From Glaucostegus cemiculus (taxonomy: Eukaryota), in the NCBI GenBank assembly GCA_976551045.1, contig CDPCPM010000157.1, positions 4,960,001 to 5,024,000 of the forward strand: DNA of 64,000 bases. The letters are read 5' to 3'. Position 1 is the stretch's first letter. Each line of letters opens with the position of its first letter. Shown here one piece after another: positions 1-64,000 of the stretch. The translations under genes and the position numbers were made by a program. The notes beneath the pieces were generated by a model. It saw only the letters and a list, made by a program, of their open reading frames with translations, made no database searches and was not told where the DNA came from.

Positions 1-319
1 ATATGTGGGCTGTACAGAGCAGGCAAGCTGTAATCCATCCGTGGGTACACAGTTGATTTACAAGCAGTTTCCCTTTTCCAGTTGTGGGTTACATAAACGG
101 ACTTGCATCGAAAATAATGACTGAAGACCTAAATCATTTATTTTTCTTTGCTCATTTTCCTTCCAGGTGTGCCAAACTCTTGCTGGAAACTGTTCAGTGG
201 GAACTGCTCAGTTTTCCTGTATCTCCATCAGTCTCTCTGCACGGACAGTGATGGTTTGCAGGGGTTTCATTTGTGGGTCATCCCTGCCAGATTTGACGCT
301 GCCTTCAGCTTACAATGTT

Positions 320-704
320 ATAGTGTCATACAGAACAGAAATAGGCCCTTCTATCTATTGTACTCACCCACTCTAATCTCATTTACTCGCATCAGGTCCA
401 TAGCCTTCTACTGTCTTTTCTCAAACAAGCTTCTTTTTAAACAATTTCACATATATTAAATTAGCTGGGATTTGAAGTCATAGCTGTGGATGGTTCATCC
501 AGGCCTCTGGACTGCTAACCCAGCAATTAAATCACTATTGTACCCATCTCTGCTCAAGCTGCAACTCTGGCCAAGATGACACTGAGTACCAACATTTGAG
601 GATGTCATCCCACTCCGACTGACTACTCGGACTGCTGTGGTACAGTCCTGTAGAGGTGGCAGTTCTCCATGCAGTACACAACCGTTTCCTTCCCTTGCCA
701 TGAC
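320..704 (-). mobile_element. Composite SINE-like element, copy 1 (unknown ~135-nt head + tRNA-like segment + CR1-type tail)
   Basis: Aligns end to end with 33870-34279. Same 5' end (GTCATGGC on minus), tRNA-like segment (..TAGTGATTTAATTGCTGGGTTAGCAGTCCAG..TTCAAATCCC), CR1/HER1-type tail (gaagggcct..ctgt). Confidence 0.7.
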
Positions 705-1012
705 TACATAGATCCAGACACCTTGTGTGTGTCTGTCAGGCAGGAGTTACCGGAAGGGGATCAAGTTGGGTACCCTGGAATAACTTTTCTATCTCCGTGT
801 AGGAGTGCTGGGATAAAGTTTGTTACTAAAACTACCCCCTCAGCAATTTCCATTCTGAAAATAAAAGCCCAAAATAAAGGAAGACTTTGGGAAAAGGCTG
901 TGCTTGGGAAAAGGAGCCGCAGGATGTGAGGTACTGGGAAAATGAATCAAGAATGAGCTTGCATGATGACTCTTCTGACTGAAAGGGCAAGTATCACCTT
1001 CCTCTTTCTCTC

Positions 1013-1198
1013 TGGCCCTTGCACTTTATTAGTTTACCTGGACTGCACTTTCTCTGTAGCTGCTACTCTATATTCAGCATTCTGTTTTCTTTTTACTACC
1101 TTGATGTATTTAATAATGGTGTGATCTGCCTGGAATGCAAGCAAACAAAAGTTTTTCACTATCTCAGTACACGTGACAATAATAAACCAATTCCAATT
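1013..1198 (+). mobile_element. Rex1/Babar-type LINE 3' UTR fragment
   Basis: Matches the 3' UTR of 30420-31153 (tgcactttctctgtagctg ... gtgacaataataaaccaat). Confidence 0.75.
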
Positions 1199-1614
1199 CT
1201 CCCTCGTTCTTTTTTCCTCCTACGTCCCCTTCCTTCACAAGCCAGAGCATCACCTCCATTTTGCAGCCAAACCATTAGAGAAGTGATGCAATTGATTACC
1301 CTGGACCTCTTACCCAGTTACGTACCTGCAGGTGATCCAGATCTGACTGCATTGTATATTGTCATTCAGAGACCTCCACTTCCCCACCAATTCAACGTGT
1401 TAGAGTTAAAGATGTGGCTATTATCTTCTGTCCCAACTCATACCTTCCCAAAAGGCCAACACCCTTCCCCACTCTTCAGTCATCCTTCGTTCTACAGGAA
1501 GAGCCTTGCAAAGTCTGGCATCAGCCAACCATTTTTGTTGGGTTTCCTAGACTCCACTTGTACTGGTGTCCTGATTTCAAACCCTAATGGACGATTACGT
1601 TAGCAAGGTTTAGT

Positions 1615-1880
1615 AACATAAGAACACAAGAAAGCAGGAGCAGGACTAGGCCATTCCACCCTTCAAACCTGTCCCACCAACCAACATGAGCATGGCTGGC
1701 CTACTCTTCTTCCCTGCCTGTAGCCCCCAATTCCTTGATCCTTCAAAAAATTATCCAAATTATTTCATGCCTCTGCAATCCTCCGGGATAGGAAATTCCA
1801 AAGTATTCACCACTCACGCAAAAAGAAGACCTAGTTGCCACAGTTTTAAATGACTTCTCCCTGCTCTTGTAACTGTGTTC
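1615..1880 (-). mobile_element. CR1-type LINE 3' end, degenerate
   Basis: acataagaac..gcaggagcagga..ggccattc terminus as in 22036 and 48915 copies. Confidence 0.6.
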
Positions 1881-2902
1881 TTGAAATAAACTTTATAAAG
1901 GGCTATTCATCACTGAAAACTAAAGCAATGCCACCACACAGTTGCATTAAAGGAATTGACAGAAAATGGTCCATTAATGAATCTTAATATAAAATGGTCA
2001 GCTTGCAATAATGTAATAAGGAGAACCATTCACAGTTCTGGAAATAGCAAGCATCATTATGGTAAAAGCTTTCCACAATAAAGCTGTCTCCCTCTTCTCC
2101 AAGCAAGTTAACAGAGGGCCCTACATTTTGAAAAACTAAAGTGACCTGGAATCCACAATGACAATAACATATATGTACAATAAAACAGTTCATCCACACG
2201 GAGGCAACAGCAAGCAAGAACAATGATGCCAAACTGCTCGAGGGCGCTAAACTAGGTAGAAGTGTATTAATTAGATCAGATGTTCACTAATCCCTGTCTG
2301 CTGGTGTTAGGTTACAAATGTGGGATTATCAATGGTCACAAACCTTACCATTACCCTGAGCATATGGGAGTCATAGCTGGTGAGACAATACAACTGCCAA
2401 TCAATCAGGGCACTTGGGGATGACCAGCTTCTCTGGTGTCTGAATATTCTACTCCTCCTTAGGAAGTCTCTTGGAATCAATAATGACTGATTTACACTCT
2501 GGTATTGAGGGTTCTGAGATAGGTACTGAGACCAATGTGGGAACCACAGACTCTTCCACAGATTGGGTCGGCTAGCAGCTGATGGGATGGGCAGTTTGGC
2601 TGGTGGTATAGCCTGTGATGCCCCAATGGGTCAGTCTGAGAGGATGGTTCAAGGTGACTTTGTTGTGTGCCATAACAGAGTTCAAAGTATCAGTGGGCAA
2701 AATATTGTTGTCTTTTAATAGTAAAACAGTGGATCTGGTGGGTGGCATTAAAAAAAAACACTGGCAAGCGTACATCTATCCCACATTAGGATGGAATAAA
2801 TCACAAAAGTTTACCCTTGGAAATGCCTGCAGTGCAATTTTGAATTGTTAAGTTCCCTCACTTCAAATATACATCAAGGTCTCATTAATCTACTGTATTA
2901 GA

Positions 2903-3265
2903 ATCATGGAGTCACAGAGTTATACAGCACAGAAACAGGCTCTTTGGCCCATCACATCCATACTGACCATCAATTACTCATCTATACTAATCCCCTTTAC
3001 CAGCACTGGTCCATACTATTTTATGCCTTGGCAATTTAGGTGTTCATCTAAATACCTCTAAAATGCTGTGAGGGTACCTGCCTCCAACACCATTCAGGTT
3101 GTGAGTTCAAGATTCCAAACCCCCCCAACCTTGGGTGAAATATTCACTCCTCAGATCTCCTCTCAGCCTCTTGCCTTTCACCCTAACCCATGCCATCTAG
3201 CTCCAGACACCTCTACGGTGGGGAAAAAGTTCATCCTCTCTCTTCTATCCATGCCCCTCAATATT
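2903..3265 (-). mobile_element. CR1 (HER1-like) LINE 3' fragment
   Basis: Reverse complement resembles the 3' end of the 26085-26640 copy. Confidence 0.7.
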
Positions 3266-3361
3266 TGTCTAATATTAATACCAACTCCCTCCGTGTTCAT
3301 TGTCACAATACCACAGAGATACGTTGCAAACGTTATTAACACGAGGACTCCAGACACTGGA

Positions 3362-3590
3362 GGCACAAGAGATTGCAGATGCTGGAGTCTGGAGCAACAA
3401 ACAATCTGCTGGAGGAACTCAGCAGGTCGGGAAACATCTGTGGGAGGAAAGGAATTGTCAACATTTTGGGTTGAAACCCCGTCCTGATGCAGCATTTCGA
3501 CCCGAAATGTTGACAATTCTTTTCCTCCCACAGATACTGCTCAGCCCTCTGAGTTCATCCAGCAGATTGCTTGTTGCTCTAGACTACAGA
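3362..3590. mobile_element. Inverted pair of Penelope-type terminal repeats with hammerhead-like motif at the centre
   Basis: About 110-bp arms (gagcaacaaacaatctgctggaggaactcag.. / ..ctgagttcatccagcagattgcttgttgctc); gtcctgatgc..cgaaatgttgac at 3481-3514. Confidence 0.8.
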
Positions 3591-4335
3591 TATTGTCTTA
3601 TTCAGCTGGCTGTATGAATGAAGAGAGAAAGACTCCAGCTCTGGTGTCCAACTGTTTACCTGATGCTATTTTCCATGACTTTTCATCTTGTTTAATGACT
3701 CCTTTCTCTGCTCAATCTGGCGCTGACTTTGACATATGCCAGAACTGGGATTGGACACATTAGCACAACAGATCAAGGTCAATCCGAACATTTCCAGTCC
3801 TTTTAGTTTCTGTGATATAGCAATTTGTCCTTGAGATGATACATTCTTCTCTTCCATTCCTTAAACCTTGACTCTGTTAATTTACTATGAACCATTAATA
3901 GTCACATAATGGTAGAGCTATACAGAACAGAAATAGGCTCTTCAGCCCAAATGGCCTGAGTTGTCCAATTGAGCTAGTCCCATTTGCCAACCAAGTAACT
4001 GAACTGAGCTAGTCCCATCTGCAAATTATTAACTGTGTTATAATTTGAACAATGCTCATACAATGAGTTGTGGATTAATATCAAAAATTAGGGTTATTTA
4101 TATGAAAATCAAAAAAACTACAGATCCTGAAAGTCTGAACCAGAAACAGACGGTGCTGCAAATACACAGGAGGTCAGGCATCATCTGTGGAAAGGGGAAC
4201 AGGATTAATCTTTTAGGTCGGAAACCCTTTGTCAGTTCTGCTGAAAGATCTTCGACCTGAGATATTAACCTTGTTTCGCTTTTCTTGATTATTTATAGTG
4301 CATTTTCAGTAATCTAAATTCACATTGACATATTG

Positions 4336-4628
4336 GGCAGCACAGTAGTGTAGCAGTTGGAATGCTATTACAGCACCAGTGACCCGGGTTCAATTCCTGC
4401 CACTGTCTGTAAAGAGTTTGTACATTCTCCCCGTGTCTGTGTGGGTTTCTTCTGGGTGCTCCAGTTTCCTCCCACATTCCAAAGACGTACAGGTTAGGAA
4501 GCTGTAGGCGTGATATGTTGGCGCCAGAAGTGTGGCGACACTTACGGGCTGCCCCCAGGACACTCTACACAAACGATGCATTTCACTGTGTGTTTCAATG
4601 TACATTTGACTAATAAAGATATCTTATT
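4336..4628 (+). mobile_element. tRNA-derived V-SINE (HE1-like) with Rex-type tail
   Basis: A/B-box head (gggttcaattcc), V-domain (ttctccccgtgtctgtgtgggtttc..ctccagtttcctcccacattccaaagac), tail tttcactgtgtgtttcaatgtacatttgactaataaa. Confidence 0.85.
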
Positions 4629-4702
4629 CTCTTTCAGGCAGGCCCATCAACTCCCCTTTTGATCCACTAACCTCGTGTCTATTTTACAACTTGCAGTGCA
4701 GT

Positions 4703-4847
4703 ACAGGATAGGAGCTGTGGGCACGCAATGTTGGCACTGCAAGAATGGCGACACTTGCGGGCTCTCCCCAGCACATTCTCAGTAACACAAAAAGATGCAT
4801 TTCACTGTGTGTTTCGATGTACATGTGACTAATAAATAAATATCTTA
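4703..4847 (+). mobile_element. 3' half of V-SINE (Rex-type tail)
   Basis: Repeats 4490-4625 (ggcgacacttgcgggc..atgcatttcactgtgtgtttcgatgtacatgtgactaataaa). Confidence 0.75.
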
Positions 4848-4954
4848 TATAACATCTGGATTTATCGTTGCTCTTTCTTCTGCAGTATTTCACTGACAGA
4901 TCTCCAGTGATGTTGCTCATGGTACCAGTCTCAGTTACAAGAAGGAAACTTTAC

Positions 4955-5096
4955 CTCTTAGCACAGTGAGCTTTGCCGTCACGGTTACGTCATCAAGCGC
5001 GTTGGTTGCTTGACACTCATAAACTGCCTCATCCCTGGGAGTCCGCAAGGGCTGTATTCTCAGGACTGCTCCAGCGCCGTCATCAAACTCAATCAC
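4955..5096 (-). CDS. PTPRS: LAR-family receptor tyrosine phosphatase (PTPRS-like), exon encoding second half of Ig1
   Basis: Not in the ORF track; read manually as [47 protein letters not shown](E). Acceptor ctctgttag| (phase 0), donor AGAG|gtaaag (phase 1), 142 bp. In frame with the 6812-6957 exon across a 1715-bp intron. Confidence 0.95.
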
Positions 5097-6556
5097 CTAA
5101 CAGAGTTAATTAAAGAGATGGCAGGAATTAGATTACATTGCTCATTGTCCCACCACAGCTTCTACCCAGCTCTCCCCTTGTTGCTGCTCCCTCTAACTGT
5201 GAATGACCCTGGGATGGCTTCTGTGTTAAGGCAATGTTAATTCCAGTTTGGCTCCAGGCTAAATCTGGCAACAATCAATGGAAGAGAAACACTGAAAGAT
5301 GAACAAGATCATAACAAAACCCAAGTTAACATTATTCTCAAATTACCAAGACAGAAATAGAGCAATAAAACTTGTAAGATCCACATTCCTTTCTTCTCAA
5401 CATAGATTAAGTTGTTTCAATAACTTTCTTTCTATAAATAATGCTTTGCACCTCTAAGATGAAATTGATTTTTGGAGAGCTGGAACACTCAACTAATGAT
5501 GCTACCAAACAGGCTGCAATGAGATAAATCAAGGCTTTTTAAAAAGAGAACACTTTTGAACCACAGTTTCCTTTCTATTAGAAGCAATGGAGGAAGATTT
5601 TGGAAAGCACATGCATCTCCTGCTATCACCATTGTCAATAAATTCAGAGGTAAACAACGTCTGATGACCAGATGATGGATGTCTGAGTTCCCCAAAGAAA
5701 CTCACATTCTAGTTTGTCTGTTTAACAGAATATATCCTTGTCCAGACAGAACCAGCCCAAACAATGCATGAACTGTGGCAGACCTATCCCGCTAAGGAAA
5801 TGGACATTTTATTGCTTGGGTCATCCCACTCCTGTTGTCTCTGTTGTATTTCAACCTTAGATAGAGAGACGGTGACTGCGTTTCATTTTGTTAATCTGTG
5901 TCCTCCCCTCAACCCTGAGCCTTCTACTCCATGTGTCGACATCAGTGGGGTTCTGTTCCCTAGTAACCGTTCTCCATGTTTCATATGTGAGCATGGACAG
6001 ACAGCCTTGGAAGTTACATGACCTCGAAGAGGTGCATGGCACAACTATTGATCTTGCCCGTGACTAACATCCAAAGGAGCCCCCTTTGTAGCAGACTCAT
6101 TGTAAAGTAATCTAGAGGGGAGCCCTGGCTCATTACAGCTCTCTCCAGGCATTGCTACCTCACCCTGTGGTCCATGGCAGTTAGGTTGTCAGTACTCTGA
6201 ATATTCCCAGGGATCCCTTTGATTTTCTGCAGTAAAAGTGTTGGCAGGTTGGCAGCAACCCAAACCAGTTCTGTGGGCAGCCGAAATGCCATTTTTCTGG
6301 TGTTTCCAATGAAGAAATCAAGCGAGGCAGGGAAATCCCTGCAGATATCCCACCAGGAGAAACATTCGTCTCAGGCTGATGGGCTTGTGGAAGGGAGATG
6401 GGAGAAGGTAGGGGATTGGAACTCGACTTGTGTTGAAACATAGCCTGAGCAATTGTAATGTCCAGGCACCATTGTTACTTGTGACAATGAATCTACTCAG
6501 TCCCAGGAACCAGCCTGCAACCCAAGCAGCTGAATTATTTTGTGTTTTCAGTTTAT

Positions 6557-6807
6557 GGGTGGCACGATAGCGTAGCGGTTAGCGCAACGCTGTTACAGCG
6601 CTAGCGACTGGGGTTCAATTCCCATCGCTGACTGTAAGGAGTTTGTACGTTCTCCCGTGTCTGCGTGGGTTTCCTCCGGGTGCTCTGGTTTCCTCCCACA
6701 TCCTGAAAGACTTACGGGTAGGTTAATTCGGGGGTTTAAAATGGGCTGCGCGGACTCGTTGGGCCGAAAGGGCCTGTTACCACGCTGTAAGTAAAATAAA
6801 AGTTAAA
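6557..6807 (+). mobile_element. V-SINE (HE1-like), CpG-rich young copy abutting the exon donor site
   Basis: ggcacgatagcgtagcggttagc..ggggttcaattccc head, V-domain, gggccgaaagggcctgtt tail; very similar to 51083-51312. Confidence 0.9.
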
Positions 6808-6811
6808 TTAC

Positions 6812-6957
6812 CTCAAAACGCTGCGAGCTCACTCGCTTTCCTTTCTTGTTCCAGGTAACTCGTGGCTTGGGGCTTCCTGTGGCCTGGCAGACGAATGAAG
6901 CCACTCCTCCCGAAACACCAATCTGGTCACTGGGCACCTTCATGAACCTTGGAGGGG
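6812..6957 (-). CDS. PTPRS: LAR-family receptor tyrosine phosphatase (PTPRS-like), exon encoding first half of Ig1
   Basis: Translates (x)[48 protein letters not shown], the LAR-RPTP Ig1 N-half with the basic KKGKR glycosaminoglycan-binding loop. Acceptor ctcttgttctttccag| (phase 1), donor GAG|gtaatt (phase 0), 146 bp. Family certain; paralog label tentative. Confidence 0.95.
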
Positions 6958-9802
6958 CTGGAAAGAACAAGAGCAGAATGCTATCAGGAACCGGAAGGAC
7001 TAAACATCTCAAAAGGAATCAGCTCAAATCATTGACATTTTACCCAGACTTCTCATGCTAAGTGTGATTCACAATCCATTCAATATCATCAGCTCACAAA
7101 ACAGCTCTGGGCAATGAGAGATGTTGTTAGTACACCCCAAAGAGGTGGACATTCCTGAAGGAGCCTTTCCCCTCAGCTGCTTCAAACGCAGTAGGGGCCA
7201 TGTTCTGATTACCTGGCTCTGAATGGTATGGCTTGGTGCTTTTCATTTGGACCTTCTCCAGTTAGTAAAGGAGAAGGTCCAAATAAGTTTACATCCCTGC
7301 TCAGTTGTTGCTGATGTGGGCTCTACCAGCAGGATAAATGGGTCTTCCTGTACATGAAGGAGGGACTCCCACACACCACACAGGACATCCCACCGTATCA
7401 CAGTGAGGGCTTTAACTATAGGTACCAGGAGGGTATTCTCCTGATAAATATACAACTTGTTTACTGTGAACTAAAGTTATGCTATAACATCTATCGCTCT
7501 TATAATACGCTGACAAAGAGGTACAATGTAAACATTTAATCAGGGTGTTTGTTTTTAACTGTGACCCACTGGAGTCATGTGAACTTTTGCAGGGCAGCCC
7601 TCAATATGGGGACCTCTCCTTCCCCCCTATGTGCCTGGTCAGGGATGGTGAGAATTCTGGTGACGGTAACATGGGAATGGTCTGAATCGCTTGTCCCTTC
7701 CCCTTCTCCTTCTGGTTTTACTGGAGGTGGAAAGATAGGCAACAAATCCATTCACAGCACTTCAGGTGCCACTGTGAATTCAGCAATGAGGTTGTATGCC
7801 TCCAATTCAACCACACTTCTAAAGTTAGCCTTGGGCAGCAGAGGTTGTCTATCCCTGAGGAATGCTGGCAGCTGTTAAAAAGTAGGGACTGATTGACACA
7901 GGAATTGAATAGGTTTCCACTTAACCTCCTGCACCCACCTGCCCATCCCTGTAACATGACACTCACACCTCTGATACTTCAGCTTCCTTTCCTCAGTAAG
8001 GGAGCAGCAGATGGAAGCACTTTGTCTTCTGATCTCCACTCTGACTTCACCAATTTTCTCATTCCAACTTTACCAACATTCCCATCCCAAGTTTCATGAT
8101 CTCCCCATCCCAAATTTTCCAGTCTTCCCATCCCAACCTCTTTAAATTTCCTCACCCTGACTTATCATCTCTTCATCGAATCCTTTTAAATCTCCTCACC
8201 CCAGCTCTTCCAGTCCCTCCATTCCAACCTATCCATCCTTTCACCCTGACTTTTCCAACATTGCAAGGCGCACATTCATGTCTGACGATGGAGCCTGCAG
8301 CTGAGGCAGCGTGCCCGAGCTGGGCTTCAGGATGCTCTTTGCTCACTGATGATGACTGACTGAGCCTCAACCAAAGACTCGTCCACCCTTCTAAACCCCA
8401 GCAGATACGAGCCCCAGCCTGTCCAACCTTTCCTCGTAAGGTAACCCCCACCCATTCTAGATATAAGCAGAAGCATGCAGCTAGAAGGCAAGCTCTCGGG
8501 ACATGAAAGGAAGGCAATGAATGCAATGGGGGGGGGGGGGAACGTGTAAAAGAAGGAGGGGGCAGAGCCAATCACCATTAACAGCCTTTTCCTGCAGGAG
8601 ATTTTCCTCATTTAAAACTAAATTGCAAATAAAAACCTAATCAGATTGCAAACTGCAACAGAGAGGGGAACCTTTTCTGTCCTGTCCAGCCCAGCCCCTC
8701 CTGGTGAGGCGATGACAGCTCATTGTATAGTGCAACGTCTTCCCACTTACAAACAGGTAACAGGCAGCTTCTCGCCGGAAGAGATTAACATTTCAACATC
8801 CTCTGCCTTCCATTCACAGGAAGACAAGGATCAGCTGGTCCCCCAAAGGAGCCCCCTTACAGATGCGGATAGATATTGAACAGCCAGACCTCAACAAAGC
8901 CATTCAATCACTCTTTCCCAAGTCCAGCTGCCTGCCCAGTTTCTACAATAAATACCAAAGACTTGGCCTAGTTAACAGCGAGCAGATTGTGTGCCACTAT
9001 TAAATGCTGCTTTACCCAGCCTGTGAGCTCTCTGATGGATGCTGATCCAAGGCTTTACTGGCTCCACATCCTGATAATATGACTTCCCCTATGGAGCCAG
9101 TGGAATGAAGGATGCCACAGGCTCAGTGAGTCACCACGAGTGCAAGAGGAATATTCTGCAGCCCAGCCACAGTGTCAACTGAAACACTCCTTTGGAAAAA
9201 TGTCAAACATGCTTGCCTCTGGAAATACTGGCAGAAACTTGGGATGTTAGGATGTGGTTTTGACAGCGTTATTTGCACTGTTCTGTGAAGAGTGAATTTC
9301 CACTAATGCCTCATTGGTTTATGCATTGGTATAAAACTTCCCTGCTATTTTTAGGCAGGCAGCAAGAAATCATCAAAAATTAATGTGAACATTACGCACG
9401 AGGTGAAGCTGCTTGCAAACAATAATGGCCACAGTAGCAGTGCGGGAAGGTGAATCTTCTGATGTGTGTCCCTAAGCTTGGCTAGGAGAACTTAAGAAAA
9501 TCCATAGTGTGGAAAGACAATTATGCCTCGATCCCATTTTGTCAAGGCACTGCTTGTAATGGACCCGTGACTCACATCACTTATCTTTCAGGGCACATCA
9601 ACTTCCCTTCCTCAGGAAGAGGAGCAGCAGATCGAAGCACTTTGTTGGACGTTATATATCAGCACCTTCGTAGACTGAAGGTGCTGGCTATTTGGGCTGT
9701 CATCTTGTCTGAAGCCCAGCATCTGCTTAAAGCTAGAGACCATAGCAGGCGATTCAATTCCTCAAGCTTGTTCCACCATTCAAATTTATCTTGTGCTCAT
9801 TT

Positions 9803-10345
9803 CTGGTATTGTGTTCAGTTCCTGTCGCCTCATTATAGGAAGGATGTGGAAGCTTCAGAGAGGGTGCAGACGAGATTTACCAGGATGCTGCCTCGACTGG
9901 GGAGCATGTCTTATAGGTTATAGGATAGGTTGAGTGAGCTAGGGCTTTACTCTTTGGAGAGAAGGAGGATGAAAGGTGACTTGATAGAGGTGTACAGGAT
10001 GATAAGAGGCATAGATCGAGAGGGCAGTCAGAGACTTTTTCCCAGCGCAACAATGGCTAACATGAAGGGGGTATAATTTTAAGGTGATTGGAGGAAGGTA
10101 TAATGGAGATGTCAGGGGTAAGTTTTTTACACAGATAGTGGTTGGTGCATGGAACGCACTGCCTGCAGAGCTTGTGGGGGCAGATACAATAGGGACATTT
10201 AAGAGACTCTTAGTTAGACACATGAATGAGAGAGAAATAGGGGGCTATGTGGGAGGGAAGGGTTAGACAGATCTTACAGGATAAAACGTCGGCACAACAT
10301 TGTGAGCCGAAGGGCCTGTACTGTGCTGTAGTGTTCTATGTATCT
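9803..10345 (+). mobile_element. CR1 (HER1-like) LINE 3' fragment
   Basis: Encodes YCVQFLSPHYRKDVEASERVQTRFTRMLP and RGKFFTQIVVGAWNALP (CR1 ORF2 C-terminus); tail gaagggcctgtactgtgctgtagtgttctatg. Confidence 0.9.
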
Positions 10346-11500
10346 AGAAGGTTGCAACATGCCCAGAGGAAAGACGAGGTGTTGGTCCTTGTGCCTGCAT
10401 TGGTTTTGTTGTAGCAATGCAGGAGGCCAAAGAGAGAAAGGTCAGTGTGGGAGTGGGATGGGGAATTAATGCAGGAGGCAATGGGAAGCTCAGGGTCTCT
10501 TGTGTGGCTGAGCAGAGGTGCTCCACAAAGTGATCACATAACCCCCTCCCCTCCTCCCACCTTGCTCCATCTGTCTCTTGATTTTTTTTGCTCTCTCTCC
10601 TTGTCAACCACTTATCGCTCACTGGCCACCCCCAACTCCACTCTCCTTCTCTCCCCTACCCGGGGCAACCTGTCCATCATTTTTCACCCCTCGTCAGTCC
10701 ATCAATCACCTCGGACTCCTGTCTCACCACTTCCCTTCCCCTGTTTTTATTGGCCAGCTCAGTCCTGATGTTTTGACACAAAACATCAACAATTCCTTCC
10801 CCCCACCACAGATGCTGCTCGACCTGCTGAGTCCCTCCAGCAGATTGTTTGTTGCTCCACATAATCTGCGTTTGGTTTGCAGTTAATTGGTGCGGGAGGA
10901 GAATCGGTGGGGGTGTGATTAATGGCGATGTGAAAGGAAGAAGGGGGATTGGGTACGGATGGAGGCACAAGAGACGGCAGACGCTGGAACCTGGAGCAAC
11001 AAACAATCTTCTGCAGGGACTCCCCAATGCTGGAGGAACTCAGCAGGTCAGGCAGCATCTGTCGAGAATGCTGAAGAAGGGCCCTGACCCGAAATGTTGA
11101 CCGCCTACTTTTCTCCAGTGGTGCCTGCTGAGTTTCTCCAGCATCATGGTGTTTTTCACCTGGATTCCAGCATCTGCAGTTGTTTCTCTGCTGGAGGGAC
11201 TCAGCGGGTCGAGCAGCATCTGTGGGAGGAAGGGAATTGCTGACATTTTGGGTCGAGCCCCCACTTCAGGACTGAGAGTGGAGAGGAGAGGTAGCCAGTA
11301 TAAAGTTGGGGAGTGGTGGGACAGAGGCCAGATGCGATTGGTGGACTGGGGGTGGACGGGGGAGGCGGGGGTTGGAGATGAGTGGATGGTGGGCAGATTG
11401 AGCTATGTGGGAGGGGAAGGGGGATAGAGATGGGTGAACGATAGATGGAGGCAGGCACACAGAAGAGGGAGCTGGAGTCAGGAAGGGAGGGTGAAGCTGG
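10346..11500. mobile_element. Cluster of Penelope-like element fragments (GIY-YIG remnant on minus plus several terminal repeats in both orientations)
   Basis: Minus strand reads LCDHFVEHLCS (GIY-YIG C-part, cf. 29440). Repeated cagatgctgc..ctgctgagt..ccagca units; hammerhead-like cores at 11071-11103 (+) and about 11240-11275 (-). Confidence 0.8.
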
Positions 11501-11579
11501 AGACAGCAGTGGGTCCACACACAGTGAGCTAATGGACCAGTTTCTCCGCTGTATGACTCTACAGCAACCAAAGAGGGAA

Positions 11580-11920
11580 TGCAAATGTGGCCTTACGAAT
11601 GATATCCACATCTCAAACAGAAACAAAAGCATAAAATGTAACCCCACTCTGTTTGAAGGAGCGTTAAGTTCTAAACTTGGGATCATTTTACCATATAAGA
11701 CACCATGAGCAATTCCCCTGGGAAATTATTGGTGTCAACTTGGAGTGCCTCTGTTGGCACGACCTCTGGACTGACATTTTCAATACTCAGAGCCTTCCCC
11801 ACCCATTTCTACTGGAGTCACTGTTGTGGTGAGATGGCCAAACAGCTGGGAGGAGATGGATTTGAAGGGGGCAGATGGGGAGGTACTCAAGCTGATAGAT
11901 TCCCAACAAGAGGAGCTGTC
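11580..11920 (+). mobile_element. Tigger/pogo DNA transposon fossil, left part
   Basis: EMAKQLGGDGFEG/ADGEVLKLIDSQQEELS (one frameshift) resembles the Tigger transposase C-terminal region (LAxxxGGEGF..EVxELLxSHxEELT). Left boundary uncertain. Confidence 0.6.
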
Positions 11921-12397
11921 ATGGTCATCATGTTTGCATCACGGCAATTCAAATGCACAGGAACGTAAGAAGCTGCAGAGAGTCATGGACTCAGCCCAAT
12001 CCATCACTGGGACATCCCTCCCCACCAACAGAAGTATCTACATGAGGCACCGCCTCAAGAAGGCAACATCTATCATCAAAGATCCCCACCATCTGGGCCA
12101 TGCCATCTTCTCACAGCTACTTGCCTTCAACCATTCGGTTCTTGAACCAACCTGCACTACCCTAATCACTACCTCAGTATAGCAACACTTTGACTCCATT
12201 GCACTACAATTAACTTTGATTTTCTTTGTTCTAATTGTGTTCTTTCTTGTAAAATTTTGTATAATTTATGTTCAATTTATGTTTTTCTTATGAATGCTGC
12301 ACCTCTGATGCTATGTGCCTGTGATGCTGCTGTCTTTCATTGCACCTGTGCATACATGTACTTGTGCACATGACAATAAACTCGACTTCAACTTTGA
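11921..12397 (+). mobile_element. Rex1/Babar-type LINE 3' fragment inserted in Tigger
   Basis: GNSNAQERKKLQRVMDSAQSITGTSLP..KKATSIIKDPHHLGHAIF; tail gcacatgacaataaactcgactt. Confidence 0.85.
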
Positions 12398-12875
12398 CAA
12401 CCAAGGAATTTGAACAGCCTACTGCATCCAGCAGTGAAAGTGAGGAGGAGGAAAAGACAGAGCCTGCTGAAACCAACATCACTGCCGTGGCAGTTCGAGG
12501 ATTCCTGGGGTAAGACTCAAAATTAGAGTGAAAGGATTGTGAACCTTGCCGCTATCATGGAAAGGAATCTTGACCTTAAGAAGGGCTTTTGATGTTACAA
12601 GGAGCTCCACAAGAACCCAAGCAGAATCTAAAGAAGCAGAGAATCACCTTCAAGCTTCACACTGATGTAATTTGTCATTGAAATTTGTGTGTAAAGGCTT
12701 CATTAGGTCTACAGTTCCAATGTTTCATTTATTTCCTTTTATTCTATAATAAGATTGTCCAATCTTGCTACCAGGTCCCTATTTACCCCTATTTTCCATC
12801 AACAATTCCTCAACTTGGAGTTTCAACTTGGTGCTTTTCAGGAACATAGCTCCTCTCTATATTAGGATTTGACCA
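12398..12875 (+). mobile_element. Tigger/pogo DNA transposon fossil, right part
   Basis: TKEFEQPTASSSESEEEEKTEP acidic stretch, then CYKELHK and KKQRIT remnants typical of Tigger C-termini. Confidence 0.55.
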
Positions 12876-13539
12876 TATCTCAATGGGTATCCATTGAGTA
12901 TCAAGTATCGTGTAGATTACTTGATGCAAGGTAAATGCTGGTTAGTTCATTCAAGTTAATTTAAGAAATTCTGGTTCGGGCATATCTTGGCTGAAGGGTT
13001 TGCATTCTGTTTACATATAATCCAAATCCATATCATAGTTTTGATCTACTTTTTTCCAGGAATTGTGAAACAAGATATTTGAACTATTTGATATTGTGCG
13101 ACATGGAATATTTCAGTCTTACATCGTACATGTCAATTTCCATATTGCTGTTTATGTTGAGATGAAGAATACAGAGCATTGTAACAATGGTGGATCTATA
13201 AGTAGAATGTTTTTAGGTGCCACATGTACAAGAATTGCAAACTCCACACAAAAACTTGAATAAGTTGTAAACTGAAGTAATTAACAACATATAATGTAAT
13301 ATTTACTGAGAAACATTAAATGCAGGTCATCAATACTTTATTACAGCGACATCACCAAATTTTCTATTGCTCTTTACTGTGAGCTCAAACTGTAAAGTCT
13401 ACTCTTCCCTGTAATAGCAGAGATGTGCAGCAAAACACTGTCATTCTGGTAAGTCTCTGTGGTGGCAATGTGACACCAATGGTGGCTAACTGGGAATACA
13501 TTTGGGAAGTATGTTACAGATACGAGATCTAGCATAACA

Positions 13540-13695
13540 TTGGGTGTCACATTAAGGGGGCCTGCTGCCTGCTGGGTGAGGGACTGAGAGCCCTCCCGGG
13601 GGCGGGGGGGGGGGGGAGTGGTGGGGGTGTAAGACATCCCATGGTACTACTTCAAAGAAAAAAGAGCTCCCCAGTTCTGTGAACAATATGTTTTG
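13540..13695 (+). mobile_element. DeuSINE (AmnSINE1/SacSINE1-like) core, left part
   Basis: atcccatggtactacttcaaagaaaaaagagctccccag resembles the Deu core (gatcccatggcactatttcgaagaagagcagggg); carries a G-rich insert. Confidence 0.55.
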
Positions 13696-13696
13696 A

Positions 13697-14222
13697 CATA
13701 AGAGTCATACAGCATGGAAAGAGGCCCTTTGACCCAATTTGTCCATGCCGACCAAGATGCCTATATAAACTAATTCCATTTGCCCATGTTTGATCTCTCC
13801 AAACCTCTCTTATCCACGGAGATACTAGAATCTGGAGCAACATACAAAGCACTGGAGAAACTCAACGGGTGAGGCAGCATCTTATGGAGAGAAATGGATA
13901 GTGACATTTCGAGTCAAGGCCCTTCATCTGGACTAAAAGGTGTAAAGATGTGGAAAGATATATCCGTGAATGGGATCAAACCAGCGTGTCTAGAAAACCG
14001 GTGAGACAAAACCCCTCCTTGGTTCACCAGCTGATTCAATCGGTACCTCCCCTCGATCTTTCATTTGATGAAGGGTCTCGACTGAAATGTCAACCGTCCA
14101 TTTCCCTCCACAGTTGCTGCCTGACTTGCTGAGTTCCTCCAGGGCTTTGTGCTGTTGCTCTCCTGTACACGTACCTGTCTAAATGCCTTTTAAATGTTGA
14201 CATTGTGCCTGTCTCAATTACT
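13697..14222 (-). mobile_element. CR1 tail interrupted by an inverted Penelope repeat unit (13820-14160)
   Basis: gtcatacagcatggaaagaggcccttt..aaacctctcttatccacg | insert | tcctgtacacgtacctgtctaaatgccttttaaatg. Confidence 0.75.
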
Positions 14223-14224
14223 GT

Positions 14225-14405
14225 ATATTTTGTTTAACCAATATTACCTAAACAGATTATCAGTCCAGTATCCAACTGCTGCTTGAGGGAGTGTGCTGTG
14301 TTCTAATTGTTTCCTACATTGCTGTGGTCATTTCATTTCAAAGCGACTTCATTTAACTGCAAAAAACTTTGAAATCAGGAAAGATGCCGTATCAGTGCAA
14401 TGGAA
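14225..14405 (+). mobile_element. DeuSINE 3' part
   Basis: cagattatc..gggagtgtgctgtg..gtttcctacatt..acttcattt..ctgcaaa..ctttg matches the AmnSINE1/SacSINE1 3' region. Confidence 0.6.
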
Positions 14406-15529
14406 CTTTTTCCAATTTGCGTTTTATTTTGATTTTTTTAGTAAATGGGGTGAAATGCCTGCAGAATAATGTAATGGGTTTTATGAATTCTATACAAAGA
14501 TCAAAGCTTGTTTGCGCTATGGAGTATGGCCAACTGTGGTTGAATGGGGCTGTGTTAGTGACTCTTTGCAATGGAAATGCCACTGTGACCTCTGTGGCCA
14601 CTAAAAAGGACTCTCAAAGCCTGATGCAAAACGAGGAGAAATCGATACAGAAATACATATGCAAGGACCTACAACTACCAACCCATCAGTGATCAGTGAC
14701 ATGCCAGTAAACAAGCTCTACAGATAATTTAATAAAACAAAAATCCTGCTGAGAAAACCCTACTTAGAATTTTATTGCTTCCTTTCCACCTGTTGCATTG
14801 TAATAGGATTGCAAGTGAATTTATTTAAAATACTGTCCTCGGTTGAGAGATTTTATTCATACGTCCTGTCATTACCTTGGGTAAACATCCAGTGTGGGCA
14901 AGGGACCTGTGCCAGATTATTACTGGCCTCACACTGGGGAGTACATCTGATTAGTTACTGTAGATCTAGAGCCACCTTGGGGGCAGTGGTTTGTGGAAAG
15001 AAAATTCGGGTTAACAGGTGGAGACGTCCTTTGGTGGGAAATAATGCAGGAGGAAAGATGAAGTGAGAAGTCTTTGGTCGAAATAAGGGAGGGGTGCAAT
15101 CTGTTGAAGCAAGTGTGGAATGAGACTAAAACTCGATAAGTACAACTGGGCACAGAAATGAAATTCTGGAAATGCTGCCTACATCAGGAAAATTAAAAGT
15201 AGGACAAATATTTGGATTTGGGCTGCGTTAACCTTATTATGTGCTGCAACCATGGTAATGCACCCACAGTTGCATCGTACCAGCTCCACACACTCCCTGT
15301 CCATGCTTTGTGTTTGAGAAGTGAAAGAGATGCTCATCTTCTTAAAGCGTGTGGGAAGCCTTGCTTTTGTGGAACACCTTTCACGTGCTGAGCACCTCTG
15401 AAATCCTGCTGCAAAGAGTACAGTACTTTTGAACTGCACTGTAGTTACACACATTCTGCACATGGCGGTAATGAGGTAAGTGACTAAATGATCAGTGAAG
15501 ATTTTGATGGATAAATACTGTCGATAACC

Positions 15530-15645
15530 TCCTCCTGCTCCTCTTGGAACAGTGCCATCTTTCAAGTCAACCTGAAAGAGCAAATGAAGTAGATTTAAGG
15601 TCACAGTCCTAGCATCTCTGAACACACTGCACTGAAATGTCAGCA
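15530..15645 (-). mobile_element. DeuSINE core fragment
   Basis: Minus strand gctgacatttcagtgcagt..tcagg..gaaagatggcactgttccaagagg resembles the Deu core. Confidence 0.5.
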
Positions 15646-15671
15646 CACATCATTTGGTTAGATGAAGAGAG

Positions 15672-15820
15672 AAGAGACTGCAGATGCTGGTATCTGGAAG
15701 GAAAAGCAGAACGCTGGAAGAACTCAGTGGGTCAAGCAGCATCTTTCGGAGGGAAACACATCTCTTTGACAAAAGCCTTTTGCCTCCCACAGATGCTGTT
15801 CGACCCACTGAGTTCTTTCA
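15672..15820. mobile_element. Inverted Penelope-type terminal repeat pair
   Basis: gaactcagtgggtcaagcagcatct ... agatgctgttcgacccactgagttc. Confidence 0.75.
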
Positions 15821-16029
15821 TTGTTCTGCTTTTCATTTGCTTGGAAGGTGAGTCTGACTGCACCATGTGCTGGTGCGATGGGCAGGAGAGCTGTCAACTA
15901 CGCCAAGGCTGGCACCGAACTCCAATCAGAGAATGCGCTTCTACTTTCCCTTAAAGTTGTTTCAAGGACTGGGAAAAGTGGGTTTGAATCTGGGGCAGAA
16001 TGCAAGCAGGAGGAGGAAATAAGGAGGAG

Positions 16030-16380
16030 ACAACTCTGGAACAACAAACAAACTGCTGGAGGAACTGAGTGGGTCAGGCAGCATCTGTGGAGGCAACGGG
16101 ATAGTTGACGTTTCAGGCCGAGATCCTGCAGCAGGACTGAGAGTGCAGAGGGAAGATAGCGAGTGTAAAGAGGTGAGAGGGAGGGGTGAGGCAGGAGCTG
16201 GCACGTGATAGGTGGAACCCGGTGAGGTGGGTGACGATTGGCAGGTGGGGGAAGGGGGAGAGGCGGAGACAGTGGCTAGTGGGTGATAGCTAGAGACAGA
16301 TTAGGAAAGTGAAAAGAAGGGGCAGAGGGGAGTGGAGAGGGTGGAGGGAGAGACAAAGGCCAGGAGGTGATAAGTGGATA
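16030..16380 (-). mobile_element. Penelope-type terminal repeat with hammerhead-like motif (16102-16139)
   Basis: Minus: cagtc ctgctgc a ggatctcggcct gaaac gtc aacta, preceded by a pyrimidine-rich 3' UTR. Confidence 0.75.
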
Positions 16381-16811
16381 CAGAAGAGTCTCCAGATGCT
16401 GAAACCCAATACACAAGAAAGATGATAAGTGGATCCAGGAAATAAGAAGTCTGAACAAGCACTGAGGTCAGACAGACCCACACTTACAAACCAGAGGGGC
16501 AGCTGGCAAAGTAATTGGCCAGTTTGGATTTGATATCCCCAGCGCAAGGAGAATGCACAGGAAACTGTGAGGACCATTCCCCAGAAGGAGGGAGATACTT
16601 GCTGATTACTGACGCATGGGGAAGAGGTGATCAGAGACCTGGGCTCAGAGTGAGTGAGCGGACATTGGCATCTGCCGTCATTGTCCAGGAAGGCAAGACG
16701 ATGACTTTGGCAGTGGAAGAACGAGCAAATATATCTCAGAAGGTAAGGGAAGAGTGGGGATCTCACTGGAAGATCCCAATCGCAATCCCAATCCCAATCC
16801 CAGTCAACCAT

Positions 16812-17203
16812 GAGGGGTGATCTCAGTGAAACCAACTGAATATTGAAAAGCTTGGATAGAGTGGACATGGAGAGGATGTTTCCAGCAGTGGATAAGTCTA
16901 GAACCAGAGGGCACAGCTTCAGAATAGGTCATCCCTTTAGAACAGAGATGAGGAGGAATCTCTTCAGTCATAAGGTGGTGAATCTGTGGAATTCATTGCC
17001 ACAGACAGCTATGGAGGCCAAGTCATTGGGTGTACTTAAAGCAGAGTTTGACAGGTTCTTGATTAGTGAGGGCGTCAAAAATTATGGAGAGAAGGCACAG
17101 GAGGATGGGGTTGAGAAGGAAAAATAAATCAGCCATGATTGAGTGGCAGAGCAGACACGATGGGCCGGATGGCCTAATTCTGCTGCTATGTCTTATGGGT
17201 CTT
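16812..17203 (+). mobile_element. CR1 LINE 3' fragment (second subfamily)
   Basis: LDRVDMERMFP..SRTRGHS..FRTEMRRNLFSHKVVNLWNSLP; tail tgctgctatgtcttatgg. Confidence 0.9.
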
Positions 17204-17280
17204 AAGAAAGTATATGATGGTGGGATCACTTGCTGCAATGTCTATTCATGAGTGATGGACGCCACTGATAGTGACAGTGA

Positions 17281-17590
17281 CAGCATGGAAACAGGCCCTT
17301 CAGCCCACTGAGTGCATGCCGACCATCACCCACTTACAGTAATCCTACCCCCACCTATTTTATTCTCCCCAGATCCTACCACCCACCTACACATTGGGAG
17401 CAATTTATACTGGCCAATTAACCCATGATCCTCATGTCTTTGGGATGTGGGAGGAAACCAGAGCACACAAAGGAAACAGTGGTCACAGGAAGGACGTGCA
17501 AACTCCACACTGACAGTATCGGAGGTTAGGATTGAACCTGGGCTGCCAGAGCTATGGGGCAGCAGCTCTACCAGCTGTGCCACTGTGCTG
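17281..17590 (-). mobile_element. V-SINE with CR1-type tail
   Basis: Minus: ggcacagctggtagagctgctgcc..ggttcaatcct head, V-domain, gggctgaagggcctgtttccatgctg tail. Confidence 0.85.
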
Positions 17591-17689
17591 TACTGCAGTA
17601 ACTATCATCCCTTGAATTTCTTCATTAGGTGCTGGTTCGAGTGGAAAATCACCGGGTGAATGTGGAAGCCAGGTAGCCAAAGTCTAACT

Positions 17690-18180
17690 GTAATTGGTTT
17701 ATTATTGTCACATGTACTGAGATACAGTGAAAAATTTTGTTCTATGTGCCATCCAGACAGATCATTCCATACATCGAGGTAGTATAAAGGGAAAACCATA
17801 ACAGAATGCAGAATATAGTGTTACAGTTGCAGAGAAAGTGCAGTGCAGATAGACAAATAAGGTGCAAAGACTAGGATGAGGTAGATTGGCAGATGATCTT
17901 TATGTGCAAGAGATCCATTCAAGAGTCTGATATCAGCGGGATAGAAGCTGTCCTTGAGCCTGGTGGTACGTGTCTTCGGGGTTTTGTATCTTCTGCCCGA
18001 TGGAAGGGGGAGAAGAGAGAATGACCGGGGTGGGTGGGGTCTTTGACTGTGTTGACTGCTTTCCTGAAGCAGAGGGAAGTGTAGACAGAGTCAATGCAGG
18101 GGAGGCTGGTTTGTGTGATAGACTGGGCTGTGTTCACAACTCTCTGCAATTTCTTGCAGCCTTGGGCAGAGCAGTTGTGT
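17690..18180 (-). mobile_element. Rex1/Babar-type LINE 3' fragment
   Basis: LQRVVNTAQSITQTSLP..KDPTHPGHSLF on minus; gtgacaataataaaccaat tail. Confidence 0.88.
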
Positions 18181-18829
18181 TAAGGCAAGGGCAGCTCCCT
18201 CCTTGTTCGGGGACCCCTCCCATCTTCTCTTGTTCCGTGAAAGGGAATCATTGCTCTCCCAGCCTCCAATGCTGACTCAGTGCAGTAAAACCAGTCACCA
18301 ACCTTCCGTCTTCACTCGCTGACAGGCCCAAGCTAGTTCAGAATCACTTCCATTGTTATTTCAGATTTGCAATTGCCATTATTTTTTAAGTGGCTCTCTT
18401 TTTATCTGTTTGACAGTTGGTGCCATAACAGAAAGAAGAATACGAAGTGTAACAGAAATGATACAGTGCCTCACACAACCGAGAGACATGCTCATATTTC
18501 AGACTACTCAAGTTGATTTGCCCGTGGCTGGTATTTCAAAAATATTCCCTATTATTTTTCCAAAGCTGCACACTCCAGTGCACTCACCCTGTCTGCTCAC
18601 GTCACCATGTTGAAATTCAGAACCCATGTAATTAACTACTATTCTTCCCTACTGTTCTGTACTTGTCGGCTGAAAAATTTGGGTGTTCTGGGTGGGTTGT
18701 TGAAGCCTTGTAATTAGAGCCTTGCACCAGAGGTCTTACTTCAATAAGGGTTACACAGAGCTGCTGTGGGTTTGCGACCAGCTCCAGAAGTTGGGCAGAG
18801 GGTGGCGGTGGAGAAAGGGATAGTGAGCC

Positions 18830-19150
18830 TAAGAAGAAACAGCGGTGCCCCCAGAAGGTGGCATCCATCACTAAGGACCCTCAGCAACCGGGACATGCCC
18901 TCTTTGCGTTACTACCATCGGGGAGGAGGTACTGGAGCCTGAAGACCCACACTCCGATTCAGATACAGCTTCTTCCCCTCTGCCAACAGATTTATGAACA
19001 GTCCACGGATCCATGAATGCTATGTGGTTATTCCTTTCGTTTGCACTATTTATTTATTTTTGTAATTTAATTAATTTTATGCCTTTGCATTGCTGCCGCA
19101 AAACAGAAGATTTCATGTCATCTACGTCAGTGATAATAAACCTGATTCTG
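18830..19150 (+). mobile_element. Rex1/Babar-type LINE 3' fragment, (ATTCTG) tail subfamily
   Basis: ggcatccatcactaaggaccctc..ctaccatcggggaggagg; nearly identical to 52680-52990. Confidence 0.85.
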
Positions 19151-20534
19151 AGGCTGAAGATGAGGGTGTGGGATCAAGTGAGCAAGTTCCACGGCAGCTG
19201 TAAAGGAGGTTGTGGCTCTGAGGTTTGGGGCCCGGATTGGGGCCTTGACTGTGACCTTGGACTTGGTGGGGGGGGGGGGGGGAATCAAGAATGAGTGGGG
19301 TTCTGAGAGGGAAATTGGGGGTGTTCATGGCCTGGGCTTTGAGTTTCAGGATTGGGATCAGAGATTGGCGGAGTGCTATGCTGTGGTGCGGTGGTGAGGG
19401 GGCACTGTCTGAGGAACGGAGTCATCCTGGGAGCAATTAAAATGGATATCAGGGCAGGGGACTCCAGGGTGAACGCCTGGAGTGATACAAGTGGACCCAG
19501 AAACAGCTGTTACTGCAGTTTGTGCCAGGTGAAGCGAACTTTCAATCATGGAATGCCTGATTGAAGCCGTGCCCTGTAACTGCTGCTAATCACACATCAC
19601 AACACAAGCCAACTCTTTGAAAGAGCACTCCATTGAATCCCTCCCCTTCTCTTTCAGCATGACTCTTCAAATTCCTCCCTTCCAGCACATTTGCATTTTT
19701 AATTATATTTAGCACCTCCATCCTTCTCTGTTTCCATCTCTGCTAATTTAACGTCCTCATAGAGCACAGAAACACCTGATCCATGCCGACCATTACGTAG
19801 CCATCCATACTCAAGCCTCTACCCTATGTTTTGCAATGGTGCTGCTGATCATCACAAGGGGTAGCCAAGGGCAGCAAAACAGTTTGCCCTGATCTCCTTG
19901 ACCTTCATGGGCACAAGAAACATTGCTTCTTGCTTCCAGGAGAATTGGCAACAGAGAGACAAAGAGGACAGAGGCTACTCTAACCTCTGAGGCTCCAACC
20001 GGGAGAGGAAAGGACTGGGTTGGCTCAGGAGGGATAGCTGCAGGCTGAAGGGGACATAAATGTTGCCAGGAACCAGCTGAGCCAATGGACTCCTCCTATG
20101 CTGTACATTCTATGCAATTCTGCTCTGCAAGTCTCTTTGAGCACGAATTAGCTGCTCATACTACAAGCAAGGAATAGAATAGGTATCAGGTATGCTGGGA
20201 TGCCATGTAGGACAGAGAATCACTGAGTCATAATGTCAACCAGCATGGAACAGGCCCTTTGGCCCACCATGTCTCTGTCAACTATCAAACTCCCACCCAG
20301 ACTAAGCTCATTTTCTTCCCCTCACATCCCCATCGACTTTGCCCACCTCTTCCCAATTCTTCTGTCTCTCACGTAGATCAGGAGGGATGTACAATTGCTG
20401 ATTAACCTACGAACCCCCCTCGCTTTTATCATGTCTGAGGGAACTCGTACACCTGAGGGGAAACATGGGCAAAGTGGAGGAGAAGGTTCATTACAAAGGG
20501 AAGATCTTTGCTTCTATGTCACATTGACATTGGT

Positions 20535-21380
20535 AGGATGCAGAGCTGGGCTGAGGAGTGGCAGATGGAGTTCAACCTGGGAAACTGTGAAGTGATACAC
20601 TTTGGCAGATCAAATTTGAAGGCAGAATACAAGGTTAATGGCAGGACTCTTAGCAGTGTGGAGGAACAGAGGGAGATTGGGGTCCATGTCCACAGATCCC
20701 TCAAGGTTGCCGCGCAGGTCAATAGGATTGTTAAGGAGGTGTGTGGAGTGTTGGCCTTCATTAGTCGGGGTATTGAGTTCAAGAGCCGCAAGGTAATGTT
20801 GCAGCTCTATAGAACTCTGATTAGACCACACTTGGAGTATTGTGTTCATTTCTGGTTGCCTCATTATAGGAAGGAGGTGGAAGCTTTAGAGAGGGTGCAG
20901 AGGAGATTTACCAGGATGCTGCCTGGATTGGAGAGCACATCTTATGAGGATAGGTTGAGCGAGCTAGGGGCTTTTCTCTTTAGAGTGAAGGAGGATGAGA
21001 GGTGACTTGACAGAGGTGTACAAGATGATGTACAAGAGGCATAGACCAAGGAGGCAGTCCGAGACTTTTTCCCAGGGCGACAATGGCTAACACGAGGGGG
21101 CGTGATTTTAAGGTGATTGGAGGAAGGTATAAGGGAGATGTCAGAGGTAAGTTTTTTATACAGCGAGTGCTGGGTGCGTGGAACACACTGCCGGCAGAGG
21201 TTGTGGAGGCAGAAACATTAGGGATGTTTAAGAGACTCTTAAATAGGCACATAAATGATAGAAAAATGGAGGGCTATGTGGGAGGGAAGGGTTAGGTAGA
21301 TCTTAGAGCAGGATAAAACGTTGGCACAAGATTGTGGGCCGAAGGGCCTGTACTGTGCAGTTAGGTTCTATGTTCTATTC
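20535..21380 (+). mobile_element. CR1 (HER1-like) LINE 3' fragment
   Basis: WAEEWQMEFN..CEVIHFG..LYRTLIRPHLEYCVHFWLPHYRK..LERVQRRFTRMLPGL. Confidence 0.93.
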
Positions 21381-22035
21381 TGATGAACCTTCATTTAAAA
21401 AGAAGCAGCAAAATAGGACTTGCAAACTCGTTTAGTTTCCCTGTTTCTTAGGCTGATCTCATTCCAAAATGCTCCTCTGTGCTGAGAGTTGTCAGATTGA
21501 TTTGTTCAGTGGGAGCTGTGCAGAGAACGGGTTCACGTTGTCTGCTCTCTCTGCTGCACGCTCACTGCAGCCTTCAGATAGCTGTGCCCCAAAGTTGCAA
21601 TTGATTAAATAATTAGCTTCACACCAGTGAAGGAAGACTGGTTTGAAGCTGCACATTGGGTACTTAACCCGATTTGATTTGCTTATTTGTGAATTTTTCA
21701 ACCTGTTTTTGGCTGAAATAATTTGGAATATTAAATAAAATAGGAAATCCCAATTGGCTAGGATGAATGAATATTCTTCAAAGCCCATCAAGATTTTATT
21801 CACTTTTACTGAATGCCTTGAATATAGACGCTTGCATTTGATCAGTGGAGAATTTCTATCCACTGTTTGATGAACTTTGATGGACATTCCTGGGGAATAG
21901 GCTGCGAGATTTCACTGACATTTCAAGTACTGTTTAATTGCGTGTGACTTGTGACAATTGCTCAGCATTTGCCTCTGATGCTCTCTGATCCCAAGTCCTT
22001 CCTCTTATCTCTGGCCTTTTGCCTGCCCCTCCTCA

Positions 22036-22562
22036 CCATAAGACCATATGATATACGAGTGAAATCAGGCCATTCGGCCCATCCAGTCTGCTCCACCATT
22101 CAATCATGGCTGATTTTTTCAACCCCATTCTCCTGCCTTCTCCATGTAACCCTTAACCCCGCTTAGCAATCAAGAACCTATTAATCTCTGCTTTAAATAT
22201 ACCCAATGGCTTGGTCTCCACCGCCCTCCATGACAATAAGTTCCACAGATTCACTACTCCCTACCTGAAGAAATTCCTCCTCAGCTCAGTTTTAAAGGGA
22301 TGTCCATTTATTCTGTGACTATTTCTAGATTCTCTTACTCATGGAAACATTCCTATCCACTCAATCCAATGTTTGGAAGGCTACATTGAGATTCCCCCCT
22401 CATCCTTCTGAACTCCACTGAGTACAGGCCCAGAGCCATCAAATGCTCCTCATGTGTTAACCCTTTCATCCCCAGAATCATTCTGGTGAACGTCCTCTGG
22501 AACCTCTCCAGGGCCAGCACATCCTTCCTTAGATACGGGGCCTAAAATTGTTCACAATACTC
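22036..22562 (-). mobile_element. CR1 LINE 3' fragment (second subfamily)
   Basis: Homologous to 48915-49365 (ccagggccagcacatccttccttagata) and to the reverse complement of 16812-17203. Confidence 0.85.
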
Positions 22563-22915
22563 CGTCCCCTCTTCATTGTCTATTTGCTGCTGTCCATTCA
22601 CCACCTGCCTCTCTTTGATCTCTCTCTACCTTGCCTCAGATCGCTGCTGTACCTAATCTGTCCTCTCTCTCTACCCTCACCTCCATTTTCTTCCTTCCCT
22701 CCCCTTTCCCTCTCTATCCTCCAATCATCCTCTCTGTCCTCCTCCTGTTTCCCTCCATGCTCTCTTCTCTGTGCTCTCCATTCTCATTCGCCCTTCCCTC
22801 TGCCCTTTATCCTCCAATTTTTATCCCCTTTGTTCTTTTCCTGTTCTCCCCGCATCCTCTCCTCTTTCCAGCACCTGTCACCTTCTCCATTTCAAGTACT
22901 TCTCTCATTTTAGCA
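22563..22915. repeat. Low-complexity polypyrimidine (C/T) tract
   Basis: About 350 bp almost entirely C/T on +. Confidence 0.8.
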
Positions 22916-23223
22916 ACTGCTCCCTGAAGTTGTACAAGGCTGACACTTGGGGGATGGGTGAGGGAGGGGAAATAATTTAAAGGTTTCATTTAATTTCACT
23001 GTTTATAAAACCCAAAATAGAAAAATGAAAGCTCCAAATTCTACTCCTAGCTAAAATATTCCTGAAAATCTCTGTAATTTCTGCTGCCAAATGTGAAACA
23101 GGAGGTGAGCGAGTTACTTATCAATCTTCCACTGTGGAATAGTACACAGCGTCCAGGGTGTGCATCTTGGGGGAAGCTTACTTTGCTATCCATGTATTAT
23201 GTACATTCACTTTTTTTTTAAAG

Positions 23224-23508
23224 ATGTCTTTATTAGTCACATGTCCATCGAAGCACACAGTGAAATGCATCTTTTGCATAGAGTTTACTGGGGGTAGCCC
23301 GCAAGTGTCGCCGTGCCTCTGGCGCCAACATAGCATGCCCACAACTTCCTAACCCGTACGTCTTTGGAAGGTGGGAGGAAACCGGAGCACCCGGAGGAAA
23401 CCTATGCAGTCACGGGGAGAACGTACAAACTCCTTGCAGACAGTGGCGGGAATTGAACCTGAGTCGCTGGCACTGTGAAGCGTTATGCGAACCACTACAC
23501 TACCGTGC
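23224..23508 (-). mobile_element. V-SINE with Rex-type tail
   Basis: Reverse complement of the 55038-55325 type, including atgcatttcactgtgtgcttcgatggacatgtgactaataaa. Confidence 0.88.
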
Positions 23509-24584
23509 TTGCTATTTTGCACAAAAGCAGAGATGCTGGGAGAGCTCAGCTGGTCAAGGAGCATCTTGCATTGTTTTCTTTATGTCCCTTGCTCAATCCA
23601 TTTGGATAACATGCCTCGCTAACAGTCAGTACTCATGCTCCTTATCTCTGGACCTGTCTGACTCAATCTTCTTATAATCTTTTGTTTTACACTTTAATCT
23701 TCCCCCATCGCCCTGCTTTCAAAACTGATACTCCTCCATTCTCTCCCCAGTTCGGAGGAAGAATCACTGACCCGGGATGTTGGCTGGCTTCTCCATCCGC
23801 AGTTGCTGCTTGACATGCTGAGTGCTTCCACCATTTCAGTTTTTGTTTCCGATTCCAGCATTTATTTGATTTTTTTCCCCTCTTTTTATCAAATTACTGT
23901 TGCAATCAAAAGGAATGCAGAAATTGCTGTGTGTGTTTCTCATCTAGAATCGTCCGAAGAAAATGAAAATGACCATTTTTGATGTATACATTTCCACCCG
24001 TGTCTTGGCTTGTCCCAAGCTGCCAGCGTTGCTATGGTGACGGCTTAAACTGCTCGGCTTGGGTATCACAATTAGTCTGACTCCAAATCCTCACTGCAGG
24101 GCACCTTATTGCATTTTTAATTGAAAGGGATGCTTACTTTCCTCAAACTCTTCCCGAATCTGCTTCTCTCTCCCAAGGTCCTGCAAGTCAAATCTTTTCC
24201 CTTACTCCCAGAATTTGGGCAGTGAAGTTCAGCCCTGGGAGACCCTCGGCTAACTCAAACCCAGTGGATCTTTTTCCAAAAAAAGTGTAAGACAGACGTT
24301 GGTTGTAAGGAGGTAGGTAACACTCTCGTGAGGAACACTGAACCACAATAGTTTAAAAGGGGTTTGAAATGTGGTCAAAATAATGAGAGCAGAAACTTGC
24401 CTCAGGTATAATTCGCGATTGTCTCCTGGATCTTACAAGGAAGTGAGCAGTCAGATGACAACTTCCATCAGACTTCTACCATAACAGCAAGGTGAAGGTC
24501 CATACAACATTTCCAATATCTCCCTTTGAAACTGGCAGTAAACAGGAAGGTGTGCTAACCACATTTCTGTACTACTTCCAATTA

Positions 24585-25112
24585 TAGAATCATACGGCAC
24601 AGAAACAGGCCCTTTGGCCCATTGCGTTCCTGCTCACCATCAAACACCCATTTACACTAATTCCATTTTGTTGTCCCCATCCACACCCTCCCCCCCCAAG
24701 ATTCTACCACTCACCTACCCACTGGGGGCAATTTACAGTGGACAATGAACCTATCGATCCACACAGCTTTGGGACATGGGAGGAAAAACAAACAAGATGC
24801 TGAAAGAACTCAGTGAGACAAGGAGCTTCCATGGAGGGAAATGCATCTTCCAGTCCAGATGAAGGGTCTCGACCCGAAACATTGACTGTCCATCTCCCTC
24901 CACGGATGCTGCCTGATCTTCTGACTTCCTCCAGCATCTTGTGTGTTGCTCCAGATTCCAGCATCTACAGTCTCTTGCGTCTGCTCCCGGAGGAAGCCCA
25001 TGCAGTCGCAGGGAGAATGTGTGAACTCCACACAGACAGCACCGGCGGTCAGGATTGAACCTGGGTCGCAAGAGATATGAGGTAGCAGCTCTACCAGCAG
25101 CTCTGCACAATG
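24585..25112 (-). mobile_element. V-SINE (CR1-type tail) interrupted by a Penelope repeat unit (about 24790-24980)
   Basis: The V-domain is split; the insert carries cagtc cagatga a gggtctcgaccc gaaac att gactg at 24851-24888. Confidence 0.8.
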
Positions 25113-26084
25113 AGTACCTTTCCACAATGGTCTTCGCTAATGGAACCGAGGGCGGCCATTTAAAGTTGGGGGTATCGCAGTCAAATGTTTCGGCAGGATT
25201 CTGACTTGGAGGCATTCACATAATCCCGCAGATAGTAGCAGCTTTGCACCACTGGCTCCTCAGCCAAGCACAGACACCAACTCCTCCCACTCCTCTTTCC
25301 ATACACTGAGCTCAGGACAGGGTGTCAACCATGAACAGAGTCCTCTACTTGCTCCAGAGTTTTGATCCCACTAGGCAGTTCACGTACAGAGTGACCGGAT
25401 GAAGTTAAGATTGGGCTTGGCTGTGAGGCTGACCTTCATGGTCCATTAACCTGTAGACCCCTGCTGTCCAAGGATCCCCTCAGGCTACAACTATCTGGGC
25501 ATGGTACTGCAGGCTTACAGGAGACCTGATTGCTTCCTTGACATGCACTATCAGGGAGCATTGGTTAGTCAGTAAATCGGCTGCTGTAACTTGCTTCTAT
25601 TGTTAGTGAGTGGTAGAATCTTGGGGAAGTTGGTTGGAATTGTTGCAGATTGGGTTACAGAGAAAATTAGCGAGGGAATGAGATTGTGTCCAGAGCTGGC
25701 ATAGACTTGTAACGTATATGGGAGGAAATATGGTATAAAAGACAGGGTTCCCTGTTGCTCATTGACTGACTCAGGGAGGAGGGTGAATTATGTAAATTTG
25801 GAGAGCAAATCTAGGACCTCCTAAGACCAAACCTCTGAGTGACGTATAAAACGTTGGTTGAGCCACACTACTGAGGAGAGCAGAATGACTGACCACACCG
25901 GAAGTGGAGAGATGGACTTGATCCCTTGAACCTCCACATAACCCCTTTGAACCAGCTGTACCGTCAACAGTCTCCCTGGTTCTGGGTTCCACCAGCAATC
26001 TCATGGTACATCTAGCAGCCTCCCTGCGAGGTGGAGCATTTGATGTGGTGTTGGCGTCTGCAGCGTCTGCAGGGATAAACTATG

Positions 26085-26640
26085 ATATAGTGTGCAATTC
26101 TGGTCACCCCATTGCCAGGAGGATATGGAGGTTTTGGAAAGGGTATAGAAGAGGTTCACCAGAATGCTGCCTGGATTAGAGGGTCTGAGCAATAAGGAGG
26201 GGTTGGGCAAACTTGGGTTGTTTTCTCGGGAGTGTTGGAGGCTGAGAGGAGACCTGATAGAAGTTTATAAAATTATGAGAGGCATAGATACAGTAGATAG
26301 GCAGAATCTTTTTCCCAGGGTAGAAATGTCAAATACTAGAGGGCATGCATTTAAGATGAAGGGGGAAATTCCAAAGGAGATGTGCGAGGCAAGTTTTATT
26401 ACACAGAAAGTGGCAGGTGCCTGGATCGGGCTGCCAGGGGTGGTAATGGAAGCAGATATGATAGTGGCATTTAAGAGGCTTTTAGATAGGCACATGAACA
26501 GGCAGGGAATGGAGGGATATGGATCATGTGCAGGCAGAAGGGATTTAGTTTACTTTGGCATTGCGTTTGGCACAGACATTGTGGGCTGAAGGGCCTGTTC
26601 CTGTGCTGTACTGTTGTAGGTACTGTGTTCTCTGTTCTAT
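26085..26640 (+). mobile_element. CR1 (HER1-like) LINE 3' fragment
   Basis: MLPGLEGLS..LGLFS..RLRGDLIEVYKIMRGID..NLFPRVEMSNTRGHAFK. Confidence 0.92.
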
Positions 26641-27782
26641 ATCAGCGGCACTGTGATAACAGGGAAGAGATTGGTGACTGTGGGTCAAATACCTCATCCC
26701 TCCTGCTTTCAGTAGCTGTCCCTCGTTGAAAATGAACCTGCAAACCTGCAGAAGTATACACACTGATACATCGCCATGCCTGTCACCCTGCTAAATGTAA
26801 CAGAGACTAAAATTTGTTTTCCTGTTTAATCAACTGGCGAAGAAATGAAATGTTCCAAGGCAGTAGGTTGTGAAATCACCAAAAGCATCTTCTTGGAAAA
26901 CTCTGTTTTAGTTCAGTGGTCATGGTAATTTCAGCAACAACAAACCAAGTTACAATCTCCAGACAACAAGGTCTAGGGGAAAATACACTTTACCTTCAGA
27001 CTTGTGAATTCTCTGCCTAATGCCCCTTCAGTCTCTCTTAGCCACCTGTGAACAAACTGGCTCTGACACACTCCACTGGCACGGAGGCTGGCAGGAACTG
27101 AGCGTGCGTTTCTGATCTCTGCCTCACCAGCGGCTGACAGTGTGTCTCTCAGCCTCCTTCTAAGCCAATGTCTTAGCACGCAACCATCTGCACCTCTGTC
27201 TCCAGCTCTCCTGAATCTTCTCCAGGAACAAGAGTTGGAATCACTTTACAGCGTCATTCTCGGATGCGATTTCTCTCCTTGAGCATAAATTCTGCTCCCA
27301 TTTGTGTGACACCTTCCTGCAACCCTTGGGTTCTTCCTGATTTGCTGACAGTGGCCACCATAAGGAAGGGAGACGGCTTTTTTCAGCCAAGAGGCCAAAA
27401 GCTGGTTTTGTGGAATCTGACCAAGGGCGGTCACATTCAGAAACCTTCTCCAGTATTCTTTTCCCTGTTAATCCAAACACTTCTGCACCTCCCAGCGCAG
27501 TTATTTAATTCTTCTCCAATCACAATTTGCCTCCTGCAACATATTGCTCTGTGCATCCTGAATCCAACCTCATGGTCCATGTCCTGGACAATTTAACTCA
27601 ATGTAACTGCACTGTGTAATGAATTGTCACTTGTACTGAGGTACAAGTGACAATAATAAACCAATACTAATACCAATTTGGATACCCTATGCCATTTTGA
27701 TAGTTTCCAGTTCACTGGTTCAACTGATTCATCTTCACCATGGACATCCCACCCCTCAACTCCCTCCATACCACAATAGGAG

Positions 27783-28035
27783 GTATTGGTATTGGTTTAT
27801 TATTATCACTTGTACCAAGGTACAGTGAAAAGCTTGTCTTACAAACAGATTGTACAGGTCAATTCATTACACAGTGCAGTAACATAGTACAGAGTGCATT
27901 GATGTCGTACAGTAAAAACAGTACAGAGTAAAGTGTCACAGCTACAGAGTAAGTGCCGTGCAATAAGGTGCAAGGCCACACAAGGAAGATCGTGAGGTCA
28001 TAGATGATCTCATTGTATAAGGGAACCGTTGTATA
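27783..28035 (-). mobile_element. Rex1/Babar 3' tail inserted in Penelope RT
   Basis: attggtattggtttattattatcacttgtacc.. is the reverse complement of the 30890-31153 tail. Confidence 0.85.
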
Positions 28036-28185
28036 AGGGTCTGAAGACCCTCTGCTTCTCCCTGAGAGGAGGTCCAACCAGCTCCCCTCTACCAACGCAC
28101 TCATTCGCCTGTCTGAACTTGAACAACTTCTCTTTCAACTCCACTCACTTTCTCCGGAAGAGTGGTGCAGCTATGGGCACTCACA

Positions 28186-28536
28186 CAGAGTCATAGAGTC
28201 ATAGGGAGATGCAGCAGGAATACAGGCCCTTCAGCCCATCAAGTCAGTGCCAACCAACAACCACCCATCCACTAATCCTACATTAATCCCCCTTTTCATT
28301 TTCCACACATTCCATCATCTCCGCCCAGGTTCTGTCACTCACCCACACACTAGGGACGACTTACATCAGCCAGTTAACCTGCACACCTTTGGGATGTGGG
28401 AGGAAACCAGGGCACCCGGAGGAAACCCACAGGGTCACAGGGAGAGCGTGCAAACTCCACACAGGCAGCGCCCAGGGTCAGGATTGAACCTGTGTCTCTG
28501 GCACAGTGAGGCTGCAGTTCTACCTGCTGTGCTGCC
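28186..28536 (-). mobile_element. V-SINE (CR1-type tail) inserted in Penelope RT
   Basis: Separates GAAMGTH from MGPSY; V-domain and tRNA head on minus. Confidence 0.85.
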
Positions 28537-29908
28537 ATGGGCCCAAGCTACCCCGGCCTTTTGTGGGATATGTGGAACTGTCAATGTGCCAGTCCTGCTC
28601 AGGCCTGCTCCCTCAATCCCTTCCAGTACACTGACGACTGCATTGGTGCTGCTTCCTCTACTCATACAGAACCCAAAAATAGCATCACTTTTGTAGCCAA
28701 TTTCCACCCTGCTCTCACCTTTACCTGGTCCACCTCCGACTCTTCTCTCCCATTTATGGATCTCTCTGTCTGAACCTCAGGGGACAGACTCGCCAAAACT
28801 TCACCACAAGCCCGCAGACTCCTGCAGCTCTCTTGACTACCCTGCCTTCTGTAAGGACCGCATTCTACTCTCTCAGTCCCTCCATCTCCATTGCATTTAC
28901 TTTGATCATGAGACGCTCTGTGGAGATGCTTTCAAATGTCTTTCTCCTTCCTGACCTGTGGTTTCCCCTCCACCGTGGTGGACAGACCCTCGACCACATC
29001 TCATTTCCTGCACCTCTGCTCTCACACCCTCTCCTCCTGGACAGAACGGGGACAAAGTTCTCTTGGCTCTTACCTTCCCATCACCAGCCTCCGCACTCAG
29101 TAGACCATCCGTTATAATTTCCACCAACTCCAACAAAATTCCACCCACCAGACACAAGTTCCCCTTCCCTGTCTCAGGGATTGCTCCTTCGTGTCCCCCT
29201 AGTTTGCTATTCTATCTCCACCAACCAGTCTCCATCGAATGGCACCTTACCATGCAACCACAGGAGATGAACTCCACTCCTTTCATTTCTTTCCTTTCTG
29301 CATTCCAGGAACCCGGAGTTTTTTCCAGGTATGGCAGCGATTCACATTCATTTCTTCCCATCTAGTGCACTGTAGTCATTGCTGACAATGTGACTTGCTC
29401 CACACTGGAGAAACCAATCGCAGGTTGGTTGGATCACTGTGCGGAGCACCTGAGATCGTTCTCCAGGAGTGACCTGAGCTTCTGGTTGCCTGCCACTTTA
29501 ATTCATCGTCCCCTTTCCCCCTGCCCTCTCCCTCTGTTGTCTCCTGCAATGAGCCCAGTGCAAGTTTGAAGAGCAATATCTCATCTTCCATTTGGCCACG
29601 ATGCAGCCTTCCAAACTCAATATCAAATACTCCAGCTTCAGGTAATTCACTCTTTCTTTCTGTCTGTATCAGAACTGCGCATTTCCACCGGTCTTCATAT
29701 TGACTCAGTTTTTCTTATCCAATGTGTATAGTCTGGCCTAACCCTAACCCACAGCCTTGCCTGTTACAATATTCTACACAGATAATGTGCTGGTAAATGT
29801 CCACATTAAGCCATCTGGTCCCACCCTAACAAAGATATTCCCTTTGTTCAACCCATCCACTCCCTACTTTCTCTGCCAATGTGAACTGACTTGTATTTCT
29901 CTCTTTCC

Positions 29909-29947
29909 CAATTCTGATGAAGGGTCCTGGACCTGAAATGTTAACTG
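29909..29947 (+). ncRNA. Minimal (Penelope-type) hammerhead ribozyme motif, best-preserved core
   Basis: caatt-CTGATGA-a-gggtc ctg gacct-GAAAt-GTT-aactg: stem I, core, stem II, GAAA and NUH triplet, directly downstream of the Penelope ORF. Confidence 0.65.
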
Positions 29948-30419
29948 TTTCTCCTTCCACGGATGCTGCCCGACCTGATGAGCACTTGCTGTTTTTATTT
30001 TTATTTCAGACTTTCGGTATCTGCAGTTTTTAACTTTGCTTGTGCCTGTAATTCTTCCGAGGCTATCTCCTCTCTCTCTCTCTCTCTCTCCCCCCCCCAC
30101 CCCCCCCACATTCCTTCCAGCTTCTCACTATGGGTGAGTCTCTCTCTCTGTTTCCAGCTTTTCTCTCTCTCTGGTCTTCAGCTTCTCTTTGCGACCATTT
30201 ATTTCTTCCTATGATTCTAGCAGAAAGTTCCACCTGACTATGAAATATAAACACCATGAAGTACAACCCTGTGAGAAAACTTACAGTGGAACAGTGTTAC
30301 ACATGAGGTCTGCATGCCTTTGAGCTGGTGCCACATGTACCTGAAATTCCTGCATGTTCCCCGTGCATTGCTTGCAGCATTGAAACACTGCCGCTTGTGA
30401 TGAGATTCACACTGGCGCA

Positions 30420-31153
30420 CAGTAATGGAGTTGAGAGCTTCAAGTTCCTGGGAGTGATCACCGCTAGCCTGTCCTGGTCGAATCACGTAGATGCCACAAC
30501 CAAGAAAACTCACCAGCGCCTCTACTTCCACAGGAGGCTAAAGAAAATCAGTACGTCCCCTTTGACACTCACCAACTTTTACCGACGCGCCATAGAAAGC
30601 ATCTGATCTGGATGCATCATGGCTCGGTACGGCAACTGCTCTGCCCAGGACCACAAAAAACTGCAGAGAGTTGTGGACACAGCCCAGCGCATCATGGACA
30701 TCAGCCTCCCCTCCTTGGATTCTTGTCTTTTCCTGTTGCTGTCTTGGTGAAGCAGCCAGCAATAATCAAAGACCCCACCCACCCGGGCCATTCTCTTCTC
30801 TCCTCTTCCATCAGGTAGAAGATACAGGAACCTGAGGGCACGTACCACCAGGCTTAAGGACAACTTCTACCCCACTGGGATAAGACTAGTGAACGGTTCC
30901 CTTATACAATGAGATGGTCTCTGACCTCACGATCTACCTTGTTGTGACCTTGCACCTTATTGCACTGCACTTTCTCTGTAGCTGTGACACTTTACTCTAC
31001 TGTTATTGCTTTTACCTGTACCACCTCAATGCACTCTGTACTAACCCAATGTAACTGCACTGTGTAATGAATTGACCTGTACGATCAATATGCAAGACAA
31101 GTTTTTCACTGTAACTCGATACAAGTGACAATAATAAACCAATACCAATACCA
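30420..31153 (+). mobile_element. Rex1/Babar-type LINE 3' fragment, (ACCAAT)n tail
   Basis: VESFKFLGVI..LSWSNHVDATTKKTHQRLYF.RRLKK..LTNFYRRAIESI..WYGNCSAQDHKKLQRVV. Confidence 0.92.
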
Positions 31154-31209
31154 AATTTTATGAATCCCTCAAAACTGCTGAAAGGGACTAAGGTCACAAC
31201 TACACCTTG

Positions 31210-32825
31210 CAGTCATGGAGATCCAGCACAGAAAGAGGCCCTTCGGCCCATCAGGTCCATGTCAGCTTTTATTCCCCACTAATCCCATTTTCCTGCATTA
31301 GGACCGTATTCCGTACCTTACCCATTTAAGTGCCTGACTAAATGTCTCTTAAACGGAGAGACTGTATCTGATTCCAGGCATAAACCTTTCTCTGAGTCAT
31401 AACACTTACCCCTAAGAAGCCCTTTAATTCTCTTTCCTCTCACCTTAACCCTATGCCCTCTTGCTTTTTATATCCCTACCTATGGAAAAAGAATTTGACT
31501 ACCTACCTCTCATAATTATGCCTCTCATAATTTTTTATACCTCTATCGGGTCACTCCTCAGCCTCCTTCGCTCCAGAGAAAACGAGCCCAGCCCATCCAA
31601 TCTCTCCCCATAACTGTAGTTTCCCAATCCAGGCAACATCCTCGGCACTCTCTCCCGAGCAACGTCGCCCTTCCTGCAGTGCCGTGACCAAACTGCACAC
31701 AACACAACAAGTGTGGTCCAAACAGTGTTTTGTACAGTCGCAATATAATGTCCCAACTCTTATATTTTCCTATCTTCGGTCCTGAAGAAGGGTCCTGACC
31801 CGAAACGCTGACCGCCTGCTTTCCTCCACGGATGCTGCCTGGCCTGCTGAGTTCCTCCAGCGTCACTGTGTTTTTCATCCCGATTCCAGCATCTGCAGTC
31901 CTTTGTTTCTCTTATATTTTATGCCCTGACTTGTGAAGGCAAGCTTGCCATGCACCTTCTTCACCACCCTATCCACCGGTGTTGCCACTTTCAGGCAACT
32001 ATGAGTTGGACCCCTAGTTCATCATCTATCACCACCTTGTGCCCACCCCATCTCCCCTCTTTTGTCCACCTATCACTGCTCTGCTTTTCCCTCCTATATA
32101 TTGGGCTTCCCCTTTTCCTATCTTCAGTCCTAAGGGTCCCGACCTGAAATGTTGACCACCTGGTTTTCTCCACGGATGCTGCCTGGCCTGTCGAGATCTT
32201 CCAGCATCATCGTGTCTTTCCTCTAGGTTCCAGCACCTGCAGTCCTTGTTTCTCTGTTCATCAGCGTTCTTTTGCACCCTACCATTTACTGTATATGTCC
32301 TACTCCTCCGTGACTTCCCAAAATGCATCCCCTCGGATCTGCCGGGATTAAATTCCGCCTGTCAACCCAACCTTCCAACTGACCCATTTCCTGCTGTAGC
32401 CTTGGACAATCTTCCTTACCATCCACACCAACACCCGTTTTGTGTCATCCGCAAACTTACTGATTATTCTTCTATTTTTATGTTGTGTAAATTATGTATA
32501 ATTTACGTTAATTTCAGTTTATGTTAACTTATGTTTGTCATGTTGGTAATGAACTGAAAACTGCAGCAAAAAGCTAATTTTCATTTATACCCTGGGTACG
32601 TATGCCTACGGCAATAAATAAATTGAACTGATCTTACATTCACATCCAAATTTTTAATGGCAAAGGTCACGGCACTGAGCCCGGTGGTACATCACTGGTC
32701 ACATATTTTCAATCAGAAAAGTATCCTCCTACCAGTACTCTCTGCCTCCTATCGCCAAGCCAATTTTGGATCTAATTAATCAGCTTGTCTTGGATCCCAT
32801 GTGCCTTGATCTTCTGGACCAACCT
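31210..32825 (-). mobile_element. CR1 LINE fragments with two Penelope repeat insertions (about 31765-31912 and 32035-32255)
   Basis: Minus: MHFGKS..YTVNGRV, IILRLYKTL.GPHL.CCVQF, RRLRSDPIEV; inserts contain hammerhead motifs. Confidence 0.8.
31777..31814 (+). ncRNA. Minimal hammerhead ribozyme motif (cleavage triplet mutated)
   Basis: cggtc-CTGAAGA-a-gggtc ct gaccc-GAAAC-gct-gaccg; perfect stems I and II. Confidence 0.6.
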
Positions 32826-33869
32826 ACCACGTGGACCTTATGAAGGGAAGATGCTCCCTCTGCTGCCAAACAATGTTACTGGTCATTGTGTAGCTTTGGG
32901 AGCCTTCAGCACAGGAACAGACATCCCGAAACTGCACTGCTTTGCTGGAGACATTCGTGGAAGCAGCAAGGATTAGAAGAGAGATCCTGCATGCCCGGGG
33001 GCACAAAAACACAACAACGTCTGGATAGTGACTTGGGAGGATGAGACAGGGAGATTAACGTAGGACAGCGACACCCTGAGGATCTGGTTCAGCGTCGGAC
33101 GAAATCTAATGAAACTCAATTGGGAAGCCAAGCTCGGTGAGCAGATCCGTAAATCCTTCCACCAACAGCTATCCCACCACAGTCAGATGCTGCCACAGGC
33201 TTCGCTCCTCTGTTGTTCAGCTAACAAACTCCAACACTGCTCCTACTGAACCTAAGTAGATCCCACTACATCCTTACACACTTACCATTAGTCCACACTT
33301 CACACACGTCAGGCATTCAGGCATGGACATGTTGCAGGACACTGACACACATCATTTCGAGGTAGCAGCTCTAACCCATGCCCATGGGCTCAGTGGCCCG
33401 GAGGAGAGTGTAAGATGATGGTACACTCATGGATTGTGGGAGATGATGGTTCCCTCATTGCAATTTCCTCTCCTTCTGTAATCAATGCTGGAAACACTCG
33501 GCACTGACAAATTCCACGTCAATGACCATTCAGCAAGTTCTGTTGAAGGGTCTTCACCCTGAGACATTGACTGCTTTTCTCTGCCACGTGCATCACTTTC
33601 CTTCCTATATCCCTCTTCCCAGCTCATCCCGCAACCACTTCTTGGTTTCACAAAGCAGTTGGTGTAAGCGTGGCTGCAATCAACCTGCTGCGTCTGATTC
33701 CACGGCTGAAATCAGGGCGGAGTGGAATCTTTGCTTTTAATCTTCGCCGGTGACTGATCGGACACAGCTGAGTAGCTTGCTGGGCCATTTCAGTGAACAG
33801 TTAGGAGCTGACCAGATCGGTAGGTCTGGAGTCACACAGTAACCAGACTTGGTAAGGACGTTAGATTTT

Positions 33870-34279
33870 CATGGAGTTATCGAGTCGTACAGCAGAGAAA
33901 CAGGCCCTTCGACCCACCCCGTCTGTGCCCCCTGTTGTACCTCTCCACCCAGATCTCACAGTAGGTCCATGGCCCTTTATGCTCTTCTGGTGCCAGTGGT
34001 TTACATTCTCCACTGCTCAATCAAACCTCTTTCTAAACTTAATTTCACACATATCTAATTAGCTGGAATTTGAACTCAAGGTCATGAATGATTGTGGACT
34101 GCTAGTCCAGCAGTTAAATCACTATTGCACCCACCTTGATTCAAGCTGCAACTCTGGCCGAGATGACCCTGAGAGCGACCACTTGAGGATGTCATCCCAC
34201 TCCGCCCGAGTACTCGGACTGCTGTGGTACAGCCCTGTGGACGTGGCAGTACGCAACCCTTTCCTTCCCTCGCCATGAC
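33870..34279 (-). mobile_element. Composite SINE-like element, copy 2
   Basis: Homologous to 320-704 over its whole length (e.g. caagctgcaactctggcc.agatgac..tgaggatgtcatcccactccg..tactcggactgctgtggtacag). Confidence 0.7.
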
Positions 34280-34948
34280 AGAGTAGAGTCAGAGATACAC
34301 AGCGCGGACACAGGCCCTTCAGCCCATCTTGTCTGTGCTGACCAAGTTACCTGAGCTAGTCCCATTTGCCTGCATTTGGTATTGGTTTGGTATTGGTTTA
34401 TTATTGTCACTTGTATGGAGATACAGTGAAAAACTTGTCCTACAAACCGATCGTACAGGTCAATTCATTACACAGTGCAGTTACAGGGCCCATATCCCTC
34501 TAAACCTTTCCTATCCATGTACCCATCCAAATGTCTTTTAAGCATCCTAATAGTACCCGTTCCCACAACTTCCCCTGCTAGCTCGTTCTATCTACCCACT
34601 AACCTCTGTGTGGAAATCTTGTCCCTCGGGCCCTTTAAGTCTTTCCCCTCTCACCTTAAATCTATGCCTTCTAGTTTTAGACTCTCCTACCCTGAGAAAA
34701 AGACCGTGACCCATTCACCTTATCAACACCCTCATGATGTTGTATACCTCCATTAGTTCACCCCTCAGCCTCCTACACTCCACAGGAAACAGCCTAAGCT
34801 TATCCAGTCTCTCCTTGTAACTCAAGCCCTCCAGCCCTGGCAACAACCTCGTGAATCCTTTCCAGCTTAAAGATGTCCTTCCTACAAGCTGGGCGACCAG
34901 AACTGTGCACAATACTCCAAGCGCAGTCTCACCAACGACGGTTGTAAC
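34280..34948 (-). mobile_element. CR1 LINE 3' fragment with inserted Rex tail (34376-34485)
   Basis: Minus: FTRLLPGLEGLSYKERLDKL.LF..ECRRLRGELMEVYNIMR. Confidence 0.85.
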
Positions 34949-35517
34949 GTCTGTGCTCCCCCTCACTGTTACTCGGACGGTACCACTGCTCTTTCCTGCG
35001 ATCCTGTTGGCCGGCACTGCTGCCACTCCTGGTGGGACAGTGTATCCATCTGCTGCCTCCGCTGCTTCCACTAGCCTGGCTGTAGCAGCAGAGGCAGCAA
35101 TGCAAGCAGCACTGCAGGCGAAACGACAGGAAGGCAGGCACCAGGGCCAGTGATAATGCAGCCGGCTCTTGACTGGGTGTAAAAATATTTGGTTGCATCT
35201 TCTCTATTCTGCAGTGAGGAACACACACTACTACGTTGCAAAGCAATTCTATCGATTGCAAGATCTAGGTCAGGGCTGCAGAAGGATGCTCTCGCCTGCC
35301 TCGCTGAGTACAGTTCCAACCACGTTCCTGGCTGTATCGGAAGCTGTGCAGATGGCGCGCCCCGCAGCACTTCTGTGTCACTGGTGGACAGCTGTAAATG
35401 TTGAGCGTGGTGGATGGGGTGATAATCAAGGCTTTATCTTGGATGTGGTCAGGCTTCTTCAACTTGACTATCCAACCTCCAACCTACGCTCCCAGGCCTG
35501 AAAGTCAGTGTCCAGCC

Positions 35518-35748
35518 TGTGTTATTATGTGTTTGTTATATAGTTATAATAAAGAACTACAGTTACCAGCATGCAATGCAAGGGGTCACATGGGGGAACA
35601 GGAAGTAGCTGGTAAAAAGAGAGGGAAAAGCAGTTTCTCTCAATGGCAGCCAGTGTGTAAGTCTGTATACTAATTTTATTGTTTAATAAAATGTTCAGTT
35701 GCTAAAACCACGCCAAGTTTGTTTCTTGGATGAAGAGCAAACATAACA
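35518..35748 (+). mobile_element. Solo LTR (231 bp, TG...CA) with 5-bp target-site duplication CAGCC
   Basis: cagcc|TGTGTTATTATG ... AAACATAACA|cagcc; terminal inverted TGTTAT/ATAACA; AATAAA at 35685-35690. Confidence 0.75.
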
Positions 35749-35796
35749 CAGCCCAGCTTAATTTCTGTTTACTGCTGGTTCTAACTTAAAAAAATT

Positions 35797-36055
35797 GTAA
35801 TTGATTTATTATTGTCACATGTCCCAAGATACAGTGAAAAGCTTTGTTTTGCATGCCATCAACACAGACCATTTCACAACATCAGTACATCGAGTTGGTA
35901 TAAGGGCAAAGCAATAACAGAATGCAGAATAAAGTGCTACAGTAACAGAGAGAGTGCAGTGCAGGCAGACAATAAGGTGCAAGGGCCACGACGAGGTAGC
36001 TTGTAAGGTCAAGTGTTCATCTTCATTGTACAAGAAGTCCATTCAGTGGTCTTAT
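35797..36055 (-). mobile_element. Rex1/Babar 3' UTR fragment
   Basis: Similar to 17690-17940. Confidence 0.8.
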
Positions 36056-36224
36056 AAAAATGTTTGATTTCCAACTTCTCTCAGTTTTGATTAAAGATTA
36101 TCAACCTGAAATATTAGCTCTGCTTCTCTCTCCACAGCTGCTGCCTGACCTGCTGAGTATTCCCCGCATTTCCTGCTTTCATTTTGGTTGGTCCCAGGAT
36201 GCTGCTGTTGGAGCCCAGCCAATG

Positions 36225-36565
36225 AATCAGAATCAGTTTTATTGTCACTACTATATACACATACAGTTTGCATAGGAGCAAAATACCGTACTCCACAGGT
36301 CAAGGTGCTTGTCACATTAAAAAAAAGGAAACAAACACTCAGAGACACAAAGACAGAGAGACACTAAAAACATTAGAACCACAAAATTAAATAGCACAAC
36401 TTAAATAAATAATCTTAAAGTGAGCAATACTGGCAGCGGACATTTAAAGTGCTGGTGCGTTTCTGTACACCTAGTATCCTTTAGTGTTGGCGGGAGTGAT
36501 GGAGGGATGAGGGAGTTCACAGTTCTGATAGCTTGTGGGAAGAAGCTATTGCACAGTCTAGTGCA
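36225..36565 (-). mobile_element. Rex1/Babar fragment of the 57696-58305 subfamily
   Basis: aatcagaatcagttttattgtcac end and gatggagggatgag..agttc..atagcttgtgggaagaagctatt match the reverse complement of 57960-58305. Confidence 0.7.
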
Positions 36566-36819
36566 ATGGCAGTGGAGTCAAAGGGAAATGGCTGGACAAC
36601 ACTTGCGACCGATAGGCGCTTACATGGAGCAATGAAATTCCACTTAACATCTCGCCCAAATAGTGACAAAGTCTAAAATAAAACAGATACTCAAATAGTC
36701 AGGCAGCATCTGTGGAGAGAGAAACAGATTTAAGGTTTCTGATTGATATACATCCAAGTTGCTGTTTGCAAGGTCCAGCTGCTCTTTGCCCAAACCCATA
36801 CTCAGTGGAGTGACGTCCT

Positions 36820-37360
36820 CAGCTGACCTACAGATAGATGAGACACTCCTGGATGACGGTCCAGCGAGGGCTTCTCATTGCCACTGCCTGCCTTATTTGT
36901 TCTCAGTCGCCTCCTCCACAACTTCCTCCTACTTATGCAAAGATTGTGCCCTCATTATTCCGAGATTATGGATAGATCAGCCAACATGTCTCTTTGCAGA
37001 GTGCTGCTGGCTCTCAAGGTTGGTCCAGTCACCAGCGTCTTGGTCTGAGAGCACCAGTGGTTGGTTGTATCCTTGATGATAATGATGGCCAAATGGTTCT
37101 TGTTGTAATTGCACATCCCAGCAGTAGGGGGAGTCGTGAGCTCAGTCAATAGGCCTTGCCTGCAAGGGTCACTGTTCAGCTGAGTGTGGTGGCTACAATA
37201 TGAGCAGACTGCCTCAGGATGAAAGCATCGTGCAAGTTTCCTGGGTGCATGGCAATGACCATGTGGTGGTTACACACTAGTTCCAAGTCGTTTGGTATTG
37301 ACACGTGGTGTCTATAATGTCACATACGCAATCTATCACTCCCTGAGCCATTGAGAAGCT
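36820..37360 (-). mobile_element. PIF/Harbinger transposase fossil (HARBI1-like DDE)
   Basis: Minus-strand remnants in the correct order: AQGVIDC, LELVCNHH..HPGNLHDAFILRQS, YNKNH, IHNLGIMRAQ; stops and frameshifts present. Confidence 0.75.
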
Positions 37361-37627
37361 GTTTCCTGCAGAGATCTGTGCGCCCAATCATGGCTACCCT
37401 CAGCTCCTCAGACACAGGTATACAACCTGAACTGTGCCTTTGGCTGGTGCCAGATTTCACTCACCACTTACGTTCTAAATCTCCACTGCCATGCACGTTG
37501 CTCCCTAGACTTGTGACAACAGAACCATTACCTTTGGAAGACTTGGGATTGGGACCTCCTGGCCAGACTCTCCTCCAGTGAAAGGGACTTTATCTCAGGG
37601 TTAGGTCCTTCTGCTGGATTCTCCGCA

Positions 37628-37930
37628 GTACCACCAGGCTCAAGGACAGCTGCTGTCCTGCTGTTATAAGGCTCTTGAATGAACCTCTTGTACGTTGAAG
37701 ATGAACTCTTGATCTGCTAGTCTACCTTGTATTGGCCCTTGCACCTTATTTGTCTGCCTGCGCTGCACTTCCTCTGTAACTGTAACACTATATTCTGCAT
37801 TCTGTTATTGTTTTTATCTCTTTGTACTATTTCAATGTATTTCTGTTTGGATCAATCTGTCTGGATGGCAGGTAAAACAAAGCTCTTCACTGTATCTTTG
37901 TACATGTGACAACAATAAACCAATTACCAC
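37628..37930 (+). mobile_element. Rex1/Babar 3' fragment
   Basis: gtaccaccaggctcaaggacagc ... gtacatgtgacaacaataaaccaat. Confidence 0.85.
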
Positions 37931-37939
37931 TGCAAACAC

Positions 37940-38145
37940 AGAGACACAAGTGACTGCAGATGCTGGAATCTGGAGCAACAAACAATGTGCTGGAGGAACT
38001 CAGCGTGTCAAGCAGCATCTGTGGGACAGAAGAAACCGTCGGCGTTTCAGGACTGATGCAGAGGTTCGACTGGAAACATCGACAGTTCCTTTCCTCCCAC
38101 AGGTACTGCTCGACCCGCTGAGTTCCTCCAGCACCTTGCTTGTCG
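37940..38145. mobile_element. Inverted Penelope-type terminal repeat pair
   Basis: gtgctggaggaactcagcg.. / ..cgctgagttcctccagcac with ctgatgca..gaaacatcgac at the centre. Confidence 0.8.
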
Positions 38146-40164
38146 CGCGCCATTGCAGACACACCTAATTCTGTAAACTGCTTTGTCCCCAGCCGCAGAA
38201 TCAAACCTTGGCAATCCTCTCAGCTCCAACAGGATCCCCTCTAACCCCGTCCTTTTGAAAGCTGCAAAGTGATTGACAGGCTCTGGGTGGCGTGTTCCTA
38301 CCACCACCCAGCCCCAATTTTCCTGTGTGTGGCTCACACTGAACATGGTGCAACTTAATGGGGACAGTGTCAGCCCAGCAACACATGAGGATTGACACCT
38401 GAGACACTTACAGTGAACTGTGCAATTTGTGCGTCTTGTAAGCACCTGAAGGAGGACAGAGGAGCAACTGGTCAAATATTGACACCCCTTTTTCTCCTCT
38501 CCCATTTGTATTTTTTGAAAGAATCTTTCACCCTTCTCATTAGAAGGAAAGCAGTCCTAATTACTCAATTCTGTTGATTTATTTTCTGCAATATCTTTGT
38601 TGATGATGACATAAGCGTTTGGCTGGCTCGGAGGAGCCTAATTAACTTGCACAGCTCGGATAACACAAACCTTGGGTTAATGAGGAGCTCATCAGATGTT
38701 AATTCAGCTCTTGCGCATCAGCAGCCCTCCGAGACAGGCGGTTACCCTGATGAGGTCACTGCCACTTACTATTAATCAAAAAATATTCCAGGGAGCAAAA
38801 ATAAACAGAAAGGATGTGAAAGTTACTGTCAGCTCTTTGTTGCTCCTGTGGCATCTTTTGAGTAGTGGATGGAGACTGAAAGAGAGAAAATGGGAAATGA
38901 AGGAAATATATTCTATGGGCAGCCTTCGATTGGAGCGGAGAACATCACCATGCACTGTGGTTCCTTTAACATAGTAAATCAAACCAAGAGAGTCATCAAA
39001 CAAAGAGAGAGACTGGAAGATGTTAGGACAAATGACTGAAAAGTAAGACTCAAGTCTATGGAGTAGCAAGACGTCATAGGTGAGGGCTTCAAGGAGCAGA
39101 GTGAGATCACCTACTCTGCTAATCTTGGGGATACAAACTCCTCACAATGGTCAACATGAGGGCTGATTGTGACAGGGAATGATACGCACCAGTAACTTCC
39201 CACGTTCAGTTAAAGCTCCTTCAACAAAGACACAGTTTCTCAGCCTATCGTTGTTGAAGGAGCTTTAGCTGGCTCCTGGCACCAGTGCTGATGAAGACAG
39301 AGATCCTGCTGCTCATCACTTACCCACTGATCCTTCATGTAACGTACGTGAATGGGAGAGCAGGTTGTCGCCTCCACTAGTAACTACATTAACTTGCACT
39401 GACAGACCATCCCCGAATATTACACAGGTTCTGTTTTTACAGACGTCCATTGATTTTGTCCATAAATTGGAAAATGCTCAAAAATCAGTGGATTACGGTA
39501 ACCACACCTCCACAGTACTGGAATGCATGGCATCAAAAGCACATCAGACTGATAGGAAAGAACAGTTACTAAAAGTGGTAAGAGCGCAGAAACTAGTTCT
39601 GCTGTTCATAGGAACAAACCTATGTAGATACGTCGGACTTTTAAACTTAATATTATTGTGGGAGCCCATTCGTATGTAGGTGAGACGATAAGTCGGGCAT
39701 TCATGATGCGAGGATGACCTACACATTGAACCTTTGAAGTGGAAAGAGATTTGAAGAACAGATATATCCGTGACTGGGACTAAACCAGTGTGTCTGGAAA
39801 ATGTCTGATGCAAAACCCCTTCTTACTGCATCAATTGACTCAGTCAGGAAACTCACTTTCCAAAGTCTGCTGCCTGAAATCTTGCACCTTAAACTTTCTG
39901 GCCAGAGGCAAATTATACAACCAGTGTGAAAACAAAACCCTGCAGATCCTGGAGACCTGAAACAAAAATAGAAAATCCTGGAAACACTCAGCAGGTTTGT
40001 CAGACGCTGTCTGACTTGCTGACTGTTTTCCAGCAGTTTCTGTCACACAAGTTGGTGTGTTGGGTGGGAGCTGTAGAAGTTGTACAAATTCCCTTGCCTT
40101 TTCGCAACAGACCCCAGAGATCGGAATCGCTCTCGGGTGCTGAAGCGACGATCCCCTCAGGCTC

Positions 40165-40485
40165 ACAGGCACAGAACCGCTGCCTCACGGCTCAGGTGAC
40201 CCGGGTTCAATCCTGACCTCAGGTGCTCTCTTCCGCTGAAAGTAGACCTTCTCCCCATGAGCGCATGGGCTCCCCCAGCCGCTCCTGTTTCCTCCCACAT
40301 CCCAAAGACGCGTGGGTTGGTTGGTTGATTGGCCACTGTAAGTTGCCCTGGTGTGCAGATGAGGGTTGGAATCGGGGGGGGGGGAGGATTGATGGGGAAT
40401 GTGGGGACAATAAAATGGGACGACATTATTGGATGCTTGGTTGTCAGACTTGGTAGGCCAAAGGGACTTCTTCAGTGCAGTAACT
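40165..40485 (+). mobile_element. V-SINE (CR1-type tail), diverged
   Basis: gacccgggttcaatcctgacc head; tttcctcccacatcccaaagac V-domain. Confidence 0.75.
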
Positions 40486-40874
40486 CTCTTAGAGGATGAA
40501 ATAGTCCAGCAACATGTTTCTTTAACTTTTTAAAAGGCTGACATCCTCTGACCACTGAAATACATTTTAACGTATAGATTAAAGTAACATGCAGAAGGTG
40601 TTATCCCATTAGTTCTTCCCAGTTAATATTAACCCCTCACCAATCCATCAGTGTATGGTGTTAATTGAAAAGGTCGGTGAAGTGTCAATGTCTATAGTGT
40701 AACAACTCACATTAAACAAATGGCAGAGAGGATGTGGTGAGCTTAAAACTCCGAAGGTTATGACAAGCAACAGAGATTGTAAATTCTACAGCTTTGAGTA
40801 AGTGCCTCAAGAAGACTGCCTTGAAGTCACAGAACTTTTATCTCACTTAGATGGCGTGGGTAACAGGCTCACAG

Positions 40875-41080
40875 TATTGGTTCAATCTTGGTTGAAACCA
40901 AAATTGGTTGAGGCAGGTGCATTAACAACACTTAGAAGGTACTTGTGCAGGAAGACGGAAAGCAAAGGTTCAAAGGGATATGGGCCACATGTGAGCAAAT
41001 GGGACTAGTTGAGATGGGAATCTTGGTCGGCATGGACCAGTTGGGCTGAAGGGCCTGTCTCCGCGCTGTGTGACTCTATC
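40875..41080 (+). mobile_element. CR1 3' end
   Basis: ggttgaggcaggtgcattaacaac..ggcatggaccagttgggctgaagggcctgt. Confidence 0.75.
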
Positions 41081-42767
41081 ATTCTTTAATCCAAGAGGTA
41101 CAAGAATTTCCTGAAGACTTGTTCCTTTCAACTGGACCAGCCCTTGATAACAAGCTGAGAGTAAGAGTTATTCATATGTGGTTTAAAACTGATATCCAAC
41201 ACAATCTTTTGACGACCAGGATAACACGGTGTCAGTTTCCTGAAGGGCAGATGGGCAGGTCAGGTAACTTGAGCCATTGGGGGTGGGGGGGGTGGGGGAT
41301 AATGAAGAGAAAGCTGTGGGTGAGAGGAGGTTGGGTGCTGAAGCTGGCAAGCTTCCGTTAGCTGGCGCTGGAGTGTTAACAGGACAGATGGTAGGCCCCA
41401 GGTCGTAGCAGACCCGGTTCTTCGCTCCATGTCGATGCCTCGCTCAGAATTTCAGAGTTAATTGGAAGTCACATTTAGAGCTTCCATCTGGAACAAGGGC
41501 ACACGGCACAAGGACAAAGGGCAGGCACACCCAGAACTTCCACCATTACTCAGGCACCCTCCGAAAGATGGTTCGTTTAACCCTTGTTACTGACTAGAAG
41601 CCAGAAGTTTTCATGGAGCAAACACAACTTTACACCGCAATCCTTGCCCCCAGTTTGGGGAGGCCCTTTCAAAACCGAATGAGAAATGCCTCTGACCCGA
41701 ACCCTCCACACTATCACGATCTCACTTGTATTACATTGATTATCACTGTTGAACATTGGAGCTGCAACCTCCCCTAACCTTGAGCTCCTCCTCCCTGCAA
41801 TCTCAACATGCTAACAGCGAGACTTACTGCACTGCCCCTTGACTCCAGCCCATTCGTGTCACATCTCCGCCAGTACAGAGGTCGGACGGGACAGCCCCCT
41901 CCCATACGCGGGTCACATGTCAGTGCTGTGATGTCATGGATCGAGTGGAGACCTCCATGGGACATGGAATTTCGGGATGTCAACACATCCACCAGCTTCA
42001 ATGGAGTGACAAATACCTTGGTATCGGGCTTACAGCTGCACGGGAGGTGAATGCAGGAAGATCGTTGGAGGGATGAGGCAGAAAGGGGGAGTATAAACAG
42101 CTGCTCCATTCAAAGCAGGTCTCCTTCACCCCCTATTCACTTGTCCTTGTCCACTATGCCTCTCACATTCTATCTTGGCACCCAATGGCCAAGCATGTCC
42201 GCACAGTAGTCCCTTGATGGGGATCCAAAACCCACTTGACATTAACAAAGTCTCTGTGGTTGGAACAGGGACGAGAGCACCTGCCTCCCTCTCCCTCCAC
42301 TAAAGCCAGGAGAGGAATGGGGGTATGCAAGCGGAGTGCAAGAAAGCATTACATCGTGAACTTCTGCTCTCGAGTTCAGTAGTATAATCCACCGCGCTGG
42401 TGCAGAATTCCCACAAGTTTTGACACAGCTCCCTGCTTGAACTCTTCCCCTGCTTCCACACTTGCTTCGAGAAAGTCAGGAAACTGATGGGACCCAATCC
42501 TCCCGTCGAGTGGTGAGAATCTGGTAACAGGCAACCCACTTCCCCCGAGTTGTGGTTCAGTGAACTCCCGCCTGCAACCAAGGTCACGGCAAGTATTTCC
42601 CACCACCCCACCCGAGACACAGACACTCCAACGCTCATCCAACTGCACTCATATGATGTACCACTCTCGAGTCTAATGAAAGCTGAGCCAATTCTATGGG
42701 TGGGGCTTGGTCTAGCCCCACGGAGGTGGTGTCTTTGCAACACATATGGGCCTTCCACTGCGTGGGG

Positions 42768-42783
42768 GCACCAGGTGGAGCTA
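42768..42783 (+). promoter_or_regulatory. CTCF-like motif
   Basis: GCACCAGGTGGAGCTA vs consensus CCACCAGGTGGCGCTA; motif match only. Confidence 0.35.
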
Positions 42784-43489
42784 GTCTTGCACTTCAAGTG
42801 TAAGCAGTTTGCAAATGGAAATTGTTTTGTTCTGAAGCTCGACACTCAGTGTTGTTTCAGGGCAGTGGGATGGGAGAGGTATCTGTGCCACACTTCTGGA
42901 CGCTGGTGGTGAGCCATTAAGCTCTTGCAGGTTAACCTGCAGGCGATCCCCTGTGGGCACAGCTTGCAGCAAGGGCTAGTTCGGGCAGGGTTGCTGTCTT
43001 GACTTCTCTGCTGCCTCCTCCTTTCCACTGTAGCCTCTGTGACCCCCACCCCCCCCTCCATTCCAGACACTTGCCTCCATTCTCTGTGCTGCTGGTGTGA
43101 CTGCTACTCCCTGATAAAGTGGGTGGGGCTTATCCCCCTACTGACACATGCCAATCAGAGTCAGCTTCACCACTAAGCAGACGATAGGGCAAGGATGGCA
43201 AGTGACGCTTACCGTGAGCCAATGGCCGGATGTCCACAAGCCTGGGGTGCCCTGGAAAAGCACTGCAGGGGGGGACCTGTCGGGGTCGGGGGAAGTCCGG
43301 GTCAGCTGATGTCCCGCAGTCTCTCAGGGGCCGGGATTGGGTGCTTATTGGCTGGGTCTGTCGTGGTCAAAGGTGGAAGGAGTGGTCACCCTAGCGGTTT
43401 CATTTATTACAGAGGTGTCCCCTCCTGTTAACACCAACACCTACTCAATGTTGCTCACCTGAAGCAGAAACAGAGAGGCGAGAACACAA

Positions 43490-43972
43490 AGCAGGAACGC
43501 AAGAGGCAGCAGAGAGCTGAGGACACAGCCCGGTCCACCATTGACAGCATCTACAGGTGCTGCTGACACAAGAAGCTAGTTCGGGCATCAAGGATCCCCA
43601 CCACCTGGGCCATGCCATCTTCTCGCAGCTACCGTCAGGCAGGAGGTACAGAAGCCTGAAGTCCCACACCACCAGGTTCAGGAACAGCTACTTCCCTACA
43701 ACCATCAGGTTCCTGAGTCGACCTGCACCACACTAACCCTACCTCAGCAACAGAACACTACGGACCACCTCTTGCACTGCCATGGACTTGTCTCTGACTG
43801 TGTTGTTTTTAGACTAGTCTAGTTTTGTACAGTTTTTTCTTCACTGTCTGGTACAATTGATGTTCTGTGTGCCGTCTGTACCTACGTGCCTGTGATGCTG
43901 CTGCAAGCAAGTTATTCATTGTACCTGTACCTCACCGCACTTGTGCACATGACAATAAACTCAACTTGACTC
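43490..43972 (+). mobile_element. Rex1/Babar 3' fragment, (ACTTG) tail subfamily
   Basis: atcaaggatccccaccacctgggccatgccatcttctcgcagctaccgtcaggcaggagg; same family as 11921-12397. Confidence 0.85.
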
Positions 43973-43974
43973 GG

Positions 43975-44345
43975 GAAAACAGGAGCAGGAGTATGCTACC
44001 GGGCCCCTCAAACCTGCCCTGCCATTCAATATAATCAGGGGTGATCTACCCCAGGTGAAGGGACTCGACCCAAAACACAGACTGACCCTTTCCCTCCACA
44101 GATGCTGCCTGACCCGCTGAGTTCCTCCAGCGCTTTGTGTGTTGCTCCAGATTCCAGCGTCTGCAGTCCCTTGTGTCTCCGTGACCTACCCCTGGCCTCC
44201 TCTCCTACTTTGTGCCCGGTCCCCATTGCCCTCAATCCCCCGATCTTCCACAGATTTACCTACCTCCACGTTAAATACTTCTAATGAGCAAGCCTTCGCA
44301 ACTCCCGGGGGTAAGGAATTCCAGAGATTCACTCCCCTCTGCAAG
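43975..44345 (-). mobile_element. CR1 3' end interrupted by a Penelope repeat (about 44050-44180)
   Basis: aggagcaggagta..ccattcaat..gaattccagagattcac; insert cagatgctgcctgacccgctgagttcc. Confidence 0.7.
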
Positions 44346-47300
44346 AAGGTCCAGGGGAGCTCTAACCATATGCTGATATTCCACAGATTAAGTTCAGGGC
44401 AAAGGGTCTTCTCAAACGTCGGACACCTAGCTGTACAGAGTTGTACAGATGCATCTGAAGTAAATAACTCGCTGTCATGGAAAAGACAGGTCAGTGGAAA
44501 TGTTCAAAGCCCTTTCTCCTACAATCTGTTCACTGCGCAGTTTGAGACACTAATAGATAACTCCGAAACCTGGCGTGCATCAATGTTGGCAGCATTAATT
44601 ACCCAAAATAGTCCAACTCAACAAAGACCTCTCGCAGTGCCTGGAGTAATCATTTGGCAATAGCAGGCATCTTTTAAGACGACACAGATGGGCCAACCCA
44701 CCCCCGGGATTGGCTTGAGGCTTCAAAGTATTTTCTCCCTCTGTTTTCCCAATAATGGGATTCCCATGTGGTTGCTATGGTGATGGTATCTATTTCACAT
44801 TAACGTCGGACTCAGTCGGGATTGGCTGAGCTGACATCTGCGGCCCGGTCAGAGTTTCAGCCAGCGGTTGATGTGAACTTCAGTGAACCTTCTCCCTGGG
44901 TCTGTTCCAGTTACAAGTAGCAATTCTAACTTTGCAGATTGTGAAATCCTCAAGCAGTGTGCAAAACTTCACTCCTCCACCGTACAATCACCCAACAAAA
45001 ACAGCAATACAGCCACAGGAATGCACCAACGCAAGCATAAATCCCAAGATTGGATGTTTATTTTACTTGAAATTATTTCCCTTTCATTGCATTGCCAAGG
45101 CACTGCCTCTGGTTGGGATACCAGCCATCTGGTACCTGTACAAGAACGTCCCTGATTTTCATGTCTAATCTCAAACATTGAGTGCCAGCTTGCTGTTTAA
45201 CCCTGGGGGACTCAGGCTTACTCAGTCTTCACCTGATATCCACACACATTCACCTCCCAGAGGGGAGAGGGCGATGGAAAACCACGGTGCCGGATTTCAC
45301 CCCTCCCTAACCCACTGCAGTTTGGAGCTTTCTCAGTGAGATGCCCAGTGCAGCAGTCCCTGAGATATGTAAGGATTCTGTTCCTGAGAACTGTCTACTT
45401 CCTCATCATTCAGAAACACCCGCTTTCCATTGCTACCCACATGGAATTGCTCTACGTACATTTCATATAATTCTTTTGTTTCATTGAATATTCACCCTAA
45501 AACTACCCAAAAATAAACTAATGGAATATAGACCACGTCCAGTCATTAATGAACACCATGAAACATTCTATTATTACTACCTTGAAAGATGCTTTATAAA
45601 TGTATGGGAGAATTTGCATACAGCTGGATTTCTGTAAGTTAAGTCACTCGTACTGGGGGAGCCCCTGTATCTGTGAACATACTGGAGTAGAAACTAATCT
45701 GGTGCTACAAACGTGATGTGGTAACATCCATGCCTCGAAGTCACTGGAACAGGATTTTGCAAGAAGATTTTAATCCCCGTGTGTTATGCATTGTTCGTTT
45801 CCCACTTCCAAAGGCTGGATTACGACTCCATCGACCTTGAGTTCCCACTAAATGATCTCACCTCCTTGCTGCTGCAGCTCCCAACATCATTATCCTGCCT
45901 GAGTTATGTGAATACTCTCCCCCTGGTTTACCTCACCACTAGGCAGGACAGCATTCTCCACAACACTCTCCCTGAAAGCCTTCCCATCTGTTCCTCCTAT
46001 TTTGAGGTTCATCAAAAGCCCCTCCTTCTTACCAGGGCTTTCAGTCACCCCTGCCAGCATCAGCCTCCATGGTTTATACTCCTTTTCTGCCTCTGGCTGT
46101 TGGTGAACTTGTTATTTTAGAGGCTCCATATGGACACGGCCACTGTTGTTCTAACTAAGCTGGTTAAGCGTTGCACTCAGACACCACGTCAACCCCAAAC
46201 CCACTGACATTCCCTCGCACCTCGAGCACACAGGTTGACAGCTATTCTGAGGCAAGCTATAACCTGCTGTGCAGATGGATGGTGAGTTCTACACTAAAGC
46301 TTATGCCAAAAAACTTTTCAAGAAGCTGAGTTAAATTTAGTATATTTATCCACAGACTTACGGCTTCCTAGGCCACAGGAAAAGTCTGGTTTAATGTTTC
46401 TCTGTAATCTAAATAATTCAGTCAAAGATATTTCAAACATGTGCCGGTGTCAAAACCCTTTCTGTGCTGACGGCTTTCCAGTGATATCCTTTGAAGGGTG
46501 GCTTCCTGAGCTGAGAGGCCTGGTGTTAGAACAGCTTCAACATTTGCTCTCTCTTTCCAAACCATGACTGCCGTTGTGCCATCCCCGAGATACAGTACAA
46601 CTCATCAAGGTCTCTTTGTTACTACTTCCCAAACTCGTCACCTTCAGGGGCGAGGGCTACTAACACGTAGGGACACAGCAATTTTCAAGATTTCCTCCAC
46701 GTCGAACAGTCTCCTGGCTTGGAAGTAGATCACTGTTCCTCCATCGATCCTGGGTGTAAGTACTTGCTCCTCACCCATGGGAAAACCCTCGGCACAGGGA
46801 CTGCTGTACCTCAGGAAAGCAGCTCCTCAGCCCCTTCCCCGAACCTCCCAGGGATGGACAGAAGCTACCGGTGATGCACACATCCAGAGAACAAACAAAG
46901 TCCTTTGCCAGATGCCTACGTCAGTATTGTCCATGTGCCTACAGAGCGTCTCCATCAGCTGGGTCTCTATTACTAGGCACACCCCTCCATTACCAGCATT
47001 CCCCCTCCCTCACCATTTTTTCCACATTACCTGAACTGAGCTGGAGACTCACCCCCCCAAACCTTCGCCAATTGGTTCCATGGACAACCTGCTGTTTTAA
47101 TAAAGGGACAGGGATACATTCGAGAAGGTTATGTTCAGACCAATTTACAAAGCAAAAATTGGCCTGTTCCTCCACATAAAATATCCAACACTCACTCAGA
47201 GAGAACTGCACCTCGGTGGTGTCGTTTACCATTTCAATGTGTCCAAGGTTGGTTTATATATCCATTTTGGGGGGCTATGATTAGTGATGTAATGGAGAAC

Positions 47301-47699
47301 ATGTGCAATGTAATAATCTGGTGTTTGTGATGCTGGCTGGGGAGAAGAAAATGGCCAGGATACCACAGAAATATCAGCTTCCGTCAAATCCCTTGGATTC
47401 CTTCACACCACCTGAGTGATTGGATTTGGCCTCAGGCTGAAGATGGCATCACTGGTAATGCAGCAGTTCCTCAGTACCGGAGTGGGAACTGAACCTTCAA
47501 CATTCTGGCACCTTCACCCAGTTTCTGCTGATCCTCCTCCCTGCTTCCCGTGTACGTAGGGCCCTTGATGTGACTCAGCTGTGCTGGCACTCCAGAAACT
47601 TTCCGATCTTCTGGTGTATGGATAGGATGTGTTGCAGGGGTGCACAGAGAGACAGGGGAGAGGAATGAGCAGAGCTGGTTTAATACTAGCCTCCCTCAA

Positions 47700-47960
47700 G
47701 GTTACACACACACTCAGACACACACACAGACATAAACACTCACAGACACACAACACAAATAAACACACACACACTCACTCGCACATGTATACACCAACCC
47801 TCAATCATTACACCTATCTGTCCCTCAGACACACATCTAGATACCTACATTACTCATCCAAACCCAGGTACATCTCATGCAAACTTATCCAGATACCCTC
47901 TACACACACATGTACATGCACTTGCAAACAATTGCATATATATACCAGTAACCACTGACA
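47700..47960. repeat. Degenerate (CA)n-rich tract
   Basis: acacacactcagacacacacacagac...; continues at 48270-48398 after a CR1 insertion. Confidence 0.8.
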
Positions 47961-47984
47961 ATCACACCCTCATACCGAGCTTCC

Positions 47985-48235
47985 TAGTATAGGGGAGATG
48001 TCAGAGGGAAGTTTTTCACCCAGAGAGTGGTTGGTGCATGGAATGCACTGCCTGGGGTGGTAGTGGAGGCAGATACGTTGGACAGGTTTAAGAGATTGTT
48101 AGATAAGCACATGGAAGAATGTGGAATAGTAGGATATGAGGGTGGAAAGAGTTAGTTTGGGAGATGTTTGTAGGATGGCACAGCTTGATGGGCCGAAGGG
48201 CCTGTTCTGTGCTGTATTGTTCTATGTTCTATGTT
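47985..48235 (+). mobile_element. CR1 (HER1-like) 3' end
   Basis: ggagatgtcagagggaagtttttcacccagagagtggttggtgcatggaatgcactgcc..(gttctat)n tail. Confidence 0.88.
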
Positions 48236-48914
48236 CCCCAGGGTGACACATTTTTCCCTTCTGCAACATACCCTCACACACACACACAAAGAAAGACACA
48301 CACACTCAGACACTCACATGTACACGTACACACACTCTCTAACACATACACCCTAACACACACAAACACACACTCTCAGACACACACACACACACATAAG
48401 AATATGGCCCCTTCCAGCTCAAGAGATTTTGGCACTAAGCCAATTTTAACTCATTCTCCAACATACAGGAAGGAGAATCTGCCCGTACAAGTTTGATTAG
48501 CTGTCTCTTTAATGATTCCTCGAAGGAAAACATTCTCTTTGAGGAATGTACTGAAGGACTTGAGATAAGACTGACATCAGCCTGCCTTGCTCAGATTAAT
48601 TAGGTACTGCAAGAGGCAAGACAAAATTGGATTTCTCCCCCTTGAAGCAATAACTGATGATCCTGCCAGGACTTCAGCGCTGCAGATCCCTGTCGCAGCT
48701 TCCAGAAGGTTGCAAATGGGTCAAAAGGTCAAAGATATGTCTGAAAACGGGAGAAGGCGGCAACTTGGGCCTTCGAGTCTATGCCTGTTCCACAAGCAAT
48801 CACTCAAACCTGCCTCCTTCCCCACTTATTTCCCTGTAACCTATCCTCTCTCGAATGCCACAGAGTCATAGAGTCACACAACACAGAAACAGAACCTCCA
48901 TCTCACTGAGTCCA

Positions 48915-50375
48915 GAAGACCATAAGACATAGGAGCAGAATTAGGCCATTCGGCCCATCGGGTCTGCTCTGCCATTCGATCGTGGCTGATTTATTTTTCC
49001 CTCTCAACCCCATTCTCTTGCCTTCTCCCCATAACTTTTTACACCTTTACTAATCAAAAACCTACCAACCTCTGGACATCCTTCTATTCTGAGGCTGTGC
49101 CCTCTGGTCCTAGACTCTCCCATTGCTGGAAACATCCTCTCCACATCCACTCACTCTGTCCAGTCCTTTCAATATTTGGTAGATTTCAATGAGATTCCCT
49201 ACTTATCCTTCTAAACTCAAGAATAGGCCCAGAGCCATCAAACGCTCCTCAAACATTAACCCCTTCGTTCCCAGGATCATTCTTGTAAACCTCCTCTGGA
49301 CCCTCACCAGGGCCAGCACATCCTTCCTTAGATATGGGGCCCAAAACTGCTCACAAATACTCCAAGTGCGGTCTAACCAATGCCTTATAAAGCCTCAGCA
49401 TTACATCCTTGCTTTTATATCCTTGTCCTCTCAAAACCAATGCTAACATTGCATTTGCCTTCCTTACGACTGACTCAACCTTCAAGTTAACCTTTAGGGA
49501 GTCCTGTACTAGGACTCCCAAGTCCCTTTGCACCTCTGATTTCTGAATTTGTTCCCCATTTAGAAAATGGCCTGTGCCTTTATTCCTTCTACCAACGTGC
49601 ATGACCGTATACTTCCCTAAGCTGTGCTCCATCTGCCATTACTTTGCCCATTCTCCCAACCTGTCCAAGTCCTTCTGCAGACTCCCTGCTTCCTCAACAC
49701 TATCTGCCCTGCATCTACCTTGGTATCATCTGCAAACTTGGCCACAAAGCCATCAATTTTGTCATCCAGATCATTAACACATAACATGAAAAGTTGCGGA
49801 ATCAACACCGACCCCTGGGGAAACACCACTCATCACTGGCAGCCAACTGGAAAAGGTCCCCTTTATTCCCACTCTTTGCCTTCTGCCAGTCGGTCAATCT
49901 TCTATCCATACTAGTACCTTTCCTGTAATACCATGGGCTCCTATCTTGTTTAGCAGCCTCATGTGCTCCACCTTGTCAAAGGCCTTCTCCTCAGTAATAG
50001 TGACGACACTCACTTCTGCCCCCTGACTCTCTCGAAATTCTGGCATGTTGCTGGTGTCTTCCACAGTGAAGACTGATGCAAGGTACTTACTCAGTTCGTC
50101 TGTTATTTCTTTGTTCCCCATTACTCCCTCTCCAGCAGTATGATGCCCATTCTTCCTTCTCTTTATATACCTGAAAAAACTTTTGTTATCATCTTTTATA
50201 TTATTGGCCGGCTTACCTTCATATTTCATCTTTTCTCCCTTATTGCTTTTTTAGTTGCCTTGTTGGCTTTTAAAAGCTTCCCAATCTTCTAGCCTCACAC
50301 TAATTTTTTTGCAATATTCTATGCCCTCTCTTTGGCTTTTATGCTGTCTTTGACTTCACTTGTCAGCTACAGTTG
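48915..50375 (-). mobile_element. CR1 LINE fragment with RT remnant (internally deleted)
   Basis: Minus: KSFFRYIK, KAFDKVEHMRLLNKI.AHGI.GKVL.WIED, PQGSVL.PQLF..NDLD..VAKFADDTKV, LYKALVRPHLEY. Confidence 0.93.
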
Positions 50376-51082
50376 TCTTAGCTGGGGAACAGAGTTTCTG
50401 ATGAGAAACTTCTGAATATGATGAGAGTCTTTTCAATATTTGCTTGGAGGGAATTTCTTCTCAGCCAGTTGTCTCTGCTACCCATACCCTCCCTCACACC
50501 AAGTCCCGCTCATCCATCAACTCTTGTGTCAGGCAGATTCGGTTAATGTATGCTTTTGTTTAAAAATTCTCAATTCGGCTCCCTCTACAGCCTCACCCTC
50601 TCTCTCACTGCAGCCTCCCTCATTCCTACAATGTTCTGGCATACCCACTTACTTTGGCCTCCTAATTAGTTCCCTTCAGCTTCTGGTTGTCAAAGCCATA
50701 AACCCTGGGCTTCACTCCCTCAAACACATCGCTATTCTTCCTTCCTTTAAGCCACACCTTGGTCTTTGACCAAAACTTTGGTCATCACTTGATGTGATTC
50801 GGTGTCAGATTTTGTTTCAGAACCTTCCATTGAAACCCTTTGGGGATGCTTTGCCATATAGAGGGATATGGGCCAAACGCAGGCAAATGGGACTAGCGTA
50901 GTTGGGCACCATGGTTAGCATGGATGAGTTGGGCAGAAAGGTCCGTTTCCATGCTATATTGCTCTATGGTTATGTTAAAGTTTTGTCTTGTTGATATTAA
51001 AAATTCCAAGGCATGGCAATTACAGAAAGAATCAATGAGTTCTTCCAGAGTGCTAACCAACATGACACCACTCAATGAAAAT

Positions 51083-51312
51083 GGGGCGACACGATAGCGT
51101 AGCAGTTAGCACAACGCTGTTACAGCGCCAGCGATCAGGGTTCGATTCCCGTCGCTTACTGTAAGGAGTTTGTACGTTCTCCCGTGTCTGCATGGGTTTC
51201 CTCCGGGTGCTCCGGTTTCCTCCCACATTCTAAAAGATGTACGGGTAGGTTAATTTGGGGGTTTAAAATGGGCGGCGTGGACTCATTGGACGCTGTAAAT
51301 AAAATTTAATTT
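51083..51312 (+). mobile_element. V-SINE (same subfamily as 6557-6807)
   Basis: cacgatagcgtagcagttagc..gggttcgattccc..ctccgggtgctccggtttcctcccaca. Confidence 0.9.
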
Positions 51313-51799
51313 GATTTAAAAAACTGAATCTGCCCCCCCCGCCCCGCCCCCCTCCCGGAAGTACTGGAAATCTGAAACAAAAACAGAAAGTACCAGGAAA
51401 ACTCAGCGTTCCAGGCAAGCAGCATCCACAGAAAGAGATAAAGCCAACACTTCAGGTTCCAAAATGTTCCAAAGGTTCTCAGACCTGAAGTATTTATCTC
51501 TTCATGTGTTCGAGGATGCTACTTGGTATGCTGAACGGTTCCAGTATTTTCTGGGTTTTTTAACCGCACTCAATTACTTCCTCTCATCACTGTGTGTGGG
51601 ATCTTACTGTGTATGGCTGCTGCATTCACCTACGTAACAGACCAAGATAATTCCAGTAGAGAATTTTGAAATGGACAAAAATGCTGCAGAACTGTAATCC
51701 ATTTCTGAACGCATTCCTAATGCTACAATGAATTCTAATGTTTGCAGAGTGTGACAAATCAGTTTCTGCCGATTTTTAGCTAAGTTCTATAACAAATCT

Positions 51800-52510
51800 G
51801 CAGGCGACCAGCAGACGCAGAGGGGTACAGACTGGTGAAATGGGCTGACAGATGGCAGGTGATATATTTAATGCTGAGGTGTGTGAACTGATACATTTTA
51901 AAGAGAGGCAACATAAACTAAAAGAGGATACAGGAACAGAGAGGTGTATGGACACATATGTCTGAAAGTGACAAGTCAAGAAGACTATTGAGGAAGTATA
52001 CAAGGTTCGTTACTTGTGCTTCACTTTTATTAATAGGTATTTATAAGCTGCAGTTGGAGCACTGTGCTCAATTCTCTACATCACAGTTTAACAACGATAT
52101 CAAAATCTTAGAATGCAGGAGAGATGTATTAAATGGAACTTCAAATATAGAGAAGTTAAATTGGTGTCCTTAAAGCAAGGCTAAGGGGAGATCTAGCAAA
52201 GGTGATAAAGATTATTTGTATTTGACAAAGATGTTTCAAAGGCAATAGAGTTGGTAACCAGATTACAGTGATTTCAAGTAGTAAGAGAAGGAATTATAAG
52301 CAGCTCTGGAGCTTGTATATTTGTAGCACAGTGTGTCGTTAATGGCCTGGAGCGTTCTGACTGAAAAGGTGGTGGAAACAGGACCAATAAGCTGCTTTCA
52401 AAAGAGAATTGAATATTTTGTTGAAAGAGAAACATTGCAGGGATATGGAGAGAGAGGACTGAGAAATGGACAATGCATTCAGTGTGCCAGGCACGGTGAG
52501 TCAAATAACC
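51800..52510 (+). mobile_element. Old degenerate CR1 fragment
   Basis: tgggctgacagatggcag..gtgtgaactgatacatttt; LEHCAQF; ggggagatcta. Confidence 0.6.
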
Positions 52511-52534
52511 TCCTTTGCTGCCTGAACCAATATT

Positions 52535-52990
52535 CTCAGAGCATTCTGACTGGTTGCATCACAGCCTGGTATGGAGCCTCCAATGCACAGGATCGCAAGA
52601 GGCTGCAGACAGCTGTAGACTCAGCCAGCTCCATCACGGGCACAACCCTCCCTGCCATCAAGGACATCTTCAAGAGGCGGTGTCTCAAGAAGGCAGCATC
52701 CATCACTAAGGACCCTCACCACCCTGGACACGCCCTCTTCTTACTACCATCGGGGAGGACGTACAGGAGCCTGAAGACCCACACTCAAACAATCCAGGAA
52801 CAGATTTGTCCCCTCCGCCATCAGATTTCTGAATGATCCATGAACCCATGAACACTACCTCGTTATTCCTTTTTATTTTGCACTATTTATTTTTGTAATT
52901 TATAGATTTTCATGTCTTTGCACTGTGCTGCTGCCGCTAAACAACAAATTTTATGACGTATGTCAGTGATAATAAACCTGATTCTGATTC
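52535..52990 (+). mobile_element. Rex1/Babar 3' fragment
   Basis: SILTGCITAWYGASNAQDRKRLQ..KKAASITKDPHHPGHALF.LLPSGRTYRSLK. Confidence 0.9.
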
Positions 52991-55037
52991 CCTTTTGCTC
53001 CCTATAAAAGCTTTTCATCTTCGGTTCTGAGGCAGGACATTGTGGAGAGAGGTCAACATTGAAAACCTGCCACCAGTGTGTGGACATTCAGCCTTTCAGT
53101 TTGAGGTTCTCCAACAGCAACAGCAAGTTCTCCCAAAGGGTGAGAGGAATGGTTGCCAATTCTGCATTGAATGGAATAGGAAGATCCCATTTGACATCTG
53201 GGTCTTTGCAAAGCCATTTGACCTCAGCTATAACAGTGCAGTTGGCGGAATCTCCCTTGGTTAAAATGAACTAGCAATTCTGCTTCTCACGCTCAGTCTG
53301 TGAGCTTCAATGATGGTCCACATCTATGGGTGTCCCTGGTTTGGCTCTTGTTGAATATCTCACCAGGAGCCACCATCAAAGATTCGACAGAAATATCTAC
53401 AAGGGCAAGCCACTGACAGCAATGACCATAGAGCTGTAGCTCAAAGGAAGGCTCAAAACCCTCAACATTCAAGGTAAAAGAAGAATTGGGGGGTGGGGAG
53501 AGGAACTGGGCAGATTTCCAGTAATGAACAGCATTAAAATTAGCAGCCACAGCATCTGCTACAAATGTTCCCTCAAAGGCCACTGCCAACAACTGCAACA
53601 TGTTTAGCAGCTGTCAAGAGAGAGATGGGCTCTGGAATGTTTTGAAAGCAGTTTGAGAATCTGCTGAAAGAGAATAGAGTCACTGGGCTCATTCATCAAC
53701 AGAGGCAAAACCCTGTCTCATGGCTGGTCTCAAGGCCAAAAAAAGTCAAAGTACAGTGTGTTCTGACCACAGTTACAATGAAAGGACTGTGAAAAAGACC
53801 AGAGACTCAAGAGTCCTGATGCAGGGTCTCAACATGAAACAGTGACTATCCCTTTGCCTCCACAGAGGTTCCTTGACCCAGAGTCTCCCCAGCAGTTTGT
53901 TTATTGCTGTGAAAAAGACTGCCTCACAAACTAGATATACCAAGGCAACTTCCTCATTCTACATTTTATAACTTCTAACAAGAAACCATCAGTAAGTAAA
54001 GTCACAGTAAGGTCAATCTATATTTTTGTGAGGAGATTTGCTCTGAGGTTCCATGAGACAGAGGCCTATCAATAACCCATGCTCCCTTCAAGTGTGCATT
54101 TACCTGACAAACTCGTGTCCTATTTATCCTTAAATGCTGCACTAACTCCATTGGTTTTTGGATAAAGTTCAACTACACTGTTCATCCATTAAAACTCAAC
54201 ACCTCACCATTCCCATTCCACCAAGTTCCAAACCCATTGCCCTCACTTTTGGAATCTACACCGTCTTGCTCCACTTCTCTATTGCAAACTTACCCCCATT
54301 AAAGCCCTGGCCTATATTCCAGGCAAACAGCTCTCCGGTCCTCTGTTTCATCCCATCTACTGTGATTACTTGGTGATCAGGGGCTCGCACCTTCCAAGGC
54401 ACCATGCTCTGATTTAGCTTTACTAAAAAATTTTTACCTTCAGTGTCGCCTTTAAGAAATTCCTGAAAACCCATCTTGCTAACAATACTTCTGGCATCTC
54501 TCCAAATTACACAAACTATCACCATAAATTTACAATTCTACAAATTATTCAAACTGTCTCTTTACTCAGTGTGGTGCCTCAGAACCCATAATTGTGTAAA
54601 AGATGGTTGCTCTTATTCAGGGTCTGTTGGCGTATCCATCTTGATTCAGTGACATCGGAATATGTCTTACGATTCAAGTGTCAAGTGGCTGACTCACATT
54701 ATCCCACATATACTTGAACCAGGTGAGAATTTAGGCAGCTTAACAATGGAACTTCCTTGTAACTTGAAGGAATATCAGTGTCTTTTCTGTAATCACCTCT
54801 TCAAGACAGATAAGGAGATTGCCTCATACTCTGGTGCTCCATGGCCGCTGTGTACACCATCTATAATGTGCAGTTTTTTCTGCTGCACCTCCCCAAACCC
54901 ATGACATCTGTCATTTTGCTGCTGGATATTGAAGGGCTTGAGTCTGGTGGGGAAGCCCCTCAAACAATGACAGGGGTTATCACCCCATGGGGGGGCCACA
55001 TGAGTGGCAATGGTGCTATGTGAAAACAAAAAAATGC

Positions 55038-55325
55038 AGGCACAGTAGTGCAGTGGTTAGCGTAACGCTATTACAGTGCCAGTGACCCGGGTTCAATTCT
55101 GCCTGTTGTCTGTAAGGAGTTTGCACTTTCTCCCCATGTCTGCGTGGGTTTCCTCCGGGTGCTCCGGTTTCCTCCCACATTCCAAAGACATACAGGTTAG
55201 GAAGTTGTGGGCGTGCTCTGTTGGCGCCGGATGCGTGGCGACACTTGCGGGCTGCCCCCAGAACACTCGACGCAAAAGATGGATTTCACTGTGTGTTTCA
55301 ATGTACATGTGACTAATAAAGAAAT
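55038..55325 (+). mobile_element. V-SINE with Rex-type tail
   Basis: ggcacagtagtgcagtggttagcg head, V-domain, tttcactgtgtgtttcaatgtacatgtgactaataaa tail. Confidence 0.9.
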
Positions 55326-55919
55326 CTATCGAATATACCAATCAAATAACGCTCAGAATGTAAAGAGCTTTGCACTGTTTATCTTTGATTTTATTTTTAT
55401 AATGAATAAAGTGTACTCTTGAAATAAAACAAATCTAAAAGGACAAGGACACCAGGAACTTGTAACTACTTCAGCAGCATACTCCCCACCTCAGTGATTA
55501 GGAAATATATCATTGCCGAGTTAAAATCCTGGACTCCCTACCTAATAGAACATAAACTGCAGAGAAAGCAGCTCACCACCAACATCTCCAGGGAAATTAG
55601 AGATGAGCATTAAACATTGCCCACATTCTGCACGAGGACAGAAAAAAAAATTAAGATGCCTCTTATAAAACGGATAAAGCAGTAATTATCATTAGGTTCA
55701 TTTGGTTCAATAAGTACAATCTATTTCCATATGACAATGAAAACAATGAATGCACAACTTTACCCCACGTCAAAGGCTTGCCTTGCATCAACAATATAAC
55801 TGTTGTACATTCCCAGTCAGTGTTTGGAACAGAAGCTCCCCTCTGCCTGTGGATCTGTGCACTTCGCAGGCTTTTCCCGCCAAGTGTCCTGTTTCTAAGT
55901 CAGACTCCATTTTCTCGTT

Positions 55920-56385
55920 CACAAGCAATCTGCTGGAGGAACTCAGCGGGTCGAGCCGCATCTGTGGGAGGAACGGAATTGCCAATGTTTCAGGTTGAAG
56001 CTCTGCACCCGTTCCAGCAACTGAGTTCCTCCAGCAGATTGTCTGTCGCTGCAGATTCCTGCATCTGCAGTCTCTTGTGTCTCCATTTTCTTGTGTGCGC
56101 TTTTTTTCAAATGTTGTTCCTCAGACAAATCAAATACATGCTCAGCATAATGGGTGAGAAGTGGTTTTGTTTAACTATTTATGCAAACAAACCAACAGAG
56201 ACACAGGAGATTGCAGATGCTGGAATCTGGAGCAACAATCTGCTGGGGGAACTCAGCGGGTCGAGCAGCATCAGTGGGGGGGGGAGGAATAGGACACAGG
56301 GTTTCGACCCGAACACCGATATTTCCTTTTCACCCCCACAGATGATGCTCGACCTGCTGAGTTCCACCAGCAGATTGTTAATTGT
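55920..56385. mobile_element. Two adjacent inverted Penelope-type repeat pairs
   Basis: Pairs at about 55920-56085 and 56197-56385, arms aatctgctggaggaactcag / ctgagttcctccagcagatt. Confidence 0.8.
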
Positions 56386-57109
56386 TAACTAGCCTCTGCA
56401 GAAAACAAGATCCATTTATATATTAGCGACTCTTCCACTAGTTATCCTTATTCTGGAAATCAGTTTGAATGAACCGACATTCTTTCAAAATTTAGCATTA
56501 AAATAAACTCTTTTCCTCACATTATTGGTGAAAATATGACAAGTATGCAGTATAATATATATTTAGTCTATGGTTGCCACTCTTGAATCCAACAGACACT
56601 TGTTGGCAGTGGTATGGGAGGGGAGGGGGGGAGGAACAGCAAGCAGAACTGTTGCCCCTGGCTCAGTCCCAAGTATGAGGGCGTTTATTCAGGAGTTATC
56701 TACCTGAGGCCTCAACAACATCACATCACATACTCATCTCTCATCCTCAATTTCCTTTACATTTTTTTTCTTTTTCCCCTTCTAACGACCCCGATGGGAT
56801 TTGTACAGGCGTTCTATACACTCTGCTCTCTCTTTCTACCTGCAGAGAAAGGCGAAACAATGAAGGTGAACTAATCCTGGTATTCCTCGCAGTTGTGAAA
56901 TCCATTGATCAACAGCTTGAGTGGCTCTGACTCTGCTTCTCCAGTTCCTCATTCAGAGAACCGGAAGTGTAGGTTCAAGGATGTAATCCCGAGGAAGGAA
57001 GGTGGGACGGGACTGGGAGGCAGGGCTGGACTACAGCAGACATTGATTGCTGCCGTACCATTTCTGTTAACTTTGATGTGCCAATTACATCGAGTCACAC
57101 AGCAAAGGC

Positions 57110-57432
57110 ACCTACCACCAGACATAAGGACAGCTTCTACCCCACTGTGATAAGACTATTGAATGGTCCCCTTATATGATAGGATGGACTCTGACCTCAA
57201 TCTCTCTTATGACCTTGCACCTTATTGCACGGCACCTGCTCTGTTGCTATGATACTTTACTCTGTTCTGTTATTGTTTTTACCTGTATTATATCAATGCA
57301 CTCTGTACTAACTCAATGCATTCTGTATTAACTCAATGTAACTGCACATAATAAATTGATCTGCATGATTAGTATGCAAGACAAGTTTTTCACTGTACCT
57401 CAGTACAAGTGACAATAATAAACCAATACCAA
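57110..57432 (+). mobile_element. Rex1/Babar 3' UTR
   Basis: taaggacagcttctaccccactgtgataagact ... gtgacaataataaaccaataccaat. Confidence 0.85.
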
Positions 57433-57695
57433 TGGAAACATACCCTTTGGTCCACCAATTCATCCTGACCATCAAGCACCCATTCACACTAATCCTATCC
57501 TATTCCCATTTTATTCACCCCACATTCCCATCGACTCCCCCTAGATTCCACCACTCATCTACACGTTTACAGTGGCAGTGAACCTAGCAACCAGCATGGT
57601 TTTGAGATGTGGGAGGAACCCAGAGCACTCAAAGTAAACCTGCATGGTCACAGGGAGAATACGTGAACTCCACACCCGAGGCGAGGATTAAACCT
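57433..57695 (-). mobile_element. V-SINE (CR1-type tail), 5' truncated
   Basis: gatgtgggaggaaccc..ggtcacagggagaa on +. Confidence 0.75.
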
Positions 57696-58305
57696 TCTAT
57701 AGGGGGACCATTGAGAGCATCCTAACCCAATATATCACTGTTTGGTTTGGAAGCTGCTCAGCTGCTGGGCGGAAGTCCCTCCAGAGGATAGTTAGGGCTG
57801 CGGAGAGGATCATAGGTGTCTCGCTTCCATCCCTCACAGACATATACAAGGACCGTTGTGTGAGGAAGACCAAAAGCATAATGGCCGACCCTTCTCACCC
57901 CTCCCATCACCTCTTTACAATTTTGCCATCAGGGAGGAGGCTTAAGTGTATCAGGGCAAGAACGACCAGGCTGAACAATAGCTTCTTTCCACAAGCCATC
58001 TGAACTGCAAACTCTCTCATCCCTCCATCTTCCTTGTTAACACTAAGAGATGCTAGGTGCACAGAAATGCACCAGCCCGTTCACTTTAATAACTATTTAT
58101 CAGCCATCTATAATTTAATCTGCATATTAATTTAATTTTAACTTCCGTAGTTTTTAATGTTTTTTAATGTTTATTTTGTTAAGTGTGTCTGCGTGTCTCT
58201 ATTGGTTGTTATTTAATGGGACGAGCACCTGAGGAGGATGGTATCTCGCTCCTATGCATACCATGTATGTATATGGTTGTGACATTAAAGCTGATTCTGA
58301 TTCTG
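57696..58305 (+). mobile_element. Rex1/Babar 3' fragment, divergent subfamily
   Basis: YRGTIESILTQYITVWFGSCSAAGRKSLQRIVRAAERIIG..DPSHPSHHLF.ILPSGRR; (attctg) tail. Confidence 0.88.
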
Positions 58306-59004
58306 AACGTGGATCGCTGAAGTTGCGCAGTAGCTGTGACTCTCCAGTTTACATAGTCACTCATCTCCAGAACTATCAAGCAAGCTCCACGAACTTGCAT
58401 GGCTGACAGTGAGGAGTTAAATCCTTTATATACAGCTGGAGTCTCAGTCCCACTGCACACCAGCCTTAAGACAGATGTGGTGGGACTGAGACTGCCATCC
58501 CTCTCCTGGAAGGTATGGTTCTGAGAGGGTGTGAATACCTGTGAGACACAGTCACGATGCTATTGTTACGCCTGCATATGAGCAAGGAGTCATGTGACCA
58601 AAGACAGCTTTTATTTTATACAAAATTCACCTCTTCACTGCCTCTTCTCTAACTCCAAAATCCTTATTTTAATCTTAAACTTCCATTTTCAACATAATAA
58701 GGTGACCTTTTACAATGACTGTACGACTTTTCAATCGACATACGACTCCTCTGAAGTGATTGCCGTCACTCTGCCAAACTCCAGTTAAGTTGCCCTTCTG
58801 AGAGCACCTCTTCCCCGCAGTCAGATCAGGAGTCACTGCACCATGGATTGGTCCAGTTCATCTCAGGACCCATCTGCAGCCCACCTTCCTCTCTTTCATC
58901 TTCTGCATCTCGATGTCAGAGTTATCCTACTCTCCGCAATAACCCCTTGGGTGTCAGGATCTTCAACACCATGAAAGGAACAGAACAAAGAAGGAGTGAA
59001 GACT

Positions 59005-59207
59005 TTCTTTGGAGGGAAATAAACAATTGACGTTTTGGGCCAAGACCCCTCATCAGGACCATTCATGTGCCCTGACGAAGGGTCTCGACCTGAAATATCA
59101 AAGGTTTATTTCCCTCCATAGATGCTGCCTGACCTGCTGAGTTCCTCCAGCATTGTGTGTGTGTGTTGCTCCAGATTCCTGCACCTGCACAATCCCTTGC
59201 GTCTCTG
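59005..59207. mobile_element. Inverted Penelope repeat pair with two back-to-back hammerhead motifs
   Basis: Minus 59024-59060 ggtc ctgatga g gggtcttggccc aaaac gtc; plus from 59072 ctgacga a gggtctcgacct gaaat atc. Confidence 0.8.
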
Positions 59208-59264
59208 TGAAGACTTTCTTCTTGCTAACAGAACAACTTCCACTGCCAGAGTCATAGCAACAGG

Positions 59265-59400
59265 GTGTCCCAACGCGCTTCACAGCCAATGAAACATTTT
59301 GAAAGTACGATCATTGATGGTTCATATGCAAATGAGGCAGACCAATTGTCATATACAGAGGAAGATTCCACAACGAGTCAGTAAAGTGATTGACCAGTGC
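59265..59400 (-). mobile_element. DeuSINE 3' part
   Basis: gtcccaacgcgcttcacagccaatgaaacattttgaa is the reverse complement of the AmnSINE1/SacSINE1-type 3' end. Confidence 0.6.
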
Positions 59401-60254
59401 GTCTGGTACCAGTTGAGTGGAAGATCCTTGGTAGTAATGGCCATGACTTTCCAACTTTGGAGCATGGGAACGTTTACACCCAACTGAATGGGCAGGGTTC
59501 GATATTTCAAACTTGCCCGTTCACCTATTTCCACTCTCCCCTCCTCCAATCTACCCATCATCCCTACTCACCTGGATCCACCTATTGCTTCTTAGCTCTT
59601 GCTCCACCCCTTCCCTCCATCTTTTTATGCTAGATATCTCCCCTCTATCTTTTAATCCATATTGAGGGTCTCAACTTGAAATTTTGACTCTCCATTTCTC
59701 TCCACAGATGCTGCCTGACCTGCAGAGTTCGTCCACCATCTTGTGCGTTGCTTCAGGATCTGCAGTTACTTGTGTCTCCTCTTAATTCATGTGATGGACA
59801 GCACCTCTACAAATGCATCACCTCCTCTGTTAACTGGTGTGGGAGAAGAGTTGAGGCCTGGGCTGAACAATGTGGGCTGAAGGGCCTGTACTGTGCTGTA
59901 GTGTTCTATGATCAGACTGAATGGTGGGGCAAGCTTCAGAGGCTTTCTATTGAAGGATTCCAGATCTGAAGTGTTAACCACTTCTCTTTCCACAGTTACG
60001 GTCTGACCCACTGAGTGTTTTTATTCGATGGAGCAGGTGACTTACTCCTGCTCCTGTTTTCTTGTGTTCTTGTGGGTACTGCACAGCAGTACAAGTCAAA
60101 AATAAATGGGAATCTCAAGATTATAAGATTTAACCAATGCTGCAAGAATCTTCATAGTTACTTGATCTATTGACACCTGCTCTTCATAGCAATAGAGTTC
60201 AGAAGAGAAAGCATTTAAGAAGTTTTACAATACTTTGCTAGATCTCTTAGTCAT

Positions 60255-60615
60255 AGACTCAAAGATACAGCAGAGACAGGCCCTTTGGCCCATTGAGTCC
60301 ATGCCATCAACCACCCACTTATACTAATCCCGTATTTTTTCCTCCATTTTTCTTCTTATCAACTCCCTGAAACTCACCTGTACACTAAATGGTAATGAAT
60401 AGATCTGCCGAGAGCAGCTTGCAAAGAGTCACCACACTCTGGGTGACATTTACAGTAGCCTAAGCTACCAACCCACACATCTTTGGGATGTGGGAGGGAA
60501 TGGTAACACTCAGAGGAAACCCACAGGTTCACAGGGAGAAAGTGCAAATGCCACAGAGCCGGCACCCAAGGTCAAGACTGAACTGGGTTTCTGGTGGCAG
60601 GAGACTGCACCACTT
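60255..60615 (-). mobile_element. V-SINE (CR1-type tail), diverged
   Basis: tctttgggatgtgggaggg..gaggaaacccacagg..cacagggagaa on +. Confidence 0.75.
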
Positions 60616-60954
60616 CCCTGAGGCACTTTGAGCACTGACAAGTGGATCACTTTTTCCGGTGGCACTCCATGTTGGAAACCAGCATTCCCTGGTCAGGAGG
60701 ATAAAGCCAGAAACATCTCCTTCTGGCTCAACATAAACCCCTCGGGTTTGTTCAAGAGACCTCCCTCTACTGCACCAGGGGAACAGTTTTCCAGTTTCCA
60801 CACCAACCATCACACTAGATTAAAGGAAGGGCCAGGTTTGATGTTGAGAGACAGCTTCCTTAGGAAGGAATGTCTTGAATAGGGGCACCCTCTCAGGACA
60901 AGGGGGCCAGTCAATTCGGACTGAGATGAGGAGAAACAGGTTTATCAAGAGCAT

Positions 60955-61090
60955 CATACAAAAGTGCTGGAGGAACGCAGGGGTCAGGCAGCATCTGTGG
61001 AGGGAAATGGACAGTTGACATTTCAGGGCAAGACCCTTTGTCTGGACTGGTCCTCCAGCCAGTCATGCCCACTGAGTTCCTCCAGCAACA
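60955..61090. mobile_element. Penelope repeat (minus) with short inverted arm
   Basis: Minus: cagtc cagacaa a gggtcttgccct gaaat gtc aactg. Confidence 0.7.
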
Positions 61091-61414
61091 TAGATAACGT
61101 GGACATTCTTACAGTCTCTTGCTCGGCAGTGACCTTCTTGACTAAGTGCAGACGTCTCAATTAAGGGCTTTGCTATAATGTCTTTTATGTTTTTTCTCTG
61201 ATAGAACAAGGTAATGGTGATGAGACAGTCTTGTTCCAAGCATTTTACCAATAAGGACTCCATTGGAGTTAGTATTCCTTAGTCCTATCTTACCGGTCAC
61301 ACCATTTCAGAGGTTGGTATTGAAGCAATATTGGTGTTGAACTTTTCAGAATTCAGGTAGAAAATTTTTTCAATGGAAAGAGTCCTGGCAACATTTTACA
61401 AGAACATTTGTCAA

Positions 61415-61850
61415 GGGCCTGAGTTATGGGGAGAGGTTGGACAGGCTTGGACTTTATCCCTTGGAGCAAAGGATACTGAGGGGTGACCTCAGAGGTGTAT
61501 AAAATTATAAGGGCATAGACAGGGTGAATGCAGTTTTTTCTCCCCCCCCAGTGAAAGGGACTCATAAACCAGAGGGCATAGGTTTAAGGTGAGAGGGGAA
61601 AGATTTAAAAAGGACCCGAGAGGCAACATCTTCATGTAGAGGGTGGTGTGTATAAGGAATGAGCTGCCAGGGAAAGTAGTTGAGGCAGGTACATTAACAA
61701 CATTTCAGAGACATTTGGGTAAGTATATGCAAAGGAAAGATTTAAAGTGATACAGGCCAAAAGTGGGAAAATGGGACTAGCTTATGTTTGCACCTTGGTT
61801 GGCATGGACGAGTTGGGCCAAAGGGCCTGTTTCCATGCTGTATTACTCTA
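61415..61850 (+). mobile_element. CR1 3' fragment
   Basis: ctgaggggtgacctcagaggtgtataaaattataagggcataga..ggcatggacgagttgggccaaagggcctgtttcc. Confidence 0.85.
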
Positions 61851-63044
61851 AGACTGAAAAGACCACTGGAGTACTGTGTGTTGCTCCAGATTCCAGTATC
61901 TGAGGTCTCTCGTGTCTCTGTTCATCAAGAGCATCGTAACTCTTACTACTCACTAGTTCAGAGGGCTGGGGCTTTTCAGTGAATGGGTACATTCTAGGAT
62001 GAGAGCTATAAGGTTTTGGACATTGAGGGAATCAATGTATAAGGGAAAGTGGACGTGAGCGGGGAAATGAGCCACGACCTCACCAGATGGCAGAGTAGGC
62101 TTGGAGATGTAGGGTCTGCTCCTGCTTCCTTTTGTCTGTTCTTCAGCTCAGGGCCGTGTTGAGCCGCAGAACATCAGCTGTGCAGGATTGGCCAAGCCTA
62201 TTGAATTTGAAGCTTCGATACGAGCTGTTTGAGTAAACTCTGTTCTATTGGTCGGGGTTGGACCCAAGGCCAGATGTCAGTGTGCCACTCCATTGCACTA
62301 ATCAAGCATTAAACGGGAATAGAGCAGAATAAAAAAGGCTGTAATGCTGGTGTGTTTAAATGGTTTATAGTTCCTCACAGCCTACACATCAAATCTGAAT
62401 ACAGACCTCCTATCTGTTACATACAGACTCAGTAATGATAAGTACAGGCAATTATCTCCATCTACCTTGCCATCTACAGACAACAGACTTCAGTACAACC
62501 ACAAGCGTCATTTAACCAAATCCCTTAACCACATAACGTCTTGGGAAAACCATAAAACAGAGAAGTCGAGTTTGTGGTCATTTAGGAATATTGGGAAATG
62601 CCTCTCCACCTCCCCAAAGTAATTAAGCAAAGGTCAAGGCCATGTTTTCTAAAACACAGCCAGAACCTCATTCTGTGGCTCAATCCCACATTGAATCGTG
62701 AACAGACTGCTAAATCCAATGCAGTCCCAAAAATGTGCGCACCAAACACCCCCTGCGATGTTGGCAATCGTCAGGATTCCATCCAACAAAATGGCAGCAG
62801 TTATCAACATTGTGGGCGGCACCCTTTGGTTTAATGCCACGGCAACAACAAATGCCAAGTGGTAAGAATGAAGGGCAAAGTTCACATCTGCCATGACCAA
62901 CATGGTGCCCACACCCCTGCTCCATCACCCCAAACTTTCAACCTCATCGTTGCTCTGTAAGTTTCATCTGCTGCAAAATTCATCCTTAAAGTCGAGGGAA
63001 TGAATTTTGGATGCAGACTACAAAGCAGTGATGTAATTATAGTC

Positions 63045-63400
63045 AGAGTCAATATAGCAATACAGCACGGATAAGGCCCTTCTGCCATCTAGTCCATGCC
63101 AACCAGTGCCCACCCAGATAGTCCCAACTTCCTGTGTTCAGCCCATACCCCTCCAAGCCTCAACCCTCCGTGTACCTACCCAAGTGCTGCTTAAATCATA
63201 CTATTGTACCTGCCTCACCCACTTCCATATACTCACCACCCTCTGCGTGAAAAAGTTGCCCCTCACCCTAAATCTATGCCCCCTAATTTTGGACACCCCT
63301 ACCCTGGGGAAAAAGCTGTTACCATCAACCTTATCTATGCCTTTCATAATTTTAAACACTTTGATAAGGTCACCCCTCATTCTCCCATGTTCCAAGGAAT
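63045..63400 (-). mobile_element. CR1 3' fragment
   Basis: Minus: RMRGDLIKVFKIMKGIDKVDGNSFFPRVGVSKIRGHRF. Confidence 0.88.
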
Positions 63401-63614
63401 TGGAACTATGTTCCTAATGAGGCCAACCTCTCATGAGACTTACTACAGGAGGATGAATGTCTGGGCTATTATCTGTGCAGGGAAGTCCCAGGTCCATTCA
63501 TTGGTATTTGCTGAACTGCTCAATCTCATCCGAGGTGCCAATGGATGCGGCACTTGGACTCAGTGACTAAGTTACAACCACAACAGCTCCCACTGATAAT
63601 CACAATCTTGCTAT

Positions 63615-63890
63615 TATATACATTCATGCAAGTACATGGTGTGCATGCATGTGTATTATTGTACACTACTCTGCATGTGTGAGCACATAACCACAGCTGC
63701 ACAAGTATGCATGTACACATTTAAGCATATATGGGTGTGATCATATGCATGTACCAGTATGTGCAAATGTGCATTATATGCACATTTGCATGCATGTACA
63801 TTGGTGTTTTGTTTTGCATCTGCACATGTGCATAATTAGCACACATGTATTATACATGTATGCACACACATGCATGTGCATGCACAAACA
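63615..63890. repeat. Alternating purine-pyrimidine (TGCA/TGTG/TACA) low-complexity tract
   Basis: Includes a 13-bp perfect inverted repeat tgcaaatgtgcat-tat-atgcacatttgca at 63762-63790. Confidence 0.75.
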
Positions 63891-64000
63891 AAGATTAGCT
63901 GAGGTAAACCCATGAGCAAGTGACCCAGATTCCATGGCTAAATCAGAACAGTTAGCTCCTCAGACATGGATTCCAAAATGAGGGCTCAACTCATGAAAAG

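Follow-up and report, generated by a model that had tools for sequence, protein, structure and literature searches.

Minimal hammerhead repeats in a stretch of the Glaucostegus cemiculus genome are probably the decaying 3′ ends of Penelope-like elements

What are the short hammerhead-like repeats that crowd a 64,000-nucleotide stretch of the Glaucostegus cemiculus genome (hereafter the window)? We conclude, with high confidence, that they are the 5′-truncated, decaying 3′ ends (pseudo-LTRs, pLTRs) of Penelope-like elements (PLEs), likely of the Neptune type, that the canonical lineages of the family carry the published minimal type I hammerhead, and that the copies in the window are broken. 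The family structure, the link to reverse transcriptase (RT) and GIY-YIG endonuclease, at least five lineages, CpG decay, head-to-head pairs, target-site duplications and clustered 3′ ends were all directly observed.

We rebuilt a family profile from 26 strong copies. It detects 38 fragments in the window, and in 24 of them the match spans the hammerhead (16 on the plus strand, eight on the minus strand). The reversed-sequence control for this profile gave no match, and control patterns gave none genome-wide, where two exact canonical motif patterns occur at 2,270 and 2,454 places; because both controls are empty, the repeat in the window is not a product of chance. All 16 sites cited by the first-pass annotation carry it, the estimate there of about 20 motifs was correct, and the repeat makes up most of the window's largest direct-repeat families. 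The accompanying density of about one per 3 kb holds locally (one per 2.7 kb in the window) but not genome-wide. In an even sample of large contigs, made up of 160 stretches of 10 kb at regular spacing (1.6 Mb of 2,852 Mb, a non-random draw), we counted 324 fragments, with 143 copies that span the hammerhead (one per 11 kb); the window is about four times denser in such copies. Extrapolated from these 143, the genome would hold some 2.5 × 10^5 spanning copies, some thousands of them intact.

Which element carries the motif? The copy at 29909–29947 had been placed behind a Penelope RT/GIY-YIG fossil, and this is where it lies: on the same strand, about 260 nt separate the end of the fossil from C3. 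Here and below, nucleotides follow the standard hammerhead scheme, and distances are counted from C3 as position 0, with the cleavage site at +28. The parts of this element are:

28017–28181, plus strand: fragment of Penelope RT, 5′-truncated and broken (tblastn E 3e-5 to 1e-4, translation)
28182–28536, plus strand: other dispersed repeats (families D8, D9 and D15) inside the RT fossil, the RT match resuming downstream
28537–29650, plus strand: C-terminal part of Penelope RT, then the Cys linker (decayed) and the GIY-YIG endonuclease, interrupted by stops and frameshifts
29651–30030, plus strand: 3′ UTR or 3′ pseudo-LTR holding the motif, with pyrimidine tract, hammerhead and conserved downstream segment
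29909–29947, plus strand: minimal type I hammerhead motif of the oldest lineage (U2.1–A1.1, G10.1–U11.1)

The fossil matches the RT, linker and GIY-YIG parts of its genomic relatives, and the proposal that the repeats are relics of Penelope ribozymes is borne out by the position of the motif in the window, where it comes after RT/GIY-YIG remains of like strand (tblastn E 2e-16 to 1e-20). Of 14 loci fetched from the motif-pattern and RT searches, most show the repeat behind ORF remains of the same orientation; where RT is present, the distance from the RT motif to the repeat downstream is mostly about 1.3–1.4 kb. ORF remains occur within 1.5 kb upstream of 26 of the 324 sampled fragments. A 57-aa piece of the fossil gave 6,696 first-look candidates in the genome; among the 150 scored, the longest open frame was 488 aa, and neither an intact ORF nor a full pLTR–ORF–pLTR copy was found. 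The linker, decayed in the window fossil, reads C-x4-C-x2-C at locus L061, which also has a GIY-YIG domain with CxxC and two His; the motifs of a C-terminal GIY-YIG with CCHH are visible both there and in L053. Pfam matches to GIY-YIG (E 0.0098) and RVT_1 (E 2e-5) both fall below the curated cut-off. The linker motif, which is also found in Nematis (PMC8557442), makes it likely that the carrier belongs to the Neptune clade. The hammerhead motif has its location in the pLTR of a PLE.

Several other features accompany the element. A second GIY-YIG remnant, at 10316–10491 on the minus strand (tblastn E 6e-5), stands head-to-head with the plus-strand pLTR copy at 10756–10862; the two are possibly one long inverted insertion split by another repeat. 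The segment from about +50 to +85 (e.g. window 24905–24935) is present in all lineages and as conserved between them as the hammerhead core; it precedes the first cluster of 3′ ends described below, and may be a protein-binding or RT-start hairpin. The D8, D9 and D15 repeats at 28182–28536 are SINE-like, with 4–11 copies in the window, and may resemble shark HE1 SINEs. Two related 3′ ends of another, LINE-like, repeat lie at 27560–27680 and 30430–31150, on either side of the fossil region.

Clustering of 235 copies on columns outside the hammerhead, combined with profile assignment, separates at least five lineages. The even sample supplied 130 of these copies; the others came from the window, from its flanks and from pattern and RT searches, which biases the divergence of the young groups downward. 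The lineages are:

(a) oldest: stem I CAGTT/AACTS, GUU triplet, G10.1–U11.1; includes the 29909 copy
(b) canonical: stem I CAGTC/GACTG, GUC triplet
(c) youngest: A at N7, loop CCTG, stem I CAGTC/GACCG with an A–C mismatch
(d) U4A
(e) A9C, mostly with only three stem I pairs

The last two are lineage-wide changes. Among the 143 sampled copies U4A occurs 27 times and A9C 33 times, against 0–2 times for the same substitutions elsewhere in the core; A9C is associated with 11 diagnostic sites downstream and U4A with one. About 40% of spanning copies belong to these two lineages, and otherwise intact motifs with U4A or A9C are found at 267 and 242 places genome-wide, respectively. Core changes of this type would, by the results of hammerhead mutagenesis, impair cleavage. 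An extra A between A9 and G10.1 is present in 134 of the 143 sampled copies, and in A9C copies it might substitute for A9. CUGANGA, GAAA and UH follow in order in three lineages (2,454 exact matches) but not in the U4A and A9C lineages. G10.1–C11.1 is a G–C pair with CpG decay in four lineages, and G–U in the oldest (T at 11.1 in 31 of 36).

Does stem I covary between subfamilies, as had been claimed? The claim was overstated. The gtt/aac form is a true compensatory swap of C–G to U–A at 2.1–1.1, a single event in the old lineage, and T-T-A at 2.1/17/1.1 occurs in 29 of the 143 sampled copies. On the other hand, cggtc/gaccg defines no subfamily: in the lineage concerned, 38 of 43 copies have A at position 2.4 (three have G) and 30 of 44 have C at 1.4, an A–C mismatch, and the 31777 copy carries a single-copy change. 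Outer stem I pairs are mismatched in other lineages also (A–C, A–A). When 20 copies (16 from the window, four from other loci) were aligned, 78% of cells were paired and seven of 500 shuffles equalled the covariation score; relatedness by itself can produce such a value. We rejected one further candidate, a ‘CAGGC’ group with a stem I mismatch (L007, L009, L010 and L012–L015), as a subfamily; its members have kilobases of common flank and a motif without an adjoining RT match, and represent a single insertion in a duplicated genomic segment. (Its profile was one of the six used in lineage assignment, and took one of 210 sampled copies.) The segment that holds this pLTR insertion, in the same loci (contigs C3 and C4) and in L055–L057, is multi-kilobase and present in at least seven copies at 75–98% identity, which suggests a duplicated gene cluster.

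How intact are the motifs? Besides the 29909 copy, the window holds the following:

3357–3590, both strands: head-to-head pair, A9C lineage, motifs of both arms broken
4112–4271, both strands: head-to-head pair, old lineage, broken
10756–10862, plus strand: copy with a core deletion
10959–11188, both strands: head-to-head pair, young CCTG-loop lineage; the plus arm begins at C3 (11071) and therefore lacks the 5′ strand of stem I
11187–11305, minus strand: copy in pre-mRNA sense, A9 and G12 changed
13820–14160, both strands: head-to-head pair, U4A lineage
15663–15829, both strands: head-to-head pair, arms without hammerhead
16033–16175, minus strand: long copy, A9C lineage, A6 also changed
23512–23863, both strands: head-to-head pair, decayed
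24784–24984, both strands: head-to-head pair, plus arm (24851) with U4A and G16.2A
31751–32254, plus strand: two direct copies 344 bp apart, young lineage; the 31777 copy has U16.1C and the 32125 copy lacks four core bases
33532–33586, plus strand: decayed copy
36077–36172, plus strand: decayed copy, old lineage
37940–38190, both strands: head-to-head pair, plus arm with an A9C core
44047–44181, plus strand: solo stump, U4A lineage, 12-bp target-site duplication at the 5′ end
53809–53908, plus strand: solo stump, A9C lineage, starting at −4, with a 14-bp direct repeat ending 11 nt upstream
55901–56401, both strands: two head-to-head pairs, decayed
59006–59206, both strands: head-to-head pair, minus arm with G12A, plus arm (59072) without stem I
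59619–59780, plus strand: long decayed copy
60944–61050, minus strand: stump starting at −5, U4A lineage

CUGANGA is retained in five of the 24 spanning copies, GAAA in 16, UH in 21 and ACGU in three. The three boxes occur jointly in three copies (11071, 29914 and 59072), none of which retains both stems; no copy has all features, and the intactness of the examples given in the first-pass annotation was overstated. The core of the 29909–29947 copy, described there as intact, does have the letters CUGAUGA, GAAA and UU, but reads AUGU for ACGU and has G–U at 10.1–11.1 and an A–C mismatch in stem I, leaving four of five stem I pairs; its predicted fold is without stem I (z +1.06). Single copies fold no better than shuffles (z −1.5 to +1.1). 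A strict descriptor had no match in the window and three in the 1.6-Mb sample, and an Rfam scan returned no hammerhead family at E up to 5. The window copies are broken and likely inert.

All features are kept in two of the 143 sampled copies. The three critical CpGs (11.1–12, 15.2–16.2 and 17–1.1) are about half decayed, with ACGU retained in 24 and G12 in 91 of the 143; in the palindrome columns C–A (55), T–G (42) and C–G (24) are the forms expected of a decayed CpG. Identity is 91% at the non-CpG core positions and 89% at the conserved downstream columns. As these are alike, there is no detectable selection on the copies.

The anatomy of the insertions is that of PLEs. Head-to-head pairs number 63 in the even sample (324 fragments) and 10 in the window (38 fragments), and the junctions and arm lengths differ in nearly every pair. 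Both arms belong to the same lineage in 18 of 20 testable pairs against a chance expectation of 22%, a comparison that is partly circular in that the profiles include the core. The 3′ ends (n = 218) form two clusters about 35 nt apart, 73 ends at +85 to +99 and 91 at +120 to +134, the second abutting the end of the profile; two clusters are what one would expect of an element with an optional tail and a pair of sites at which reverse transcription starts (PMC11167929). Direct repeats of 9–16 bp accompany 10 of 44 short solo copies, compared with two of 220 mismatched controls. PLE insertions are usually truncated, with inverted copies (PMC8557442, PMC3846280). At L023:1496–1580, two hammerheads stand in direct tandem about 40 nt apart within an inverted unit, and the first of them retains both its core and ACGU; by sequence this is a candidate for a natural minimal dimer.

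By analogy with the anole element (PMC11167929), the protein of the element would nick DNA, reverse transcription would start at one of two internal sites 90–130 nt downstream of C3, and it would often halt early, commonly at the front edge of stem I. Extension of both strands, or fold-back of the new DNA on short homologies, would then leave a head-to-head pair. In an active tandem element, to judge from other species, the hammerhead would cut after GUC or GUU only as an ACGU-paired dimer, perhaps aided by protein. The inserted copies show no sign of cutting at the GUC/GUU site.

If cleavage does not mark the inserted copies, where do they begin? The 5′ ends (n = 210 mappable) are distributed as 11 at −30 to −11, 61 at −10 to −1, 34 at 0 to +9, 28 at +10 to +25 and one at +26 to +30. 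Solo copies with unrelated flanks show the same peak, a few of them being long diverged copies mis-called short. In genome-wide patterns the peak is broad (−6 to +2) with its maximum at −3: starts with a non-element flank number 239 at −5/−6, 366 at −4, 803 at −3 and 508 at −2, with 116 at 0 (longer pattern) and 164 at −10 (inflated by mutated long copies). Corrected for the flank, with letter chances estimated at 0.28 for A/T and 0.22 for G/C, these become about 940 (−4), 1,430 (−3) and 900 (−2). In the youngest lineage there are about 775 starts at −3 against about 150 (55 matches) at the cut site. Even the latter are doubtful, since 31 of the 55 open with AG and, of 20 AG-start loci, 13 are inverted-arm junctions (by script) and seven are exact joins in stem I register (by eye); apparent cut-site starts are therefore largely fold-back on GAC homology.

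The 5′ ends pile up more sharply than plain random truncation would predict, and this speaks against truncated 3′ ends as the whole account. Many of the short copies could instead be full-length: their template would then be an RNA of about 100–135 nt whose transcription begins at an initiator-like YCAGTY at the stem I front, and the Penelope protein would mobilise it in the manner of a SINE. We regard this as unlikely, though worth weighing; it modifies the truncated-PLE explanation and does not replace it. The crowding of ends just before C3, the unrelated flanks of solo copies and the several duplications that abut the 5′ end favour such an RNA, as does the 5′ strand CAGTY, which is kept in every lineage while its 3′ partner drifts; an Inr-like TCACT is reported from a rotifer Penelope pLTR (PMC3846280). 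Among the matches listed, G precedes 42 of 100 starts at −4 and 14 of 69 (non-C bases) at −5/−6 (hand counts, p = 0.004). But A is as common (45 of the 100 listed, with T at 13), so that a cap-derived G is not established, and the start peak is broad. Moreover, the start moves with stem I length despite identical CAGTC letters, the 3-bp-stem lineage contributing 59, 54, 47 and 35 per 100 matches listed at −2, −3, −4 and −5/−6, respectively (hand counts, trend z −3.6), which points to structure and so to the second possible reading, an arrest of reverse transcription at the motif in its folded or protein-bound form. A cDNA hairpin is nevertheless rejected as the sole stop signal: the gain predicted for the lineage with the 5-bp stem is a weak 1.8 kcal/mol, and for that with the 3-bp stem it is nil. 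In three runs of raw RNA reads, all from one study of a related organism, the family is abundant on both strands; no pile-up of read ends was seen at the stem I front or the cut site, a weak test in fragmented libraries, and the rows listed contain no end-to-start (circular) joint. A splice-acceptor model, with the pyrimidine tract and the CAG at stem I, has a precedent in a D. virilis intron (PMC4209133). It finds no support here: solo copies have no upstream exon in common, and no GT–AG joint occurs among the RNA rows listed; a constraint on the CAG is possible. The RNA reads of the related organism skip 121–123 bases at L029:1701–1823, where depth falls sharply; either L029 likely holds an insertion or a shorter form is common in the family.

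Could the repeats be a separate non-autonomous family, spreading as a fixed unit in the form of a MITE-like hairpin or a non-LTR retrozyme? Inverted pairs account for 85 of the 210 arms mapped and, within the A9C group, for 33 of 53; an uncontrolled search gave 11 of 20 fetched units a 10–15-bp direct repeat at each side. Non-LTR retrozymes, which originate from pLTRs, are reported in one chondrichthyan genome (bioRxiv 2026.07.22.740005). Yet no fixed unit has been amplified, given the variation of junctions and arm lengths from pair to pair, and the MITE-like form is rejected on that ground; inverted truncated copies are the usual form of PLE insertion (PMC8557442, PMC3846280), and the window has no tandem array, its only direct pair having two broken cores. 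This origin is very improbable. Still harder to credit is chance likeness of a common repeat to the hammerhead consensus. The empty Rfam scan and the poor folding of single copies speak for it, but the boxes, the extra nucleotide, G10.1–C11.1 and ACGU stand in order in thousands of exact copies, at the published pLTR position.

The remaining alternative is that one or more copies act as functional intronic ribozymes on a PTPRS-like pre-mRNA. The sole host exon identified in the window is:

6812–6957, minus strand: start of the first Ig domain of a PTPRS-like gene, AG/GT bounded (E 4.5e-29 to PTPRS chain 2yd9_A)

The region lies upstream of the acceptor of this exon, which makes the intron named in the first-pass annotation plausible; and the family is abundant in the related organism's RNA. 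Because the exon is on the minus strand, so is the pre-mRNA. The 29909 copy and the 15 other plus-strand spanning copies, among them the three with intact core letters, are antisense to it, and all eight sense copies carry core changes. Domesticated intronic hammerheads of the HH9/HH10 type are intact, in pre-mRNA sense and under selection; here the sense copies are broken and decay is like that of neutral DNA. The one plausible cis-dimer of the window, the direct pair at 31751–32254, is broken in both copies and antisense, and cleavage requires a partner motif (PMC4209133). A role in the pre-mRNA is largely refuted.

How do the truncated PLE ends compare with known systems? Dimer cleavage of such motifs has reportedly been described by Lunse et al. 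Metazoan PLEs carry minimal hammerheads in their pLTRs as dispersed single copies and opposite-strand pairs, with low, dimer-only activity (PMC4209133, Cervera and De la Pena 2014). On all the sequence features that can be tested here, the canonical lineages count as such hammerheads: type I without stem III, a palindromic 15.2–16.2, an extra base between 9 and 10.1, G10.1–C11.1, a helix I of 4–5 bp, and a pLTR location, mostly dispersed and in opposite-strand pairs (PMC4209133). They differ in a helix II of 4 bp with a 4-nt loop and in number, the motifs running to thousands per genome in fish, coelacanth and frog (PMC4209133) and to far more copies here. The core variant described in the text covered is U3–A8, whereas two amplified lineages here are U4A or A9C, and these would lie outside the published descriptor. 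No shark or ray is named in the text covered of PMC4209133 or in two of its supplements. Our literature search returned nothing relevant on A9C or U4A hammerheads or on chondrichthyan Penelope hammerheads, although file 1 of PMC4209133 and the bioRxiv supplements may list some.

With the Neptune-clade EN+ PLEs (PMC8557442) the carrier shares a C-terminal GIY-YIG, a CX2-5CxxC linker, heavy 5′ truncation, an adjacent inverted 5′-truncated copy and an optional tail of 30–40 bp, but no full-length copy was recovered here. The Poseidon element PAc of Anolis has two RT start sites of a kind that would account for our two 3′-end clusters (PMC11167929). Both strands are cleaved and extended in PAc, hammerhead mutants still insert, no RNA reads start or end at the cut site, and hammerhead cleavage is protein-assisted but dispensable for insertion in vitro (PMC11167929). 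Unlike our carrier, PAc is without the Neptune linker. The hammerhead of PAc also contains the start of its ORF, whereas in our family we saw no ORF running on from the motif, and the genomic 5′-end pile-up at stem I is unmentioned for PAc in the available excerpts of PMC11167929. Animal non-LTR retrozymes are likewise pLTR-derived, with a type I hammerhead, and occur in one chondrichthyan genome (bioRxiv 10.64898/2026.07.22.740005), but they are defined by at least two consecutive tandem units with complete ribozymes, whereas the window copies are solo or inverted and broken and the only direct pair (31751/32092) has both members broken.

The pattern of minimal hammerheads in pLTRs, dispersed and in opposite-strand pairs, is already published (PMC4209133); the finding is in that respect ordinary, and its interest had been rated too high. 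As a ribozyme finding it adds a new host lineage and a very high copy number. What of the ribozyme itself, whose function in PLEs has been called unclear (PMC8557442)? The U4A and A9C lineages would each number tens of thousands of copies, and almost no copies start at the cut site. Together with the 5′ ends at stem I, these lineages suggest that cleavage is not what makes the copied RNA. We therefore put forward, tentatively and leaning slightly against it, the view that several hundred thousand insertions in this genome record a Penelope retrotransposition that proceeds without the hammerhead cut, the copied RNA beginning, or its reverse transcription halting, at the stem I front, and that the fold of the motif or an overlapping initiator, not catalysis, sets most insertion sizes and templates some fold-back junctions in precise register with stem I. 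The stem I ends and the amplified core variants provide independent in vivo support for the dispensability of the hammerhead at the insertion step, and the U4A and A9C copies are natural variants open to direct assay.
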